Source: an uncultured Nitrososphaerota archaeon (GTDB lineage: Archaea > Thermoproteota > Nitrososphaeria > Nitrososphaerales > CADDZS01). Taken from it: a stretch of 64,000 nucleotides of DNA. The translations under genes were made by a program, and so were the position numbers. The notes below the pieces were generated by a model that saw only the letters and a program-made list of their open reading frames with translations, did not search any database and was not told the origin of the DNA. Positions 1 to 64,000 of this stretch are shown here, one piece after another. Where the stretch lies: assembly GCA_963799845.1 (NCBI GenBank), contig CAWCYI010000006.1, positions 1,376,001 to 1,440,000 on the forward strand, in the 5' to 3' direction. Position 1 is the first letter of the stretch. The number at the start of each line of letters is the position of its first letter.

Positions 1-296
1 GGAGCTCAATACAAGTACTCTTCGCAATTTCAGCGGAGAAATGACGCAGTAACCAACGATTATATTTTCGAGAATCGCGACCCTAAACCCTTGGGGGAAA
101 ATCTTCAACAGATGAACGAAGAGTCCTAAAGGATATGGCTCGTCGAATGATGCATTTTCGATTTCACTAACTGCGTTTAGATCTGCTGGCATGCAGTCGC
201 GTATCTCCATTCCTGACTAAGATCCCCCGAAATAGACTTTTGACCGAAACTGCAAAATAAGAATTAGTCTCTCTTTGAAGGTGCATTAGAGCAGAC

Positions 297-1136
297 GTGC
301 AAGTGTCGGAACGATCAGCATCGAGTGTCGCTAAGAATGTGAGCGGAAGCTCAGGATCTGATAAGAAATTACGATTTCTGGTGGAATTATCGGGATCCGA
401 TAGTTCCGGATCAGTCTGCGTGAAGGTCAAATCAGTCTCCAGCTCGCTAACTTCGAGAAATGGCTGGAGGTACAGACGAATGATCGTCAATGATTCCTCA
501 TTAGAAGCCGAGATGCTGATCTCAGAGGCAAACTTTGAAGAGTGGAAGTTCAAATCTGGCGACTTTCTCGCCTGCTCCGTCAGGAGCAATGGAGTGGATA
601 ATGAAGGTAAGTTGAGCGTCTTTTTCAACTCCTTTTTGGGTCCCTTTGAGATTGCAGAACTCCTCTACGAGATTAACGATGATCTGCGCGAAATTGAAAC
701 GCGTGGCGCGGGCCGTATGAAGCCCAGCGAGACCGTGTACCAGATCTCTGCTCGTGAGGCAAAGTCTCTGCTGGGCCTCATAAGGCTCTGGATCGATGAG
801 GGAAAGCCCCAACACTACACTAAATGGTGCCAGATGCACCAGATCGTCGCAACCAACCTGTTTTACATGGGCCTCGTCAAAAGAACAGGTTCCATGTCAG
901 GATACTACTACCCTACTGAAGAAGCCATGGAGTTTTTTGAAGGCAGGAGAAACATCTCGAAGAAGAGGGTTTTCACGAAGGGCAAAGACGGCCAGCACGT
1001 TTTGGCGGGCGAAGAAGGGGAGAAACGGTCTTTCGGCCAGTATTTAGAAGATTATGCCGACAGAGCATCTGCGCTGAAAGAGTACTCGGACGCCTTGGAG
1101 TCTTATCGAAGCAAGATTAAGGCAGAAAATGCCTAG
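297..1136 (+). CDS. hypothetical protein, possible C-terminal winged-helix
   Basis: 279-aa ORF; C-terminal LFYMGLVKR..SGYYYPTEEAMEF resembles a wHTH wing; family not recognised. Confidence 0.6.
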   Translation: MQVSERSASSVAKNVSGSSGSDKKLRFLVELSGSDSSGSVCVKVKSVSSSLTSRNGWRYRRMIVNDSSLEAEMLISEANFEEWKFKSGDFLACSVRSNGVDNEGKLSVFFNSFLGPFEIAELLYEINDDLREIETRGAGRMKPSETVYQISAREAKSLLGLIRLWIDEGKPQHYTKWCQMHQIVATNLFYMGLVKRTGSMSGYYYPTEEAMEFFEGRRNISKKRVFTKGKDGQHVLAGEEGEKRSFGQYLEDYADRASALKEYSDALESYRSKIKAENA

Positions 1137-1279
1137 TTTTTGGGGCTTTGACCTAACAAACGACTCCTTTTTGGAAACTCTAACGAGATTTTGGGTTGAA
1201 AATATCCCTAAAACCGTCTTAATTATGCACAAATAACGCTTATTTAGCAATCATATCCTCCCTCTGGATTGAACGAATA

Positions 1280-1750
1280 ATGGTCTCAGACAATGATATG
1301 AGCACTGAAGAATCAGGTACGGAAGAAATGGAAAATGAGAGTATGCATTCGGAGAATACGTCTAGCTCCGAGGTGAGCAGTCCCAGCCAAGAAACGGGGG
1401 CAGGTACCGCTTCGCAAGCGGCCAAGTCGAAATCGAAGGCGGGTGGTAGACGAGCTGCTCTGAGGATTCTACGAGAGAATGTAGACAATGTATCGAAAGA
1501 TCTCTCGAGTTTTAGAAAGAGCCATGAGGTTGGTTCTAAAAGAATGGAAAAACAGGTGTCCTCTCTTCGAAATGAGGTCGCTGGCCTGAAGAGTTACATC
1601 GCAAAGGAGAACTCGCGAGCGAAGGGTAAGCAGGAAGTGCTCTTGAATAAGATACTAGCAAAAGTGAACACGCAAAAAGCAAAGGTCTCGGCCGAGAAAA
1701 CCAGCATCAAGAAAAAAGTGGCCGCAAGGAAATCAAAAGGCAAGAAGTAG
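1280..1750 (+). CDS. hypothetical coiled-coil protein with acidic N-terminus and Lys-rich tail
   Basis: 156-aa ATG ORF, heptad-like middle, followed by T-rich tract. Confidence 0.65.
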   Translation: MVSDNDMSTEESGTEEMENESMHSENTSSSEVSSPSQETGAGTASQAAKSKSKAGGRRAALRILRENVDNVSKDLSSFRKSHEVGSKRMEKQVSSLRNEVAGLKSYIAKENSRAKGKQEVLLNKILAKVNTQKAKVSAEKTSIKKKVAARKSKGKK

Positions 1751-1893
1751 CCAAAACAGACTTCATGTTTGTTATGCAGGGGATTTCTTTTTTCAAAAAT
1801 CTCCTAAATCCCTTTTTTAAGCCAAAGCCCGTATATACTTCAGTCCCTCTAATCTTCTTTTTGTCGTTCTAGTTTCCTTGGAGTTTTGGAAGG

Positions 1894-3275
1894 TTGTCCG
1901 TTCGCAATAAAATCTCTGAAGCTGTATTTCCCGATCGAAGCCGAGCTTCGCAAATCTCCGTGCTGGTTTTCGTTCTTGTACTGCTGTCAATGTCTTTAGC
2001 TTTTCCAAATTTAGGGACGCGAAGGAGTACGATTGTTTCCGCACAATCCACTGTGAATAACGAAGTTGTCGTAATCGAGCTTAACGTTCCTATAGACCAA
2101 GGAGTCTGTTAGCTTGGTCTCTCGCTCAATCGCGAGGGCGGAGGCAGATCACGCAGCGGCTGTGATCATTAATATGAATACGCCTGGTGGGTCGTTAAAC
2201 GACATGATATCAATCGTGGATTCTATTTCGAACTCCACCGTGCCTGTTTATACTTATGTTGGAAATGATTCCGGTGCGACTTCAGCTGGAAGTTACATTG
2301 CAATGGCGACAGACAAAATTTTCATGGGACCAGGATCGCAGATCGGCCCCTCTACTCCATACATTCTGGGAGGTGGTACAGCATTGGAACAAAATCACAC
2401 GACTGAATATGCCGTCTCGTTCTTGCAGGCCCTCGCCAGTGAGCATGGGAGAAATGTTACAGCGGCTACTCAAATGGCCACTTATGACATCGCGTATTCA
2501 TACTCTGATGCTCTAAAATATCACGTGGCAGATGCTAGCTCGTTCAGCCTTTCACAGACAATTTCAATGCTGAACTTGACTGGGGCGAGCGTAGTAACGA
2601 TCAGTGAAAGCCCAACAGAACAGCTCGTCAGTCTGTTATCAGATCCCACGGTTGACGGGATAATTCTGTTATTGGGCATCGTGGCGATTGTTTTGGACTT
2701 TTTGCATCCGACGATCATCCTTTCGATCGCAGGGGCAGGTACTGATCGCCCTTGGAATTATTGGGACTGAAGCTATCGAGAATGGAAACGGTTCATCTGC
2801 GGTCGCGTTACCCTTAGTCCTCTTTGCTGCAGCAGCGGTGCTGATCGTGCTTGAATTGAAGACGGGACACGGTTTTAGTCTTCTAGCAGGCGTGGGTGTC
2901 GGGGTGCTGGCAACTATTTTACTTGCATATCAAGTGCCATATTCGCCGTCACCTTTTGGGGATCTTCAGTACCTTGAACTGGGAATATTGTTAGTCGTAG
3001 GAGGATTGCTCGCGCTGTATGCTAGATGGGTGGGGGGCACTATCCGTGAAAGGCCGGTAACCGGAGTAGAATCGATGATTGGGAAAACGGGGATAGCATT
3101 GACTGATCTTGCTCCCAAGGGTGATGTCTCTGTCGACGGTATTATCTGGGAGGCCCAGATATCAAACCCCGCAGTTAGCAAAATTGAGAAGGGTACGAGC
3201 GTTAAGATTCTTCAAGTAAATGGACTTGTGCTTGAGGTTGAACCAGAAGCCATAAAGCAAAATGTAGAACTATGA
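1894..3275 (+). CDS. nfeD: NfeD membrane-bound ClpP-class serine protease (two apparent frameshifts near 2104 and ~2740)
   Basis: NTPGG, ATSAGSYIAMA, IFMGPGSQIG motifs, TM region and C-terminal OB domain (TGVESMIGKTG..L.PKG.V.VDG..WEA) spread over three frames; directly upstream of slipin. Confidence 0.85.
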
Positions 3276-3294
3276 GTGATAGAGCGTAATTTGC

Positions 3295-4161
3295 TTGGTT
3301 GACATTGCAACTCTTGCGGTTGTCATTTTTATCATCGTCGTGATCCTAGCCATCTTTCTATCAGGAATCAAGATCCTGAAAGAGTGGGAGAGAGCACCGC
3401 TTTTGACGCTCGGCAGATACCGAGGTCTTAGAGGCCCAGGACTAATTTATGTACCGCCTTTTATCAGCAAGATTCCCTACATCATTTCAACGAGACTTCA
3501 AGTGGCCTCTTTTAGGACGGAGCAGACACTCACGAGAGATAACGTTCCGGTCAATGTTGACGCTGTAATGTATTTTCAGCCTGTTGATGTCCAGAAGGCT
3601 ATTTTGAATGCCGAGAATTATAGCGCAGCGACTCAACTCGCAGCTCAAACTACTTTGAGAGAAACGATAGGTGGCGTCAGCTTTGACGACTTGCTTTACG
3701 AAAGAGAAAAAATTGGAGCTTCAGCTAGAGCGATAATCGATTCGAAAACGGAGGCGTGGGGCGTCAAGGTAACGGCCGTTGAAATCAGGGATATTGCGAT
3801 TCCTCCATCTCTTCAGGAAGCTATGTCAAGACAAGCGCAAGCTGAAAGGGAAAGACGGGCGCGTGTCACGCTAGCAGAAGCAGAGTTCCAAGCAGCGCAG
3901 AAAATGGTAGACGCGGCAAATCTGTATTCGGCAAATCCAAGAGCCATGGAATTAAGATGGATGAACATTCTTTACGAGCTCGGTTTGCAAGGAAGAGGCA
4001 CACTAATGCTCGTCCCGACGAACATGCCCACAGCTGGTGGATCTGTGATACCTCCATATGGAATCTTGGGAGTGAAGGATATCCAAGAAACGGGAGCCGC
4101 TCAGCCCTCTGTTTCGGGCGCAGGCGGGATGTCCACTCAGAAAAGCGGTACAACTAAGTAA
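3295..4161 (+). CDS. slipin / stomatin (SPFH/band 7) family protein
   Basis: LTRDNVPVNVDAV, AQTTLR, WGVKVTAVEIRDI, QAQAERERRA. Confidence 0.95.
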   Translation: MVDIATLAVVIFIIVVILAIFLSGIKILKEWERAPLLTLGRYRGLRGPGLIYVPPFISKIPYIISTRLQVASFRTEQTLTRDNVPVNVDAVMYFQPVDVQKAILNAENYSAATQLAAQTTLRETIGGVSFDDLLYEREKIGASARAIIDSKTEAWGVKVTAVEIRDIAIPPSLQEAMSRQAQAERERRARVTLAEAEFQAAQKMVDAANLYSANPRAMELRWMNILYELGLQGRGTLMLVPTNMPTAGGSVIPPYGILGVKDIQETGAAQPSVSGAGGMSTQKSGTTK

Positions 4162-4564
4162 GGGAATACGAGTAAAAGTTTCGCTTGCCGGTTCTCTTCA
4201 ATCGGCTTTTCTCACGGAGGATGCCAAGCGCTTGGCTTACTTTTCGGCTCGTAAAGTATTTTTCAGTTACCTCGCGCAGTTTTTCCCGGGTCTCACCAGT
4301 AGTTCTCGGCATCGAGAAAAACTTCGAGGGCATTACGGTAGATTCGAGTTCTCTCAATATTATGGCCGTCTCACTGACTCCTAATGCAGGATTCTTCTTC
4401 TTTCTCGAGCTAGTTCGAACAGAATTTTTTGAAGTGACATTCTTCCTAGAAATGCGTCCAGCGAGGTCTCGTAGCATCGGATAAGCCCTGATCAAATCCT
4501 CGGGATCTTTGCTCTCAACAGAGACAGAACCAAATTTCGTGGTGTATGAGATAATGTATTTCAT
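4154..4564 (-). CDS. hypothetical protein with basic C-terminal wHTH-like region
   Basis: 136-aa ORF; FFS.PRT..E..EKL and VSQAL..L....L.R.G....Y.Y pattern. Confidence 0.6.
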   Translation of the reverse strand: MKYIISYTTKFGSVSVESKDPEDLIRAYPMLRDLAGRISRKNVTSKNSVRTSSRKKKNPALGVSETAIILRELESTVMPSKFFSMPRTTGETREKLREVTEKYFTSRKVSQALGILREKSRLKRTGKRNFYSYSLT

Positions 4565-4724
4565 TGAAACGTCGCTCGATTTTTTCCTTGGATATTATCT
4601 TTGAGCAATCGTCTTTAGTTATATGGTTTATTTGAAATCCGTTCGATTGATGAAGTAAAAGGCCTATGAAAATTGACTTTGATTGTATTCATGATTCGTC
4701 AGAATTCGTCTCTCGTTAGAACCC

Positions 4725-5642
4725 TTGGCAACGGTTTCGTCAACCAAAGCATCGACTCATCACAGGGTCATCTTTGGAAACTGCATGGATATGCATGAGC
4801 TTGCCAAGGAATCCGTTGATTTGGTGGTTACCTCTCCGCCCTACTACAATGCTCCCTTCGATTATCGAGGGATGTACAGAGATTACGACGAATATCTTGA
4901 CATGCTCTCCCGAGTTGCAGACGAGCTCTTTCGAACAGTTAGAGATGGGAGGATAGTTTGCTTCGTTATCGACGACATGCTGGTCGACGGTGAAAAATTA
5001 CCGATAGTTGCGGATGCTACGACGATAATGAGGAAGACCGGCTTCAGATACCGAGATCGGATAATGTGGGTAAAGCCGAAGGGATACTCGAGAATCAGTC
5101 GCAGGTCGGGGGTTGTCATCCAGCATCCCTACCCCATGTACTTTTACCCGGACAACATTCAGGAAAGTATTCTCATCTTTCAGAAGGGGAGATTTGATTA
5201 CAGAAAGGTTCGGGAAATGGATCAGGCAGTTTTAGAGGCCTCGAAAATTGACAGCCGGGCCATAAACCAGAATGAGTGGAACCTAACTGTCTGGCCTATA
5301 ACAAACGTCCTTCCCACAAATAATCCACTTGAGAAAGGGATTGCGGCCTATCCGGAGGAGCTCGCTTCCAGGCTCGTGCAACTCTTTTCTTTTTACGGCG
5401 ATACCGTGCTTGACCCATTCCTGGGATCGGGAACGACAAGCAAGGTCTCGGCACTATTGGGTAGGAATTCTATCGGCTACGAACTGAACTCTTCACTAAA
5501 GGATCGGATCTCTTCGAAAATATCCTCTGCAGGACGCCTGGAGCTGAAGACTGAGCGGAGGCACGACTGTATAACGCCAATCGAGAAAGGCGAGGAAGAG
5601 GCCCCACGAATGATCGGTGGGCCTCGGCAGAGTCTGAGATAA
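4725..5642 (+). CDS. site-specific DNA methyltransferase, beta class (N4-C/N6-A)
   Basis: catalytic VTSPPY precedes SAM-binding VLDPFLGSGTT; GRNSIGYE. Confidence 0.92.
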   Translation: MATVSSTKASTHHRVIFGNCMDMHELAKESVDLVVTSPPYYNAPFDYRGMYRDYDEYLDMLSRVADELFRTVRDGRIVCFVIDDMLVDGEKLPIVADATTIMRKTGFRYRDRIMWVKPKGYSRISRRSGVVIQHPYPMYFYPDNIQESILIFQKGRFDYRKVREMDQAVLEASKIDSRAINQNEWNLTVWPITNVLPTNNPLEKGIAAYPEELASRLVQLFSFYGDTVLDPFLGSGTTSKVSALLGRNSIGYELNSSLKDRISSKISSAGRLELKTERRHDCITPIEKGEEEAPRMIGGPRQSLR

Positions 5643-5644
5643 GA

Positions 5645-6316
5645 TTATTCGACCGTGAGTATGTGAACCTCGCAGTTTTTCACTGCGCTCTTGAATTTCT
5701 TGGCATCAACTTCGGTACCAACAATCGCGCCATAGTGCATTGGGATCGCGATTTTCGGCTTGATCTTGCTGACCGCCTCAACTGCTTCGTCTGCAGTCAT
5801 GACGTAGGTGCCGGAGACTGGTAACAACGCTATGTCCGGTCTGAGATTTTCCATCTCAGGAATCAGGTCGCTGTCTCCGGTATGATAAATCGAGACGCCT
5901 GATTTCGTGGTGATTATGTATCCCACTTTTCCATCTTGCTTCGGATGAAACGGCTTGCCCGGCTCTGCAAATTTGTTTGTGTTATACGCCGGAACCGCCT
6001 TCACCTCAAAAGAGCCAAGCTTCACCCGATCACCGGGTTTAACAGTCTTGAACTCTTTTGGCGAAACTTTGTTTACCTCCTCTCTTGCCGCGGGGATTGA
6101 AACTACAATTGTGGAGTTAGGCTTTACTACTTTTTTGAGATCCTCGGGGTTTAGGTGATCAAAGTGCTCGTGAGAAATCAGAACGTAATCCGCCCGGACA
6201 TCGTGCTTCAGTTTGAATGGATCTACAACCAGTGTTTCTCCACCGTCTTCGATCTTGAATCCGTCATGCCCCAGCCAGGTTATTTTTGCGCCCTTGTATT
6301 CGAACATCCAAATCAC
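5645..6316 (-). CDS. MBL-fold metallo-hydrolase
   Basis: WLGHDGF, SHEHFDH, YHTGD, IPMHYG. Confidence 0.92.
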   Translation of the reverse strand: MIWMFEYKGAKITWLGHDGFKIEDGGETLVVDPFKLKHDVRADYVLISHEHFDHLNPEDLKKVVKPNSTIVVSIPAAREEVNKVSPKEFKTVKPGDRVKLGSFEVKAVPAYNTNKFAEPGKPFHPKQDGKVGYIITTKSGVSIYHTGDSDLIPEMENLRPDIALLPVSGTYVMTADEAVEAVSKIKPKIAIPMHYGAIVGTEVDAKKFKSAVKNCEVHILTVE

Positions 6317-6439
6317 ACCATTAAACGGAAATTAGGCAGGCGAGAAAAGCTTTCCTTGATTTTTCCCGATCGCATTAGTTCCTGACGAAAGGCTTAAACT
6401 AGCCTGGGGAACTTCGCAGAGAGAGTAGAACCCGAATTC

Positions 6440-7276
6440 TTGCTACCTTCCTCATCTTCTCCGGGAGAGAGCACGAGCGAAGCTCAGCTCAACGCCCTTT
6501 CATCTCTTGGACTCTCGCAGTATGAGAGCAAGTGTTTTCTCGCATCGCTCCAAACAGGACCAGCCACAATAAACCAGATCGGAATAGTCGCCGGAGTTCC
6601 TCGAACGAAGGTTTACGGTGCAGTCCGGAAGCTAGTGGAGAGGGGTTTGATCGAGCAGAATGAAGATGATTTGAAGATTTTCGTCGCTAAATCGCCAAAA
6701 GATGTCCTGATCCCGCTTCTCGAAAAAGAGGATAAAAGGATCAAGCAGGGGATTGAGGCGCTAAACGAGCTTGAGGTAATCCACAAGTCGATGGCATTTG
6801 TGAAAAGAGCGGATGCGCTAAGGTCCAAGGTATCGAGATATTATCCGAGGTTTGTTGTCACGAGGAAAACGAGGGAACTCTTCCAGAATTGTCGGAAAAA
6901 AGTAGTGATATTGACGACTGCGAATGGACTCATCAGGCTGACGAAGATGTCAGGTATCTTATTTGAACGCGCTAGGCTCGGGATGACCCTTCAGATATTT
7001 ACTTCGACTCTCGATGAGCCGGTTTTCAACACGACGATCCAGAATTTGAAGGAGATTGAAAATTCGACGATTTCGCTCTTGCCTTCGGCCGCGCCAATTC
7101 AAGTTATTCTGGTCGATGAGCAGTATGTTCTCATCACTGAAGTAAAGCCGGATGATATTCGAGACGAGGGACAAGACGTGGCTTTTCTCATTCACAGCAC
7201 CGAGCTGACTGAAATGATGGAGAGCTTGATCCGCGTGTTGGCGACAGTTCACGCGGAACTCCAAACTGCGCGATGA
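6440..7276 (+). CDS. TrmB family transcriptional regulator
   Basis: LGLSQYE..GVPRTKVY..L..RGLI HTH plus effector domain. Confidence 0.9.
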   Translation: MLPSSSSPGESTSEAQLNALSSLGLSQYESKCFLASLQTGPATINQIGIVAGVPRTKVYGAVRKLVERGLIEQNEDDLKIFVAKSPKDVLIPLLEKEDKRIKQGIEALNELEVIHKSMAFVKRADALRSKVSRYYPRFVVTRKTRELFQNCRKKVVILTTANGLIRLTKMSGILFERARLGMTLQIFTSTLDEPVFNTTIQNLKEIENSTISLLPSAAPIQVILVDEQYVLITEVKPDDIRDEGQDVAFLIHSTELTEMMESLIRVLATVHAELQTAR

Positions 7277-7342
7277 GAATCCGTTGCTACAAGTTTCTTC
7301 GATAACAGATTCCATTTGATAAACGGGGAGTAACTTAAGACG

Positions 7343-7925
7343 ATGGAAAAAACTCGCAGGTTCGTCGTCGGAATCTCTGGTGCGAGCGGTGTCATCTATG
7401 GTATTCGTCTGCTAGAGGTCTTGAAAAAGGCGAAGATCGAATCCCATTTAGTCCTGACTCCGGCAGCTAAGATTACGATCGCCGCAGAGACCCAGTATTC
7501 TGTACAGTCGGTCGAGAAGCTGAGCTTCGCGAATTTATAGATACAACGACATTGCGGCTGTTATTTCCTCCGGCTCATTCAAGACCGATGGAATGATTCT
7601 GATCCCCTGCAGCATGCATACTCTAGGCGGCCTTGCTTCGGGAGTCGCAGACAACCTACTCCTGAGGGCGGCTGAGGTGACGATGAAGGAGCATAGGCCG
7701 CTCGTAATCGTGCCAAGGGAAACACCTCTTTCCCTCATACATATCGAGAATATGGAGCGCCTCGCCAGGGCTGGTGTTATTCTTCTTCCCGCGATGCCCG
7801 GATTTTACGAGCGACCGAAGAGCGTGTCCGAGATCGTTGATCATATTGTGGGCAAAGTACTGGACATTGTCGGAGTAGAACACAACCTATTCAAAAGATG
7901 GGGCGGAATATCCGTTGACAAGTAG
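7343..7925 (+). CDS. ubiX: UbiX flavin prenyltransferase (one apparent +1 frameshift near 7535)
   Basis: VGISGASG..YG; ISSGSF after frame correction; PCSM.TL, RETPL, PAMPGFY. Confidence 0.9.
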
Positions 7926-7934
7926 GTCTTTCCA

Positions 7935-8492
7935 TTGCCTCTTTCCGATGTTACGTTGCAAATCACAGGCTGGATAAGAAAGAGAAGGTTTGCGAAAAAT
8001 CTTCCCATTCTTTTAGAGATGCTTTCTCCCAAGAAAGAAGATATTATACTTGACGTCGGCGCCGGCACAGGGATGATTGCAAACGAGATTTCTTTGCGTT
8101 GCGACGAGGTCTTTGCACTTGAACCAAACCCCAAGCGGGTGGAATATATGAAGAAGAAATATCCTCAGGTCAAGGCATTTGACGGGTCTGCTGAAAGCAT
8201 TCAATTTCCGGAATCGTATTTCACGAAAATTTACGTGATTAGCGCGTTTCATCACTTCAGAGACCGAGACGCGGCACTGTACGAATTTCATCGTGTGCTG
8301 AAGCCCAAAGGTGTACTTGTCATCAACGAGTGGGACCCCAGCTCAACCAGCTCCAGAGTAGAGAATTCTGTGGGAAAAGTCCAATTTCTAAGCAATAAAG
8401 AGCTCGAGGAAAAATTGCAGAATAACGAGTTTGTCGTCAAGGAATCCAGGAAAGCGGCGAGGGGTTATTTTGTCTCGTCAATCAAGACCTAG
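7935..8492 (+). CDS. class I SAM-dependent methyltransferase
   Basis: ILDVGAGTG, AFHHF, RVLKPKG. Confidence 0.88.
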   Translation: MPLSDVTLQITGWIRKRRFAKNLPILLEMLSPKKEDIILDVGAGTGMIANEISLRCDEVFALEPNPKRVEYMKKKYPQVKAFDGSAESIQFPESYFTKIYVISAFHHFRDRDAALYEFHRVLKPKGVLVINEWDPSSTSSRVENSVGKVQFLSNKELEEKLQNNEFVVKESRKAARGYFVSSIKT

Positions 8493-8818
8493 GCCCACGC
8501 TTCAGAATCAGTATCGCGAGGTACTAGGTTTATCATGTATCGGTCGATCGAGTCCACATCGTTGTCGATCCTCTCGACGGAGATCCGTCTGAATTTTTCG
8601 AAAATGTCCTTCAGGGCTTCCTGGTCTAAACCGTTTACCATTTGCGGATTCGTCAGCAGCGAAGCCCATCCTATGTTGCTCTGCTTCATGAACTGTATGC
8701 ATTCCATGATGTGGCTGACGTAGTCGAGGCGGTCTTTCGGGGTCGCCCTTTCGAGATCTTGCTTCAGGCTCATGATTGCTTCGCGGATTTTTGAAATATC
8801 CTTGTTCCAGTCGCTCAA
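8489..8818 (-). CDS. DUF2153-like archaeal helical protein
   Basis: KDRLD..S..GW...L.NP..M pattern. Confidence 0.6.
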   Translation of the reverse strand: MSDWNKDISKIREAIMSLKQDLERATPKDRLDYVSHIMECIQFMKQSNIGWASLLTNPQMVNGLDQEALKDIFEKFRRISVERIDNDVDSIDRYMINLVPRDTDSEAWA

Positions 8819-8899
8819 CTTACTCTACCAATTACAGGATTTCGAGATATATTGATTTCAATACTTTGAAAAGCCGTAGAAGACTAGATCCGATTCGCG

Positions 8900-9538
8900 A
8901 TGCCCGAAGAAGCAAGGTTTGTGACCGTTGACGGGATCAGAATGCGGGTCAGAACTTCTCCCGATCTCGGCAAGGACTATTCGAAGCCGATCATTCTCCT
9001 GTTCCACGGTTACTCATTTTCTCTTGATGTGTGGGAAGGTACCGGCACTTTTGCCGCCCTTTCGCAACATGGCCTGCCTTACATTGCAGTAGACCTTCCA
9101 AGGGGCAAGGCGACAAAGTCGCAGAAGATCGAAAAAAAGTCGTTAAGCGACTACGTTCCGTTGTTGAATGATTTGATCAAGGAACTGGGCGTAAACTTTG
9201 GCAATTCAAAGTTTGTGATTATCGGTCCATCAATGGGCGGCGGGTTTGCCCTTGCGTTTGCGGTGGAGAATAGGGACAAAGTTCTTGGGCTTGTGCTCGT
9301 CGCACCGTCGTTGTCCGGAGTAAACGAGGAATCGCTGGGCAATTTGGAGATTCCAGTTCTGCTGATCTGGGGAGACAAAGATAATGTGTTTCCGGTGGAG
9401 CAGTATGGACGAGAACTGAAGCAACTCCTTCCACGATCCAAGTTATTGATCCTCAAGGGAGCCAGGCATCCAGCTTATTTGGATCGGCCGCAAGAATTCC
9501 ATGAACTGCTTTTCGACTTCATCGAAGAGATCTCCTGA
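8900..9538 (+). CDS. alpha/beta hydrolase (ABHD14-like)
   Basis: FHGYSF, GPSMGG nucleophile elbow, IWGDKD, HPAYLD. Confidence 0.9.
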   Translation: MPEEARFVTVDGIRMRVRTSPDLGKDYSKPIILLFHGYSFSLDVWEGTGTFAALSQHGLPYIAVDLPRGKATKSQKIEKKSLSDYVPLLNDLIKELGVNFGNSKFVIIGPSMGGGFALAFAVENRDKVLGLVLVAPSLSGVNEESLGNLEIPVLLIWGDKDNVFPVEQYGRELKQLLPRSKLLILKGARHPAYLDRPQEFHELLFDFIEEIS

Positions 9539-9654
9539 GTCCAAGAAATCTTTTATCCGTTGCTTCGTGAGTGTGTCTGAAATTGAGCCAGCCGACTACA
9601 CTTGTTTCAAAGGCACCGATTCTCGGCGAAGGGAAGGAGCAGTGGATTGTGAAC

Positions 9655-9759
9655 ATGAAATTTACCTGCGTTCACTGCGATGAGACATTTCTAACGAGGC
9701 CTGATCTCATGCGTCATTACGACGGCACAAGACACGACAAGTATTCGGCATGGATATGA
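9655..9759 (+). CDS. 34-aa C2H2 zinc-finger microprotein
   Basis: MKFTCVHCDETFLTRPDLMRHYDGTRH; similar to 63080..63217. Confidence 0.6.
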   Translation: MKFTCVHCDETFLTRPDLMRHYDGTRHDKYSAWI

Positions 9760-10472
9760 CCCGATGATAGGTGAAGTGAGCTGTTTCAATTGAACGGGGC
9801 ATGAAACGAGCTGTCCTGAGCCTACAGAGATCGAAACGAGCTGATAGAAACCAATCTGTGGAGTACACGTGAACGGTTGTGGAACTTTCCTAGGGGCTCC
9901 CTCAATAATCGCTGAAACCATGTCTCCCATCAAAACGTACGCGCGCATGTAAAACGCAGAGAAAATTCAGTTCTAAAGATGTAAAGTTCTCGAACAAAAA
10001 TCTGCTAGATCGGCTCATGAAATTTCCAGAACATCCTCGAAAACTCGAAAATCCAATATGGAATGATCAACCCGACGATTGTCGAGAACGCTTCTTTGTG
10101 CATCCGTTCAATTCGTTCTGAGCTCTCTAAGCTCCGTTCGACTTGAAACGAGCTCTTCCGAGCTTACAGAGCTTGAACGTCAGCTCTTCACTCAGAAATT
10201 ATCTCCCCGTGTGCGAACGCAGAAAAATTCTTTCTTAATGAAACAATGAAATCTAATACTAGAGCATCGAGCTAACTGGGCTGTCTAATTTACCCGCAAG
10301 TCAAGACTTGAATTAGATGCAGGTACAAGCTTATGTCAAATGGTGAATTATTCTCCAGCATTGATACCTTGGGTGAGTCTCGCTTGAACTTGTAATCATC
10401 AGATTCCGGAAAGGAATATCCATAAAACCAACCATTTGCATTAGCTTTTGCGTCACGTGATTTTCTGATAAA

Positions 10473-11048
10473 TTGCTTCCGTCGATTGATGAGCTGAAAA
10501 AACGTAGGATAAAGCTCGGACTGAGCCAGAGAAAGTTTGCTTCCTACCTAGGTGTAAGCCAGTCGACCATAACGAAGATCGAAAACAGGAAGCTTAGTCC
10601 GAGTTATGAGCTGGTGAAGAAAGCATACGACATACTCGACTCATTCGGCAGTCCTCAGATCGGCCTCGCCGGTGACATTTCAATCAAGAAAGTCATCAGC
10701 GTGCAAGACAACGACGTGATTTCAAAGGCCGTGCAGATTCTCCAGCAGCAAGGCTTCAAGCAACTCCCCGTCCGCGACAAAGAGAACCACTGGGTGGGTA
10801 GCATTTCGGAGAGAAGCATCTCGAACAGGTTGCTCAAGGTATCAAATCCGAAACTGCTTTTGTCGCGGGAAGTTGCGGATGTAATGGACGAGGCGTTTCC
10901 AACCATCGCGGAAGACACGCCTATTTCGATCGCTATACCGCTCCTCCAGCATTTTCAGGCCGTGCTAACTACCAAAAAAGGTCGCGTGACCGGCATTGTA
11001 ACAAACGCCGATCTCGTTAGAATGCTCTCTTCAGACAGAGTACAGTGA
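10473..11048 (+). CDS. XRE-HTH plus CBS-pair transcriptional regulator
   Basis: LKKRR..LGLSQ..GVSQSTI.KIE; two CBS domains. Confidence 0.92.
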   Translation: MLPSIDELKKRRIKLGLSQRKFASYLGVSQSTITKIENRKLSPSYELVKKAYDILDSFGSPQIGLAGDISIKKVISVQDNDVISKAVQILQQQGFKQLPVRDKENHWVGSISERSISNRLLKVSNPKLLLSREVADVMDEAFPTIAEDTPISIAIPLLQHFQAVLTTKKGRVTGIVTNADLVRMLSSDRVQ

Positions 11049-11245
11049 TCGGTTAAATTTCAATCCAAGCTTATCCCCTTCGAGCCACATTTCAAAATCA
11101 CCTGGAAACTCTTTGCGACGGTATGAAGCAGGGGACGGAAAGTTTGATAATCGTCAAACCATGATTTCAACGCTCATTACAGACTGTGAGATCCAACTGA
11201 CCGCATCGTGACTTGAATCCAAATTTCTGAGAATAATGAAGATCC

Positions 11246-12139
11246 ATGTCTGAAGCCTTCAAACCCAAGCAGTACCGGAGAGCCCTATCTGAGGAGGAGA
11301 CATCCGAGCTCTTGAAGCAATATGGGGAGAAGGGGAGAATCATCGCGGGAGGCACCGGAATCTATGAAGTCGCTCATCGAGGGCTATTATCTGAAGTTGA
11401 AGCATTGATCGACATTAGCAGCTTGAATTTGAGTTATGTCATAATAGGAGATCAATTCGCGCGTATCGGCGCGTCCACGACGATGTCGAGCGTTTTCGAA
11501 TCCAAACAATTGGCAGAATATCCGGAACTGTCAGGATTGTTCGATGCTCTAAGAGCTATCCAGCCTCTTCAGGTGAAGAATGTGGCGACGATCGCCGGGG
11601 CCATATGCACGGCTCTCCCATTCTTTGATCTGCCCGTTTCATTGATAGCAATGGACGCGGATGTCGTTATTTCCCCCGAGAATAGAATCACAAAGCTCAC
11701 GGAGTTTATTCAGGGTTACTTTTCAGTAGACCTGCATCCCGGAGAATTCGTGAAGGAGGTCCGGATTCCACGCTCGCACAAAAATGGAACTGGAGGCAGC
11801 GCTTTTCAAAAATTCGCAATCACAGGCGACGACTGGGCTATCATTAATTGCGGGGCTTCCCTGAAAATAGAAGGTAACAAAATTTCCAAACCCAGAATAT
11901 GTTTCGGCGGAGGAGTGGGCGAAAAGCCAAAAAGAGTTTTTCAAATCGAAAAAATGTTACACGGAATTAGGGCGACTGATGAGATCGGGATCAAAACCGT
12001 TCTCGAAGAGAGCATAGAAAAGGATCTCGAAACCGTCTCAGACATCCGGGCCTCTGCGCAGTATCGAACGAACCTTGCAAAAGTTCTGGGAAGAAGGACG
12101 ATATTGCGTGCCGCAAAAATAGCAATGGGGGAAAAGTAG
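11246..12139 (+). CDS. coxM: xanthine dehydrogenase/CO dehydrogenase family FAD-binding subunit (CoxM/CutM)
   Basis: IIAGGT, Q.KNVATIAG, SDIRASAQYR. Confidence 0.9.
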   Translation: MSEAFKPKQYRRALSEEETSELLKQYGEKGRIIAGGTGIYEVAHRGLLSEVEALIDISSLNLSYVIIGDQFARIGASTTMSSVFESKQLAEYPELSGLFDALRAIQPLQVKNVATIAGAICTALPFFDLPVSLIAMDADVVISPENRITKLTEFIQGYFSVDLHPGEFVKEVRIPRSHKNGTGGSAFQKFAITGDDWAIINCGASLKIEGNKISKPRICFGGGVGEKPKRVFQIEKMLHGIRATDEIGIKTVLEESIEKDLETVSDIRASAQYRTNLAKVLGRRTILRAAKIAMGEK

Positions 12140-12610
12140 ACGGAAAGTATCTCCATTTTTGTCAACGGCCAGAGAATCAATCTATCCGTCGAGCCGGGTG
12201 AGTCACTCAACCATCTTATTCGAGAGAGACTAGGGCTTATCGGAACGAAACGAGGCTGCGAGACTGGGGGCTGTGGCTCCTGTACGGTTATTGTTGATAG
12301 TAAGGCGGTGTACTCCTGTATGATGTACGCCATGCAAGCTTCCGGAAAGCGGGTGATTACGATCGAAGGGCTTCAGAATGGAACTAAGCTTGATCCCATC
12401 CAAGAAAGCTTCATGGACAAAGGGGGCCTTCAGTGCGGTTTCTGCACGACCGGGTTCATAATGTCGTCAAAAGCTCTTCTGAACAAGAATCCAAATCCAT
12501 CGCTCGATGAGATAAGAGATGCTCTTGTCGGTAACCTCTGCCGATGCACCGGTTACAACAAGATATTCGATTCCGTCATCGCAGCTTCGAAATCGATACG
12601 CAAAAATTGA
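12140..12610 (+). CDS. coxS: [2Fe-2S]-binding small subunit (CoxS/CutS); no canonical start codon before the first Cys motif
   Basis: frame from 12140 reads TESISIFVNG..GTKRGCETGGCGSCTV..SC..QCGFCT.GF..GNLCRCTGY. Confidence 0.88.
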   Translation, partial: TESISIFVNGQRINLSVEPGESLNHLIRERLGLIGTKRGCETGGCGSCTVIVDSKAVYSCMMYAMQASGKRVITIEGLQNGTKLDPIQESFMDKGGLQCGFCTTGFIMSSKALLNKNPNPSLDEIRDALVGNLCRCTGYNKIFDSVIAASKSIRKN

Positions 12611-12655
12611 TCCCCGAATTACTGAAATATTGCGGAGGCGCGGGTTGAACAGAAA

Positions 12656-13201
12656 TTGAAATCGAATCAGGAGTCGACCGATGGCGAGCTCGACGAAATG
12701 ATCTACACCTCTGATGAATCTGGCAATCTGCTCATTCTTGAATCGAGAAAAAGACTCCACCTCGCCCGGTCCTCAAGACGGCATGCCGCGGTGATCGGAA
12801 TGATCATGAAGAACAACGGGACATATCTGGTCCAGTGGAGAGCGGCCAACAAGCTTGGTGGAAGCAGGCTGGATGTTTCCGCGACGACGCATGTGAGAAA
12901 AAACGAGACCTATGAAAGAGCTCTGCAACGCTCGTTTTCAAACGAGCTCAACATCAAGCAGGCAGTTCCGCTGAAACACGCTTTTGATTTCAGGTATGAA
13001 GAAGACCTAGGAGAGCGCAGGGAGAACGAGTACTGTAAAGTGTTCATCGGAAAGTACGAGGGCAAGTACACCCCAAATCCAGATGAGGTCGATTCAATAG
13101 AGTTCATGACTCTCACCCAGCTCAAGGATTTTGTAAATAATAATCCGGCTAAGTCTACAAAGTGGTTGAGGGAAACCGTGAAGCGGATGGAAGTTTCGTG
13201 A
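12656..13201 (+). CDS. Nudix-fold protein, type-1 isopentenyl-diphosphate isomerase-like
   Basis: H..RH metal ligands, Q.RA..K, ENEYC, PNPDEV, WL; usual catalytic Cys not evident. Confidence 0.7.
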   Translation: MKSNQESTDGELDEMIYTSDESGNLLILESRKRLHLARSSRRHAAVIGMIMKNNGTYLVQWRAANKLGGSRLDVSATTHVRKNETYERALQRSFSNELNIKQAVPLKHAFDFRYEEDLGERRENEYCKVFIGKYEGKYTPNPDEVDSIEFMTLTQLKDFVNNNPAKSTKWLRETVKRMEVS

Positions 13202-13203
13202 AA

Positions 13204-13647
13204 CTAGGCGACATTTTCAAGTCGGGATTTTACACACGACGCAAATTCGCTTGCCTGCTTTTTCACCAGGTCTTTGCCTATTATCGTCACCGCGGTTTTT
13301 CCGGTAACCGAGATCGGCTTGATCTCGACGTTGTACCTGATTTTGGTTTTGTCAGAAAAACTGACTAAATCCACAGTTCCTGTTACTTCAGCATCCTGGC
13401 CCTCACCAGTGAACTTCATCCGCGTGCCCTCGATTTTCTCAACTATCTTCGCCTTTAGCTCGAACGTCTTCGACAGGTACCCGACTTTCAGCTTCACCTT
13501 GAAAACCGCGCTGGATTCATCGATGGACTGAACGCTTTCGCATCCTGGGATGCAATTTCCAACGTTGGATAAAATGGAAAAGAACGTCCAGCATTTGCCT
13601 TGAGATGCGTTTACTTCAAACTCTTCGCTAGCTTGAACTGATGGCAA
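13204..13647 (-). CDS. coxG: CoxG / SRPBCC family protein
   Basis: W.F.....V..CIPGCESV; next to coxMS. Confidence 0.85.
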   Translation of the reverse strand: MPSVQASEEFEVNASQGKCWTFFSILSNVGNCIPGCESVQSIDESSAVFKVKLKVGYLSKTFELKAKIVEKIEGTRMKFTGEGQDAEVTGTVDLVSFSDKTKIRYNVEIKPISVTGKTAVTIIGKDLVKKQASEFASCVKSRLENVA

Positions 13648-13690
13648 CGGTGTACAGTTTGACCTGTTGCCTAATTAACAGGTTCGGGAG

Positions 13691-13999
13691 TTAAGCTAAC
13701 TGAGCAACTAATTGAGGGGATTCAAGCTGCTTTCTGACGTTGGCGTAGGTGTCTAGGACTCTACTTCCCTTCTGGGTAAGGACGTAATTTTTCCTCCCCT
13801 CGATCACGCTCGAAATCACTAGTCCCTGTTCTTCCAGCGCCTTTATGAAATTCCGCATAACTGCCCATGAAAGATTTGATCGATACATGATGTGAGTCGG
13901 TCTGCCGGCTCCCTCGGAAATCGCTTGGAGTATGTCGATCTTGACTTCCATTTTGGACCTTCTAGGTCCCGCAAGAATATTCGTCTCTACCGTTTCCAT
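13691..13999 (-). CDS. archaeal winged-helix DNA-binding protein (HTH_45-like)
   Basis: RRS..E...DIL.....PTHIMY.SNLSW...Y.LT.KG. Confidence 0.85.
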   Translation of the reverse strand: METVETNILAGPRRSKMEVKIDILQAISEGAGRPTHIMYRSNLSWAVMRNFIKALEEQGLVISSVIEGRKNYVLTQKGSRVLDTYANVRKQLESPQLVAQLA

Positions 14000-14151
14000 T
14001 CACTGGTCTCTCAGATACGTCCCTGGTTCTTTTACGTTATTATCCGCCGATCAATAATCTGCGGTTACATATCCAAAAAATTTCGAGAATGAAGCTTAAC
14101 GTACTGTTTCAGGATTCATAATCGAAATAAATAGCTTGAGAGGAATCGAAC

Positions 14152-14403
14152 TTGAAATTGATTAGGCGAACTAAAGACAACATAATTGCCTCTGTGGTTG
14201 ATGTCGCAAGTATAGTCTTCGCCTATAGACTTGGTGTCTCCCAGCTTGGTATAGCGGCGGGGCTGGGCTATGGCTTATTCGATGCATGGATTGTTATTTG
14301 GCAGAGGGACAGGATCGCAAACGGAGTGAGGACCTTTTCTAGCAGGGTCAAAGATCACTCGTCTTTCAGGAGAAAGGATGCACTCCCCTGGGCCGCAAAC
14401 TAG
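14152..14403 (+). CDS. small hypothetical membrane protein
   Basis: 83-aa ORF with hydrophobic core, 27 bp upstream of the next gene. Confidence 0.45.
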   Translation: MKLIRRTKDNIIASVVDVASIVFAYRLGVSQLGIAAGLGYGLFDAWIVIWQRDRIANGVRTFSSRVKDHSSFRRKDALPWAAN

Positions 14404-14430
14404 TCGACGAGCCTATTGAAAAGTTGAACC

Positions 14431-15210
14431 GTGGGATTGTCCCTAAATGTCCTGACTCTTCCTCCCAGAATCTTTCGCAGCGTACGTGCGGGCATAATCT
14501 ATGACAAGACCGAATTCGAAAAAAGCGAGCTCGATTCCATAGAAAGATTGTATCGCCGAATAAACGTCGAGCTTATCCCATTCGAAAAGTTGCAAAGTCT
14601 TGATAAAGAATTTGGAATTCTTGGATTGATGGGGCCGCGAGCTCTGAGAGGATCAAGGGAATTCATTGAGAATTTCAGCTGCTTGAAGGTGGGATTTCAC
14701 CCAGCAGGAGGGAGCCTGGAGCCCCTGAGAAAGTCGCTGAAACATGTCAACGCCGCGATTATCTGTCTTGGATCGAAAACTCTTATCCAATCATTGTCTA
14801 GCAGCGTGTATCATTTTTATGAAAGTCTGACCCTTCCGAGCCTTCTGAATATTGATCTGGCCGATGTGGAAAGCATTGCGGGTGGAATAGGCATCTCCTT
14901 CAACGAATCGGGAGATTCTTCAGAGGACGTTATTTCTCAGCTTCCATCTGAATGCTACTCTGCGAAGAGCGCACTCTTGCATTTTTCCTGTTCGCGAAAC
15001 GTTACTCTAGAAGAAGTCTACCGGATTTCAAAAATGATTTCGACAAGAAAGGCTGCGAGTCCGTTTGCGCACAACCAGACACCAGATCAAATCAAGATGT
15101 ACAAGAGGATCAGATTGAAGATGGGTCTGAGGATAGCACAAGATTTGGGCGAGGGTAAAATAATGCCCAGGATCTCCTTGACAGGCATCTTATTCGGTAT
15201 CAGGGACTGA
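14431..15210 (+). CDS. divergent FtsZ/tubulin-like protein lacking the GGGTG(S/T)G motif
   Basis: LT.PSLLNIDLADV (T7 loop), AKSALLH...NVTLEE, C-terminal RISLTGILFG match the FtsZ C-terminal half. Confidence 0.7.
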   Translation: MGLSLNVLTLPPRIFRSVRAGIIYDKTEFEKSELDSIERLYRRINVELIPFEKLQSLDKEFGILGLMGPRALRGSREFIENFSCLKVGFHPAGGSLEPLRKSLKHVNAAIICLGSKTLIQSLSSSVYHFYESLTLPSLLNIDLADVESIAGGIGISFNESGDSSEDVISQLPSECYSAKSALLHFSCSRNVTLEEVYRISKMISTRKAASPFAHNQTPDQIKMYKRIRLKMGLRIAQDLGEGKIMPRISLTGILFGIRD

Positions 15211-15244
15211 GCTTCTTCGCGCGCCCTATCTTATAAACCGAGAT

Positions 15245-16283
15245 ACTCTCTTTTCCGACAATTATTTCGCAAGCTGGTAAACAGGAGTAGACTGGGAGAG
15301 TTTTGGAAGAGCGTAACAAAGCGTTACGAGAAACATGTGCCCGCGAAGCTTGATAGCGACAAGATCAGTTACCTCTTCAGAGCTAGAGAAAGGGGCGAGA
15401 CCTGCGCAAACATTGCTCTCCAGCTCGGGGTGTCAAAGAGGAGGGTTGAGCAGATACTTGCCCAGCATAGGAAAGGTGGGGGTGTGCCTCTCCTCCTCAA
15501 GAAACCAGGAAGGAAAAGCATTCCAATTACCGACGAGGAAACTTCACTCGTCATTGATGCTTATCAGAGATATAGGGCAAACGCCCTCTACCTTGAACGA
15601 AAGATCGAGAGCGATAGCAAGATTCACATCAACCACAACAGGATACACAGGGTGCTCCTGATGAACTCCTTTGCGTCAAACTCTAGGAAGAAGTGGATAA
15701 GGAGGAAGTGGGTCAGATACGAGAGGGAACACTCGAATTCATTATGGCATACGGACTGGCACGAGGTAAAGGATCCGAGGTGGAAGGGCAAGTGGCTCAC
15801 CTGCTATGAAGATGATGCTTCTCGTCTCATTACCGGATTTGGGGTCCATGAAACGCTGACCTCGGAGTACTCTGTTTCCTGTCTTGAGAGCGCCATGAAG
15901 GAACACGGCAAACCTGCATCGATCCTATCCGACCACGGAACCACATTTTACACGATGGAATCTGAGAGGAGGGAGAAGGGGATGACAGAATTCGAGAGGT
16001 GTCTCTTGAAGCACAAGATAAGATTCATCCTCGGAAGAGTCAACCACCCCCAGACGAACGGCAAGATCGAGAAGTTCTTCGACATATTCGAGAGTAAGAT
16101 CAAGTGGTTCTCCTCGATAGATGAGTTCATGAAGTGGTACAATGAAGTGAGGCCTCATGGAGCCCTTGACCTCAAGACGCCAACCCAGGCTTACTACGAG
16201 AAGATGCCGCAGTTAGATGCTCTTGAATATCCTTTGTCTATGGAGGTCTCCTGACAGATGCGAAATGATTTCTGGAAAAAACA
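15245..16283 (+). mobile_element. IS481-family insertion sequence, 1039 bp, with 15-bp direct target repeats
   Basis: CTTATAAACCGAGAT at 15230-15244 and 16284-16298; imperfect subterminal IRs (TTTTCCGACAATTATTTCGCA vs reverse complement TTTTCCAGAAATCATTTCGCA, 17/21); right end ACA. Confidence 0.88.
15337..16254 (+). CDS. IS481-family DDE transposase
   Basis: N-terminal HTH; LWHTD, DDASR, SDHG, PQTNGKIEKF, YN..RPH. Confidence 0.93.
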   Translation: MPAKLDSDKISYLFRARERGETCANIALQLGVSKRRVEQILAQHRKGGGVPLLLKKPGRKSIPITDEETSLVIDAYQRYRANALYLERKIESDSKIHINHNRIHRVLLMNSFASNSRKKWIRRKWVRYEREHSNSLWHTDWHEVKDPRWKGKWLTCYEDDASRLITGFGVHETLTSEYSVSCLESAMKEHGKPASILSDHGTTFYTMESERREKGMTEFERCLLKHKIRFILGRVNHPQTNGKIEKFFDIFESKIKWFSSIDEFMKWYNEVRPHGALDLKTPTQAYYEKMPQLDALEYPLSMEVS

Positions 16284-16474
16284 CTTATAAACCGAGATCA
16301 GAAAAACTTTAATTTCAGTCGGCCGTTTCTGTGGGAACGGCAATCTCGACTAGATTAGTTTGGCATGAGTTGAAGGAGAGAAAACTATCCTTGGCAAAGT
16401 TATTGGGTGCACTTGATCTCTTTCTCAGTGCTAAATGGGGAAGGATGTCTATGAAGAGGCCTTGAAATTACCAG

Positions 16475-18160
16475 ATGGCAAAATACGTACTTATTTCCGA
16501 CCTCACTCTATCACACGACTACCAAAACTTCCCTCTACTAGATTTTCTGCCCAGTGCGCCTTCGGATAATCTTCCGAATTTCTTATACAAATACCTGAAG
16601 GGCAGGCCGCCCCCTGACATTAACGGCCGCGCTTCAATGGCCACTTACCCGCTGAGGAAGCTTGAAGCGTCCCTGCTCCAAAGGTATTCGGAAAGCGATG
16701 TAGTCGTCGCCCACGAAGACCATTTCGAGGAATTCATCAAAGACGATACCGAAATCATCGGTGTAACCACCATGGATCCGCTGGGACTAGCGCCGTTGAC
16801 GATGTCCTATACCTTGTTTTTTGGTTCAACCGCGCCTTCTTACGTCCAGAAGGAGTTCGAATCTCTGATTGGCAGGATCAACCGGATTAGACAGGGGAAG
16901 AAGGCCAAGCTAGTCATTGGCGGCCCGGGGGTTTGGGAGTTCACCGTCCATCCTCAGGAAATGGATCGCCTAAATATTGACTACGCCTTTCAGGGAGAGT
17001 CCGAGGATATCATAAATGATCTCTTCGATTATGTTCTGAATGATTCTACTCGGAGCAATGAATTCTTCAGGGGTTTTCAGACGTTCGACAGCGATTATCA
17101 CAAGAGCTTTGTCGGTGACCATAGGTTCATCTCCAGATATCAGTTCTCCAAACAGTTCCCGAAGCTCGAAGACATACCCGAGATAGTCAATCCGACGATC
17201 AAGGGCTTCTTGGAGGTCATGCGGGGTTGCGGGATCGGTTGCGATTTCTGCGAAGTTACTTTACGCCCCCTGAGATACTATCCCCCGGAAAAGGTCAGGA
17301 GGGAGATCGAGGTCAACGTAAAGAAAGGCGGGATTGACAACGTCTGGACCCACAGCGACGAGATCTTTGCGTACAAACACGGAAAGAATTTCGTACCAGA
17401 CTACGACGCGCTAGTTGATCTGTTCAGCGTGATCATGGGCACGCCTGGAGTCCGTCACACCAACCCGACGCACGGTAGGATTTCAATTCCGCTAGGATAT
17501 CCGGAGCTCATTAAGAAACTTTCGGAGATCATGACGGCGGGCCCCGAGAATTGGATTGGTCTCCAGGTGGGCGTCGAGACCGGAAGCGATCGACTCGCCA
17601 AGATCCATATGCCCAACAAGACTCTGCCACTCAAGATCGGACCCGACGGTACTTGGCCGGAGATTGTCTGGAAGGGCACGTTTGTCATGAACAAGTATTA
17701 CTGGCGTCCGGCCTTCACGGTTCAGGTTGGGCAGGAGTCTGAAACGGATGAAGACAATTGGGACACGGTTGCGCTGATAAATCAGATGAGCAACTCAGAA
17801 GTCGATGGAAGACCTTTCGAATTCACGATTACACCAATGCAGAACGTGTCTTTGGGTCACTTGAGAAGCAGAGATTTCTCAGCCTTTGCCTTGAACGAAT
17901 CGCAACTGGCTGTCTACTATGCGTCGTACCGGCACCTGGCCAAGGTTGCGTCGAGAGATGCCTTCAGGAATGGCAGAAATGGCCGAAACCGGAATATCTT
18001 CTCACTCGTGGGAACTGGCTCGCTCATAAGTCTCGGCGGAAAAGTGATGCTTCGCACGATAGCGAATACATGTCGAAGACAAGGCCTGGATCTCGAGAAA
18101 GCTGCAAGGTACGGCCTGAATCAAAAGGTTCCTCAAGCACCTTCGATTCCCGCGATGTAA
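16475..18160 (+). CDS. radical SAM protein, GDGT ring synthase (GrsA/B)-like
   Basis: EVMRGCGIGCDFC, TYPLRKLEASL, TTMDPLGL.P, GGPG.W, GVETGS. Confidence 0.75.
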   Translation: MAKYVLISDLTLSHDYQNFPLLDFLPSAPSDNLPNFLYKYLKGRPPPDINGRASMATYPLRKLEASLLQRYSESDVVVAHEDHFEEFIKDDTEIIGVTTMDPLGLAPLTMSYTLFFGSTAPSYVQKEFESLIGRINRIRQGKKAKLVIGGPGVWEFTVHPQEMDRLNIDYAFQGESEDIINDLFDYVLNDSTRSNEFFRGFQTFDSDYHKSFVGDHRFISRYQFSKQFPKLEDIPEIVNPTIKGFLEVMRGCGIGCDFCEVTLRPLRYYPPEKVRREIEVNVKKGGIDNVWTHSDEIFAYKHGKNFVPDYDALVDLFSVIMGTPGVRHTNPTHGRISIPLGYPELIKKLSEIMTAGPENWIGLQVGVETGSDRLAKIHMPNKTLPLKIGPDGTWPEIVWKGTFVMNKYYWRPAFTVQVGQESETDEDNWDTVALINQMSNSEVDGRPFEFTITPMQNVSLGHLRSRDFSAFALNESQLAVYYASYRHLAKVASRDAFRNGRNGRNRNIFSLVGTGSLISLGGKVMLRTIANTCRRQGLDLEKAARYGLNQKVPQAPSIPAM

Positions 18161-18219
18161 TGCAAGCTAAGAGTTAGTTTTAACAGCTCAAATTCGAAAA
18201 CCCCTGACGAGTTATTTTC

Positions 18220-18954
18220 TTGGTCAGGTTTGATGTTTACACTGCTTCCAACAGCGTGGGCGCTGGCCACTCTGAAAATCAAGACTCCTACCTCGCCGAC
18301 ATGTCAACTATGCTTTTCGCGGTTGCCGATGGCGTCGGAGGGTACCAGGGAGGCAAGGAGGCAAGCGAACTTGCCGTTGCCGCCCTGCGAAACAGGGCGG
18401 GCATGATGCAGGATGAATCTTTAATCATAACCAGCCTCGAAGACATCCACGAGCAATTAATCCATACGGCGAAGGCCCGGCATCTGCCTAACATGGGAAC
18501 GACGATCGCCCTCGTAAAGATTTTTCCAAATTTTCAGACCGGGATAGGAGGCAAGGTGATTACAGCAAACGTCGGAGACAGCCCAATACTGCTATTCTCC
18601 AAGAACGAAACGGATTTTGAATCCAGCTCCTATCGTAAAGTTTTCACCGATGATTCTTTCAGAGACAAAGCTCCTGGCTCGATGTGGGCCATAGTCCAAT
18701 ATCTGGGAATAGAGTCGCAAGAAGTTGATGTTCATGTTCAGAATTTTGATTTCCAAAATGGGGATGTGATTCTAATATGTTCAGACGGAGTGAGTGATAA
18801 CCTCCTCGGGGAAAACACGTATTCCCGAGGGAGGGGAGCGGGTGACATCGAAGAACTGGTGAGGCGGAATGGCAGTGCTCAAAAAATCGTGGAAGAGGCG
18901 ATGCGCGCCGGAGTCAAAAATGATGATATGACGGCGCTCCTAGTGTTTCTCTAA
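18220..18954 (+). CDS. PP2C-family Ser/Thr protein phosphatase
   Basis: NQD, AVADGVGG, MGTT, NVGDS, CSDGVSD, DDMT. Confidence 0.92.
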   Translation: MVRFDVYTASNSVGAGHSENQDSYLADMSTMLFAVADGVGGYQGGKEASELAVAALRNRAGMMQDESLIITSLEDIHEQLIHTAKARHLPNMGTTIALVKIFPNFQTGIGGKVITANVGDSPILLFSKNETDFESSSYRKVFTDDSFRDKAPGSMWAIVQYLGIESQEVDVHVQNFDFQNGDVILICSDGVSDNLLGENTYSRGRGAGDIEELVRRNGSAQKIVEEAMRAGVKNDDMTALLVFL

Positions 18955-19121
18955 TCTGATTGTGAAGAGTCCAACCGCCCTTCGAACCAGGATTCTCGAA
19001 ACAAACTATGTCAATAACGCGATATAGCGGAAACTGATATACTCCTTTGGAGCATAATTTCTCTCTTTAGGGCCTTTAGAGAAAATAGAAACGATTTTAG
19101 TACCAGAGGAGAAACTATCGA

Positions 19122-19223
19122 TTGACGCTCTCTTTGGGAAGCACGGCCGAAAGGTTCGCCCCGGAAGATGATGGGAAGCACACCAGATTTCTGTGCGAAT
19201 CCTGCGATAAATTCTTCTGCTGA
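19122..19223 (+). CDS. putative 33-aa Cys-rich microprotein
   Basis: TTG start after GAGGAG; MTLSLGSTAERFAPEDDGKHTRFLCESCDKFFC. Confidence 0.35.
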   Translation: MTLSLGSTAERFAPEDDGKHTRFLCESCDKFFC

Positions 19224-19385
19224 CCTGCTGGAAGGCCTGTCCCAGATGTAGTTAGGCTCGTTCTCAGCTCATCCTTTCCCGAACTAAACCTTTGATCGTG
19301 TTACTATGTCGGCATCACGAACACCGGAACCCGGTTCAAAACAAAATGCCTTCTCCACTATTCTGCCGTGATCAGAATGACGGAC

Positions 19386-19742
19386 TTACGCAGAAAGGAC
19401 GGAAAAGATAGTAATGAAGTTATTCACAGAGATAAGCGCGAAGATAAACCCGAATACGATTACTGTCAAGAGAATCGTCCTTCTCATACCTTGATTCCTA
19501 GTGACCAAGCCCAAAATCACGAGCCCTCCCACACCGACAAAGAATACGGATTTTATTAACATAAAGGCATTCACCAGTCCTACGCCAAGGCTTGACGAAA
19601 AGAGGAGTAGAGCAGAATTTGCCTCTGAAAGCCCCAGCCTCAATGCGAGGATGGTACTGGAAAGATCAAACAGGTTGAAAATTATGAAATATGCAAACGC
19701 GATCATGAGAGATGAATAGGAAACCACAACCTGAGCTTTCAT
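19386..19742 (-). CDS. DUF5658-like membrane protein
   Basis: N..D...T...L..G..EAN motif with several TM helices. Confidence 0.65.
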   Translation of the reverse strand: MKAQVVVSYSSLMIAFAYFIIFNLFDLSSTILALRLGLSEANSALLLFSSSLGVGLVNAFMLIKSVFFVGVGGLVILGLVTRNQGMRRTILLTVIVFGFIFALISVNNFITIFSVLSA

Positions 19743-19919
19743 GATACATTAATCAGTAGTTGGTGATATTTATCTTCTTTACAAAAACTCTCCATGAACT
19801 CACCCGTATTACTCGGTGAGTAGAAAGCCGTCGTTGTATGCCTCTACCATTCGTTGATAATTGATGCCGCCTAGTTTCGAAAGAACCAGTTCGTCCTGAT
19901 CTTGAATTCAAGTGGCGAA

Positions 19920-20288
19920 TCATAATCCGTGGTCATAACTGAGTAGAGACGAACCAGTCTCAGAAATCGTCTCACTTGCAAGAGTATTGGTTAACGAGGC
20001 ATTAGAACTAGAAACGGTTGAATCTCCCGTAGTCGACGGGATTGAACAACCAGCCGAAGTTAGTGAAGTAGAAGAAACTACTGAAGATGAAGTCGAGACA
20101 CTTTGCGATGACGAAGATGAAGGAGCAGAAGATGAGGATGTCGTTGTCGTACTTGAAGAGCTAGAAAGAGCGACATAAGCCCCGACTATTAATACGAGAA
20201 TTACGATCACGACGATTCCAATCATTGCGCTTCTTGCAAGAGCGCTCTGTTGACCATACTTTCGAGTGGGATTGATAGAACGTACCAT
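19920..20288 (-). pseudogene. truncated PstS-like phosphate-binding protein (anchor, Ser/Thr linker, first motif only)
   Basis: TM anchor, Ser-rich linker, then TISETGSSLL (PstS start) followed at once by a stop. Confidence 0.55.
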
Positions 20289-20492
20289 TAATAGCACAAA
20301 AAATTGAGACGTCTGTTACAAGAAATATTTACTTCGAAGATAGAATACGGTTTCTATATCTCAATATAGACTCCATATAAAAAGAATCATCAGTAGTTGG
20401 CCAACTTCTCGCTGGCCTGGTAAGAACTTCGAAAAGTTCACCTAAAGCTCGAAGTTCCTTGGCCTATGATTCAGCTTTTTGATTAATTGTCA

Positions 20493-20972
20493 TCAGTCCA
20501 AGTGTTTTGATAATGAACCATCTTTTTTCAGCTTGCTGCGGAGCACAGCGTTTGATGTCATTCCCCTCGCCGACAAATTGGACATTCGATAACTTACGAG
20601 GATAGCCCTACTTCGAATTCTCTTGTAAAATTCAACATCCCTAGTCAACAGAACCTTCTCCTTCTTTGTGCTTCCCCACTGATCCAAGCTACAAGTTAAC
20701 AACTGTCTCTCTATTTCATCATCACTCACACCATCGCCCAAAATCGCCGGCACCCATATGGCATTAACACTGTTTCTTCTCAAATCATTTGCAAGCTTGG
20801 GTGGTAAGCAAGCATCTACGACTGCATCCCTGTCGCCGATTTTCTTAATCAAGGATAGAATTTCAGCGTCAGGATCGTGATAAGATTGTGCGAGGGAGTA
20901 GGTAAAATCGCGTCTTTTCCAGTTAACGCCGGTTGCATCTATTGTTGCCCTAAGATTATTTCGCCAACTCAT
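20493..20972 (-). CDS. PIN-like domain protein (DUF5615/Mut7-C like)
   Basis: VDACLP..LA..LR, G.SDDEI, LLTRD.EF. Confidence 0.7.
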   Translation of the reverse strand: MSWRNNLRATIDATGVNWKRRDFTYSLAQSYHDPDAEILSLIKKIGDRDAVVDACLPPKLANDLRRNSVNAIWVPAILGDGVSDDEIERQLLTCSLDQWGSTKKEKVLLTRDVEFYKRIRSRAILVSYRMSNLSARGMTSNAVLRSKLKKDGSLSKHLD

Positions 20973-21100
20973 GCGGAATATCCTTTGTTATCCGGGGATC
21001 GAATAACGATTTCCTCATTCTAAATAGTTAATGTAATTAGAATAAAGTGGCCAAAATAGATATCCGAGTATCTACCCGGTTTAGAGCAGAACCGTTCAAG

Positions 21101-21886
21101 CTACCTCGACGGAATGGAGATTCCGTCCGTTTTCGCACTACGTACGAACGATCTGAGCATCCCATCTCGTGATATCTTAAGGTTGACAATCACCCCTTCA
21201 AGCTCTTCGGACAAACCTCTCTCGTCTACAAAATGCTCCGTAATGTCAATGTCTCTTATAGCGCCGAGAAGTGTCTGCCATTCTTCCATCTGTCTAATCA
21301 GCTTGTCATCGTTCTTTGAAGGAAGAATTTCCAGGGTGTACCGAAGTATCTTGCATTGCTTTCTTATGTCATGCAGTTCGTCAATTTTTCGAAAATCTTT
21401 GAGAATTAAGGGAAGTCCTTCTTGCAATTTCGCTTGAATCTTATCGACGATTTTTTTTCTACGCTTTGTAATTGCCTTTGACGAGAGTTCTTCTCCGTTA
21501 ATCTTCGGAGTTTTGATCTTTGCAAGATTTTCAGCATATAATGAGCAGCGGAGGAGCATGTGGTACCTTTCATTCTCAATTTTTGCGAGCGCGCGTTGGA
21601 CGTTCGGGTCGTTTTCGTATTTCAAGAGGTTGGAACCAATTATGTCATTGTCCCTGACTGGCGTCGTTGATTTGAACAGCTTGCTGCAAGCGGACAGATA
21701 TTTTCTGATTTTTCGTTTTTGTCGAACCTGCTTTGGTAGCAGATCGAACGCGGCTTCTACCCTTCTAATAGAAGTCCTGACGTCGTGAACGTTGTCTGAG
21801 CTTTGGTCTTTGCTAAACGAAGCTACTCGTGAATCGAGTTCAGCCATAGCTTTGGCGCATTTTTTGCAGAATCTTGTGACTTTCAT
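21101..21886 (-). CDS. CHAD domain (polyphosphate-binding) protein
   Basis: VHDVRTSIRR, LHDIRKQCK.LRY..E, LG.IRD.D. Confidence 0.92.
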   Translation of the reverse strand: MKVTRFCKKCAKAMAELDSRVASFSKDQSSDNVHDVRTSIRRVEAAFDLLPKQVRQKRKIRKYLSACSKLFKSTTPVRDNDIIGSNLLKYENDPNVQRALAKIENERYHMLLRCSLYAENLAKIKTPKINGEELSSKAITKRRKKIVDKIQAKLQEGLPLILKDFRKIDELHDIRKQCKILRYTLEILPSKNDDKLIRQMEEWQTLLGAIRDIDITEHFVDERGLSEELEGVIVNLKISRDGMLRSFVRSAKTDGISIPSR

Positions 21887-22122
21887 AACTCGACACCGCA
21901 GAGTACCTTCATTATCTTCTTTCAGTTTTAGACTTTCCTTCGATCCTCGCTCAGATTTACACTAGTTCCTGAGTTGATTGGGAAGCTTCCCTTTCTTACC
22001 TCTTGTCAAACCAAAGAATCTCCAAGGCAATGGCGCATTTCAACATTCCTATTTATTATAATTAGACCTATATTGAATATCTAGGTATGGCGTTTAAGGG
22101 ATTAATGCATCGGTATTAGAGT

Positions 22123-22305
22123 ATGAAAAGCAAGAAATCGGATAAACTTGCCTCCCAGCTTGAGAATCGCAAGAGAAATTTGGCTGTAATTGAAGAAACT
22201 ATTCGATCCGATCCGCAGTCGGGCGAGAGTCTGGCTCCCGTAAAGGAGTTTTTGTCTCACAGGATTGAATCCATTGAGCTCGAGCTGAAGATTACAAAGA
22301 ATTAA
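22123..22305 (+). CDS. small hypothetical helical protein
   Basis: 60-aa ATG ORF after a TTTAA box. Confidence 0.45.
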   Translation: MKSKKSDKLASQLENRKRNLAVIEETIRSDPQSGESLAPVKEFLSHRIESIELELKITKN

Positions 22306-22986
22306 GGTATTTGTCTATACTTTCCTGAAGTGATATATTCAATTCGCCGATCGGCTTGTTTCCGTCGATCCGTATCATTCCGTACTGTTTTGCCATGTGC
22401 GAGAATTCTCTCGCCATTCTCTCCTGATATGCGATGAAAGAGTCGTAAAGATCGTCGGATAGCCCGATGTCTGCCCCGGACTCGTAATAATCAAGGACGC
22501 CATATTTCTGAAAAACCCGGTGGAACAGTTCGTCGGGTTGCACGTCCAGGTAAAAGACGAGATCTGCTTTCGGCGCGAAGCCGTACAGGTCATGCGACCA
22601 TCTGCTACTAATCCCCCGCACTATGCTTCTCGCGATCAACGTGTAGATGTACCGATCCGCAAGCACCACATATCCGGCCTGCAAAGCTGGTATTATTTTG
22701 TGCTCCAGCTGTTCAACAAAATCCGCCGCATAGAAAAGTGTCAAAGTCTTCTTGCCGAGCGGGAGCTTCTGTTTGGCTTCCAAAATTCCCTGCCCGATCA
22801 ACTCTGAACGCTTCAGCCCTGTGTTTATCACCGCGTGGCCGTCCGATTCGAGCTTTGAAGTTATCGACTGGATTTGAGTACTCCGCCCGAGCCGTCAGGG
22901 CCTTCTATGACTATCAATCTGCCCTTAATTACGACGTCTTTGAGATACGGGATCCCCTCGCCATAATACTCCACCGGTCTCGGCAT
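22292..22986 (-). CDS. thymidylate-kinase-fold protein, second of a tandem pair (one apparent frameshift near 22885)
   Basis: ATG at 22986 gives MPRPVEYYGEGIP..LIVIEGPDGSG, continuing RSTQ after correction; LADRYIYT, YYESGAD. Confidence 0.85.
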
Positions 22987-22997
22987 AGACTGGTGAG

Positions 22998-23744
22998 CTA
23001 GCATTTTTGGCTCGCCTCAACGGACGGAATAGATGCTGTCGTCGCAGTTTGGCCTTTGATCTGATTCACGAGCTGCTGAGGAAGCGTTTCCAATACTTTT
23101 TGCCTGACGATTATCTGCTGCTCTTCAATGTCTCGGGTCGCGTCGATTACTGTAAAATCTTCATGCTCGACCATAGATTCGTATTGGTCGATGATCCTAC
23201 TTTGGAAAATTCTGTAGCTGTCAAAAGGGTCGTTGCTCAGGTTCAGGTCCATGCCGGCCTCGTAGTACTTTAGTTTGGAGCGTCCAACGAGGATCCTGTT
23301 TATCGCAATGTCAATGGGAACCTGGAAGTAAAATGTGACATCAGGCTTTGAGGCAAAGCTGTAGACCTTCCGAACCCAGGTAGGGCTGCACCCTCGCACG
23401 ACGTCCCTTGCGAAAGCAGTGTAAGCATACCTATCCGCAAGTACGATGTACCCAGCGCGGAGGAGGGGAGCGATGTTTCTTTCGTATCTATCAGCAAAAT
23501 CCGTGGCATGCAACAAGCTGAACGTCGTCGGAGTCAGAAGCGCCTTCTTCTTTCCCTTGGAAGTAATTTCCTTTACGACATCGGACGAATTCCATTCGGT
23601 CGTGAAAACTAAAAGCCCCTTGCTCCGGAGCCATTTATCAAGAAGATGGAGTTGAGTAGATTTACCTGAACCGTCTATCCCTTCGACTACTATCAGAAAG
23701 CCCTTACTTTTCGGATCACCCGTCGTATGATTTCTCGTTCTCAA
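22998..23744 (-). CDS. thymidylate-kinase-fold protein, first of a tandem pair (candidate polyphosphate kinase subunit)
   Basis: EGIDGSGKSTQ, LADRY.YTA.ARD, YYEAGMD. Confidence 0.88.
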   Translation of the reverse strand: MRTRNHTTGDPKSKGFLIVVEGIDGSGKSTQLHLLDKWLRSKGLLVFTTEWNSSDVVKEITSKGKKKALLTPTTFSLLHATDFADRYERNIAPLLRAGYIVLADRYAYTAFARDVVRGCSPTWVRKVYSFASKPDVTFYFQVPIDIAINRILVGRSKLKYYEAGMDLNLSNDPFDSYRIFQSRIIDQYESMVEHEDFTVIDATRDIEEQQIIVRQKVLETLPQQLVNQIKGQTATTASIPSVEASQKC

Positions 23745-25281
23745 GATTTTCTATTTCTGCTCCGGTTTGGACTTCCTCTGGAATTGATTTTTTGGCGCTC
23801 TTTACCTTGTACTCGACAAATCTGTCGAGCTCGTTCCCAAGTTCGCTTATCGAATCTCCTAATATCTTTTGGGGAAATCTCTCTTCGGGGGTTTGCGAGA
23901 CAATCTTGAGGCTGATTCTAGAGCCCCTTTCAGGGAACGACAGCTGGATTTTCGAGTCTGACCTGACAATTATTTCGAGAAAGCGCGAAATGGCCGCGAA
24001 CCGCTCGATTATTTTTTCGCTATCTTGCTTGAGAATGGATCGGTACCTGACGTAAAACCAGTTGGCGCTTCTCGCCTTACGCAGCTCTATCACGGCCAGC
24101 GAGCCAAGAAGTTGGTCTCTGTGCTGCAATGATGAATCCTCATCCATCATCAAAGAGAAAACGGATTCAGGTCTTAGTGAGGAAGCTTCTCCCATTAGCC
24201 ACTTTAATGAAAATCGAATGATGCCGGCCTCCCTTGATTCTATTAGGTCAAACTCCTCCAGTTTATTGAGAAATCTTCCAATGACCAGCTCATACTCGCT
24301 CTCTTTCTGGGATTTGATTTTTTTCGGAGGAACTCTTCCAACATTCCCCTTGTGATACCCCAATGGATCTTCGAGAAACGATGACAAAATTCCGTCTCGC
24401 AGCCCATGGGTGCTGACGACAACCCTTCGAAAGCCAAGTTTCTTCATTACTGAATCGACTACAAGCGAACCTGCAGTGAGAGTCTCGGCGCGATCTCTTC
24501 CTATGACATCTATTTCGGCTATCTCTCTTGTCGAAAGTTTTGAAAGCTCTTTGCACAATGCCTCGACTGATTCTCGTTTGATTGAATAGTTGTGGATCTT
24601 GTTGAAAGGATAATTTTTGAGTTTCTGATCCCATCTCGCCAGCGCTCTAAGGCTCCCACCGACTCCGGCGAGCACAGTTTCGTCCTTCAGAACCAGCTCC
24701 TCTCTAGTAGGGAGAAGATCAAGAATGCTCTTCTGCATTCGCACGTAAGACTTTTCCTTGAATAGTCCGTCCTTGTCAGAATATAGCTGAGTCAGTCGGA
24801 GTCCCCCCAAAGGCAACGACAGGATATTGCGAACCTTCTGGCCATCGCAATAGACGAATTCTAGACTTCCGCCACCGATGTCAAAAAATAGCATGTTCGA
24901 TGTTCCAAGGGCTCTTGCAGCTCCCGAATAAGAGTACAGCGCCTCTTCTCTTCCGGAAAGTACCCTGAATTTGAGCCCGGTTTCGTCAAATACCTGTTTC
25001 AGGAACATTTCCTTGTTACCAGCCTCCCTTACGGCGCTCGTTGCGACCGGCAGGGAATGGCGGACTCCGTAGAGGCCGTTGATCTCTTTGAAAAATTTCA
25101 GGCCCTCGATTGCTCGTCTGATCGGCTCGGTTCCCAGAAAACCGGTCTGGCTCAAACCCTCCCCGAGTCTTGCCGGCACAGACTCCTGATCGTAAGCTAC
25201 AAACGAAGAATTGTCATCCTTTACATTATAGCTAATTAGCTTCAGCGAGTTGAACCCTAGGTCTATTACTGATACCTTCAT
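23716..25281 (-). CDS. ppx: Ppx/GppA exopolyphosphatase
   Basis: IDLGFNS, ATSAVREA.N, LSG.EEA, DIGGGSLE, GLRDG. Confidence 0.93.
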   Translation of the reverse strand: MKVSVIDLGFNSLKLISYNVKDDNSSFVAYDQESVPARLGEGLSQTGFLGTEPIRRAIEGLKFFKEINGLYGVRHSLPVATSAVREAGNKEMFLKQVFDETGLKFRVLSGREEALYSYSGAARALGTSNMLFFDIGGGSLEFVYCDGQKVRNILSLPLGGLRLTQLYSDKDGLFKEKSYVRMQKSILDLLPTREELVLKDETVLAGVGGSLRALARWDQKLKNYPFNKIHNYSIKRESVEALCKELSKLSTREIAEIDVIGRDRAETLTAGSLVVDSVMKKLGFRRVVVSTHGLRDGILSSFLEDPLGYHKGNVGRVPPKKIKSQKESEYELVIGRFLNKLEEFDLIESREAGIIRFSLKWLMGEASSLRPESVFSLMMDEDSSLQHRDQLLGSLAVIELRKARSANWFYVRYRSILKQDSEKIIERFAAISRFLEIIVRSDSKIQLSFPERGSRISLKIVSQTPEERFPQKILGDSISELGNELDRFVEYKVKSAKKSIPEEVQTGAEIENLENEKSYDG

Positions 25282-25323
25282 TCCCTGTGAAACCCCGTAT
25301 ACTTTACAGATTCGTCCCCGAGA

Positions 25324-25824
25324 CTAGTCATTCATCTTTTTCAAGTGCTTTGGCGTGAGAAGCCACCGTAGCTCACCGCTTGCTTTTGGCGCGAAAGAGA
25401 GGATCTGGACCTTGGCAATTCCTCCCTTCTTGAGTAGGATTCGGCTCGAGCTTCCAGAAATGATCTCTCCGATCATCGAGCTTAGGTAGGGTTCATGTCC
25501 TACGAGCAGTACATCGGAATCCTGTTTCAGTCTCGACAACCTCTGCAGGGTTTCCTGCCTACTTCCTTCGGGCCGAAGCTCTTCCCATATCTCCAATTTC
25601 GGAGAGCTTTCTTCGTACACTTTTGCAACGATTTCAGCCGTTTCCTTAGCACGCTTTAGGGGGCTGGTGGCAATTTTATCGAAACCAACACGCAATTTGT
25701 GAAGAGAAATAGCAACCATTTCAATGTCTTCTCGACCGGATTCAGTAAGTGGACGCTCGAGATCTTTGCTCGGCATGGTTGTGTGGCTGCCAGCTTCACC
25801 ATGCCGAAGAACGAAAATATTCAC
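25324..25824 (-). CDS. sixA: phosphohistidine phosphatase SixA
   Basis: RHGEA, R.LT..G, SPL.RA.ETA, VGHEP; start placed at GTG 25824. Confidence 0.9.
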   Translation of the reverse strand: MNIFVLRHGEAGSHTTMPSKDLERPLTESGREDIEMVAISLHKLRVGFDKIATSPLKRAKETAEIVAKVYEESSPKLEIWEELRPEGSRQETLQRLSRLKQDSDVLLVGHEPYLSSMIGEIISGSSSRILLKKGGIAKVQILSFAPKASGELRWLLTPKHLKKMND

Positions 25825-26067
25825 GCCGGCCAACACGGGAGCAAACGTGTCTATAAGAAGATCGGTGACAAATTCTCCAAAAGAATGAAAAGAAATTTGG
25901 ATTAGGGCAATTGCGAGTGGTTGCGTATTGAAAATATATCTCACTATTGAGTCAAATATAGGATTGAAGTGTTTCGACAGTTCCTGCGGTGACCATGTAA
26001 TTATGCCATTTATTTTCAATAGGTAGAGTTTATTCGCAACGAAAAGCCCTCGATTTCCCGAAGAATA

Positions 26068-26472
26068 TTGGCTGAGACAAGTCTCGGAATACTAGCTATG
26101 CCAGAACGTGAACTGTCGAAATCAAGGGAAATCACTCAGAAACTTGCTGACGTCGAAATACTCTACATTCTGGCTTCCAAACCAAAGAGCTTGACGGAGT
26201 TGACTGCCCGGCTGAAAAAGACTTTCGGGCTCGAAACGACCTCGGCCGTTGTGAAGGAAAATCTCCTAGACCTAAGATTGCGAAAGTTTGTAAGGTCTTT
26301 CTCAAATCATCCTGTCGCGAATCAGTCAGTTGCTGACAATTTTCATCATGAATCATTTTCAATTACTCCGCTAGGTTTGAGCACTCTGAGCGAGTGGATT
26401 GAATCGCTCTCGGAGGTCACCCTAACGATGCAACTCGGCTTAGATCAAAGAGTTACCGTTGCCGAAGAGTAA
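26068..26472 (+). CDS. PadR-like winged-helix regulator
   Basis: ILYILA.KP....L...LK..FG..S; SITPLG...L. Confidence 0.6.
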   Translation: MAETSLGILAMPERELSKSREITQKLADVEILYILASKPKSLTELTARLKKTFGLETTSAVVKENLLDLRLRKFVRSFSNHPVANQSVADNFHHESFSITPLGLSTLSEWIESLSEVTLTMQLGLDQRVTVAEE

Positions 26473-26564
26473 TAACGATTCCCAAAGCCGTCAGGACTGG
26501 ACCCGTCGTTCGCAATAAGCCCTTTTCACAATTCAGTCTAGAGAATTTCAATCGAAACGCACGA

Positions 26565-26858
26565 CTAGACAACGTTCCTTATCTGAGAATTGCGCAGCGC
26601 AAGCTCCGATATGTAATCCAATACCTCGATGACCTTGGACAATGGGAGGGTACCATCGCTTCTTATTTCCTGTTCAATCTCACCCAAATATTCCGAGTGA
26701 CCAGGAAAACTCGATTTTGATATTCTGAGCAAATTCTCAAGTTCTGCAATTACGAGACGATCCGAAACATGCTTACCGTTATAGTTGATCGCGTGTGACA
26801 GCGGGCCTATCCTGCTCTGAATTGATTGCGAAAGTAGTAAGATTTTGTTAGGCTCCAA
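26565..26858 (-). CDS. hypothetical protein
   Basis: 97-aa helical ORF. Confidence 0.5.
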   Translation of the reverse strand: MEPNKILLLSQSIQSRIGPLSHAINYNGKHVSDRLVIAELENLLRISKSSFPGHSEYLGEIEQEIRSDGTLPLSKVIEVLDYISELALRNSQIRNVV

Positions 26859-27354
26859 CTGCGTCTAAGCTTGGAGTTAGGCGGTTCCACTATTTTAATT
26901 AGAAGTGAGTATCGGAACGAAGCATATCGGGCAGCTAAATAGCTGATTTATCTTCTAGTGGATTCAAGATCAGTACTGCGTCTTCACGCGGATAGTTGTA
27001 GTGTCTATCCCTGTTGTGCGTTGGGGACTTGCTTTTGCGAGTCCCCATCAAGATTTCCAAGTGAACGCAAATAAAAAGAGAAATTGGTAACAATGACAGA
27101 GTACAACCCGGCATTTTGCAAGACGTGTCAAAACAAGAATCGATCGGCACCAAACTTGGCGAGAGTACAATTTAGTGACTGCGACGAACATTATCGTCAA
27201 AGAATGAAGCGACTTGTGCTCATCGGTGGAGTCTATTACGCCTGATCAGGACTCTTCGAATGAAACGGCACTGTTTCATTTAGAATTGTACTTGTTGCCT
27301 GCGCCCTCCCGAAGAACTTTAAATGATTTCAGAATTTTTCTACGATATTGGGAA

Positions 27355-27891
27355 CTACAATAGTCCTTCTTCATCTTCCTCAGTGGGCCGAGACTCGTCT
27401 ACTTTCAGACTGGGGCTCTTTTTTCCGACTGTCTTGGGTGGAGGCTTCCATTCGTGGACAGTGATCCGTCTTTCAGAATCAGTCGCTCTGACGGTGGGTG
27501 AAATCGATTCCGCCTTCGTCTTGATCATTTCGTCGAGTCTCGAGTTTAGATTGTCGAGCTTTGCTTCCAGCCTTCTGATACCAACGTCGATCTTCGTCTC
27601 GTCGAGTCCCGACTTCAACGCATCATAGGTTCGTAAAACGGAGATTGAGAAAAATATCTGCTTTTCCAAGAATTCGAATTCTTCTCCCGCAACAGCTCCG
27701 GAGACATAATCGGAAATGTCTCGAATCAACTTTCCAGCAGTGACACTAATCAACTCAACATCCTGAGGTCGCCATTTTTTTTGGTCAACGCTCAGGTATA
27801 ATTTGCCGTCAGAGACATTCTTGACGAATTCGGAAACGGTCTTCCGTCTGATTTCGATCGGCGAAGCTTGGCTCGCTCCATCAGATTCCAT
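27355..27891 (-). CDS. hypothetical protein
   Basis: 178-aa ATG ORF with coiled-coil and acidic tail. Confidence 0.6.
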   Translation of the reverse strand: MESDGASQASPIEIRRKTVSEFVKNVSDGKLYLSVDQKKWRPQDVELISVTAGKLIRDISDYVSGAVAGEEFEFLEKQIFFSISVLRTYDALKSGLDETKIDVGIRRLEAKLDNLNSRLDEMIKTKAESISPTVRATDSERRITVHEWKPPPKTVGKKSPSLKVDESRPTEEDEEGLL

Positions 27892-28018
27892 GCTCTAAAT
27901 TCAACCAGGGTTTCTTGGAGTTTAGCAGCATTCCGGTTCAAAGGCTCCAACTACGGCCGAAGCCCAGTCGCCTGACCGATAGAATGTGAAATAAGATAAT
28001 CGGTTATCCGAAGCTGGA

Positions 28019-28291
28019 TCACGTTTCGGCTACGTCTTTTACCTGCTCGACCAATGTCCTTGTCGGAGTGCGGCTGGCTGGTCTCGCCTGCCCCGCTCGA
28101 AACACGAAAAACCCTCCAACGCCAATTGAAACGAACGCCAGTAGTTCCAGATACGTGTTATACGCCAAGAAGGGCAGCAGACCGAATCCGAAAGACCTCA
28201 GAGAGACGGAGGAGAACGCCAATACAAGAGCGGAGACGAGGAACGCTATTCCAGTCGCAAGATTGAAGAAAGATTTCCGGAACGGCGACAT
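28019..28291 (-). CDS. small two-TM membrane protein
   Basis: two hydrophobic helices; start placed at ATG 28291. Confidence 0.55.
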   Translation of the reverse strand: MSPFRKSFFNLATGIAFLVSALVLAFSSVSLRSFGFGLLPFLAYNTYLELLAFVSIGVGGFFVFRAGQARPASRTPTRTLVEQVKDVAET

Positions 28292-28461
28292 CTCAGCAGT
28301 CGACCCACATCGATAATTGAGAAGATATACGTCTTTCAAGGCAAAAGCAGCGACATCAGCAAGTAGTAATGGTTTACGTCGAATCGCAAGTACTGACTTT
28401 AATTCGGTATTTGCTGTGCAGAACGGAGATAATTCAAATTTGCTGATCTTAGTCCATCATC

Positions 28462-29259
28462 TTGCTCGCTAGTGCTTCCGAGAGTCAAAACCGCTTCCCA
28501 ATTAAACTCGCGAATCCGGGTCCGCTTAGGGAACGATTCTTCGAGTGTCTGATCGAAGGAAGGACCGAGCCTGGGATTTTTCTCCGATTATTAGCCATTT
28601 TCGAGTCTCGCCGGATTAAAGTTTCAAAGTGCAATTTTGAATCAGACCCGCAAAGTGAGACCTTTGGAACTACAATGCTTCTGGAGCTGAAGAATTCCAG
28701 ACAAGATATGGTAGGACTCGTTGAAAAAGTGATGGAAACCAAGGTCGTGACTAGTGTCGAATTTTCTCCATTGGAAGGAAAGCTGTTCAGCAATTTTCAT
28801 TTCCCAATACTTCTCTTCCCCAACAAGCGCGGGATAATTCTACTGGCGGAAGAGTTGATCAACTTTGAAAACGATCTGAATAGCAAACTAGGATCCGGGG
28901 CTAGTCCTGTCATTTTTGAGGAAGGAAGGAGGTATGGTTCTAACCTTGTCAGCCAATTTCCCGACAATAACTTTCGTAAGAAAGAGGGTTTGGAAAATTC
29001 AATCGAAATCCTCAAGGCGACGGGCTGGGGGATAGGCAAATGCGAGACTGACAAAACTGGGATCATCAAATTTTCATTGAGCGATCCATCGATCAACCCT
29101 AGGATAGAAACGAGGAGCAGATTTCTAGTCGGAATGGTTCAAGGAATTCTCGAAAAGATATCTTGCCAGAACATGCGGGTCATTGAAGAGCGTTTTGATG
29201 CCCAGAAAAACTCCCTGAATTTTACGTTTGCCAAATCTGGCTCGAATCATGTACCTTAA
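28462..29259 (+). CDS. ACT plus V4R-like domain protein
   Basis: EPG....L...F ACT-like start; FEEGRRYG, ATGWG, FLVGMVQG. Confidence 0.7.
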   Translation: MLASASESQNRFPIKLANPGPLRERFFECLIEGRTEPGIFLRLLAIFESRRIKVSKCNFESDPQSETFGTTMLLELKNSRQDMVGLVEKVMETKVVTSVEFSPLEGKLFSNFHFPILLFPNKRGIILLAEELINFENDLNSKLGSGASPVIFEEGRRYGSNLVSQFPDNNFRKKEGLENSIEILKATGWGIGKCETDKTGIIKFSLSDPSINPRIETRSRFLVGMVQGILEKISCQNMRVIEERFDAQKNSLNFTFAKSGSNHVP

Positions 29260-29485
29260 GTTCGATAAGAATAATTCTCCTGTTTCAGGGAATTATCGAC
29301 GCCGGTTGGAATTAGTTCTTTGACCGATTTACAGTTCTGAAAACTCAGGGTTAAGCTAAATACATTGGGAGATCATCTCATGGTCTAATCCTAGTTCCCA
29401 AGCTTTCCTTTGTCCGACGAAACTCTGGAGGCTTTTGACTGGATTCTCAAAGTGACCAGATATATTCTCTGAAGACCTCGGCGAG

Positions 29486-29752
29486 ATGAGTGATTCTGAC
29501 ATCATAATCAGAATGCTCTGGTTCTGTGAAGAGCCAAAACTCCCCGCCCAAATAATGAATTACTGTCATATCGACGGAATACAATTCAGGCGATTTACCG
29601 GTCATTCAATCAAGAGGGGACTAATGAGGGCGGTCGCTTCGGAGCTGGGGTTGTTTGCGATGGAAACCACCGATCGCGGAAGGGAAGTTCTTGAGACTGC
29701 AGATAAAATAATGTCGGCTCTCGGGCTTGAACCCGACGAGCCCCTGAAGTAG
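29486..29752 (+). CDS. small winged-helix protein
   Basis: P.....IM..C......F......GL......TT.RG.E.L. Confidence 0.65.
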   Translation: MSDSDIIIRMLWFCEEPKLPAQIMNYCHIDGIQFRRFTGHSIKRGLMRAVASELGLFAMETTDRGREVLETADKIMSALGLEPDEPLK

Positions 29753-29772
29753 ATTTCGAGTATTTTATGAAT

Positions 29773-29982
29773 CTACGGCTCGATGCCGTGGGCGTTACGG
29801 AGATGCGAGAGGTAAATCCATTCTTCGACCGGGAGGGCGTTGCCCTTCTCGATTTCTTTCTGGACAAAATTGCAAAGTGGGCAACTGTTCTTGTTTAACC
29901 TTACTTCCCTTCCGAACCTGTGTTCATGGCTAAGACTTGAATCTTCGAAATTCTGTGCTGATTCATTGGGCGAATTGTGCAT
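29773..29982 (-). CDS. small C2H2-type zinc-binding protein
   Basis: CPLC...YLSHLRNAH. Confidence 0.55.
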   Translation of the reverse strand: MHNSPNESAQNFEDSSLSHEHRFGREVRLNKNSCPLCNFVQKEIEKGNALPVEEWIYLSHLRNAHGIEP

Positions 29983-30326
29983 GAAAAATTAAAAGCTAGA
30001 TCTAAGGTATTAAGAAAGTTTGCCGAATTAGCAAAACAGATTTTTTATCCATAATTGGATAAATTTGATTCGATAAACCGAGTACCTTGATCATGATACA
30101 CTTAGTTTGAGGAATAACGATTTTGTATTTCTCGCGGCCATGAAAAAGATTTGATTTTTTCGAGACGTTTGCAAAAACAGGGATCTGTTTTATGTCGTAG
30201 GAAAAGTGTGGAAAAATTCTTGGATTTAGAATTCAGAAAGCTATGGCGGATAAATTCCCGTTTGATTTGATTTAGCTTCGAAAAGAATACATTTTATCTT
30301 CGGTTCGAGGTGATCATTTCTGAGAA

Positions 30327-31517
30327 ATGTCCTCGATCGACTTTGAGTTTGAAGCTAAGAATCTTGAACCCGAGATCATAGCAATTCGGAGAGACCTTCA
30401 CGAGAATCCCGAACTTTCGTTCATGGAACAGCGTACCGCCAAAGTAGTTGCGGGTCATCTGAAGCGCCTGGGAATCGAGGTCAAGACAGAAATTGGAGGT
30501 ATCCATGGGGTTCTTGGCATTTTAAAAGGAGCGAAGGAAGGAAAAGTCGTGGGACTGCGCGCAGATATGGACGCCCTGCCAGTCACTGAGGATGTCGACC
30601 TTCCCTTCAAGTCGAAAACTTCCGGAGTAATGCATTCTTGCGGACATGATACTCATGTTGCGATGCTCCTAGGTGCTGCTGAGCTCCTGGCCAAACATAA
30701 AGCTGATCTCCACGGTACTGTGAAATTCTTTTTCCAGCCGGCAGAAGAGGATGGGGGGAGGGGAGGAGCGAAACCTATGATTGAGGCCGGAGTCATGGAA
30801 AATCCAAAAGTCGATTACGTGTTCGGCTTGCACATTGGCGGCGAATATCCGTCGGGAACGTTTGGGGTTCGAGCTGGTCCGTTCATGGCGGCACCTGACG
30901 GGTTCAAGATCAGGATCATAGGAAAGGGCGGTCACGGATCAAGGCCCCATGAAACGATTGATCCGATTTTCATCTCTGCAGAGCTGATTGTTGCGCTTCA
31001 AGGTATCTCAACCCGAATAATCAACCCCGTAGAGCCGTTTGTTATTTCGGTCTGCAGCATTCACTCTGGTACCAAAGACAACATTATTCCCGACGATGCC
31101 GAGCTCCTGGGAACTATTCGCACGATGAACGAAAAGACACGAGAACTCGCGAAGAAGAGCGTTGGCCAGGTTACAAAGTCAATTTGCGAAGCTTACGGAG
31201 CAAAGTACGAACTTGAATTCAAGCAAGATGCGTATCCCGTCACCTACAACGATGAAAAAGTGACTGAAAAAGTGAAGGAAATTCTGAAGACAGTCCGGGG
31301 GACGAAGACAAACGAGATCGACGTCAAACTGGGTGCCGAGGATTTTTCGAGATTCCTTCAGAAGGCTCCGGGGACGTTCTACTACTTGGGAACGAAGAAC
31401 GAGCAGAAGGGTTGCATTTATCCGAACCACAGCTCGAAATTCAAAGTCGACGAAGACGTCTTAAAGTTTGGATCTGCCTCACTCGCGAAATTGGCGCTTG
31501 AATTTGGAAAGCAATGA
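30327..31517 (+). CDS. M20D amidohydrolase / CpsA-like carboxypeptidase
   Basis: RRDLHENPELSF, LRADMDALP, MHSCGHD.H, FQPAEE, GGHGS.PH, AEDF. Confidence 0.95.
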   Translation: MSSIDFEFEAKNLEPEIIAIRRDLHENPELSFMEQRTAKVVAGHLKRLGIEVKTEIGGIHGVLGILKGAKEGKVVGLRADMDALPVTEDVDLPFKSKTSGVMHSCGHDTHVAMLLGAAELLAKHKADLHGTVKFFFQPAEEDGGRGGAKPMIEAGVMENPKVDYVFGLHIGGEYPSGTFGVRAGPFMAAPDGFKIRIIGKGGHGSRPHETIDPIFISAELIVALQGISTRIINPVEPFVISVCSIHSGTKDNIIPDDAELLGTIRTMNEKTRELAKKSVGQVTKSICEAYGAKYELEFKQDAYPVTYNDEKVTEKVKEILKTVRGTKTNEIDVKLGAEDFSRFLQKAPGTFYYLGTKNEQKGCIYPNHSSKFKVDEDVLKFGSASLAKLALEFGKQ

Positions 31518-31730
31518 TCGTTTGCTGAATTTGCCCTCAGGCTTTTTAACTTGAAAAATTCCCTTTGTCCATTGAGTTGAAAAAAGGAAACCACCTCGTC
31601 ATTTGTCCCAAATGCTCTCAAGCTTTTCCGATCGATGATATTGTTGCTCATGTTCTTACCCACATGAAGGATCAATCAAAGCCGGTCGAATCAAAACCGT
31701 CCGGCGCATGAAACGCGTTCGAAGCTTGAG

Positions 31731-33045
31731 ATGTCACTCGACAATTTCCTCCACGATCGCTCGGGATACGATGCGCCTTTAACCAAAGGCGATAAGGAAA
31801 AATTCGAGTCCTGGGTCTCGAAAATCCTTTCCGATCCAAAATCGATCGCTTCAACCATCGAAGACGCTCTAAAACAGGGTATGTATTCCGAATGGGAATC
31901 GGAATCTGCGACTCACAAGTTCAAACTAGGTTCCTACTATCCGAGCATGATTGAAAGGTGCCTCCGGGCCCAAGCTTACTCGTACCTGTTTCCTGAACCC
32001 CCGACATCTGAAGAGCTCAGCGATCTTCGCTGAGGGCAAAGCCATCCACGAATTGATCGCCCTTGCTCTGAGAAGATCCGGTCTGATTTCGGTAGAGGGG
32101 AGCGAAGTCGCTGTAGATCTTGAATTCAGCAGCGAGGCAAAGCTTCACGGCAGGATTGATGATTTATTGCTAATTAGAATCAGTGAGGCGGGGGACAACT
32201 TCAAGCTTTTCATTCCACTCGAAATAAAGAGCGCGTCAACTCTTCCGGAGGAACCGAGGCAATCGCACTACTATCAGCTCTCAACTTACTTGCTTGCACA
32301 AGACTATCCTCTGGGAGTATTGCTCTACTGGGCCAAGAGAGAAGGGAGAGTCAAGGCTTTCACCATCCCGAAAGATGAAGTGATGAACGTGGTTCTGAGG
32401 GAGAGGGTCTTCGAGCTGCACGATGCCCTAAAGAAGGGAGATCTACCTCATAAGGAAGCTGCGGCCCTTCGCGATTATGGCCAGTGCGAACGTTGTGCTT
32501 ACGTCGAGAGATGCAACCCATATCTCATAGACTCTATCCCCAAGAATTCGAAAATCGCTTTATTTGATCTCGACAGTACTGTCTTAGACACCTCGCAAAA
32601 GAAGAGAATGATCATGCAAGAGCTCGGACTGCCGACGTCTACAAGGTCATCCGACATACATGATGAAGAGGTCAAGAAAAAATACTGGGAACTCATTGAC
32701 AGTCCTCGTTTTGTCGAGCAGGATTCCGTAATTGTTCAGGGGCGAGAAAAGATCTACGAGCAACAAAAACTCGGTCGAATACCAATCGGAATCTCATCTG
32801 CTCGACGCGATCATCTACTCGAAGCGACTCGCGCTCGGCTGGCAAATTTGGGTGTACCGATATTCCACTTGATCCTCCGCGAGCCTGGAAACTATGATAC
32901 CGATGGTAAATTCAAAACGAAGTGGGCGATGAGGCTCGCGAAAAATTATGACATCGCTGAGTTCTTCGATCGAGATGCTGTAACTAGCTCTTTGGTAACG
33001 AAAGGAGTAGAGGCTTTCAAGAGTAGATCGGTTCAGGACAATTAG
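31731..33045 (+). CDS. solo Cas4-like Fe-S PD-(D/E)XK nuclease fused to a HAD-like domain (one apparent +1 frameshift near 32019)
   Basis: PS....CLR...Y, G..IH, GRIDD, EIKS, QL..Y, CERC.Y...C; C-terminal FDLDSTV. Confidence 0.8.
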
Positions 33046-33103
33046 CATCATGTTACTAGATTTCGTTATCTAGTCCCACGATTCTGATCGTAATTGAGTG
33101 TGA

Positions 33104-33361
33104 TTGAAGCTTTTCGCGATAGAAGGAGTCCCGCAAGATCAACTCGATCTATGCGTTAACAAAATGAGCGAACTGATAAGGTGGTCCAAAGACCAGAAGA
33201 TCGACCGCTGGGCCTTCAGGTCGGCGCTCCTCAAAGCGCTTTACGATGACGCTGACGAATACTTTGAGTCAGGTGAGGGCACTTTCAGAGAGCTTGCAGC
33301 GTTCGACAATGGGGTTGCAACTGCTATGAAGAGCGCAAGGGATTCGAGAGTAAAGGATTGA
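33104..33361 (+). CDS. hypothetical protein
   Basis: 85-aa ORF co-oriented with the Cas4 fusion. Confidence 0.5.
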   Translation: MKLFAIEGVPQDQLDLCVNKMSELIRWSKDQKIDRWAFRSALLKALYDDADEYFESGEGTFRELAAFDNGVATAMKSARDSRVKD

Positions 33362-33369
33362 GGGCAAGA

Positions 33370-33852
33370 CTAACGAGGGACAATGTTTCTTTCCGTCGTA
33401 TCTCCGTCGTGCAGTCTGAGAAGGGATTCAATCTGATCGTATGGAGTCTCTTCAGAAGTACCGTCGATAACAGTCAGCCTGTACAAACTTGCCATTTCAT
33501 TTAGCTGCTTGCTGGATGATTTCACGACGACAAGGCAAGCGTCGGGAGTGCAGTCGTAGGTCTTCAACCGCAATTTTACAAATTCGATCTCCATCGCTCC
33601 GTTGGTGCCTTTCACTTGAAGTAACGAGTCGATGACTAGTTTTTCGCCACTGTCCCGCTTTGTACAGACAAAATCAAAAGTGTGCAGGTCGCCGCTGATG
33701 CCCCTAACCTTCGCCTCCGGCTTACACAAATATCCATAGCCTTCGAATAATTCAGTAATATGACCACGGTTTAGTCCGTGTATATCGGCTGCCGAGCTAT
33801 TCTCTTGGACTCCGATCAAGTCCCCACGCTCAGCTCTATTACTAATGGCCAA
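33370..33852 (-). CDS. restriction-endonuclease-like (Mrr/PD-(D/E)XK fold) protein, probably degenerate
   Basis: GY......VRG.SG..H.FD motif; no clear ExK. Confidence 0.55.
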   Translation of the reverse strand: MAISNRAERGDLIGVQENSSAADIHGLNRGHITELFEGYGYLCKPEAKVRGISGDLHTFDFVCTKRDSGEKLVIDSLLQVKGTNGAMEIEFVKLRLKTYDCTPDACLVVVKSSSKQLNEMASLYRLTVIDGTSEETPYDQIESLLRLHDGDTTERNIVPR

Positions 33853-33991
33853 TGAACTCCACTTCTTTTGTAATTTATCAATCGTTGCAGTGATATTAAA
33901 CCATGGATTCCGAATCAGAAAAATTCGACAGATCCTTTTTTCTGTAAACGGTGAAACTGCCTATACGTGTGATCTCCAGTAATGGAAGATC

Positions 33992-34942
33992 ATGTCACAA
34001 GACGCTTCACCAATGACTTCGCCTGAAATGGAAACCAGGGCAAGAGAGATTCACTCGGCTCTGTCGAACAGCGATTCCCTTCGAATATTCAATCTGGCAG
34101 CGGACGGAATTGATGCTTCTACAAGTGTGTTGGAAAAACACCAGTTTACGAAGAAGCGATACTATGGGCGGCTAAAGGAACTAGTTGACTTGGGACTGAT
34201 TTTCAAAGAAAACGGCGAGTACAAACAGACAAAACTTGGTAGCATGGTTTTTGAAAATCAGGTCAAGAGCCTTGATCAGATCTTACTGGGCAAGTACAAT
34301 CCGGAAACAAGAAAAGATCCGAATAGCGAAGTAAATTCGAGAGAAGACGGGAATCTGCGGGAGGGGCTAATTACGCACCTAGAGGCATCAACCGAAGCAT
34401 CAAATCAGAAACCTGTAGAGTTTTTCGACAGCTGGAACGAGCTCAGCATGCACGTCGCGATAAAGTTCGAGACGATGAAAAAAGAGCTCTATGTCGCCAG
34501 CAGGTACGTGGATTTCAGAACGGCGGACTCCGCCTTGCGGGTCGCAAAGAGGGGCTGTAAGGTAAACATACTCCACAGCAACAGAAATGGTCTCTCGACT
34601 AAACTACAGTTGATGGGGAATCTTATGACGCATCCGAAAGCGCTGAGCGTATTCAAGGAACTCACCACTAACCCAAACGTAGTCTTGCGCGAGGCAACTA
34701 TACCGTTTAGCTTCCTCGTAATAGACGAGAAAAATGTGGGAATTGAAATTGTGAATCCCGAAGACCCGTACTCGTTCTTCTTCGGCCTCGAATTCGACAA
34801 TGAGGATCTGGCAAAGAAACTGATCACCCATTTTACGGAAATATCACGGAATGCGGAAAGAGATACAATTGCAGCAATCATAGAATCGAACAACGCATCT
34901 CTGGAAAAGCAGCCACAGCCTAGCAGTCAGATATTAAGCTAG
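33992..34942 (+). CDS. wHTH transcriptional regulator with TrmB-like effector domain
   Basis: TKKRYY.RL..L...GLI.K..G.Y..T.LG; PFSF.VID...V.IE. Confidence 0.75.
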   Translation: MSQDASPMTSPEMETRAREIHSALSNSDSLRIFNLAADGIDASTSVLEKHQFTKKRYYGRLKELVDLGLIFKENGEYKQTKLGSMVFENQVKSLDQILLGKYNPETRKDPNSEVNSREDGNLREGLITHLEASTEASNQKPVEFFDSWNELSMHVAIKFETMKKELYVASRYVDFRTADSALRVAKRGCKVNILHSNRNGLSTKLQLMGNLMTHPKALSVFKELTTNPNVVLREATIPFSFLVIDEKNVGIEIVNPEDPYSFFFGLEFDNEDLAKKLITHFTEISRNAERDTIAAIIESNNASLEKQPQPSSQILS

Positions 34943-35307
34943 CAACAATTCAATCTGGCAAGTGGTCCATCCAGAGACGCTCGTAGCCAGAACTACAGGA
35001 AAAAATTCACGATCAATCGAAATTGACCCTATAGGATCAATGGTATCAAAAACAATCGACGACTACTGTATCCGGCTCGTTTGTATTTTGCCTTAATCTA
35101 TTGGCCAAAGTCTTCGGGAGCAGCCTGTACCTATCCTGCTCAGACCGTGGGCCGGAATCGAGCTTTCCCTAAAAATAGACTTGGCCTGAGCTTTTCCACT
35201 ATAAAATAACATGCCATATATTCACATGTTCACACGTGAGGAATCGCCGAAAAAATCAGTTCAACGGGATAATACCTATAAAGAATCTGATTGATTTTAC
35301 CGGAACA

Positions 35308-36618
35308 ATGTTCCTTCCGCGATCTTCTGATCCGTCGCAGGAAGAGGCTCAAATCGATCCAAAATCTTATCCGGAAAACTCGTCACCGGGCGAGATGGCG
35401 TTGCTGGATTGCGTTGACAGAGGGTTAGGAATATTTACCAGTGACCAGCAGCGCGAGGTCTATTGGCGGAATGAACTTCTTAAGAAAATGGAAGAAAACG
35501 GTTCAACCGAAAAGAACATTCTCAAAGATCCGGAGGGGTTTCAGAGAGTTATCGAAGATACCTTCGGATTGGGAGCCTGGGCGATTGAGCGGGCGATTAC
35601 CAAGGACGTCAGGAAGCAGTTTGATATTGAATCATCGGAATCTCGAAACCTTGTTTCGGCAATCAATGCTGCGGGCCGGAAGATTTCGGGAGATCAGCAG
35701 GGAAGATCGCAAGTCAAAAATTCCAGCCTTACAGACGTTTCGCAAAAACAGTCGCCACTTTATCACATAAAGGCATTCGCGGTCCTTGCCCGCTCAGAAT
35801 ATAGGGTAACGATGTTTGTCTGGGCCCTGACAACCGCCTACCTGCTAGCTACAGATCTGAAACCGAACCTCGCGCAGCTTGGCGAACTCGTTGTCGCATG
35901 GTATTTTCTGTGCCTCGGAGTTTACGTTTTCAATGCGCTCACGGACGTTGACGAAGACCGTATAGATCACCCCAATAGGCCAATGCCTTCAGGCAAGGTT
36001 TCGATACGTGATGGCTGGATAGTCTTTGGCGCCTCGATAGCAATTGCGTTTGTTGCAAGTTTTTTCATCAACGCGATCTGTTTCATTATGATTCTCGGAA
36101 CTTTCGTGCTGGGAATCGCATACTCGCATCCAAGCATTAGGGCAAAACGGCGATTCCCCCCCAAGATGATTGTTTCAGTTTTGGGAGCAGTGTCTGTCAG
36201 TCTTTGTGGCGGCATCGTGGCGGGGAATGTGGACGGAGCAGTCTATTTTTCTGCGATTTTCTTCGGTCTTTTTGCGATGGTGACTTTGCTGCTCGGTGAC
36301 CTTTCGGATATACCAGGCGACACGGCCTCGGGCATTCGCTCGCTTCCGGTTGTAATCGGGGCACAAAATTCGATATTCGTGATTGCCCTAATCCCACTCG
36401 CAATCGCTTTCATCGGCGTCGCTTTTTTCCGGATGGCGAACCTGAACCCGCTCTTCCCCGTGCTGATTGTAGTAATTGCGGCGTATAGCTCCCTGAGTAT
36501 CATTTCATTGCTCGGGAAATATAATGACTATACTTTCATTAGGCAGGTGAAATCTCGGATGAGGGTCGTCCACTTTATCATCCAGCTTTCCCTAATCGTT
36601 GGATTGCTTGTACTTTAG
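35308..36618 (+). CDS. UbiA-family prenyltransferase (DGGGP-synthase-like) with N-terminal NitrOD5/DUF3227-like domain
   Basis: N...D..EDRI..P.RP.PSG and D..D..GD motifs; N-terminal helical domain similar to 36705..37032. Confidence 0.85.
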   Translation: MFLPRSSDPSQEEAQIDPKSYPENSSPGEMALLDCVDRGLGIFTSDQQREVYWRNELLKKMEENGSTEKNILKDPEGFQRVIEDTFGLGAWAIERAITKDVRKQFDIESSESRNLVSAINAAGRKISGDQQGRSQVKNSSLTDVSQKQSPLYHIKAFAVLARSEYRVTMFVWALTTAYLLATDLKPNLAQLGELVVAWYFLCLGVYVFNALTDVDEDRIDHPNRPMPSGKVSIRDGWIVFGASIAIAFVASFFINAICFIMILGTFVLGIAYSHPSIRAKRRFPPKMIVSVLGAVSVSLCGGIVAGNVDGAVYFSAIFFGLFAMVTLLLGDLSDIPGDTASGIRSLPVVIGAQNSIFVIALIPLAIAFIGVAFFRMANLNPLFPVLIVVIAAYSSLSIISLLGKYNDYTFIRQVKSRMRVVHFIIQLSLIVGLLVL

Positions 36619-36704
36619 CAAGATTTTAGGAATATTTAGCAAATCTTTCGAAGCAACCGTCCGTGAACGGTATAAGCATCCAATCCACAAATGCTGTATA
36701 CCGT

Positions 36705-37032
36705 TTAGATTACCGTAACGCGCTGTATCTTTTGTCTGGCTCCGTCGATAGCCTTGACGATCTCAGTCGTAGAAAAAGTCTAACTCGAATGAAATGTTAA
36801 TCTCCTGAACTATCGCTCTCTCCACTCCAGCTGCGCTCTCGCGATACAATCCTCTCAAAGCGGCGACGAAATTTTCGGGATCGTTGGGAATGTCGGCCCT
36901 CTTTATGTGCCCTATCTTCTGTAGATGCCAGTAGACAAGATTCTTTACATTTGGTCCGACTCTGTCAAGCCCCCTGTCGATGCAAGCCATGATTTGATCG
37001 TCACATGGAATGGACTTTTCTATGACGGACAT
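36705..37032 (-). CDS. NitrOD5/DUF3227-like helical protein (apparent T5 homopolymer frameshift near 36775)
   Basis: CIDRGL...G...VYW.L...I..DPE.F...L......A..VERAI; removing one T extends it to EIVKAIDGARQKI, matching the UbiA N-domain. Confidence 0.7.
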
Positions 37033-37227
37033 TTGATTGAGAAGTAGCTCACTGCTTATAGAAGTCTAACGTTACTAGGACATCGGTTGACGAGTTACAT
37101 TCCTCACATCAGAGACTAATCACGTTCGTTACTTTACGAAAGAGTTCTCAGCACAGGATACTTTTTCCATTATATCGTAACCCGCAATAAATTGGGGCAT
37201 AGGCCGAAATTAAAACAAAAAGTCAGG

Positions 37228-37380
37228 TTATTCTCTTTCCAATTCTCCGTTCATGACTCTCTTTATTGTGGACGCGGCACTTCCGAAAGTCTCGTCAAGG
37301 TCCCTTTCGTGCTCGATTATTATCCTCGCTGCAATTTCGCCAAAGGAATCCGTTAGCCGAGCTTTTTTGGTCTCTTCCAT
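37228..37380 (-). CDS. putative 50-aa protein
   Basis: MEETKKARLTDSFGEIAARIIIEHERDLDETFGSAASTIKRVMNGELERE. Confidence 0.4.
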   Translation of the reverse strand: MEETKKARLTDSFGEIAARIIIEHERDLDETFGSAASTIKRVMNGELERE

Positions 37381-37419
37381 GTTTAAGCTCCGCGCACTCT
37401 TTGAATTAGTTTGTAATAT

Positions 37420-38755
37420 GGTTCTATTGAATCTCTCGGTGTTCTTTTGGTTGTTGAAAACCAGTTAGCCTACGACTCAACTTACTCGCATCGACTTTCA
37501 GGATTACCGCTTCTTTATTGGATTCCTGTACCATTGCTTCAATTGCGAGTCCTTTCGACTGGGCGAACCTCACCCAACCTTTGCGAGATTGGTTCATCAC
37601 CGCAACCAGATCGCGGTTGAACCATTTCTCACAATTCTGACACCAGAGGTGGCGCTTTCTTTCCCTGCTATCTTGGAGTCTCTCCCCGCATTGATAGCAT
37701 CTCGAACTTGTGCCCCTAGTCTCAGATTTTGTCAAGTGGATTATCGGGACTCCACCCCAAGCTGCTTTGTATTCTATCTGACGTTTGATTTCAGCAAAAG
37801 GCCGGTGATTATTCATCTGTCGTCTATAGTCTTTACCCTGCCAGTTCCCTTTGCGGTACATCGAGCGAATATTATTTATGTCCTCGAAGGTAATCGCTGA
37901 TCTTCTCTCAAGCGCATCGAGTACGACTGCCTTTGAGATGACATGCAGAATCCTCTTCACCCGCTCAGTTTTTCTCTTGCCGTATTTTGCTGCGAGCTCG
38001 CGCCTGATCCTGAAATCATTTCTCTTGAAGGACTTCACAGCATCCTTCGTTGTTTCCCCGATCTCAATTACCTGGCTCATGTCATAGTAAGTTACCTTCT
38101 CAGAATTTCCGCCAGTAAGGTTTCTGAGATTCCTATCAACCTCGACTGCGTTTCTTATTTCGAGTTCGGGCACGTCTTTGGAAATGCAAAGGGAGAGAGA
38201 AGATTCAGTCAGCGTGAACGAATTGACTCTCACATCAGTATCTGAAAGGACTTGAAGAGTGTGCCTGGTGAGAGGAATCCAATCGACTTTTCTATTACCT
38301 AAAGGAATTCTCAGCTTGCCGTTGATAATCTTGAAGCCGTAGCAGGAAACGAGGATTAGTTTCTTGAGATATGGATTCTTTGTGTGAAAGCCGCGCCTGA
38401 TAGATTTCTTCCTTGCGGCCAAGATGCCACTGGCTTTCGAATTCGCACAAAGTTTGTGATAAGAGGGAACGTTGTATTGTAGATTCTTGTAGCTGAAATT
38501 ACAGAGCTTCTTCATTGTGGAAACGTCATTGGCAAGGCCGATCCTGATGCAGTCGTTGACCATCTGTCTGAAATTTTGCATTAAACTGAGAATCTCAAGC
38601 GAAGGTTTGTACAACTGTTTTGTTGATTTCCTAGCTAGCAAAGAGGGTTTCATCGAGCAAACCTACTGAAATTTATGGGTTTCATCGTAAGTCGCTGAGC
38701 AACCAAGCGACCAATTTCAACAATCAAAAGAAATACCGAGAGATTCAACAGAACC
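37420..38755 (-). mobile_element. 1336-bp non-autonomous element with IS6-like terminal inverted repeats carrying tnpB
   Basis: 37420-37459 GGTTCTATTGAATCTCTCGGTG-TTCTTTTGGTTGTTGAAA vs reverse complement of 38715-38755 GGTTCTGTTGAATCTCTCGGTATTTCTTTTGATTGTTGAAA (37/41 identical). Confidence 0.8.
37424..38653 (-). CDS. tnpB: TnpB / Cas12f-like RNA-guided endonuclease
   Basis: RuvC I VDRN, RuvC II FEDI, QIEYKA, TSSRCYQC..CQNC zinc finger, RuvC III NRD.VA..N. Confidence 0.93.
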   Translation of the reverse strand: MKPSLLARKSTKQLYKPSLEILSLMQNFRQMVNDCIRIGLANDVSTMKKLCNFSYKNLQYNVPSYHKLCANSKASGILAARKKSIRRGFHTKNPYLKKLILVSCYGFKIINGKLRIPLGNRKVDWIPLTRHTLQVLSDTDVRVNSFTLTESSLSLCISKDVPELEIRNAVEVDRNLRNLTGGNSEKVTYYDMSQVIEIGETTKDAVKSFKRNDFRIRRELAAKYGKRKTERVKRILHVISKAVVLDALERRSAITFEDINNIRSMYRKGNWQGKDYRRQMNNHRPFAEIKRQIEYKAAWGGVPIIHLTKSETRGTSSRCYQCGERLQDSRERKRHLWCQNCEKWFNRDLVAVMNQSRKGWVRFAQSKGLAIEAMVQESNKEAVILKVDASKLSRRLTGFQQPKEHREIQ

Positions 38756-38980
38756 TGATATTATAGTATTTTGAAAGAATGCACAATTTGCGAATTGGTA
38801 ACAATATGATCCAAGTTCATTGGGCAAGAATTGGGGTGGGTGAAAAATCAAGTTGCACGGGACGGGACTGCAACAGGGCGGTTAGCTTGACGTTACTAAA
38901 TGATTGTTAGGCAAGCGCACACTTAAATAGGTAGGCTCGGCGTACTATTCCCTTTGAGCCTAAGAAGTGGTGTTGATTTG

Positions 38981-39184
38981 ATGGAACAGCAAAGTCAATA
39001 TGAGGCCAGCAGTGCTTCCGTTAAGATGGAAACTTGCCCTGAATGCGGTGGCTCCTTCACCCAAAAGGGCTATCTTGACCACCTTTTTGCGAAGAGAGAC
39101 TGTATGCGAAAGTACTGGGAAGAAGAAGAGAAAAACCACATTTCTCGGCTTCGACACAGGACTGCTCGCAGCATCGTTAGGTAA
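38981..39184 (+). CDS. small zinc-finger protein
   Basis: CPECG..F....YLDH......C. Confidence 0.55.
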   Translation: MEQQSQYEASSASVKMETCPECGGSFTQKGYLDHLFAKRDCMRKYWEEEEKNHISRLRHRTARSIVR

Positions 39185-39332
39185 GATAGATCGGGCGTTT
39201 TTTAGCCCACTTCTTTTTCCTTTCGACAAACTTTCACTTTAGCTTGTATTTCCTTCACATGACTACTTTCTTGATCCTTTAGATTTCTTGTTCAGGAAAC
39301 TGCTATTAGCATGGGAATGAGAAAAAAGGACC

Positions 39333-39773
39333 ATGGCAGCACAAAGAAAAGTCGATGTTGTTTGGGATGGAGACCTGCTGAATGGGAACGGTCGTGTCAA
39401 GATAGCGTCCGGCGCCATACCAGAATTTCCGGTAACTTGGGCGTCAAGGACAGAACAACCCGCGGGAAAAACCAGCCCCGAGGAGCTTTTGGCCGCTGCT
39501 CACGCAAGTTGCTTTGCAATGGCATTTTCTGCCACGCTGGCGAGAAATCGTACGCCCCCAAAAAGACTCCAAGTCACCGCCACCTCCACATTTGACAAGG
39601 TCGGCGACGGATGGAAAGTAACCAAAATGGAGCTGAACGTCGTAGGTAATGTACCTGGCCTGGATCAGCAGAAATTCTCCGAGCTCGCGATAGCGGGAGA
39701 AAAGGGATGTCCAATATCGAACGCCCTAAGAAATAACGTTGAGATTACGGTTAATTCTAAATTAGAGCAATGA
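39333..39773 (+). CDS. osmC: OsmC-family peroxiredoxin
   Basis: W.G.L..G.G, SPEELLAAAHASCF.MA, CPISNAL. Confidence 0.93.
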   Translation: MAAQRKVDVVWDGDLLNGNGRVKIASGAIPEFPVTWASRTEQPAGKTSPEELLAAAHASCFAMAFSATLARNRTPPKRLQVTATSTFDKVGDGWKVTKMELNVVGNVPGLDQQKFSELAIAGEKGCPISNALRNNVEITVNSKLEQ

Positions 39774-39788
39774 GTTCAAGTCCTGCGC

Positions 39789-40476
39789 CTAAGTTGCCTT
39801 GGCCTCTTCTTCAAGTTTCAGGAGTTTGGCCGGATCTCCGAGGACGAGAAGGGTGTCGTTCTCCCTTGGGGTGAAGGAGGGATTGTAAGCGTCCTTTACC
39901 ACGAGATCATCCCTAACGACACCGATAACGGCGGCAAATTTCGAGACTTCCTGCAATCCCTTTCCATGACATAGTCAAGCCCGATATCCTCAAGCTTCTG
40001 TGCGACATGTTTTCCAAGATGGCTGTATCCGAACACGATGACGTGGTTTTTCAACCTCGTAATCATCTTCCCGTCCGCCTCAGCCTTTGCCAGATCACCA
40101 TTCACGATGTTACTGACAGCCCCCTGCAATATCGATGCGCCGGCACCCACTGACACAATTATCATTATAATTAGGAGAACCGCCTCGCCGCCGGCATCGT
40201 GATAAAGTTCCCGTTGTTCGGAACATAGAGGCCGATCGTCGTAATCGTCGATACGGAAGCGAGCAACGCGCTGAGAAGCGGAAGATGACCATAGTAAGAG
40301 AAGATCGCAGCACCCGACAGAAACATTCCCATCAATATTACGAGCTGGCGATAGATCGCCTTCAGGAAAACAACCGGCCCGTAGATTGATTGGTAAAAAA
40401 AGAAAAGTTAGTTTGCGACTCTCCTTTTTCTTCGCTTGATCGGTCCGGTAGCGAAAATATCGTCGCTAGCACTCAT
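39789..40476 (-). pseudogene. degraded MthK/TrkA-type K+ channel (pore plus partial RCK)
   Basis: STITTIGLY pore; NHVIVFGY..LG RCK-N start; in another frame RENDTLLVLGDP RCK-C; most of RCK-N is deleted and there are frameshifts. Confidence 0.75.
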
Positions 40477-40530
40477 TTACTGAAAACAATTTTTTGTAAA
40501 ACTATTACATCTTTCGGGAAAATTACAAAC

Positions 40531-41490
40531 TCAGTAGTAACGCGTCTTCTGTTTGGTTGATTTCCCTATGTAGTGCCCAGCGACCAAGCCCGCAACCGCC
40601 CCTCCAAGATGCGCAAATACGTCGACCCCTCCGGTGAAAGTGCTGATGATGAAGATGAACAGGAACCAAATTACAAGCGATTGATTGAATTTGCCGTTTC
40701 GGGCGTGATCAACTGTCACGGCACCCGCCAATAATCCAAATATTCCGCCGGAAGCTCCAAAACTTATCGTGGGTCCAGGAAAAAGGAAGAGGCTTAGTAC
40801 GTTTCCCACTACGCCGGTCAATATGAATACATAGTAATATTCCCTTGCAGTATAGGAAGCACGGAAAAGGCCATCGAGCCAAATAACTGCAAAGGCGTTG
40901 AAAGCTACGTCGGTAAGCCCGGAGAGGCCCGGAACGACTACGATCATGGAAGTGAAAATCGGTACGATCCATCCGGTGAACACTATCACATTGAACTGGG
41001 CTAGAAAATACACCAGCGGAGTCTGACCGTTAGAGAAATATGGAGCGCTCGGAGCATAATATATCGAGATAAAATATAGGGGGATCCCGATCAGAAGACC
41101 GGCGACAATCGCTATCGCAAGGTTTCTTCCCTGCTTTGATACGTTGATCGTAAAGCCGCCTTGACGCTGCGGCGAACTGTCGCTCCTAGAGTAGTAGCCT
41201 CCCCCCGTGGAGTAATATGGACTCGCAGTCGAATTCGGGATATTCCTGCGAAGCGGACTGCTCTTGCAAAGATGGTTCTCGGGGAGTCGATGCTCGTAGC
41301 AAAAGTCCTGCCCGCAATACCTGCATCGAAAATAGTACGCGTCCTCGCCCACGAGCGGTTTGGAGCAGTACGAACACTTCTTGACATCCGCTGATACGGC
41401 CTTGTCTGAACTGACAAGCTGGACTCCGCAGCTCTTGCAATAAGCTGCGTCGTCGGGATTCTCCATCCCGCAGTTCTGGCAGATGATCAA
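40531..41490 (-). CDS. rhomboid protease with N-terminal zinc ribbon and AN1 zinc finger
   Basis: CQNCG..CKSCG; CRYCGQDFC.EHRLPENH.C; GASGGIFG, AHLGG. Confidence 0.92.
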   Translation of the reverse strand: MIICQNCGMENPDDAAYCKSCGVQLVSSDKAVSADVKKCSYCSKPLVGEDAYYFRCRYCGQDFCYEHRLPENHLCKSSPLRRNIPNSTASPYYSTGGGYYSRSDSSPQRQGGFTINVSKQGRNLAIAIVAGLLIGIPLYFISIYYAPSAPYFSNGQTPLVYFLAQFNVIVFTGWIVPIFTSMIVVVPGLSGLTDVAFNAFAVIWLDGLFRASYTAREYYYVFILTGVVGNVLSLFLFPGPTISFGASGGIFGLLAGAVTVDHARNGKFNQSLVIWFLFIFIISTFTGGVDVFAHLGGAVAGLVAGHYIGKSTKQKTRYY

Positions 41491-41519
41491 GGGCGGACGC
41501 TCTCTAAAAAATGGTGAAA

Positions 41520-42788
41520 TTACGCCGGTACTTTCCTAGCCAGTTTCTTCTTAATTTTGAGCTTGGAAGCAGCAGCTGCTATTCGGTCGATTGCTTCGTT
41601 AATCCTTTCGGTCCCGAGGGAAATTCTGATGTGGCCTTCGGCGTGATACGCGATTCCCGGAGCGCAGGCAACTCCAGCTTCTTCAAGCAGGTACTTGCAG
41701 AACTCCATCGAACTCATGCCGAATGACGAGATGTCAGGGAGGATCAGGTTCGTTCCTTCGGGCTTTACAACATGCATGCCCTCTACAGAGTTCAATCTGT
41801 CGATCGCGTAATCTCTCCCTTTTTGAAGCTTGGATATAGTCTCATAGAGGTGTCTATCCTCGAACTCTTCCCGAAGTGCGGGGATAGCGCCTTTCTGTAA
41901 CAAACTTGGAATTCCCATGCTTGAGAATGCGTGAATCATTTCCATCCCGCTGATTATCTCTTCCGGACCCGTCGCAAAGCCGAGACGGTAGTTTATCATG
42001 TTGAATATCTTGGAAAAAGAAGAGATTGAAATTAGGCGATCTCGGATTTCCCTGAAGCGGCACATCGGAACGTATGGACGTCCATCGTAGACCATTCTTT
42101 CGTACACCTGATCGTGCATGACGTAAATGTCGTGTTTATTCGCGAGCTCGACGATTCCAGCGAGCTCATCCTCGGTGAGAACGCGTCCGGTCGGATTCTC
42201 GGGATTGCAAACCGTGATCAACTTCGTCTTTTTGGTCACGAGCTTCTCAAAATCTTTCTTTTCATGGTAGTAATTGTTCTTCGGATCCAGCTTCGCAAAC
42301 ACCGGTTTTCCCCTTGCGAGTCTTACCGGAATGTCGAAAAAGAATGTGGGAGTCGGAACGATTACCTCGTCCCCCGGATCGAGAAGCGCGGCCATCAGAT
42401 AGTACTCCGCCTGCATGCTTCCCGAAGTCACGATAATCTCGTTCTCCCAGTTAACCTTGAAATCGTACAACCGCTGGAACCTTCCGGCAATCGCCTGTCT
42501 GAGCTCCGGAATGCCGAGAAACGGAGCTTCCTGCTTTATCGCGGCATCCCTGAAAGTCCTCCCTGTTTCCGCGAGAACTTCCTCCGGAACTTTGCTTGAA
42601 ATTATGCTTTCGGCGCAAAAAATTACATCCTTCCCCTGGGCTTCCATTTTCTGACCCATCTCTGCAATTACGACGGTCCCAAACGGCTCTCCGGTTTCCT
42701 CCATGCTCCGGTACTGACCCAACAACTCTTCTACCTGCGAGGCTAGAACGTGTTTGGATGACTTCAATTTCCTTTTTTGCACGGGCAA
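41520..42788 (-). CDS. PLP-dependent aminotransferase class I/II
   Basis: G.PELR.AIA, NPENPTG, D.VY, SFSK....YRLG, IRIS. Confidence 0.93.
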   Translation of the reverse strand: MPVQKRKLKSSKHVLASQVEELLGQYRSMEETGEPFGTVVIAEMGQKMEAQGKDVIFCAESIISSKVPEEVLAETGRTFRDAAIKQEAPFLGIPELRQAIAGRFQRLYDFKVNWENEIIVTSGSMQAEYYLMAALLDPGDEVIVPTPTFFFDIPVRLARGKPVFAKLDPKNNYYHEKKDFEKLVTKKTKLITVCNPENPTGRVLTEDELAGIVELANKHDIYVMHDQVYERMVYDGRPYVPMCRFREIRDRLISISSFSKIFNMINYRLGFATGPEEIISGMEMIHAFSSMGIPSLLQKGAIPALREEFEDRHLYETISKLQKGRDYAIDRLNSVEGMHVVKPEGTNLILPDISSFGMSSMEFCKYLLEEAGVACAPGIAYHAEGHIRISLGTERINEAIDRIAAAASKLKIKKKLARKVPA

Positions 42789-42879
42789 AACGATCGCGAT
42801 CTAAACTAGGGAAAAACTCACCTTTAAACAGTTAACATTAGAAAGCTCTTATCAATTCTCGATATATTATTTCGAGATC

Positions 42880-43383
42880 GTGGCCTCCGAACCGAACCTC
42901 CTCAATCCTCCCGCCACTATTAGAGCGGTGATCTGCTACCTGCGGCGCGGAGACGATTTTCTTTTGCTCTTGAAAGCTTCGGGAAGATTTGGAGGGGGAT
43001 TTTGGAATGCGCCCGGAGGGAAGATCGACGAAGGGGAGAGTCCTGAAGATGCCGCTAAGCGAGAAGTCTTTGAGGAAACCGGACTAACGATCATACGTCT
43101 TGAAAAGATGGGTTTTCTCGAATTTTTCTTTGGCCCCGGAAAGTCGAGGCCAGACTGGACGGCCGAGGTCTTTGTCAGCTGCGATTTCTTAGGCGAGCAG
43201 CGTGAAAGCAAAGAAGGCAGGCTGGAATGGTTCTCCAGAGAAAAGCTGCCAATGGATCAGATGTGGGAAGACGACAGGTACTGGCTCCCTTTACTGGTGG
43301 AAGGTGTAAAGTTTCACGGCCGGTTTGAATTCACGGCAGACTCGAAGAAACTTATTCGTCATGAAATAAGTGGACTATTGTAA
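42880..43383 (+). CDS. Nudix hydrolase, 8-oxo-dGTP diphosphatase-like
   Basis: WNAPGGK...GE....AA.RE..EETGL; MWEDD.YWLP. Confidence 0.9.
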   Translation: MASEPNLLNPPATIRAVICYLRRGDDFLLLLKASGRFGGGFWNAPGGKIDEGESPEDAAKREVFEETGLTIIRLEKMGFLEFFFGPGKSRPDWTAEVFVSCDFLGEQRESKEGRLEWFSREKLPMDQMWEDDRYWLPLLVEGVKFHGRFEFTADSKKLIRHEISGLL

Positions 43384-43903
43384 GCTACTCTTTTTCATCG
43401 ACATGTAAGCGGCTCTGAACTCATAGTAATGTATTGCGTTCTCCGAGATCTTTTCGATCTCTTGTTCTGTTACAGATCGTTTCACTTTCGCAGGCGAACC
43501 GAGCGCGAGCGTGTTTTCAGGAATCTCCGCTTCCTGGACTATGAGCGAACCAGCGCCGATTATGCAGTTATCTCCGATTCTTGACCCGTTTAGAATGATC
43601 GCCCCCATTCCGATAAGGCAGTTTGATCCGATCTGAGATCCGTGGACTATTGCACCATGCCCGACGGAAACGCTGTCGCCGATTACGCATGGAAATCCCG
43701 CATCGGTATGAACAGAACAGTTGTCCTGAATATTTGATCGAAATCCAATTTGTATTCTTTCAGATTCAGCCCTGACTGAAGAGCCGAACCATACAGAGTC
43801 TGCCCTCGCCGATATCAACGTCACCGACGATTGTGGCCGTGTCAGCCACAAAGCAATCTCTCGCAATCCGGGGGCTTTTCCCGCCGTACTCCATGATTGT
43901 CAA
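43375..43903 (-). CDS. gamma-carbonic anhydrase family protein (one apparent frameshift near 43798)
   Basis: P.I....FVA.TATIVGDV.IG, SNIQD, VGHGAIVHG, LIGMGA, G.PAKVKR. Confidence 0.9.
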
Positions 43904-44272
43904 TGTTGCGATTTTTGAAACAATGCCTGCTTAAAATCTATGAGCCGAATACAAAAAACTCCAGAGAACCAGTATTAAGAAGCCGATCAGAATAATCCAG
44001 AACAGGGCTTTTGTCTGTCTCGTCTGGGATCTTGAACGCTGCAAGTAAACCTGTAGAATGGCCGGAAGCCGAGGACTATTTTAACTTGATTGACATAGAG
44101 CGAAGCAAGAGTAGTTGTTGCAATTTGTATTTACTATTCCATCGTGGAACCCCGGAAATCCTTCGTACGCCGCGACCCTGACGATCAGCGCATTGCTAGT
44201 CCTTCTGATCCTCGGAATCTGTTTCATGATAGCGATGAGAAATCCCGGGTATATGCGAGAGAAAAAGAAAGT

Positions 44273-44674
44273 TCAGGATTTACCAAAGGCGTTTTCAATC
44301 GCTTCGTCAAGCTGAGAAAAACTGCTCGGAACTCCTCTGTAAATTTTCACGCCGTTAACGCGAAACTCCGGCATTTGATTAGGCGATCTCCCTCTGAATC
44401 CCATCACCTTTTCGAACACTCTGTTGGGGGATCTTTCGAAAACTCTGATCTCAACTGCTCGACCATAAGCCCGCTGGAAATCGAGAGCTATCAAAGCGAT
44501 CCGGTAGTAAACGTCCTGTGAAGAATTCTCGGCCTGATCGGATTGCACCCGTGAAACAGAACCTTTAGTCTTCGATTCAACGAGGGCCTGTACGTTTTTG
44601 AGAATGGATTCGAACCTCTCAGGATCTAGACCAATGATATCCAACTTGAGCCGAACGCGAGCAGTCTTGGCCAT
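44273..44674 (-). CDS. hypothetical protein, thioredoxin-like C-terminus
   Basis: P.F.VNG......P pattern, no CxxC. Confidence 0.55.
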   Translation of the reverse strand: MAKTARVRLKLDIIGLDPERFESILKNVQALVESKTKGSVSRVQSDQAENSSQDVYYRIALIALDFQRAYGRAVEIRVFERSPNRVFEKVMGFRGRSPNQMPEFRVNGVKIYRGVPSSFSQLDEAIENAFGKS

Positions 44675-45053
44675 TCTCAGTCCCAGTTTTACAACATTAG
44701 GTTTGAAATAGTTTACCTACACTCTCAATTCATTCCGTGTGCCTTGACTTTTTCACGTCGCCGCGACTAAGCTTCAATACCTTGCCTTTTTTGACTAGAC
44801 GAACAATAATTCTCCCATATGGGACAAATTGCTCAATTATTCCGTGATCATTTTCATCACTAACATAGACTGTATCACCCAGACTCAGTCGCACCCTCAT
44901 CACACCCAAATTAGATGAACCCCGGAACTTCCGAACTTTGGAAATGATGCAAGAGAGGTATCATCTCGCTTATAGGATTTGCTCCAATTTGTTCCATGAT
45001 GTTGAAAGTTTCGAAAAATTTTTTCGAGCGGTTGACAATCCGTTGACAAGGCC

Positions 45054-45530
45054 TTGATCATTTACATCCTTCGACATGGAGAAGCCGAGCCCAAGTCTAG
45101 TCACGTTTCGGACGAGGAAAGGCATCTAACAACACTCGGATCGTCTCGACTAAGAAAGAATTTGGTAATTGCAAAGCAGGTAGGAACTGAAATAGATTTG
45201 ATACTGACGAGCCCTCTGGTCAGGGCAAAGGAATCGGCCGAAATTGCCGGGGACGTTTTCGCAATCGAAAAATACGAGATCGAAGAGTCGCTCGAACCGA
45301 CAAGAACTCCTTACGAGGTCTTCCAGAGTCTCGCAAGATACGCGCAGGTCGGTCGAGTATTGCTTGTGACTCACCAACCACTTGCCTCGAGCTTGATGGC
45401 TGCACTTCTCAACTGGGATGAAAGTTTTCTTGCATTCCCCACCGGGACTATTGCCAAAATTGAGGTGAAGGATCTAAGAAGCAGTCCTCAGGGCACTCTC
45501 CAGTATCTTCTGCCGCCTCCGAACAAGTAG
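45054..45530 (+). CDS. sixA: second SixA-family phosphohistidine phosphatase
   Basis: RHGEAE, R.LT..G, SPLVRA.E.A, VTHQP. Confidence 0.88.
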   Translation: MIIYILRHGEAEPKSSHVSDEERHLTTLGSSRLRKNLVIAKQVGTEIDLILTSPLVRAKESAEIAGDVFAIEKYEIEESLEPTRTPYEVFQSLARYAQVGRVLLVTHQPLASSLMAALLNWDESFLAFPTGTIAKIEVKDLRSSPQGTLQYLLPPPNK

Positions 45531-45560
45531 AGTTTATCCGTCGGTAGATCCGGCATCGAA

Positions 45561-45938
45561 TTGTCTTGCCGAAAAATGAGCTTACATAGAAACATCTGCG
45601 ACAAAATCAGATCATCCAACTCCAAGATCAGACATGTCGGTTACTACGATCCTTTCGGAAGGATTCTGTATGACAGCATCAGGCCGAATACGAAGCCGAT
45701 GGAAGGAACTGAAGAGATGCACATCTTAAACGGAACGGTCGCGACCACATTGAATTTATGGAGCCCAGCGAGTCCCCTGATTGGCAGGGTTCAGGCCTTC
45801 ATCATAATTCGTAAGAAGCTGACTGCTCTGATTTATCCACATGAGAAGGGTAGGTATTTCCTAATCGTTTTTGAGGCGGATATCGCCCTTTCAGAAATCG
45901 GGAAAGTAAGATCGTCGCTCGATGGTGAACTCGAATAA
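45561..45938 (+). CDS. DUF6659/roadblock-like protein
   Basis: C..I......IR.VG.....G..L.....G.....II.R.K pattern. Confidence 0.6.
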   Translation: MSCRKMSLHRNICDKIRSSNSKIRHVGYYDPFGRILYDSIRPNTKPMEGTEEMHILNGTVATTLNLWSPASPLIGRVQAFIIIRKKLTALIYPHEKGRYFLIVFEADIALSEIGKVRSSLDGELE

Positions 45939-46022
45939 GAAACTCCGGAAAGATTTCCGGCAGAGTTCATCGAGGGTTAATCTGGAGCAAAAAATAGGGA
46001 GTAGACCTTTGCTGGAAAAGGT

Positions 46023-46178
46023 CTAGATTCGCTTGATCATTCCGTCCATTTGCTCTTCGGTTATCGTCATACCCGGATGAGCATCGGCGGCGTGCATCGA
46101 GGCGTGTTTCTTCACATCGGCATCGCCCGCGGGAGAGACAAGAGTCCAGCCGCAGTCACATGAGACCATCGAAGCCAT
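46023..46178 (-). CDS. DUF1059-like small metal-binding protein
   Basis: SCDCGW......HA..AH. Confidence 0.7.
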   Translation of the reverse strand: MASMVSCDCGWTLVSPAGDADVKKHASMHAADAHPGMTITEEQMDGMIKRI

Positions 46179-46302
46179 TGCTGCCAGTCGAAATCTTGGG
46201 AGAGACAGATAAGCCTTTGCCAACATTCGTTCGCTGTTCCGTTCAAGGGACCAGATCAGTGCAATAGGCCTTGCGGAAGCTTCAGGACAAAATCGGTGAC
46301 GA

Positions 46303-46549
46303 TGGTGCCGGGGACGGGATTCGATCCCGCGACCCCCAGATCTCTTATCGCTTTCGAAGGATTATGAGTCACACCCTCTTACACTGGCGCGAACTTCATC
46401 TATTCGAATCACCGGTATGAGGGTTTTAGCCCTTTATTTTCTCGTGATCCTCAGAGGCTGGTGCTCTAACCAGGCTGAGCTATCGGGACGATAACATTCC
46501 TCGTCAGAATGTATTTCCGCATCGCCACCCCGGCCTTGAGGCCCCCGGC
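46303..46549 (-). tRNA. elongator tRNA-Met(CAU) with three BHB introns (8/9, 30/31, 37/38) and a possible fourth (7/8); CCA encoded
   Basis: spliced product GCCGGGGTAGCTCAGCCTGGTTAGAGCACCAGACTCATAATCTGGGGGTCGCGGGATCGAATCCCGTCCCCGGCACCA folds into a full cloverleaf; introns at 46482-46526, 46370-46457, 46342-46362. Confidence 0.92.
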
Positions 46550-46574
46550 ATTTTGGGCATTCCTCTTCTCGGCG

Positions 46575-46582
46575 TTAATAAG
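46575..46582 (-). promoter_or_regulatory. TATA box of the tRNA-Met gene
   Basis: CTTATTAA on the minus strand, 26-33 nt upstream of 46549. Confidence 0.55.
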
Positions 46583-46606
46583 CGTGGCGAGGTACAAGCT
46601 ACGCTG

Positions 46607-47582
46607 TTACGGTGCGGACAAAGCCCTGCCGCAATTGTGACAGAATCTTTCGTCCTGCGAAACAGGCGTTCCGCAGGAAGGACAGAAGTTATTTCTCTGG
46701 GGAGTTAACTGTCCAAAATATCCCATCGGCTGCGGCTTCATGTTATCATACAGAGACGGAGGTCTCGGCATAGATCGAACCTGCGACTGACTGTAGGAAG
46801 AATACAAAACCACCATCGATGCCGACACCAGTGGAAATTCTAGCGCGAGAATAAAATTCTGGGCCGCGTTGACAGCAAGCATCGAGGTTGAATCAGATAG
46901 TGGCAGAAGGCCGACTATGGAACTAATCAACAGAGCAACGATGTAAATGATAATTTGAATTCCGATAACTAGGAGGAAGGTCTTCCCCCACTTGCCAGAG
47001 ATCAAATTCCTGCTTCTCCCGAACGCAGCTGAGGGGAGACTTGTCTTCGATTACCGACGCGGCCAAACTGAGATAAAGCAATGTTCCAAAAACCAGCGGT
47101 CCAACAATCAAAATGATGCTGGCTTCAACTATCACGACCGCAAGAAAAGTCGTTACTGCAAGGTTGACAAGATTTATTCGATTTGTCGAAGTGAAAGTTA
47201 TTTTTTGGTTTTTGCCGAACGATTGACAGATTTTCCAAACGCCGATCCCAGCCGCGAAGTAAAGAATGAACCAAGTGACAAGAAAGTTAGCAGCCGTATA
47301 TTCCAGGTACATGAAAACCGAACTCATCGCATCCAGAAGCTGCGTCTGGGTCAACGTTGCTACATTCGAGGGAATAGTGTAGGATGGGGTCACGTAGGAA
47401 ATGTATGTCGAAACTATCGCGACTAAAACACCAAAACCCGCAAAGACCGGAAGCAGCTGAAGATAATTTTTCCTCGCGAGATCGAACGATTTGCTGAAAG
47501 ATTCGCCAAGCGAAAGCTCGCGGGAGTACTCTCCCTGATCGGGGGGCTCACCGGTCATGCGAAAATCATCTCTAGTTTCCAA
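46607..47582 (-). CDS. multi-pass membrane protein with C-terminal zinc ribbon (apparent frameshift near 47030)
   Basis: two overlapping hydrophobic ORFs; FCPSCG..FCHNCG at the end. Confidence 0.75.
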
Positions 47583-47857
47583 GATACAGTTTGAAGTACA
47601 AGCTTTTTGAATTTAACCGCAAGCTAGATGATTGTCGCGATGTTAGCTTCGAGCTTCTAGTCCTGTTGCGCAATAATCTGGAGAGCGGGTCCCATCCATT
47701 TCTTGGAATGCCGACATCTTCAATTCTATATTCTTTTGGAGTCTTCAATTACTAGTTTTCATTGATTCATAAAGAAAAATTACTTTCATACTTCCTATAG
47801 CTCGACTGTAGATAGCTCCGATGCTTTCGGCCTCTTTTCAACTATTTCGATTCCGCA

Positions 47858-49369
47858 TCAAGCTTTGTTTATCAAGACTGGCTTGTCTTCGAGAGGCTTT
47901 TCGACAAACTCCTCATGCAGCGCCGAAACAGCCCTGTTGCGATCCTTGTCCTTGATCACGAATGAAATATTGATCTCGGATGAACCCTGCGCGATCATCC
48001 TGATATTGATGCCCTGTTTTGCTACAGTGCTGAAAACTCTCCCGGCTATTCCCGGAGTTCCTATCATGCCGCGGCCCAAGACGGCGACAATTGAAACATC
48101 GTCCTCGTACTCAACCTTGCTGAATTTCGTATTGCTCTCTCTCCCAAAGGTATTTTTCGAAGAACCTGAAACCTCCGGATCTTCCATCAAAAGATCTTTT
48201 TTGAGTGCCCTGACTATTTTCGGCAGCTCGTTTCTCCGGATTACAAGCGAGACATTGTTTTCGGAGACCGATTGGGACATCATTAGAATTCCGACTCCGT
48301 GCTCCTTCAATATCTCGAATATCTTTACGGCAGTGCCCGGACTCCCAACTATGCTCGTCCCGCTGATGCTGACCACCCCAACGTTTGTCAGAGAACCCAC
48401 GGCCTTCACCCCTGTTTTGACACCATTTGCGACACTATCCGTAGAGAGAATCAGCGTGCCGGGAACTTCCGGATTGAACGTGTTCTTTATCCTGACTGGG
48501 ATCCCCTTCCTCGCCGCAGGCTCAAGAGCCCGCGGCTGCATGGCCTTTGCGCCGAACGCGGTCATCTCCATCGCTTCAAGATAGGAAATCTGTTCGAGAA
48601 TCCTTGCGTTATGAATTATACGAGGATCGGCGCTCATGATGCCGTCCACGTCGGTCCAGAGCAGGACTTCGTCAGCATCGATCGCTGCCGCAATCAAGGT
48701 CGCAGTATAATCAGATCCTCCACGCCCTAGAGTGATTACCTCGTGCCCTTCCAGAGTCTCCGCAATATAGCCGGTGACAACTGGAATAACGCCTCCCACA
48801 ATCAGAGGTAGCAGGGAAGCTTTCAGTTTTTCATTTGTAATTTTCATCATCGGTTCCGCGGAACCGAAAGTTTCGTCGGTAACTATACCAGCCTCGCCAC
48901 CAACTAGGTACTTGGTTTTGAGGCCAATGCTCGAAAGTGCAGCGTTTACTATAGACGTTGAGAGCTTTTCTCCGAAGGACAGAAAGTAGTCCAAAGATCT
49001 GGGACTCAAGTCCCGAAGCAGAGAAATGCCGAGGAGCACCTTATCGATCTCGTCGAATCGCTCAGCGGCCCATTCATTGCACTGTCGTCTTAGTTCCCTA
49101 TTATCGACCGTTTGATCAATAGCTTTCTCGATACTTGCGCGAATTTCGGAAATGGTTTTCCTCGCCTTTTCAAGATCACCTTTTTTCGCTTGCTCGATCG
49201 CTTTCAGGAGGTGGTCTGTAGTATCACCCATCGCTGAACAGACCACTATTAGATTCGATTGTTCAGAATATTTCTTGACAATTGAAACACTCTGCAACAT
49301 CTCTTTGGATCCACCCAAGGAGGAACCTCCAAACTTCATGACGTATGTTTTTTTATGATCTTGACTCAA
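47858..49369 (-). CDS. lysC: aspartate kinase
   Basis: VMKFGGSS, SAMG..TD.L, TLGRGGSDY.A, WTDVDG..ADPR, two ACT domains. Confidence 0.96.
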   Translation of the reverse strand: MSQDHKKTYVMKFGGSSLGGSKEMLQSVSIVKKYSEQSNLIVVCSAMGDTTDHLLKAIEQAKKGDLEKARKTISEIRASIEKAIDQTVDNRELRRQCNEWAAERFDEIDKVLLGISLLRDLSPRSLDYFLSFGEKLSTSIVNAALSSIGLKTKYLVGGEAGIVTDETFGSAEPMMKITNEKLKASLLPLIVGGVIPVVTGYIAETLEGHEVITLGRGGSDYTATLIAAAIDADEVLLWTDVDGIMSADPRIIHNARILEQISYLEAMEMTAFGAKAMQPRALEPAARKGIPVRIKNTFNPEVPGTLILSTDSVANGVKTGVKAVGSLTNVGVVSISGTSIVGSPGTAVKIFEILKEHGVGILMMSQSVSENNVSLVIRRNELPKIVRALKKDLLMEDPEVSGSSKNTFGRESNTKFSKVEYEDDVSIVAVLGRGMIGTPGIAGRVFSTVAKQGINIRMIAQGSSEINISFVIKDKDRNRAVSALHEEFVEKPLEDKPVLINKA

Positions 49370-49390
49370 TTCAGAGAACTCCCGAGCGCA

Positions 49391-50290
49391 TCAGACGCCG
49401 CGCGGGTATGAACCCAGTACTTTCAATTCCTCAGTTTGATATCGAAGGTCTTCAATGGCCTTTCGACAATTTTCATCCTTGACATGCCCCGCAAAATCGA
49501 CATAGAAATAATACTCCCACGGCTTCCCTCTGATGGGTCTGGATTCAATTCTGTCAACATTAATCGCTCGAGAAGACAGAGCGGTGAGTGCTCTAACAAG
49601 GCAACCGGGCTCGTGTTTAGTCGCAAAAATTGCTGAAGTCTTGTCGTTGCCGGTTGGCATATTCAATTCATCGCTGTCTCTCTCCGCTTTTTCTACGACG
49701 ACGAATCTGGTCCGGTTTGAAGGGTCGTCCTCGATCCCTCTGGCAACGAGCGTCATTCCGTATATTTCGCTGGCGAGTTCGCTTGCAATTCCGGCCACGT
49801 CCTTCAAACTCTGCTCTTTGATCATCTTGACCGAGCCGGCAGTGTCATAAACTGGAACTTGTTCCCAGCGATTTCCCTCTCTTTCCAGATACTCTTTGCA
49901 CTGAGCGAGCGCCTGCGGGTGGGACATCACCTTCGTTATATTGTTCAGCGAAGTATCCCTGTGAATTATGAGGCAGTGGTCTACGGGAACGCTAATTTCA
50001 CCGACGATTCTAACATTCCTGCTGATCAGAAGGTCGATTGTCTCCCCTACACTCCCGGCCGTGCTATTCTCGATGGGGACGACCGCGAAATCGGGTATGT
50101 TATCTCCATTTCCAGAGAGCGCCCAGAAAACTCGCTGCAATGTGGGAAGCGTAAAGACCTGCTTAGCAGCTTCCTTGCCGAAGAAAAAATACACTGCTTG
50201 CTGGCTATAAGCACCTAGTTCTCCCTGAATTGCAACTGAAACCGTAGGTTTTTTCACTAACAGTTTTTTCGATGTAACTATGGAACTCAT
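49391..50290 (-). CDS. pheA: prephenate dehydratase
   Basis: QG..GAYS, VPIENS, SHPQALAQC, TRF, IESRP. Confidence 0.96.
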   Translation of the reverse strand: MSSIVTSKKLLVKKPTVSVAIQGELGAYSQQAVYFFFGKEAAKQVFTLPTLQRVFWALSGNGDNIPDFAVVPIENSTAGSVGETIDLLISRNVRIVGEISVPVDHCLIIHRDTSLNNITKVMSHPQALAQCKEYLEREGNRWEQVPVYDTAGSVKMIKEQSLKDVAGIASELASEIYGMTLVARGIEDDPSNRTRFVVVEKAERDSDELNMPTGNDKTSAIFATKHEPGCLVRALTALSSRAINVDRIESRPIRGKPWEYYFYVDFAGHVKDENCRKAIEDLRYQTEELKVLGSYPRGV

Positions 50291-50823
50291 GTCGAAGCTA
50301 CCAACCTCTGTCTCAATCTCTCGCGGACACGCCCCAGCCTGCCGCCGGAAACGAGAAGATCTCTTTCTTCACCGCTCATCAATATTTTCTTCTCAAATTG
50401 GGCGCCGCCTCTGTCTATCCTAACTACCAGTTTTTTCAGATCGATGTCCAGCTTGTCTCCAAGCTTGATGTCGGCCGTACTGTCCACCTTCACGACGCAG
50501 AAGGCGTTGTTTATCGAATTTCGGAAGAAAATATCCGGAAAAGATTCGGCGACAACCGCGTTCACATTGTTGTACTGGATCGCGTACACCGCCTGTTCTC
50601 TGCTTGATCCGCAACCGAAATTCTTTCCAGCTGCGACGATGTTATCTTTTTTCGAGTTAGCTCTGCAGGTCTTTATGAAATCCGGGCTGTACCTCTCGAA
50701 AGCATAATCGGCGAAGAATTTCTTGTCCCAGGCCTCTTGAAGTAAGTATGCGGGGATAATGTAGTCGGTGTTGATGTCATCGCCGAATTTTACGGTGACA
50801 GTTCCCTCGATAAGCTGATTCAA
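50287..50823 (-). CDS. leuD: 3-isopropylmalate dehydratase small subunit
   Basis: DINTD.IIP, NFGCGSSREQA, IFFRNSIN. Confidence 0.93.
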   Translation of the reverse strand: MNQLIEGTVTVKFGDDINTDYIIPAYLLQEAWDKKFFADYAFERYSPDFIKTCRANSKKDNIVAAGKNFGCGSSREQAVYAIQYNNVNAVVAESFPDIFFRNSINNAFCVVKVDSTADIKLGDKLDIDLKKLVVRIDRGGAQFEKKILMSGEERDLLVSGGRLGRVRERLRQRLVAST

Positions 50824-52211
50824 GTGTAGTAACTCCTCGGGTCAGCTATTTTTCCCTCGATCGCGCTTGCGGCGGCAGTCGCTGGCGAGGAGAGATAGAT
50901 GAAGGCATCCGGCGAACCCATTCTCCCCTTGTAATTGCGATTGGAAGTACTGAGACAGCGATCTCCCGGTGAGAGAACGCCCATGTGTTTCCCAAAGCAG
51001 GGGCCGCAGTTTGACGATTCGATATTCGCTCCGGCGTCGGCAAAAATCTTGAGAATCCCTTCGTCCATCGCCCAGTTGTAGACCAGCCTAGAAGCCGGAA
51101 TCACGAGCAGGTTGACATTTTGGTGCACCTTTCGCCCTTTCAGTATGCGAGCAGCCTCAACGAGATCGGAGTGTCTTGCATTCGTGCAAGAGCCGATGAA
51201 GACAACATTGATCTCGTCGCTGATTTCGCTTGCCGGCTTCGAATTCGCAGGGGAATGCGGAAGAGCAACCTGTGGCTCGATATTGCCCGCGTCCAATTCC
51301 ATCAAAGAAGAGTAATCGGCTTCTGCGTCACTTTTTACAAATCTAGAACCGCGCTCGAAACTCGACGACAGTTCGCTCGCGAGCTCGGGATGCCTCGCAA
51401 TCGTGTCTTTCATGAATTCGGACGTTATCTCATCGGGATTGATAATGCCGGTTCTCGCGCTCATCTCAACCGACATGTTGCACATCGTGAACCGTCCGTC
51501 CATGCCCATCCTCCTTATCGTGTCACCGGAATACTCGGCTACCTTCTTCGAGCAGCCTCCTTCTTTCACCGTGCCTAAAATTTGTAAGATCAGATCTTTC
51601 GCAGAAACGCCGGGACGAAAATCGCCAGATATTTCAAACTTGTACGTCTCCGGGACAAAGAAATCGTAGATTTCACCCGTTGCAAGAGCGTATTCCGCTT
51701 CGGTTGTCCCGATTCCAAATCCGAGGGCACCAATCGCGCCAACAGTGTCAGTATGACTGTCTGTCGCAACAACTACCTCCCCGGGCCTTACGAATCCCTC
51801 TTCGGTGACGACGGTGTGTTCTATCCCGTCGCCTTCCTTGTACATCTTTATCCCCTGCTCCGAAGCAAAGCGCTTCATGAGATTTACTCCCTGCGCGACT
51901 TTAACGGAGCAGGACGGAACGGTGTGATCTGGGATGAAACACACTCTTGCGGGATCGAAAACTCGCAGCTTGAATTTTCCCTCTCCCGGCGGGCCGAAGA
52001 CCATGATTTCCTTTTGCGACCCGCTTGATCCGGCCTCGGAATAAACCGACTCGAAATCGTCCTCGAAATTGATTATCGCCGGAGGTGCGATAACTTCATT
52101 GAAATACAGCTTGTCAATCGGAAGAACGTCGATCAAATCCCCTGCCCGGACGTCTTTTCCAGCAGCTCGCGAAACAATCTTTTCAACGATTGTTTGATGT
52201 CGATCTAGCAT
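50820..52211 (-). CDS. leuC: 3-isopropylmalate dehydratase large subunit
   Basis: DHTVP, DSHT, IGSCTN, CGPC.G, STSNRNY.GRMG. Confidence 0.95.
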   Translation of the reverse strand: MLDRHQTIVEKIVSRAAGKDVRAGDLIDVLPIDKLYFNEVIAPPAIINFEDDFESVYSEAGSSGSQKEIMVFGPPGEGKFKLRVFDPARVCFIPDHTVPSCSVKVAQGVNLMKRFASEQGIKMYKEGDGIEHTVVTEEGFVRPGEVVVATDSHTDTVGAIGALGFGIGTTEAEYALATGEIYDFFVPETYKFEISGDFRPGVSAKDLILQILGTVKEGGCSKKVAEYSGDTIRRMGMDGRFTMCNMSVEMSARTGIINPDEITSEFMKDTIARHPELASELSSSFERGSRFVKSDAEADYSSLMELDAGNIEPQVALPHSPANSKPASEISDEINVVFIGSCTNARHSDLVEAARILKGRKVHQNVNLLVIPASRLVYNWAMDEGILKIFADAGANIESSNCGPCFGKHMGVLSPGDRCLSTSNRNYKGRMGSPDAFIYLSSPATAAASAIEGKIADPRSYYT

Positions 52212-53908
52212 CTCTCAGAATACCTCCAGCTCAAAGCCACGCGCCAGTCAGGCAGAGTGTATTTTTCGGATTTACTTCTGAATATCAGCTTGTAACGATA
52301 TCCGTCTATCAACGCTTTGATGCTGGCATCCAATACGTCTTCAGACACTGCCGTGGTAGCCCAAGTTGTCGAGGGCGAAGTTCCCGTGAACGTCAATTCC
52401 TCATCAGAGAATTCAGTTCTTGCTCGGGCGGTTGCGGCCGTCCCGCTAAGAGAATCGACGATGTTCAGTGAGTAGCTGATCAGCTTCAGATTCTTGAGTT
52501 CGGGGAACTCTTGCTCGAGACATTTCCTCAACGCAAGATCTATGGCGTGGATGGGACCCACTCCCTTTTCCGTTGCGGAGAGGGTCCTTTCGTATTTCCC
52601 TTCCTTGTCCCCCACGCGGACTTCTATAGTTCCAATTACCGAAGAATCATTGATCGATCGCGAAGTACTTGTTTCCCATTTCGTCACCTGAAACGGCCAT
52701 ATCGCAAAGCCGAGAGAGTCAAGAATCAACAGATGAAGACTCGCTTTTGCATTTTCAAACTTGCAACCGAATGCCTCCAGCTCTCGCATTCGGGTAAGCA
52801 CTTTTCTCGCAACATCCTCCCTTTCCTTCGTGTAAAGCCCCAACTCCCACATCTCATTCTTAACTAGGGAAGCATCGTCTACTCCGAGTAATCGATTGTT
52901 TCCAACAAGAGCCGGATTCACTGCTTCGTAGGTTTCCGAGCTTTTCGTTACGTCGGCGATGTGCGACGGATCAGAATGTGCGAACGCCAGGGTTCCCACG
53001 AATGGCTGACGGGGCTGAGAAAAACCGGAGGCTGAGGCCACTTTTTCGGAGAGAGTTTTCAACGAAATCAATTGCTGATCTCTTGGAGCCGATGAATTTA
53101 GTGCCTCGTAGCCAAGCTTAAGCATCAAGACCGGAAGAAGCTGGCAAAGGTCGGCATTCCCGGATCGGTCCCCCATTCCATTTACGGTGCCCTGAACGTG
53201 CGTCACTCCAGATTGAACCGCGGCGATGGTATTCGCTACTGCTAAACCAAGATCATTGTGGCAGTGAATTCCTAGAGTAATATTCTCCTTCGAGGAGAAA
53301 TGAGAATTGACGAGTTTCACTGCTTTCGAGACTTGCTCGGGGAATGAACCTCCCCGCGAATCGGAGAGGACTAATTTGGTTACCCCAGCGTCAACCGCCG
53401 TTTCAAGGATACTCAGCGCATAAGAAGTATCTTCAAAAAAGCCGTCGAAAAAGTGCTGCGCGTATAGAAGAATTTCTTTTCGTAACTTCTTCAGCGATGA
53501 GAGCTGTTTTTTCAGCTGTCGAAGGTTTGCCTCCGGTTCAATCTTCTTGTGAGAGAAACCTTCGGATAAATGTGACTGCCAGCAGTTTGCCCTAAGACTG
53601 ACATGCCTCACCCAATCTTCGGAAAGCCCTTGATGAGAGCTTACGTCAGAGAAAATCGATTCCGGGAGGAAAACAACTTGTTCAGCCCGCCCCTTCAGAA
53701 TTGAACGCACTTTCTTCAGGTACTCGAGGTCGTTTGGGTTTTCACCCGAAAAAGAAGACTCGATAAACGAAACTCCAAGCTCGTCAAGTTGACTCGCGAT
53801 AGACAGCTTCTCGCCGATGGAGAAAGAAACGCCGAATGTACGCTCCCTCAAAGTAGCGTCGAGAACTTTCAGTTTCTTTGTCGACTTTGAAGGGGAGGTA
53901 CTCTTCAT
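52205..53908 (-). CDS. cimA: citramalate synthase (CimA)-like protein with altered active-site motifs
   Basis: HFFDG, GIHCHND.G.A.AN, G.GP..A.D.AL regulatory domain; DATLRE in place of DTTLRDG. Confidence 0.75.
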   Translation of the reverse strand: MKSTSPSKSTKKLKVLDATLRERTFGVSFSIGEKLSIASQLDELGVSFIESSFSGENPNDLEYLKKVRSILKGRAEQVVFLPESIFSDVSSHQGLSEDWVRHVSLRANCWQSHLSEGFSHKKIEPEANLRQLKKQLSSLKKLRKEILLYAQHFFDGFFEDTSYALSILETAVDAGVTKLVLSDSRGGSFPEQVSKAVKLVNSHFSSKENITLGIHCHNDLGLAVANTIAAVQSGVTHVQGTVNGMGDRSGNADLCQLLPVLMLKLGYEALNSSAPRDQQLISLKTLSEKVASASGFSQPRQPFVGTLAFAHSDPSHIADVTKSSETYEAVNPALVGNNRLLGVDDASLVKNEMWELGLYTKEREDVARKVLTRMRELEAFGCKFENAKASLHLLILDSLGFAIWPFQVTKWETSTSRSINDSSVIGTIEVRVGDKEGKYERTLSATEKGVGPIHAIDLALRKCLEQEFPELKNLKLISYSLNIVDSLSGTAATARARTEFSDEELTFTGTSPSTTWATTAVSEDVLDASIKALIDGYRYKLIFRSKSEKYTLPDWRVALSWRYSERC

Positions 53909-53939
53909 TTTCCAAACGTTCCGGTTTGCCAGCTGGAGC

Positions 53940-55097
53940 TTATCTTCGTCCCTTACTCTTTCTCGAACTACTCTTGGATTTTGTCGATTTTGCTTTCGGA
54001 GCTTTCTTCGATGGCCGGCCGGAGAACGCAGCAGTTTGCAGCTTTGACCAGCTAACGGCTTTACCCGAACCTGACGTCTCTTCAGGCCACATCATTTGGC
54101 GAAGCCTTCGTCCAACTTGCTCAATCGGATGGGCGTCGAGCTCATCCAGATATTTTTCGAATGCACGGGCTTTTTCATTTTGGTATGAATTAACCCACCT
54201 CTCGGCAAAGGCACCCGACTGGATGTCTCGGAGCGCATTCCGCATTCGCTCTTTGGTCTCCTGGTTGATAACGTTCCCGCCTACTGTCAAACCGCCGTAT
54301 CGCGCGGTCTCGCTCACTCCCCGGTACATCCCAGCAATTCCGTATCGCTGAATCAAATCAACAATTAGCTTGAGTTCATGCAGGCATTCAAAATAAGCGA
54401 TTTCGGGTTGGTATCCGTTTTCGACCAAGACTTCGAACGCGTTTCTAATCAGACGGTCTGCGCCCCCGCAAAGATCGACCTGCTCGCCGAACCAATCCGA
54501 TTCTGTTTCTTCCTTGAAAGTAGTTTTTATCACACCGGCTCTGGTGCTACCGATACCCTTGGCGAATTCCAGGGTCCTCTGCCAAGCTCTACCAGTGGCA
54601 TCTTGGTGGACTGCTACAACCGATGGGGTTCCAAATCCTTGAAGGTAAACTTCTCTTACTCGCTGTCCTGGCGCCTTTGGAGCTACCATGAACACGTCAA
54701 TATCACTCGCTGGTTTGACCCAGCCCCAGTGGATAGCTGCTCCGTGAGAGAACCCAAGGGCTTTGCCGGTTGTTACGTAGGGAGCTATTTCCCGGTAAAC
54801 GTCACCCTGAACCATGTCGGGAACCAGGATGTGAATAATATCCGCCACCCTGGCCGCCTCCGCCACTTCGAGAACTTTGTGGCCGTCGGCCCTTGCCAGA
54901 TCCCAGGATTTTCCGTCCCTTCGCAGACCGACGACAACCTTGAAACCCGAGTCGCTCAGGTTGCTTGACTGTGCCCTTCCCTGGATTCCGTATCCGAGAA
55001 CGGCGATGGTTTCATTTTTTTGGACTTCCGACGTCGTTACATCCTTTTCGTAATAGGCGACAGCTTGACCAGCAATCTGCCCTAAATTAGACATCAT
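53940..55097 (-). CDS. ilvC: ketol-acid reductoisomerase
   Basis: GYG.QG, APK.PG, ETESDWFGEQ..LCGG, SETARYG. Confidence 0.96.
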   Translation of the reverse strand: MMSNLGQIAGQAVAYYEKDVTTSEVQKNETIAVLGYGIQGRAQSSNLSDSGFKVVVGLRRDGKSWDLARADGHKVLEVAEAARVADIIHILVPDMVQGDVYREIAPYVTTGKALGFSHGAAIHWGWVKPASDIDVFMVAPKAPGQRVREVYLQGFGTPSVVAVHQDATGRAWQRTLEFAKGIGSTRAGVIKTTFKEETESDWFGEQVDLCGGADRLIRNAFEVLVENGYQPEIAYFECLHELKLIVDLIQRYGIAGMYRGVSETARYGGLTVGGNVINQETKERMRNALRDIQSGAFAERWVNSYQNEKARAFEKYLDELDAHPIEQVGRRLRQMMWPEETSGSGKAVSWSKLQTAAFSGRPSKKAPKAKSTKSKSSSRKSKGRR

Positions 55098-55113
55098 CTT
55101 AACATCCTCTCTT

Positions 55114-56067
55114 TCAATAAACACGAGTTACCCAGTCATCGTGGCCAAAAGTCATTTTGCCCAATACGAGAGCAGAGTATCCCTCAGACAGCGTCTTCGA
55201 AATAGGCCCGGCATTCCCGTCACCGATTATTTTTCTATCTACGCTGATAACCGGAGCCACGCCCGCCGCAGTTCCTGTTAGAAAAACTTCGTCAGCTATG
55301 TACAGCTCCGATCTAGCTACGTCTCTCTCAATGACATCCATCCGATTTTCTTTAGCCAATTCCATAATCGTGTTTCGAGTAATTCCGTCTAGGATGGATG
55401 CTCCAGTAGGTGGAGTGTATATTTTGCCCTTCTTGACCACGAAGATGTTTTCGCCAGTTCCTTCGGAGACCTTTCCCCCAGAATTGAGCATTATAGCTTC
55501 GTCATAACCGTTCTTGGCTGCTTCCCTTTTCGCAAAAACCGAGTTTACATAATTGCCGCAAATTTTTGCCATGGGAGGAGTCACAGGATCGTATAGCCGC
55601 GTCCAAGAAGAGATGCAAACGTCCAGGCCGGGCTTTCCGAAGTAGTGCTTAAACGGGAACGCAATGATTGCAGCTTCGATCGGATAATTAATGAAACCCA
55701 AGTTTATTCCGGAAAAACCAACGAACATGATCGGTCGTATGTAACAATCTTCCCTTATCTTGTTAGCTCGGAGGAGCGAGAGACATGCTTCCTCCAGCTC
55801 ACTGACAGTATATTTTGATTCGATGTCACAAATTCGCGCCGAATTCAGGAGCCTTTCAAAATGGTCTCGTAATCTGAATATGTGAAGGTTTGAATGAACC
55901 CCATACCCTCTAATCCCTTCAAAGACGCCAGTCCCGTAATGCAGGGCATGTGTCATCAGGGGAATTTTACCCTGATCCCATCCTACGACCTTCCCGTTCA
56001 TCCAGACGAATTCTGTCTTTTGTATTTCCGGTTTGGTTATCTCTTCCGACTCTAGTTCCACTACCAT
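55114..56067 (-). CDS. ilvE: branched-chain amino acid aminotransferase
   Basis: LHYGTGVFEG, YIRP, AK..GNY.NS, LDGITR, GTAA. Confidence 0.96.
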   Translation of the reverse strand: MVVELESEEITKPEIQKTEFVWMNGKVVGWDQGKIPLMTHALHYGTGVFEGIRGYGVHSNLHIFRLRDHFERLLNSARICDIESKYTVSELEEACLSLLRANKIREDCYIRPIMFVGFSGINLGFINYPIEAAIIAFPFKHYFGKPGLDVCISSWTRLYDPVTPPMAKICGNYVNSVFAKREAAKNGYDEAIMLNSGGKVSEGTGENIFVVKKGKIYTPPTGASILDGITRNTIMELAKENRMDVIERDVARSELYIADEVFLTGTAAGVAPVISVDRKIIGDGNAGPISKTLSEGYSALVLGKMTFGHDDWVTRVY

Positions 56068-57203
56068 TTTAGAAGCACATCCTCCTTTACTCTCCCAATG
56101 TTACCGTCATCAATCCATTCTCCCGTCTGTTTTCGTATTTCCGCGCAAATCGCCTGAGTGACCTGAGCAGTCTTGGAATTGCCGCCGATGTCCTGAGTCT
56201 TAACTCCAGACCCCGTCACTATCGAGATTGCAGATTCCAAGCATTTCGAAGCTGCGGCGGAATTTACATCCGGCTTCTTTGACGTGAGCCAATCAAGCAT
56301 CATCTTGACAGTAAAGAGCATCGAAAGCGGGTTTGCGATTCCTTTTCCGGCAATGTCGGGGGCGCATCCGTGCACTGGTTCGAACAGAGCGAAATCATCA
56401 CCCAAGTTTCCAGAGGGAGCGAGGCCGAGGCCGCCCACTACTTGGGATGCCTCGTCAGACAGGATATCCCCGTACATATTCGATGTAACTATCACGTCAA
56501 AAGAATCAGGATTTCGAACAAGATTCATCGCCGCAGTGTCAACATACATTGATGAGAATTTTACCGATGGAAAATTCTTGGAGACTGCGTCGCATGATCT
56601 CAGAAAAAGTCCGTCTGACTTTGGTAGCACATTGGATTTTTGCACACAAACGACACTTGACTCTCTAGCCCTCTTTTCCTCTGCTGACCTGCCTGCCTCG
56701 CGAGATAAAGCGATCTCGAACGCAACTCTTGCTATCCTCTTACTCGCCTCTTCCGTCACGACTTTCAAGGCAATTGCCTTCCTGCCTTCCATTTCCTCGA
56801 ATTCGCGGGAGACGTAAAGGTCCTCCGTATTTTCCCTAACAATAACGAGGTCAACGCCGCGAAACTTGCTATCAATAAAGCGATAGTTCTTTGCCGGTCT
56901 GATGTTGGCAAAGAGTTTGAGTTGCTGTCTCAAGTAAATGACTGTCTCGAGCGCGGTCTCCCCCACGGGAGCTTTCAGGCAGATGTCAGACTCTCTAATT
57001 GTCGAGTAACTGGATTTTGGCATTGCCTCCCCTAAATCGCGGCGTGCCCTGTCGCCAGCAGGGGCAGGAACGAACTCGAATCCTATCTTGAAGCATTCAC
57101 CCAAAGTTTCGAGAACTGATCTTGCAGAGGAGAATATTTCTGGCCCAATTCCATCGCCTTCAATATAGGAAATTCGGAATGCTCTCGACATTCTTACTTT
57201 CAT
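56061..57203 (-). CDS. leuB: 3-isopropylmalate dehydrogenase
   Basis: GDGIGPE, RENTE, NMYGDILSD, FEPVHG.APDIAG. Confidence 0.92.
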   Translation of the reverse strand: MKVRMSRAFRISYIEGDGIGPEIFSSARSVLETLGECFKIGFEFVPAPAGDRARRDLGEAMPKSSYSTIRESDICLKAPVGETALETVIYLRQQLKLFANIRPAKNYRFIDSKFRGVDLVIVRENTEDLYVSREFEEMEGRKAIALKVVTEEASKRIARVAFEIALSREAGRSAEEKRARESSVVCVQKSNVLPKSDGLFLRSCDAVSKNFPSVKFSSMYVDTAAMNLVRNPDSFDVIVTSNMYGDILSDEASQVVGGLGLAPSGNLGDDFALFEPVHGCAPDIAGKGIANPLSMLFTVKMMLDWLTSKKPDVNSAAASKCLESAISIVTGSGVKTQDIGGNSKTAQVTQAICAEIRKQTGEWIDDGNIGRVKEDVLLKW

Positions 57204-57210
57204 TCCATGA

Positions 57211-58752
57211 TTAGGATGTTGTGATTTGAGGCTTGTGCGAAGCTCGGGCCTTTCGGAGCATGACTTCATTGATTCCGCTGAGGACGGCGTCCACGCTGGT
57301 CATGACGATGTCCGTCCCCGTCGAGGATGCCGTGGTCAAATTGCCGTCTTCGTCCTCAATCTTGACAAGAACTTCAGCTTCAGCATCGGTTCCGCCAGTA
57401 ATCGCCTCCAGCTTGTATTCGCGGAGTTTGATTTTCGTGAACTTGTCTGTGACTTTTTGAATTGCATTAAAGACGGCGTCCACAGGTCCGGTGCCGGTTT
57501 CCGCCACCGTCATTGTCTGTTCATCGCCAATTGTCAGCCTTACCGAAGCCGTGGGTACCGTTTTTATCCCCGTTATCACCGCGAGATCAGTTATCTTCAG
57601 AAACGGATTTCCTCTCTCAAGCCCGATGACTTCTCTTGCGATCCGATCAAGGTCAACGTCCGTTACGTTCTTCCCCTGATCACCGATTATCTTCACGCGT
57701 TGGACGATCCTCTTGATTTCCTCTCGCGTTGTTTCGATGCCCAAGCTCTGGAGCTGGGAAGCCACACCGTGCGAACCCGCGTGCTTTCCAGCCTGGATTC
57801 TGCGCCTCGCACCCACCAGCTCTGGTTCCATCGGCTCATAGGTCGCTGGCAGATTCAGTACGCCATGGGTGTGAATGCCAGATTCGTGGCCAAACGCGTT
57901 CTCACCGACAATTGCTTTGTTAGGCTGAACGAATATCCCGGTTTCTTTAGAAACAAGCCTCGAAGTAGAATACAAAAGCTTCGTGTTTATTCCAGTCTCA
58001 AAGTTGTAAAGCCTGGAAGCCGCCATAACAAATTCCTCTAACGCCGCGTTGCCCGCTCTTTCTCCGAGTCCGTTGACGGTCACGTGGGCCTGATCTGCGC
58101 CCGAGTTAATTCCGGCGAGGCTGTTCGCAACTGCGAGGCCGTAGTCGTCGTGGCAGTGCGTGCTTAGAGGTACAGAGACATTTGATCCTATGAATCGAAT
58201 CAGGTCAGAATAACTCTCGGGAGTAGCAGTCCCAACGGTATCGGGGACGTCGATTCGCTCTGCTCCCGCTTCGACGACTCCTTTCAGCATCTGCGCAAGA
58301 AATGCTCTATCGGATCGGGTAGAGTCCTCTGCTGAAAACTCGACACGGATTCCATGCGACCTTGCGTATCCTACCCCTTCAATCGCAGCCTCCAACGCCT
58401 TCTCCCTAGTCATCTTCAGCTTGTACTGGAGGTGAAGATCGGAAGTGGCGATGAACAGGTGTCCGTAGGAAATATCGCAATCAATTAGCTTGTCAACATC
58501 GGATTTTTCGACCCTCGAAAGGGCACAGATCTGGGATTTCAGTCCCAGCCTGTTGATCGACTTTACCGATTCGAGTTCTCCATCGGAAACTATCGGGAAA
58601 CCAGCTTCAATCACGTCTACACCCAGTTCATCCAGTGCCCTCGCGATCTCGATTTTTTTCTCGACGGTAAGAGAAATACCGGGAGTCTGTTCTCCATCGC
58701 GCAGAGTCGTGTCAAATACCTTGACGCGTTTTCCTCTCGGTTTTTCAGACAT
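57211..58752 (-). CDS. leuA: 2-isopropylmalate synthase
   Basis: DTTLRDGEQ, HCHDD.G, GERAGNA, HESGIH, G.GPVDA. Confidence 0.93.
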   Translation of the reverse strand: MSEKPRGKRVKVFDTTLRDGEQTPGISLTVEKKIEIARALDELGVDVIEAGFPIVSDGELESVKSINRLGLKSQICALSRVEKSDVDKLIDCDISYGHLFIATSDLHLQYKLKMTREKALEAAIEGVGYARSHGIRVEFSAEDSTRSDRAFLAQMLKGVVEAGAERIDVPDTVGTATPESYSDLIRFIGSNVSVPLSTHCHDDYGLAVANSLAGINSGADQAHVTVNGLGERAGNAALEEFVMAASRLYNFETGINTKLLYSTSRLVSKETGIFVQPNKAIVGENAFGHESGIHTHGVLNLPATYEPMEPELVGARRRIQAGKHAGSHGVASQLQSLGIETTREEIKRIVQRVKIIGDQGKNVTDVDLDRIAREVIGLERGNPFLKITDLAVITGIKTVPTASVRLTIGDEQTMTVAETGTGPVDAVFNAIQKVTDKFTKIKLREYKLEAITGGTDAEAEVLVKIEDEDGNLTTASSTGTDIVMTSVDAVLSGINEVMLRKARASHKPQITTS

Positions 58753-58753
58753 C

Positions 58754-59332
58754 TCAGAGACCTCTCCTAAGCGCAGTCAGACCGGTGCGAACGACTTCTT
58801 TCACGGCGCCGGATTTGGAAGCTTCTTCGATGAAATAATCAATTTTTTCAGGGATCGCGGTATATTCTACAACAAGGGAATCTTTTGCGAAATCGACGGC
58901 CTTTGCGCCAAGGTTGTTGGACAATTCTAGAATGCTGTTCCGACTCTTGTTGTCTCTCGTTTCGAACTTTACCAGGGCCAGTTCTCTTGCGACGGAGTCA
59001 TCGTGCGTCATAGTTCCAACTTCGATAACGTCAATCATTTTTTCCAGCTGCTTTACCAATAGTTGCAATGCTTGATCGTCTCCCTTAGGAATTATGGTCA
59101 TCCTCGCAAGGTCTGGTGACGAAGTTTCTCCAATGGATATGCTCGTGATGTTAAACCCCTTTGCCCTGAACATTCCAGAGATCCGATGAAGCACTCCACG
59201 TTGGTTCTCAACGATAGCGTAAACAATCTGTGTCGCCTGCTTTCTTTGCTCGCTCACGATTACTTCCTCACCGCTGGTGTTTGTGGGGATATGCGATGTA
59301 GACGCCGCAGCAGGTCTGGCCGACATACTCAT
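58754..59332 (-). CDS. ilvH: acetolactate synthase small subunit
   Basis: VEN..GVL.RI..MF...GFNI, KQLEKMIDV, RELALVK, RTG. Confidence 0.94.
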   Translation of the reverse strand: MSMSARPAAASTSHIPTNTSGEEVIVSEQRKQATQIVYAIVENQRGVLHRISGMFRAKGFNITSISIGETSSPDLARMTIIPKGDDQALQLLVKQLEKMIDVIEVGTMTHDDSVARELALVKFETRDNKSRNSILELSNNLGAKAVDFAKDSLVVEYTAIPEKIDYFIEEASKSGAVKEVVRTGLTALRRGL

Positions 59333-61011
59333 GCAACCACCATGTCCTTTAGCGCAGTTCCAGGTACAACGAACGGGAAAACGTCCTCTTCAGGGGAGAT
59401 CGGGACATCGATTACGGTCGTTACATCGCTGCGAAGGCCGAGCTTAAGGGCTCTCGCAAATTCGTCGATCGACTGCGCTCTAAGTCCCTGCGCCCTGTAA
59501 GCCTCTGCAAGCTTGACGTAATCCGGAATTCCGTAAAGCTTGACACCGTGATACCTTCTCTGATAAAATAGCCGCTGCCACTGAGCGACCATGCCGAGCA
59601 TTGTGTTGTTCATTATTACAACTATGACCGGGATGTTGTCTAGGACTGATGTAGCGAGCGCCGCCTCTGTCATGTTAAAGCTGCCATCTCCGGCAATGTC
59701 CAGAACCGGCCTAGTGGGAGCCGCGACCTTCGCTCCTATAGCAGCTGGAAAACCAAAACCCATCGTTCCCAATCCCGTCGAACTGAAGAAAGTCCCCGGT
59801 TCAATTACATTGAAGTGAAGCGAGGCCCACATCTGGCACTGACCAACTTCGGTCGTTACAATCGCCGCGCTCGGCAGAATCTCTCGCAGTTTCTTGAGTA
59901 GGCTTAGAGCGTTCACATTGGACATGTCGACCTTCCACTCATTCTGACAGTTGTCCTTCACTTCGGCAAATTTTTTCCGCCAGGTCTGTATGTCGTTCTT
60001 TTTCGCTCTTCTAACTATAGACTCCACCATTGCGTGGAGGGACGGTTTGACATCCGCAACGATTCCAAGATCAGCTTTCTTGTTCTTGTTTATCTCAGAC
60101 GGATCTATGTCTACGTGGATAACCGTTGTCTTTGGTACGAAATCACTTACCTTGCCAGTAGATCGATCGGAAAACCTGGTACCGACGGCAAGAAGAACAT
60201 CAGCCTCCTGAATCAAGCGGTTTGCTTCAAGATGCCCGTGCATGCCGATTGGTCCAAGCGCGAGCGGGTGAGTCTCGTCAAATACACCCTTTCCCTTGAA
60301 AGTCGTCGCGACCGGGCACATCAGAATTTCGGCAAGAGCTTGAAGCTCCGCAAATGCTCCGGCTATTGCTACACCGCCACCAGCGAGGATCAGCGGCCGT
60401 TCTGCATTCAGTAGCGCGTCAACCGCTTTTTCGATTTTGATCGGATCCGGCAGAACGGCCGGGTTGTAGCCACGAAGGCTTACCTTCTCCGGAAAGATCA
60501 TCTCCGCCTCTCCGGTTTGAATGTCCTTGGGGATATCGATTAAAACCGGTCCGGGTCTTCCGCTGGATGAGATGTAAAACGCCTTTTTTACCATCTCGGG
60601 TATCTGCGCGGGATCAAGCGGCTGGAACGCGTATTTCGTAACAGGAGTCGCAACCCCCATAATGTCGCACTCCTGAAACGCATCTTTTCCTATACTAGTG
60701 GTTGCAACCTGCCCAGTAATCGCAACGATCGGGATTGAATCCATGTACGCTGTCGCAATCCCAGTGACCAGATTCGTGGCCCCGGGGCCTGAAGTCGCAA
60801 GGCAGACGCCGGGCCGCCTCGACACCCTGGCAAAACCGTCGGCCATGTGCGCCGCGAGCTGTTCGTGTCTAACAAGTATGTGCCTGATCTCCGAGCTGTA
60901 AAGATCGTCGTAGATTGGAAGATTTGCTCCTCCAGGCATTCCAAACAGTACGTTAGTACCTTCTTGTTGTAGCGCTTTGATTAGCGCCTTCGATCCGCTT
61001 AGTTTCGACAC
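59329..61011 (-). CDS. ilvB: acetolactate synthase large subunit
   Basis: FG.PGGA, RHEQ, TSGPGATN, GDGSF ThDP motif. Confidence 0.97.
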   Translation of the reverse strand: MSKLSGSKALIKALQQEGTNVLFGMPGGANLPIYDDLYSSEIRHILVRHEQLAAHMADGFARVSRRPGVCLATSGPGATNLVTGIATAYMDSIPIVAITGQVATTSIGKDAFQECDIMGVATPVTKYAFQPLDPAQIPEMVKKAFYISSSGRPGPVLIDIPKDIQTGEAEMIFPEKVSLRGYNPAVLPDPIKIEKAVDALLNAERPLILAGGGVAIAGAFAELQALAEILMCPVATTFKGKGVFDETHPLALGPIGMHGHLEANRLIQEADVLLAVGTRFSDRSTGKVSDFVPKTTVIHVDIDPSEINKNKKADLGIVADVKPSLHAMVESIVRRAKKNDIQTWRKKFAEVKDNCQNEWKVDMSNVNALSLLKKLREILPSAAIVTTEVGQCQMWASLHFNVIEPGTFFSSTGLGTMGFGFPAAIGAKVAAPTRPVLDIAGDGSFNMTEAALATSVLDNIPVIVVIMNNTMLGMVAQWQRLFYQRRYHGVKLYGIPDYVKLAEAYRAQGLRAQSIDEFARALKLGLRSDVTTVIDVPISPEEDVFPFVVPGTALKDMVVA

Positions 61012-61083
61012 TTCTTATCTATACTCCACTACGATTCTTCCCCCAGAGAGATTCTTTATTTTGAAAAAGAATAACGCTGGGGT

Positions 61084-61182
61084 CTATGCCACGAGAATCG
61101 GCAAGCCTAACACTCCGAAGGACAAGCAAATTTGTCCCTCAAACGAAAAAACGGAAATGACGCCAGATTGCTTGCCGGGCAT
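61084..61182 (-). promoter_or_regulatory. candidate leader peptide uORF (32 aa) of the ilv/leu operon
   Basis: MPGKQSGVISVFSFEGQICLSFGVLGLPILVA*, 11/32 Leu/Ile/Val; hairpins within and downstream. Confidence 0.45.
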
Positions 61183-61392
61183 TTCTTACTGATTGTTTGC
61201 ATAATTCTTGTAATTATTTAAAAGTACCGAGTAAGGATTTGAGAATCCTTTAGAGATGATTCCCCAGCAGAATCTTTGAGGACTAGTCATGTTACATCGT
61301 GAATAGTCCTCGGATTATCGCTGATGATTGGCCCATGCTTCGTGAAAATAGTTTAACTCTTTTAACCTCACTTCGTACGCAAAATTACGATC

Positions 61393-62316
61393 TTGAGCTA
61401 TTCTGGCGGTTCAGGCAAGTCGTTTGGGAGCAAGGGGTTTTCCTCCCAAAAGAAGGAAAGAAAGAAGAAACAGGAATACCACAAGCACCGGTTAAAATTT
61501 ATCCCTGAGGAACACTTGAGCTTTGAACAGCTCAAGGAACGAGTTTCAACCGGGTTAGACCGGCTTGGAAACCAAGTTTTTTCATTCGAACCCGGCGGGT
61601 ACAGTTTTCACAACTGGATGACGAGCATTAATTTGCTGCTAGATGATTTTGAAGAAAAATGTGGACCCGTGAATCTGCCACGAGAATATTTTGACGCTCG
61701 GCTTGAGATGAGCGCGGAACTCCAAAAACCCGTTGATACCACGGAAGCGGATACAGAAATTCAGCGCCTAGAAAAAGAAATTTTGTCAAATGAGGAAAAT
61801 ATTTCAGAGATTGCTCGAAGGTCTCAGAAGGAAGCGGTGGAGGAAAGACATCAAGATGATTCTAAAATTCAGCGCCTGAAGAAAGAGCGGACGCAAACCG
61901 ATATTGAAATAGAAAAGGCGAAGGCCGACCTTGACGAGCAAAAGAGAAAGGCAAACCAATCCTTGTTCAAACGACTGTTTTCCAGTTCTGAAGCAGTCAG
62001 AGTGGCTCAGGAGAAACTGGATTCCCTCACTGCCCGCCGGGAGGAAATTGAGGAAAATATGAAAATGCTGGAAGAGGATCGCTCAGAAAGACAGGGTGTG
62101 ATAAAGAATTTCGATCATGAGATCTCGGAGTTGCGGTTAACACTAGAAGACTTGAGAAGAAATCTAGGGGAAGTGGAAAGTAAGAAACAGGAAGCGATGC
62201 AGCTCAGCGATAAGAGGAGGGAAGTGACGAAATCAATGTCGATCATTATATCCTCACTTCATCTTAGCGAGCACTCAGAGAACTCTTCAAACGAAGAAGA
62301 TGAAAAGACTGTTTGA
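61393..62316 (+). CDS. long coiled-coil hypothetical protein
   Basis: 307 aa, E/K/R-rich heptads. Confidence 0.75.
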   Translation: MSYSGGSGKSFGSKGFSSQKKERKKKQEYHKHRLKFIPEEHLSFEQLKERVSTGLDRLGNQVFSFEPGGYSFHNWMTSINLLLDDFEEKCGPVNLPREYFDARLEMSAELQKPVDTTEADTEIQRLEKEILSNEENISEIARRSQKEAVEERHQDDSKIQRLKKERTQTDIEIEKAKADLDEQKRKANQSLFKRLFSSSEAVRVAQEKLDSLTARREEIEENMKMLEEDRSERQGVIKNFDHEISELRLTLEDLRRNLGEVESKKQEAMQLSDKRREVTKSMSIIISSLHLSEHSENSSNEEDEKTV

Positions 62317-62481
62317 ATAAGACCTAGTTCTATTCAGAATTCGTTATGATTGTCCCAAGTTTGGGCAAGGTTGCAAATTATAAAAAAGAAGGGTGCCTAG
62401 TAATCCAAGGTTTGCGGAATTACTAGATTGAAGTAATCTTCTGTATTTTGGACGCCGCAGAGGGGGGAGATTTTGTCTAGT

Positions 62482-62847
62482 CTAGGCAGAAGTGTCGTCA
62501 TTGTCCGCCGTTGACTCGGTCATCGAATCTCCAGAGCCTGAAGATTCGCTCGCAGAAGAGTCTGAACTTGCCGCAGCACTACCGGTAACGACCGTGGCGC
62601 TGGCAAATCTTGGACCGACTCGATCCACTTTGATCTTGACCTTCTGTCCTACCTTTGCTCCTTGTACAAAGATCACGAAACCTTGGACTTTTGCGACTCC
62701 GTCGCCACGTCTTGAAAGTTCAGTGACTTCTACGTCGTATTCCTTACCTACTTCGACAGGCTTCGGACCCATAGGAGGCCTTCCTCCACCGAATCCGCCC
62801 CTGTTTCCACCGTAACCGCCTCTGTCGCGGTCTCTACCGTAGCTCAT
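62482..62847 (-). CDS. single-TRAM-domain RNA-binding protein with RGG-like N-terminus
   Basis: PVEVGKEYDV.V...RRGDGVAKVQGFVIFV.GA..G. Confidence 0.92.
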   Translation of the reverse strand: MSYGRDRDRGGYGGNRGGFGGGRPPMGPKPVEVGKEYDVEVTELSRRGDGVAKVQGFVIFVQGAKVGQKVKIKVDRVGPRFASATVVTGSAAASSDSSASESSGSGDSMTESTADNDDTSA

Positions 62848-63079
62848 GTTAGTTACGCTCGAAACACCACTTTTTCTGCCACGATATAAGGAAAGCTACT
62901 CCATTCTCAAGTAGATTTACATGATTTTCTCAGATAATAAGGTCGAATTTTTGTGAATTCTATATAGGCCACTTTCATGAGGAAAATCGCGACATTTGAA
63001 TGAGCGGATTCTGGATCTGAACGGAATATGGAAAACGTGTAAATATCAAAACGCGCGTACTTACCGAGTTGAACGGAAA

Positions 63080-63217
63080 ATGAAATACGCATGTACGAAG
63101 TGTGAGCGGACCTTCAATAATAGAGGGGATGCGGACACACACGAAAACGAATCTGGGCACAAGGTCGAGCTTCGAACTGGTGAGACCTATTGGGGAGCCC
63201 ATCTGGTTGCAGTTTAA
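63080..63217 (+). CDS. 45-aa C2H2 zinc-finger microprotein
   Basis: MKYACTKCERTFNNRGDADTHENESGH. Confidence 0.65.
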   Translation: MKYACTKCERTFNNRGDADTHENESGHKVELRTGETYWGAHLVAV

Positions 63218-63356
63218 CTGACGGAGTTTCTCCGGCTTTTTGCGAACGGCGTACTGGTTCGTTATTTGTGGGTTCCAAACCCCACGCCCCCTTTTTTAGA
63301 TTAAGCGGATTTTTCGATGCGCAAGACTAAAACGACTGAAATGCCCTTTCGATTCT

Positions 63357-64000
63357 GTGATCTCTTCCACCGTCTCGCCGTCTGAGAAATCTCGGCCGGA
63401 TCTTCCGATTTTCTCGATCCTCGACTCGATCGATTTTGAAGATCACTTTGTTCTTCTAGGTGATGTCGGCACCGGCAAGACAACCGTAACGCCGATCCAC
63501 GAGTTCAACAAGAACCAAAAGAAAAGAGAAATCGTCATCCGAGAACCATCGAGGGCCTCGTGCAACGCGCTGTATTACTCTCTGCAGGCGCTTTACCCGG
63601 AACTCAAGGACGATCTTGCGGTGATTACGAAGGACACTAAAATCAATGTAGACCGCGGAAGGATTCGGATTGTAACCGACGGTGTCCTCCTCAGGATGCT
63701 CGCCGAAAATTCCCTTAGAGATGTCTCAATTTACTTCGATGAAAGCCATCAGATGACGTCCCAGCTCGAGCTCTGCATGTCTCTTGCAATGAAGAATTCG
63801 TCCGGCAGAGGAAACTTGTTCCGGGTTATGAGCGCGACCATCGACCCGGCCGAGTTTTTGTCCTTCATGGGGATCAAGAATCTCTACACGATTTCAGGCA
63901 GGAGATATCCAGTCTCGATCGAGCTCGAAATGGCGAAGGACAATTTCGAGATGCAGGACAAGCTCGCATCTTACCTCTATTCGCAACCCGAGAGTGAATC
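63357..64000 (+). CDS. DExH-box (HrpA/HrpB/RHA-like) helicase, partial, runs off the window
   Basis: open frame with LPIF, GDVGTGKTT, EPSR, TDGVLLR, FDESH, MSAT, GRRYPV. Confidence 0.85.
   Translation, partial: MISSTVSPSEKSRPDLPIFSILDSIDFEDHFVLLGDVGTGKTTVTPIHEFNKNQKKREIVIREPSRASCNALYYSLQALYPELKDDLAVITKDTKINVDRGRIRIVTDGVLLRMLAENSLRDVSIYFDESHQMTSQLELCMSLAMKNSSGRGNLFRVMSATIDPAEFLSFMGIKNLYTISGRRYPVSIELEMAKDNFEMQDKLASYLYSQPESE

Follow-up and report, generated by a model that had tools for sequence, protein, structure and literature searches.

The biology of TnpB was established with IS605 and IS607 elements, where scarless excision explains the use of the guide against the empty site; bacterial IS6/IS26 elements, by comparison, move replicatively. 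TnpBs in DDE transposons were described by Altae-Tran et al. 2023 (PMC10691335), whose sections drawn on here set out DDE-transposase-associated branches DDE-1 to DDE-6, with the tnpB 3′ end near the transposon end, as well as solo TnpBs that have the ends of transposase-bearing relatives, suggesting mobilisation in trans. The DDE families named with TnpB are IS630 in that paper and ISL2, IS630 and IS1031 in the relevant parts of a 2026 review (PMC13565253). The same parts of the review give IS200/IS605 elements as having neither terminal inverted repeats (TIRs) nor target duplications, and describe the Fanzors, eukaryotic or viral, in which the duplication is taken to belong to the TAM. The bacterial IS6/IS26 TIR consensus is GGTTCTGTTGCAAA, as given in the portion of Harmer and Hall 2019 (PMC6807381) used here.

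The window, that is, the whole 64,000-nucleotide stretch analysed here, contains a tnpB element that we consider likely to be a passenger cassette, itself without a transposase, from a family of IS6-like DDE transposons widespread in Nitrososphaerota. It resembles the systems of PMC10691335, as characterised in those sections, in that TnpB lies in inverted-repeat transposons with the tnpB 3′ end close to the transposon end and in that solo TnpBs occur, but it differs in that the proposed partner family is IS6-like and that tnpB and transposase were never found in one element (72 transposase loci). With IS6/IS26 elements, as presented in the same portion of PMC6807381, it shares TIRs opening with GG and carrying G at position 7, an 8-bp duplication across the family, and partner transposases whose best match is the IS6 model; unlike them, the tnpB element lacks a transposase and has longer TIRs (20–40 nt), and the partner transposases exceed classic IS6 enzymes by about 150 aa and bear a zinc-binding extension at the N terminus. 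Size (about 1.3 kb), tnpB as the sole gene and a predicted omegaRNA overlapping the tnpB 3′ end are all as in the IS1341 group, yet, unlike that group and IS200/IS605, the family has both TIRs (41 nt in the window) and duplications. Fanzor1 too, in the parts of PMC13565253 used, is a TnpB-type nuclease in TIR/DDE transposons making target duplications; here, unlike in Fanzor, the 8-bp duplication would start the guide, and the TAM-like motif is upstream of the duplication.

The preliminary description had proposed a distinct DDE-TIR/TnpB system. DDE/TIR TnpBs and trans-mobilised solo TnpBs were already published, on the evidence of the sections of PMC10691335 cited above, although for other IS families, and the present clade may already be in the DDE-branch supplementary tables of that paper. 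Outside those tables, literature searches on TnpB with IS6, DDE or TIR elements, in part confined to titles and the openings of abstracts, gave no report of an IS6–TnpB link.

The tnpB element and its inverted repeats

The element occupies 37420–38755 on the minus strand (1336 bp), and its sole gene between the arms is an intact tnpB. The left-end arm (LE, in tnpB orientation; 38715–38755) reads inward as GGTTCTGTTGAATCTCTCGG..., with the tnpB ATG 102 nt downstream, and the right-end arm (RE; 37420–37460) also supplies the 3′ terminus of the predicted omegaRNA scaffold (...GAUUCAAUAGAACC). Aligned over 41 columns, the arms differ by three mismatches and one gap (score 60, where the best of 200 shuffles scored 24) and both start GGTTCTRTTG, bearing out the preliminary description of 40/41-bp repeats identical at 37 of 41 positions with that start. 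Exactly two matches to the 21-nt tip pattern lie in the window, and two or more matches were reached in 0 of 100 shuffles. Compared with GGTTCTGTTGCAAA as quoted from the cited portion of its source, a bacterial consensus set against an archaeal host, LE matches at 11 of 14 positions and RE at 10 of 14. The ORFs of the element include no second gene between the arms, which agrees with the earlier remark that tnpA is absent.

Within its own genome the window element is the only match to its exact TIR (blastn-short search) and the only place genome-wide where GGTTCTRT tips are paired; single tips total 244, against a rough expectation of about 280, and are thus not enriched, nor does this genome contain a MITE swarm. 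Contigs from four soil-metagenome DNA runs of one study, with some bins uncovered, span both junctions with zero differences, and none in those runs joins the flanks across the element. RNA runs were not among the sequencing runs listed for the locus. RE lies directly next to the region upstream of a small, conserved ORF (37228–37380).

The tnpB ORF (37424–38653, minus strand) encodes 409 aa, scoring 46.8 bits with Pfam PF07282 Cas12f1-like_TNB (cut-off 26.3) and 69.2 bits with NF040570 guided_TnpB, under the cut-off of 100 for that model. The RuvC-like triad is complete, at D173 (VDRN; 38135–38137), E257 (FED; 37883–37885) and D348 (RD; 37610–37612), and a C4 zinc finger (C319/C322/C338/C341; 37631–37699) lies between RuvC-II and RuvC-III. 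Across 13 family members D173, D348 and all four cysteines show no variation, and conservation of E257 is 90% or more. The three acidic residues and zinc finger claimed from the sequence were recovered. The stop codon, TAG at 37424–37426, falls inside the RE arm, 4 nt from its tip, as had been noticed at the outset; the C-terminal tail is non-conserved, and the coding sequence runs through the RNA region.

Target duplication and empty sites

Two same-genus genomes (G004 and G002) lack the element at this site, as a check for empty sites proposed in the preliminary description turned up, and the insertion is accordingly lineage-specific and not an old conserved host gene. Their uninterrupted sites read GTTTG-CGGTAT-TAG (G004) and GTTTG-CGATAT-TAG (G002); junctions were placed by pairwise alignment of each flank, MAFFT having left the 1.3-kb gap unplaced. 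In the window the flanks are TGTAATAT on one side and TGATAT (aligned TG--ATAT) on the other. No target duplication had been visible from the window by itself, a statement overturned by this comparison, from which a decayed duplication emerges: as aligned, it is 8 bp long, one copy having lost 2 nt, or else 6 bp long with a single mismatch. The LE-side remnant (38756–38761) reads ATATCA on the minus strand, with 6 of 8 nt left. The TAM-like position directly 5′ of it (38762–38764, minus strand) is ATA here and CTA in both empty sites, where the family motif, discussed below, is nTR.

A family of tnpB elements in Nitrososphaerota

We detected 539 metagenomic and 275 genomic relatives. All four tnpB paralogues in the window's genome (4/4) have arms starting GGTTCTGT-like, their inner arm parts matching within an element and differing between elements. 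TIR scores exceeded every shuffle at 9 of 20 loci of relatives and at 21 of 80 genome-collection loci, and diverged homologues across Nitrososphaerota have GGTTCTGT-type TIRs of their own. Judged from these alignments, the TIR tip is a family trait.

A perfect 8-bp duplication together with a TIR matching at 11 or more of 16 positions marked 27 unique insertions among 158 distinct tnpB loci, compared with two matches altogether in three offset controls. One of the own-genome paralogues (p3) has CGGATTCC on both sides. Duplications were not seen at several copies, namely three in G011, the one at L191 and own-genome paralogue p2.

An IS6-like transposase with the same ends

Both kinds of element, with shared tips, occur in one complete Nitrosopumilus chromosome (G044). 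There, a 1970-bp IS (L184:413–2382) with a 29-nt perfect TIR and the 8-bp duplication CTATTGTG encodes a 378-aa DDE transposase (PF13610, 42 bits; NF033587 IS6, 102.8 bits), and the same chromosome has three tnpB-only elements of 1332–1347 bp, two of them with 8-bp duplications, whose first 18 TIR bases are identical to those of the IS (18/18). In G045, the TIR on the transposase contig and that of the tnpB element agree at 17 of 19 positions. Of the NCBIfam models, that for the IS6 family fits the partner transposases best, with one at 126.9 bits (cut-off 125) and the other at 102.8, below it.

Among 72 transposase loci we count 28 unique ISs, spread over many genomes of the order, that combine tips of the GGTTCTGT type with an 8-bp duplication. 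Wider search windows were used for these loci, giving 40 raw matches against 16 control matches over three offsets; because of the latter, the count was limited to the 30 with GGxxCTGT-type tips, or 28 once shared sites were removed. Six more transposase-IS matches, with GGTTCTGG-type or other tips, were left out of the motif count given below. The transposase is present in 123 of the 301 genomes of the order. Its co-occurrence with tnpB among relatives is weak, and the two are not clearly co-distributed: it was found in 4 of 9 tnpB-positive and 10 of 32 tnpB-negative relatives (9 of 31 without G001), kin that are non-independent, and tnpB of the family was absent at E ≤ 1e–30 from four of five transposase-rich genomes. 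The 72 transposase loci yielded 0 TnpB matches.

A search of the window's own genome gave no intact cognate transposase (no match at E ≤ 1e–30), although with the genome 86.7% complete one could have been missed. What it does have is a broken copy, an IS240-like pseudogene at which no TIR was seen, and fragments. Two rve-type transposases (355 and 309 aa) were considered and set aside as IS3-like and unrelated.

The ends of the window element match those of IS6-like ISs in related archaea and there is no transposase inside, so its insertion was probably the work of a borrowed enzyme. The view of the preliminary description, in which the element is non-autonomous, has ends of IS6 type and depends for its movement on an IS6-type DDE transposase supplied in trans, is thus supported at the family level, by the shared tips, the 8-bp duplications and the 18/18 identity in G044; it lacks its counterpart in the own genome, where no intact cognate transposase was found. 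The TIR searches suggested at that stage divide in a similar way: GGTTCTGT-type ends do accompany IS6-like transposases in relatives, but the exact TIR is single in its own genome and its subtype was never found around a transposase.

Predicted omegaRNA, guide and TAM-like motif

Covariation in 47 relatives supports a predicted omegaRNA scaffold, examined over a minimum extent of 37420–37579 on the minus strand. Helix 1 pairs 37544–37550 with 37484–37490, and the terminal hairpin pairs 37474–37481 with 37426–37433, its second strand inside the TIR. For the two helices, 87.3% of cells are paired across the 47 sequences, as against 59.4% in shuffles (0 of 500 reached the observed value) and 25–38% when slid; double changes occur at 13 of 14 pairs, and both helices are in the window's own minimum-energy fold. 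Rfam gave no match at E ≤ 1 over 36900–39300. In this model, the covariation-supported fold ends at the RE TIR, as had been claimed for the omegaRNA, with a stretch of the TIR contributing one strand to the last hairpin.

From TnpB geometry, the guide would be the flank at 37400–37419 (minus strand, ATATTACAAACTAATTCAAA). Its first 8 nt, 37412–37419, correspond to the duplication copy on the RE side.

Flanks of the tnpB insertions are asymmetric. The motif nTR, mostly TTG/TTA in its bases, stands just upstream of the duplication on the LE side of 24 of the 27 tnpB elements and, mirrored, on the RE side of 5 of the 27, at a background frequency of 0.158 (binomial P = 1e–16). At autonomous ISs it was found at 3 of 23 on one side and 4 of 24 on the other (Fisher P ≈ 1e–7), sides abutting another element end having been dropped from the 28. 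By position, nTR sits where a TAM would be expected and would be a candidate TAM for TnpB cleavage; asymmetric target preference could be an alternative source of the motif.

Proposed mechanism and alternatives

We envisage a cassette composed of two IS6-type TIRs, tnpB, and an omegaRNA whose template spans the 3′ end of that gene. A long IS6-like transposase of about 370–400 aa (N-terminal zinc-binding region, HTH, IS6/IS240 DDE core) would have inserted the cassette in trans. As the shared ends and duplications suggest, the transposase would bind both TIRs and make an 8-bp staggered cut at the target. The RE arm would have two roles, as a transposase site in DNA and, from the covariation, as the 3′ strand of the last omegaRNA hairpin in RNA. 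With the flank just past RE serving as guide, the guide would begin with the 8-bp duplication, and TnpB–omegaRNA would cut the unoccupied allele, consisting of nTTR, the 8-bp target and the right flank; the occupied locus would be spared, since AGAACC precedes the target there. Cutting may favour copying into such sites, or retention at them, as the left-side-only nTR suggests. The part of this scheme in which the TIR doubles as an omegaRNA hairpin strand, the guide starts with the duplication and TnpB, cutting the unoccupied allele (nTTR + target), serves as a homing or anti-loss nuclease we put forward more tentatively than the passenger cassette itself, as a serious possibility still short of a probability. 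Given the replicative movement of IS6/IS26 elements, the classic need to restore an excised copy is gone, and any benefit from TnpB here is therefore conjectural.

How mobile the window copy still is can be considered separately. With no intact cognate transposase found and with TIRs and duplication decayed, it is probably stranded, its nuclease gene still intact. A fuller version of this, that the element arrived as proposed but is now an immobile relic with fossil TIRs, its TnpB kept for a host role or simply not yet decayed, gains from the single-copy state of the element (the TIR is nowhere else in the genome), the missing transposase, the differences at 4 of 41 arm columns and the decayed duplication, as well as from the place of RE beside the upstream region of the ORF at 37228–37380. 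We nevertheless rate it unlikely, given the lineage-specific insertion (two same-genus genomes have the site empty), the intact catalytic triad, zinc finger and both RNA helices, and a genome incomplete enough for a transposase to be missed.

Two other movers would change the assignment of the ends. Some other DDE enzyme, for example the short archaeal IS6-like type of 221–241 aa, is represented in the window's genome by an intact multi-copy 749-bp IS (at least three copies; 15-bp TIR TCTGCCGTTAACTTA, 8-bp duplication CATCATTT), and in G036 the TIR of a short IS, GGCTCCTTTAACTTAAGG, is identical to the same-genome tnpB TIR at 13 of 17 positions; the own-genome IS and window TIRs, however, have few bases in common, and the ISs of the long transposase reach 18/18 tip bases in common with tnpB elements, which leaves the short enzyme a poor candidate. 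Still less probable, to the point of being hardly credible, is a conventional IS200/IS605 (IS1341-group) element dependent on a Y1 TnpA for its movement, its inverted repeats a by-product of RNA structure. Although tnpB is a hallmark gene of that family, the genome has two IS200-type tnpA genes and the RE arm does belong to an RNA hairpin, those tnpA genes are far from every tnpB, the LE arm co-varies with the RE arm despite lying outside the RNA, and 8-bp duplications with long TIRs are the opposite of the family definition in the parts of PMC13565253 consulted. The flank directly next to LE is, moreover, not conserved: the bases there are the variable duplication, with the conserved nTR 8 nt away, so no fixed 4–5-nt target adjoins LE. 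RE has a hairpin, and no LE hairpin appeared in the inverted-repeat listing at a minimum length of 14. The passenger cassette of an IS6-like family remains our preferred reading.

Uses of the family and relation to MITEs

Taken alone, the window is a modest result, one probably stranded copy. The family is a natural case of the same nuclease on a TIR/DDE transposon that duplicates its target; being large, with exact element borders, matched autonomous partners and an orientation-specific TAM-like motif, it offers a route to asking what TnpB does for a DDE transposon, and a source of compact archaeal TnpB/omegaRNA pairs with predicted TAMs. Should the proposed nuclease role be correct, insertions would persist only beside a TAM in the right orientation, and the motif would record TnpB activity, as a footprint within the genome, for a kind of transposon without a scarless empty site.

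MITEs and mobile insertion cassettes are TIR-flanked, transposase-less derivatives. The tnpB elements are like them in being non-autonomous, in having TIRs in common with autonomous ISs and in the presence of deletion derivatives, but unlike them in their cargo, a predicted RNA-guided nuclease whose guide RNA would use the TIR itself. The deletion derivatives are minis of 261 and 53 bp in G011 and of 75 bp in G002, the last being the only other place where the TIR subtype of the window element was found.

Structure of the tnpB element and its insertion site

The tnpB element occupies 37420-38755 (1336 bp, terminal inverted repeat (TIR) to TIR) and is bounded, as the preliminary description had it, by inverted repeats, which align over 41 columns (3 mismatches, 1 gap; score 60, at most 24 in 200 shuffles); both arms start with GGTTCTRTTG, and the 64-kb window has exactly two occurrences of the 21-nt tip (0 shuffles with two matches). 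The sole gene between the arms is tnpB (37424-38653, minus strand, 409 aa), in agreement with the reported lack of tnpA. Its product matches PF07282 (TnpB/Cas12f TNB domain) at 46.8 bits (cut-off 26.3), and its best NCBIfam match is guided_TnpB at 69.2 bits, under the cut-off of 100. The RuvC acidic triad (D173, E257, D348) and four zinc-finger cysteines already recognized are all present; across 13 aligned relatives, D173, D348 and all four cysteines never vary, and E257 reaches at least 90% conservation. The stop codon does lie inside the repeat, 4 nt from the right tip; because the C-terminal tail shows no conservation among relatives, the running of the frame into the TIR looks incidental. 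The frame of a paralogue in the same genome (p3; L009, G000:C6) crosses its right-end (RE) tip and stops inside the flanking duplication, so the C-terminal tails of these TnpBs are set by chance stops.

Uninterrupted sites were found in two same-genus genomes, GTTTG-CGGTAT-TAG (G004) and GTTTG-CGATAT-TAG (G002), in a search whose tally took in an unpublished genome (G001), of which sequence-level claims are independent. The occupied site reads GTTTG-TAATAT, element, TGATAT-TATAG; the comparison corrects the earlier statement that no target duplication is visible. The flanks fit an 8-bp duplication (TGTAATAT and TG--ATAT) with later loss of 2 nt, and are also compatible with a 6-bp duplication carrying one mismatch; under either reading the window element is an insertion. 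Four DNA runs of a single soil study gave contigs that span both junctions without differences, but none that joins across the element. A 50-aa ORF (window 37228-37380, minus strand), conserved in G004 and G002, begins 40 nt beyond the RE tip, downstream of tnpB and codirectional with it. The region upstream of this ORF is thus the one that would supply the predicted guide, and read-through from the element could extend into the ORF.

A family of tnpB elements with similar ends

The exact window TIR has no further copy in its own genome (assembly of 4.6 Mb, 9 contigs, 86.7% complete). Three paralogous tnpB loci in this genome (50-62% aa identity, one frameshifted) are each bounded by their own inverted arms beginning like GGTTCTGT; the two arms of one element agree, but arms of separate elements do not. 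All 3' ends finish ...ACAGAACC or ...ATAGAACC. At p3, CGGATTCC stands on both sides, with CTTG before the left one, and the left tip is short of 3 nt.

A tnpB homologue is present in 9 of 41 related genomes (a tally including G001, flagged unpublished, on which no sequence-level claim depends). The alignment of left end (LE) with RE beats all 200 shuffles in 9 of 20 loci, among them homologues only 30-38% identical, such as L029 with 24/24 bases. Scanning one genome per species yielded 275 relatives; the best 80 are almost all labelled Nitrososphaerota or Thaumarchaeota, and 21 of these 80 have a TIR score above all shuffles. From the metagenome scan (539 further relatives) 80 were kept. Counting as insertions those with a perfect 8-bp direct repeat directly outside arms matching at 11/16 or more, we found 27 unique cases (1224-1451 bp) in a set of 158 distinct tnpB loci, of which 140 had sufficient flank; three offset controls gave 2 hits in all. 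A few close homologues in MAGs labelled Bathyarchaeota, Methanomethylicota or Promethearchaeati instead of Nitrososphaerota (L104, L110, L120-L123, L127, L167) could reflect horizontal transfer, or binning and labelling differences.

Genome G011 holds 27 copies of its own TIR (reversed-pattern control, 0), with no transposase inside TIR pairs among them. Miniature derivatives keep both TIR tips at G011:C18:29602-29862 (261 bp), G011:C18 ~31428-31480 (53 bp) and G002:C136:7027-7101 (75 bp, L315); the two in G011 are deletion derivatives. The left arm of the G002 miniature agrees with the window's at 36/43 positions; apart from this miniature, a genome search whose tally includes unpublished G001 found the window's TIR subtype nowhere outside the window element.

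IS6-like transposases with similar ends

Searching relatives turned up IS6-like transposases with ends of the same type. In a complete Nitrosopumilus chromosome (G044, the genome of locus L170), an autonomous IS (L184:413-2382, 1970 bp) is bounded by a perfect TIR of 29 nt that starts with GGTTCTGTGTAATCTTCG, and its duplication is CTATTGTG; in its 378-aa product, a Cys/His-rich N-terminal part and an IS1/IS1595-type zinc-binding hit accompany a DDE core of the IS6/IS240 type (PF13610, 42.1 bits; NF033587 IS6 family, 102.8 bits, cut-off 125). The tnpB-only elements of that chromosome (1332-1347 bp; 8-bp duplications in 2 of 3) share its first 18 TIR bases (18/18), and in G045 the tnpB-element TIR agrees at 17/19 positions with a TIR found on the transposase contig. 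Across the order, 301 genomes were sampled (including G001, unpublished, G264 and G275, all three immaterial to sequence-level claims), and 123 of them contain the transposase family. The 72 transposase loci examined yielded 28 unique ISs, 1.97-3.5 kb long, that combine GGTTCTGT-type tips with 8-bp duplications; the transposase of one exceeds the IS6 model cut-off (126.9 bits). tnpB occurs in 0 of the 72, which carry assorted small passenger ORFs.

Judged from these sequences, movement of TnpB elements with IS6-type ends in trans by an IS6-type DDE transposase, as first proposed, is supported at the family level, although the window's own genome supplies only a pseudogene and fragments. There the long IS6-like transposase has no match at E<=1e-30, its remains being a pseudogene at 25-32% identity and short fragments; the window copy is probably a stranded family member. 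The IS240/IS6 DDE model search of this genome returned one pseudogene with stops, IS3-like genes, and a short IS6-like gene (221 aa; 68 bits against the IS6 model, below cut-off) inside a 749-bp IS (L020:1218-1966 = G000:C6:1635976-1636724; more copies near C6:177684 and C6:1357189), whose 15-bp perfect TIR, TCTGCCGTTAACTTA, is unlike the window TIR and whose 8-bp duplication is CATCATTT. Solo ends of this IS are present elsewhere. An IS3-like element found in several copies (open frame of 355 aa, rve domains; G000:C4:1950422-1951486, C6:113884-114948, C6:934279-934671, C2:15118-15510) is unrelated to the tnpB element.

G044 also has a 4126-bp copy of its autonomous IS (L192:506-4631, duplication TTTAATAG), in which the transposase frame is broken into pieces of 119 and 233 aa and an additional ~2.7 kb separates the left TIR from the transposase. 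At L218 and L328 (G163:C1, ~166.9-174.3 kb), L333, L336, L351, L354 and L358, transposase-bearing ISs adjoin another copy's end, the gap being exactly the 8-bp duplication and the flank reading ACAGAACC or GGTTCTGT; this resembles IS26, which inserts next to an existing copy. Three autonomous ISs (L227 in G233, L230 in G137, L339 in G158) lie at apparently the same site, AAGAGTAT then TGTTYTAG or TGTTTTGA, as would follow from inheritance of one insertion or from a site preference.

Relation to known systems

According to PMC13565253, IS200/IS605 and IS607 elements have neither TIRs nor target duplications, whereas the window element has TIRs and a decayed duplication; membership in either group is therefore ruled out by structure. 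Altae-Tran et al. 2023 (PMC10691335) describe six TnpB branches associated with DDE transposases, each having inverted terminal repeats, and solo TnpBs with the same ends, suggesting trans mobilisation; the DDE families named in the accessible parts of the two papers are IS630 (PMC10691335) and IS630, ISL2 and IS1031 (PMC13565253). For bacterial IS6/IS26 elements, PMC6807381 gives the TIR consensus GGTTCTGTTGCAAA and 8-bp duplications, and for archaeal members longer TIRs, often with GG and G7 kept. A literature search, supplementary tables excepted, found no report of an IS6-TnpB link, and an IS6-type partner of TnpB elements appears to be new.

Predicted omegaRNA and a one-sided TAM-like motif

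Over their final 160 nt, 47 diverse tnpB elements align well, and RNAalifold finds there a 7-bp long-range helix with compensatory changes in 6 pairs; in a second 7-bp helix, the segment directly after a conserved GAAG pairs with approximately positions 8-14 of the RE TIR. Together the helices have 87.3% of cells paired vs 59.4% in column shuffles (0/500 are as high) and 25-38% after a shift of the partners by 1-3 columns, with double changes in 13 of 14 pairs. The window's minimum-energy fold holds both (z = -2.1); no Rfam family matches 36900-39300 at E<=1. This covariation and the window's own fold give good support to a predicted structured RNA ending at the TIR tip, as anticipated for the omegaRNA. 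The TIR is under constraint at the DNA level and also at the RNA level; this may account for the near-invariance of RE tips, in contrast to the variable LE tips. This placing of the TIR in a hairpin appears to be new.

The family's 3-nt TAM-like motif, nTR, stands directly 5' of the left-side duplication in 24 of 27 tnpB insertions (background frequency 0.158; binomial p ~1e-16), being TTG or TTA in 16/27 and having T at -2 in 26/27. It is found at the mirrored right-side position in 5/27, and beside autonomous ISs in 3/23 and 4/24 on the two sides (Fisher p ~1e-7). In the empty allele, nTR falls exactly at the target-adjacent motif (TAM) position required by a guide starting with the duplication; the one-sided motif and the 8-bp duplication as the start of a predicted guide both appear to be new. 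The asymmetry provides indirect evidence that TnpB may act on unoccupied alleles, in which case insertions beside a TAM would be those that persist; alternatively, it could reflect an asymmetric target preference. At the window site the motif position reads ATA, and in the G004 and G002 empty sites CTA.

Follow-up and report, generated by a model that had tools for sequence, protein, structure and literature searches.

The window analysed here, a stretch of 64,000 nucleotides, belongs to a Nitrososphaerales MAG of 4.6 Mb (9 contigs, 86.7% complete). An aspartate kinase encoded nearby shares 92% identity with one from a Nitrososphaerales MAG. On its minus strand, between positions 46534 and 46303, it carries a tRNA gene cut into four exons by three introns. 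Removal of these introns (46526-46482, 46457-46370 and 46362-46342) yields a 78-nt cloverleaf, which ARAGORN, run on the computed product, identified as tRNA-Met(CAT). The intron positions are those given in a preliminary description of this DNA (8/9, 30/31 and 37/38). That description placed the gene start at 46549, which is off by 15 nt: the mature 5' end lies at 46534, and 46549 opens a repeat of the acceptor 5' strand located in the leader (46549-46543, hereafter the leader copy), which had been overlooked. The locus comprises the following features:

46574..46581, minus strand: putative promoter element, a TATA-like box (TTATTAAC) 32 nt ahead of the leader copy
46543..46549, minus strand: leader copy GCCGGGG, which repeats the acceptor 5' strand as a 'decoy' and is predicted to begin the primary transcript
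46535..46542, minus strand: linker GCCTCAAG between the leader copy and G1, whose last base (G-1) falls in the outer helix of the 8/9 motif
46527..46534, minus strand: exon 1, GCCGGGGT, tRNA positions 1-8, from the spliced-product call and the cloverleaf solver
46482..46526, minus strand: intron 1, 45 nt, site 8/9, motif 4/3/6
46458..46481, minus strand: exon 2, positions 9-30 (D arm and 5' part of the anticodon stem)
46370..46457, minus strand: intron 2, 88 nt, site 30/31, motif 4/3/4
46363..46369, minus strand: exon 3, ACTCATA, positions 31-37, with the anticodon CAT
46342..46362, minus strand: intron 3, 21 nt, canonical site 37/38, relaxed motif 3/2/2
46303..46341, minus strand: exon 4, positions 38-76, including A73 and an encoded CCA (46305-46303)
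46289..46292, minus strand: oligo-T run downstream of the gene, possible terminator

In the unspliced sequence, neither ARAGORN nor an Rfam scan at gathering thresholds found a tRNA anywhere in the window, and a permissive Rfam scan matched only the 3' part of the gene (14.2 bits), in line with the earlier suspicion that standard scanners might miss it. No ORF of at least 100 aa overlapped the locus. Genome-wide, the Rfam tRNA model returned 12 tRNAs, 11 of them with lengths of 90-141 nt and one as a 66-nt partial match. This gene and its orthologues within the genus encode the CCA end (46305-46303), which most other tRNA genes found in the genome do not.

Splicing motifs were scored on the unspliced sequence as the number of pairs in the 4-bp central helix, the outer helix and the inner helix, with a finder geometry that places each 3-nt bulge 3' of its own strand of the 4-bp helix. 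Introns 1 (4/3/6) and 2 (4/3/4) have two 3-nt bulges on opposite strands of a central helix with 4/4 pairs, the predicted cut following the second base of each bulge, and intron 3 (3/2/2) has a relaxed motif with 3/4, matching the single C:A mismatch reported before for the 37/38 intron. Flanking helices are present at all three introns (outer/inner 3/6, 3/4 and 2/2). By sequence, the first splice site of this genome could be read as 7/8 or 8/9, because intron 1 ends in T; it was fixed at 8/9 by the motif geometry and by orthologues whose intron ends in A, C or G. Strict motifs are not rare in themselves, as 118 relaxed candidates were counted in 351 nt, of which 3 were strict and 2 of these corresponded to real introns. 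The signal lies in the placement of the motifs exactly where removal restores a cloverleaf, and in their conservation.

A staged cloverleaf solver, in which introns were allowed at candidate motifs only and a cloverleaf was demanded, gave exactly one solution in the locus, with the top score of the genome (32). In a reversed-genome control, which is imperfect because reversal preserves helices, one locus reached 31 and the next 25. The solver recovered ~14 plausible tRNAs genome-wide and therefore does not constitute a census; it gave no solution for the tRNA-Ser gene of the same genome.

The motifs of introns 1 and 2 are independent of the other introns, and those of introns 2 and 3 compete for C32-C34. 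Once intron 2 is out, the outer helix of intron 3 grows from 2 pairs to 5 (3/5/2), which favours, and does not force, the removal of intron 2 before intron 3. The ordered splicing proposed earlier thus stood as regards the shared bases, and not as an obligatory order. Order dependence, in which a motif forms after removal of a neighbouring intron, has already been described (PMC8450103, in the part available). Other candidate elements were rejected. No motif was found for a fourth intron of 15 nt between the two GCCGGGG copies. For a box C/D guide RNA within an intron, the best Rfam match was snoU54 over intron 1 and exon 2, with 14.5 bits against a gathering threshold of 35 (E = 6.1). A conserved RNA inside the 88-nt intron gave weak Rfam matches only, and the interior had no conserved fold in 8 family members.

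Four congeners possess the same three introns between near-identical exons, with diverged intron interiors of different length; the gene of one congener (G005) is cut by the contig end, and another congener (G001) is unpublished. Exon mapping produced 22 good alignments from 30 loci, after exclusion of L016 and L017 (mis-windowed, later read by eye) and of L034, L035 and L039-L042 (not the tRNA-Met gene). Exons matched those of the present gene at 66-75 of 75 positions in the 22 orthologues, and the introns varied in length and sequence. Exon 1 was GCCGGGGT in nearly all orthologues, with A at position 7 in G021 and G072, and A at position 5 in G013. The 30/31 intron was found in 22/22 well-aligned orthologues (12-121 nt). 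The 8/9 intron of tRNA-Met occurred in five families, namely the family of the host (f1), three more detected by exon mapping, and f8, added later. The 37/38 intron was confined to the genus of the host and to genus g3 of the same family (G008). The 30/31 intron is ancient in the order, the 8/9 intron is common to five families, and the canonical 37/38 intron is the youngest of the three. The pair that joins exon base 26 to the intron in the central helix of the intron 2 motif is G:C in most families; it is G:U in G007, and the genus of the host and G008 have A:U, a series that reads, in the aligned sequences, as a compensatory path.

Intron lengths differed between families. The 8/9 intron measured 23-59 nt in f1 and 11-35 nt in the four other families, and the 30/31 intron 55-121 nt in f1 and 12-40 nt elsewhere; intron interiors were 2-6 times longer in f1 than in other families. 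The f1 loci (L013-L024), which come from a large-genome family, look like a case of lineage-wide intron expansion. A pattern search of 301 genomes of the order, allowing at most 30 nt between T8 and A9, retrieved 104 matches from 102 genomes; an insertion was present in 19 matches, and among these were 15/15 f14 genomes. The 8/9 site, first presented as unusual, is conserved in the tRNA-Met of five families and also occurs in tRNA-Ser; it is therefore probably present in public genomes.

A tRNA-Met gene of genus g3 (L023, G008:C75, minus strand, ~330 nt near locus position 1500) apparently has four introns, at 8/9 (59 nt), 30/31 (121 nt), 37/38 (26 nt) and 59/60 (48 nt, motif 3/5/6), compared with a maximum of three for archaeal tRNA genes in the literature ('up to three' in the accessible part of PMC8450103).

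The genome encodes the enzymes expected for processing of such a transcript, including RtcB, RNase P RNA and two EndA paralogues (PF01974). The 186-aa paralogue was closest to PDB chains 3p1z_B, 2cv8_A, 3ajv_B and 2zyz_B (E 3e-37 to 2e-33), all named tRNA-splicing endonuclease, and the other paralogue was more distant. These four chains are presumably crenarchaeal two-subunit endonucleases. Identical or near-identical flanks were observed on contigs C7/C8 and C4/C7 (e.g. C7 minus-strand index 203302 and C8 plus-strand index 2305), which suggests overlapping contig ends or a redundant assembly.

At the RNA level, four metatranscriptome runs from four studies each contained one contig (179-256 nt, >90% identity) covering the gene. 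These contigs span only 46303-46540, except for 21 nt of trailer in one run. They differ from the gene by substitutions at 19 places and by 5 indels, all located in introns and none in exons. Their 5' ends (46540, 46538, 46533 and 46527) stop 3-22 nt short of the leader copy, and the missing cover upstream of 46540 or downstream of 46303 proves nothing. No spliced junction was seen in the four runs, which consist of assembled contigs holding the unspliced form alone and in which mature tRNA pieces of 7-39 nt would go unmapped. The contigs fit a transcribed, unspliced precursor of close relatives, with DNA carry-over as another possible source.

The anticodon loop of the predicted product, CTCATAA, has seven nucleotides, with U33 before the CAU anticodon and a purine, position 37, after it. 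The product is of non-initiator type: it pairs G1 with C72 and A31 with U39, and lacks A1:U72 as well as the initiator's three basal G:C pairs in the anticodon stem. Searches of the genome by T arm, acceptor and motif found three CAT tRNA genes: the three-intron gene, one of initiator type and one whose acceptor begins with GGGCCCG. The GGGCCCG-type gene (G000 C6:37912-38061) has introns in the D arm and at 37/38 and is mis-called as tRNA-Gln by ARAGORN; its 40-nt 37/38 intron contains CTGA and TGATGA, which resemble box D and box C, respectively. The initiator-type gene (G000 C6:307943-308112), missed by both scanners, has A1:U72, an anticodon stem with GGG/CCC and two introns, one at 37/38 and one within the T loop. 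A further tRNA-like gene (G000 C8:78364-78439) has A1:U72 and an apparent 8-nt anticodon loop, for which ARAGORN reported a four-base anticodon (cttg). ARAGORN with introns allowed reported no CAT tRNA in the genome, whole-gene BLAST returned no second significant copy, and no intron-less elongator tRNA-Met was found; with the genome at 86.7% completeness, a further tRNA-Met may lie outside the assembly.

The anticodon and the non-initiator features agree with the earlier assignment to tRNA-Met, elongator Met being the probable identity and Ile2(CAU) the alternative. A73 and a normal cloverleaf are shared by the two non-initiator CAT genes, and ARAGORN labels any CAT anticodon as Met; the two identities could be exchanged, the three-intron gene being tRNA-Ile2 (with C34 converted to agmatidine) and the GGGCCCG-type gene the elongator tRNA-Met. 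A search for tRNA-Ile(GAT) by its loop motif, intended to settle Met against Ile2, gave only noise. The GGGCCCG acceptor start and the ACCGG/CCGGT anticodon stem of the other gene point to isoleucine, a GGGCCCG start with a G:C-rich anticodon stem being what we take to be typical of archaeal isoleucine tRNAs; the A31:U39 closing pair of the three-intron gene points to elongator Met, of which it is assumed to be typical. In addition, the tRNAscan-SE 2.0 supplement, in the portion available, contains 95-96-nt 'MetCAT' genes in a Nitrososphaera genome, possibly of the same type as the three-intron gene, with the length that this type has in f15. The exchanged assignment is unlikely on this evidence, and the three-intron gene is probably Met and the GGGCCCG type Ile2, as judged from these presumed isotype features. 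A decaying pseudogene with motifs arising by chance would be compatible with the density of strict motifs, which is about that expected by chance, and with the lack of spliced RNA in the four runs. It accords poorly with exons that stay near-identical across the order while introns vary, with the compensatory change in the intron 2 helix, with RNA contigs confined to the gene, and with the fact that BLAST and ARAGORN found no other elongator-type copy of this tRNA in the genome. Such decay is considered exceedingly improbable, and we hold with high confidence that the locus is a real archaeal tRNA gene with three introns.

The occurrence of the leader copy was examined across tRNA genes with and without the 8/9 intron, a copy being counted when at least 6/7 bases matched the acceptor 5' strand; by our own arithmetic, the chance of such a match in a 45-nt leader is ~5%. 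All tRNA-Met genes with an 8/9 intron (28/28) possessed the copy, 9-23 nt upstream of G1. This tally combines 13/13, 14/14 and 1/1 genes (the last by eye) and is distributed over f1 (9 genes), f4 (2), f8 (1), f10 (1) and f14 (15). Among tRNA-Met genes without the 8/9 intron, the copy was found in 3/39 (0/11, 3/26 and 0/2), and these three all have an f4-type leader and keep the 30/31 intron. In tRNA-Ser, among 30 of 37 matches, the copy was present in 11/13 genes with a motif-supported 8/9 intron and in 1/16 genes without intron; one pattern match without motif (G035) was left out. The two exceptions within these 30 matches, both from f8, combine an 8/9 intron with only a 5/7 copy. Overall, four genes (three tRNA-Met and one tRNA-Ser) have a leader copy without the intron. 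As relatives are not independent, the association between intron and copy rests on about five families and two tRNA types. The unpublished G001 contributes one of the 28 tRNA-Met genes, one of the 13 tRNA-Ser genes and one genus alignment, and the claims stand without it.

The linker between copy and G1 ranges from 2 to 26 nt, and neither its length nor its sequence is conserved between families. At positions 1-6 of full copies, the only substitutions are from C to T (three cases), which keep G.U pairing. Position 7 of the copy follows the true strand in 9/9 tRNA-Ser genes of f1 (A in 5, G in 4) among the same 30 of 37 matches, and departs from it in five other cases. In genes with the intron, A/T-rich boxes, located by eye, precede the copy by 31-35 nt; in intron-less genes they precede G1 by 31-34 nt. 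As this distance is kept to the copy and not to G1, the copy probably marks the 5' end of the transcript.

Two related observations concern other leaders. The tRNA-Ser-like gene of the host genome (L094, C4:146713-146898, minus strand), one of the 13 above, has a 14-nt 8/9 intron with motif 4/4/1 and an exact 8-nt copy of exon 1 located 28 nt upstream, with AAGGCAG following the copy and again following the intron; the remainder of this gene is heavily interrupted. The intron-less tRNA-Met genes of f15 (L074-L084) have a conserved leader, GCTGAGCTT or GCTGGGCTT, directly before G1. Its reverse complement matches the beginning of exon 2 (AGCTCAGC), a different leader-body pairing that might serve the 30/31 motif.

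In the model proposed for this soil Nitrososphaerales archaeon, a precursor of ~250 nt would be transcribed from the TATA-like box (46581-46574), starting at or beside 46549. A two-subunit endonuclease would cut the three introns at their BHB motifs, RtcB would join the exons and RNase P would remove the 15-nt leader. In the 8/9 motif, C3-G6 would pair with the 3' end of the intron (CCCG here; CTCG, CCTG and others elsewhere), and G-1, G1 and C2 would pair with G10-U12 in the outer helix. Since this motif uses acceptor bases 3-6, the seven-pair acceptor stem would have to be open in the precursor, and only three pairs would hold the 8-nt exon once the cut is made. The leader copy could then pair with the 3' acceptor strand, leaving the true strand free for the 8/9 motif, and could tether the 8-nt 5' exon to the tRNA body between cleavage and ligation. 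Following ligation, the true strand would displace the copy, and RNase P would cut at G1.

Folding calculations gave partial and mixed support to the role of the copy. Pairing between the copy and the 3' acceptor strand was predicted with P = 0.999 in the presence of the leader, and the true acceptor stem with P = 0.994 in its absence. Forcing the 8/9 motif cost 7.0 kcal/mol with the leader and 11.8 kcal/mol without it, i.e. 4.8 kcal/mol less when the leader was present. Forcing the 8/9 and 30/31 motifs together cost 21.0 kcal/mol with the leader, 19.2 kcal/mol without it and a mean of 16.2 kcal/mol with shuffled leaders. The central helix of the 8/9 motif was not predicted at equilibrium with or without the leader (P = 0.001 with it), and 15/60 shuffled leaders equalled or exceeded the real leader for this helix. 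Given this mixed outcome, the chances that the copy acts as proposed, by pairing and as a tether, are put at about even against a leftover or promoter origin.

According to the latter reading, the copy has no role in the RNA, and would be either a leftover of the event that created the intron (e.g. a partial 5' duplication) or the mark of a promoter that needs the same initially transcribed bases. The constant distance from the A/T boxes to the first GCCGGGG, be it copy or G1, is as this reading expects, and so are the lack of a modelled leader benefit for the two motifs together and the persistence of the copy in four intron-less genes; a leftover would also account for the tRNA-Ser gene of the host genome, in which the copy extends into a longer repeat (GCCGGGAT plus AAGGCAG, twice). 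A neutral remnant should decay, yet the copy is intact in all 28 tRNA-Met genes of five families, next to a linker free to vary, its positions 1-6 change only from C to T with pairing to G kept, and none of the 28 tRNA-Met genes examined has the intron without the copy. We therefore regard a copy devoid of RNA function as a serious but somewhat doubtful possibility. It might also be supposed that the upstream copy is the true exon 1, and that a larger intron, made of the linker, the second copy and intron 1, is removed. The copy is indeed placed relative to the promoter like G1 of intron-less relatives and can itself pair with the 3' acceptor strand. At the eighth base, however, the copy is followed by G, C, A or T depending on the lineage, while the downstream strand keeps T8 everywhere; the motif for such an intron scores 4/2/0 (by hand, below the listing threshold of the finder) against 4/3/6 for the downstream one; and the copy varies at positions 2, 3 and 7, in contrast to the nearly invariant exon 1. 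An upstream exon 1 is thus very improbable. Returning to the model of a copy that pairs and tethers, its combination with the gene, its introns, their transcription and their processing forms, taken as a whole, a likely explanation of the locus.

Multi-intron tRNA genes had been set, in the preliminary description, within a Thermoproteales frame; the host is a member of Nitrososphaerales (Thaumarchaeota), a group for which the part of PMC8450103 that was available reports multiple non-canonical introns, an intron model specific to the clade and a number of introns per gene of 'up to three'. The present gene resembles the multi-intron tRNAs of Thermoproteales and Thaumarchaeota in having up to three introns, strict and relaxed motifs, a two-subunit endonuclease of broad specificity and order-dependent motifs (PMC8450103, PMC4090602 and PMC4033280, as far as their available text goes). 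It differs from them in that its canonical intron is younger than the non-canonical ones at 30/31 and 8/9, and in that the 8/9 intron comes with an acceptor-strand leader copy. As in the tRNAs of Asgard archaea, for which the accessible part of a preprint describes many introns per gene, often missed by annotation, located at splicing-motif boundaries and gained repeatedly, the introns escape standard annotation; the phylum is a different one, and a few introns at junctions are mentioned in that part. Split and permuted tRNAs (Nanoarchaeum, Caldivirga, Thermofilum) likewise use an outside sequence that pairs, holds the pieces together and builds the endonuclease motif (PMC3218864 and PMC4033280, in the sections available). 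In contrast, the gene described here is contiguous and colinear, and its additional strand, a mimic of the acceptor 5' strand whose partner would be the mature 3' strand, does not itself form the motif.

The list of intron sites in the available part of PMC4090602 (3/4, 20/21, 22/23, 25/26, 29/30, 30/31, 45/46, 53/54, 56/57, 59/60 'etc.') does not include 8/9. Neither this site nor a leader copy is mentioned in the accessible portions of PMC4090602, PMC4033280, PMC8450103, PMC3218864, PMC3082918, PMC12397907 and the Asgard preprint; the site may nonetheless be listed in the primary catalogues, GtRNAdb or SPLITSdb. The gene itself is one more multi-intron tRNA, from a lineage largely missed by standard scanners, and what is new is the association between intron and copy.

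Somewhat more tentatively than the role of the copy itself, and at slightly less than an even chance, the 8/9 introns of Nitrososphaerales may be seen as a two-part module, in which an intron borrows acceptor bases 3-6 and an obligatory 5' pseudo-acceptor strand permits the motif and tethers the exon until ligation. In this order, a canonical 37/38 intron younger than two non-canonical ones goes against the usual view of canonical introns as old (PMC4033280, in the part available). The rule that emerges is that, in two tRNA types and five families, an 8/9 intron goes together with a leader copy at the probable transcript start. If the copy acts as proposed, it would represent a previously undescribed cis-acting element of pre-tRNAs, would explain how introns settle where their motif conflicts with the most stable helix of the tRNA, and would show how a motif can be built from the acceptor stem without loss of the tiny 5' exon. 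It would also offer annotators a simple signature of hidden 8/9 introns, and would permit a clean experiment on how the archaeal splicing endonuclease recognises its substrates.
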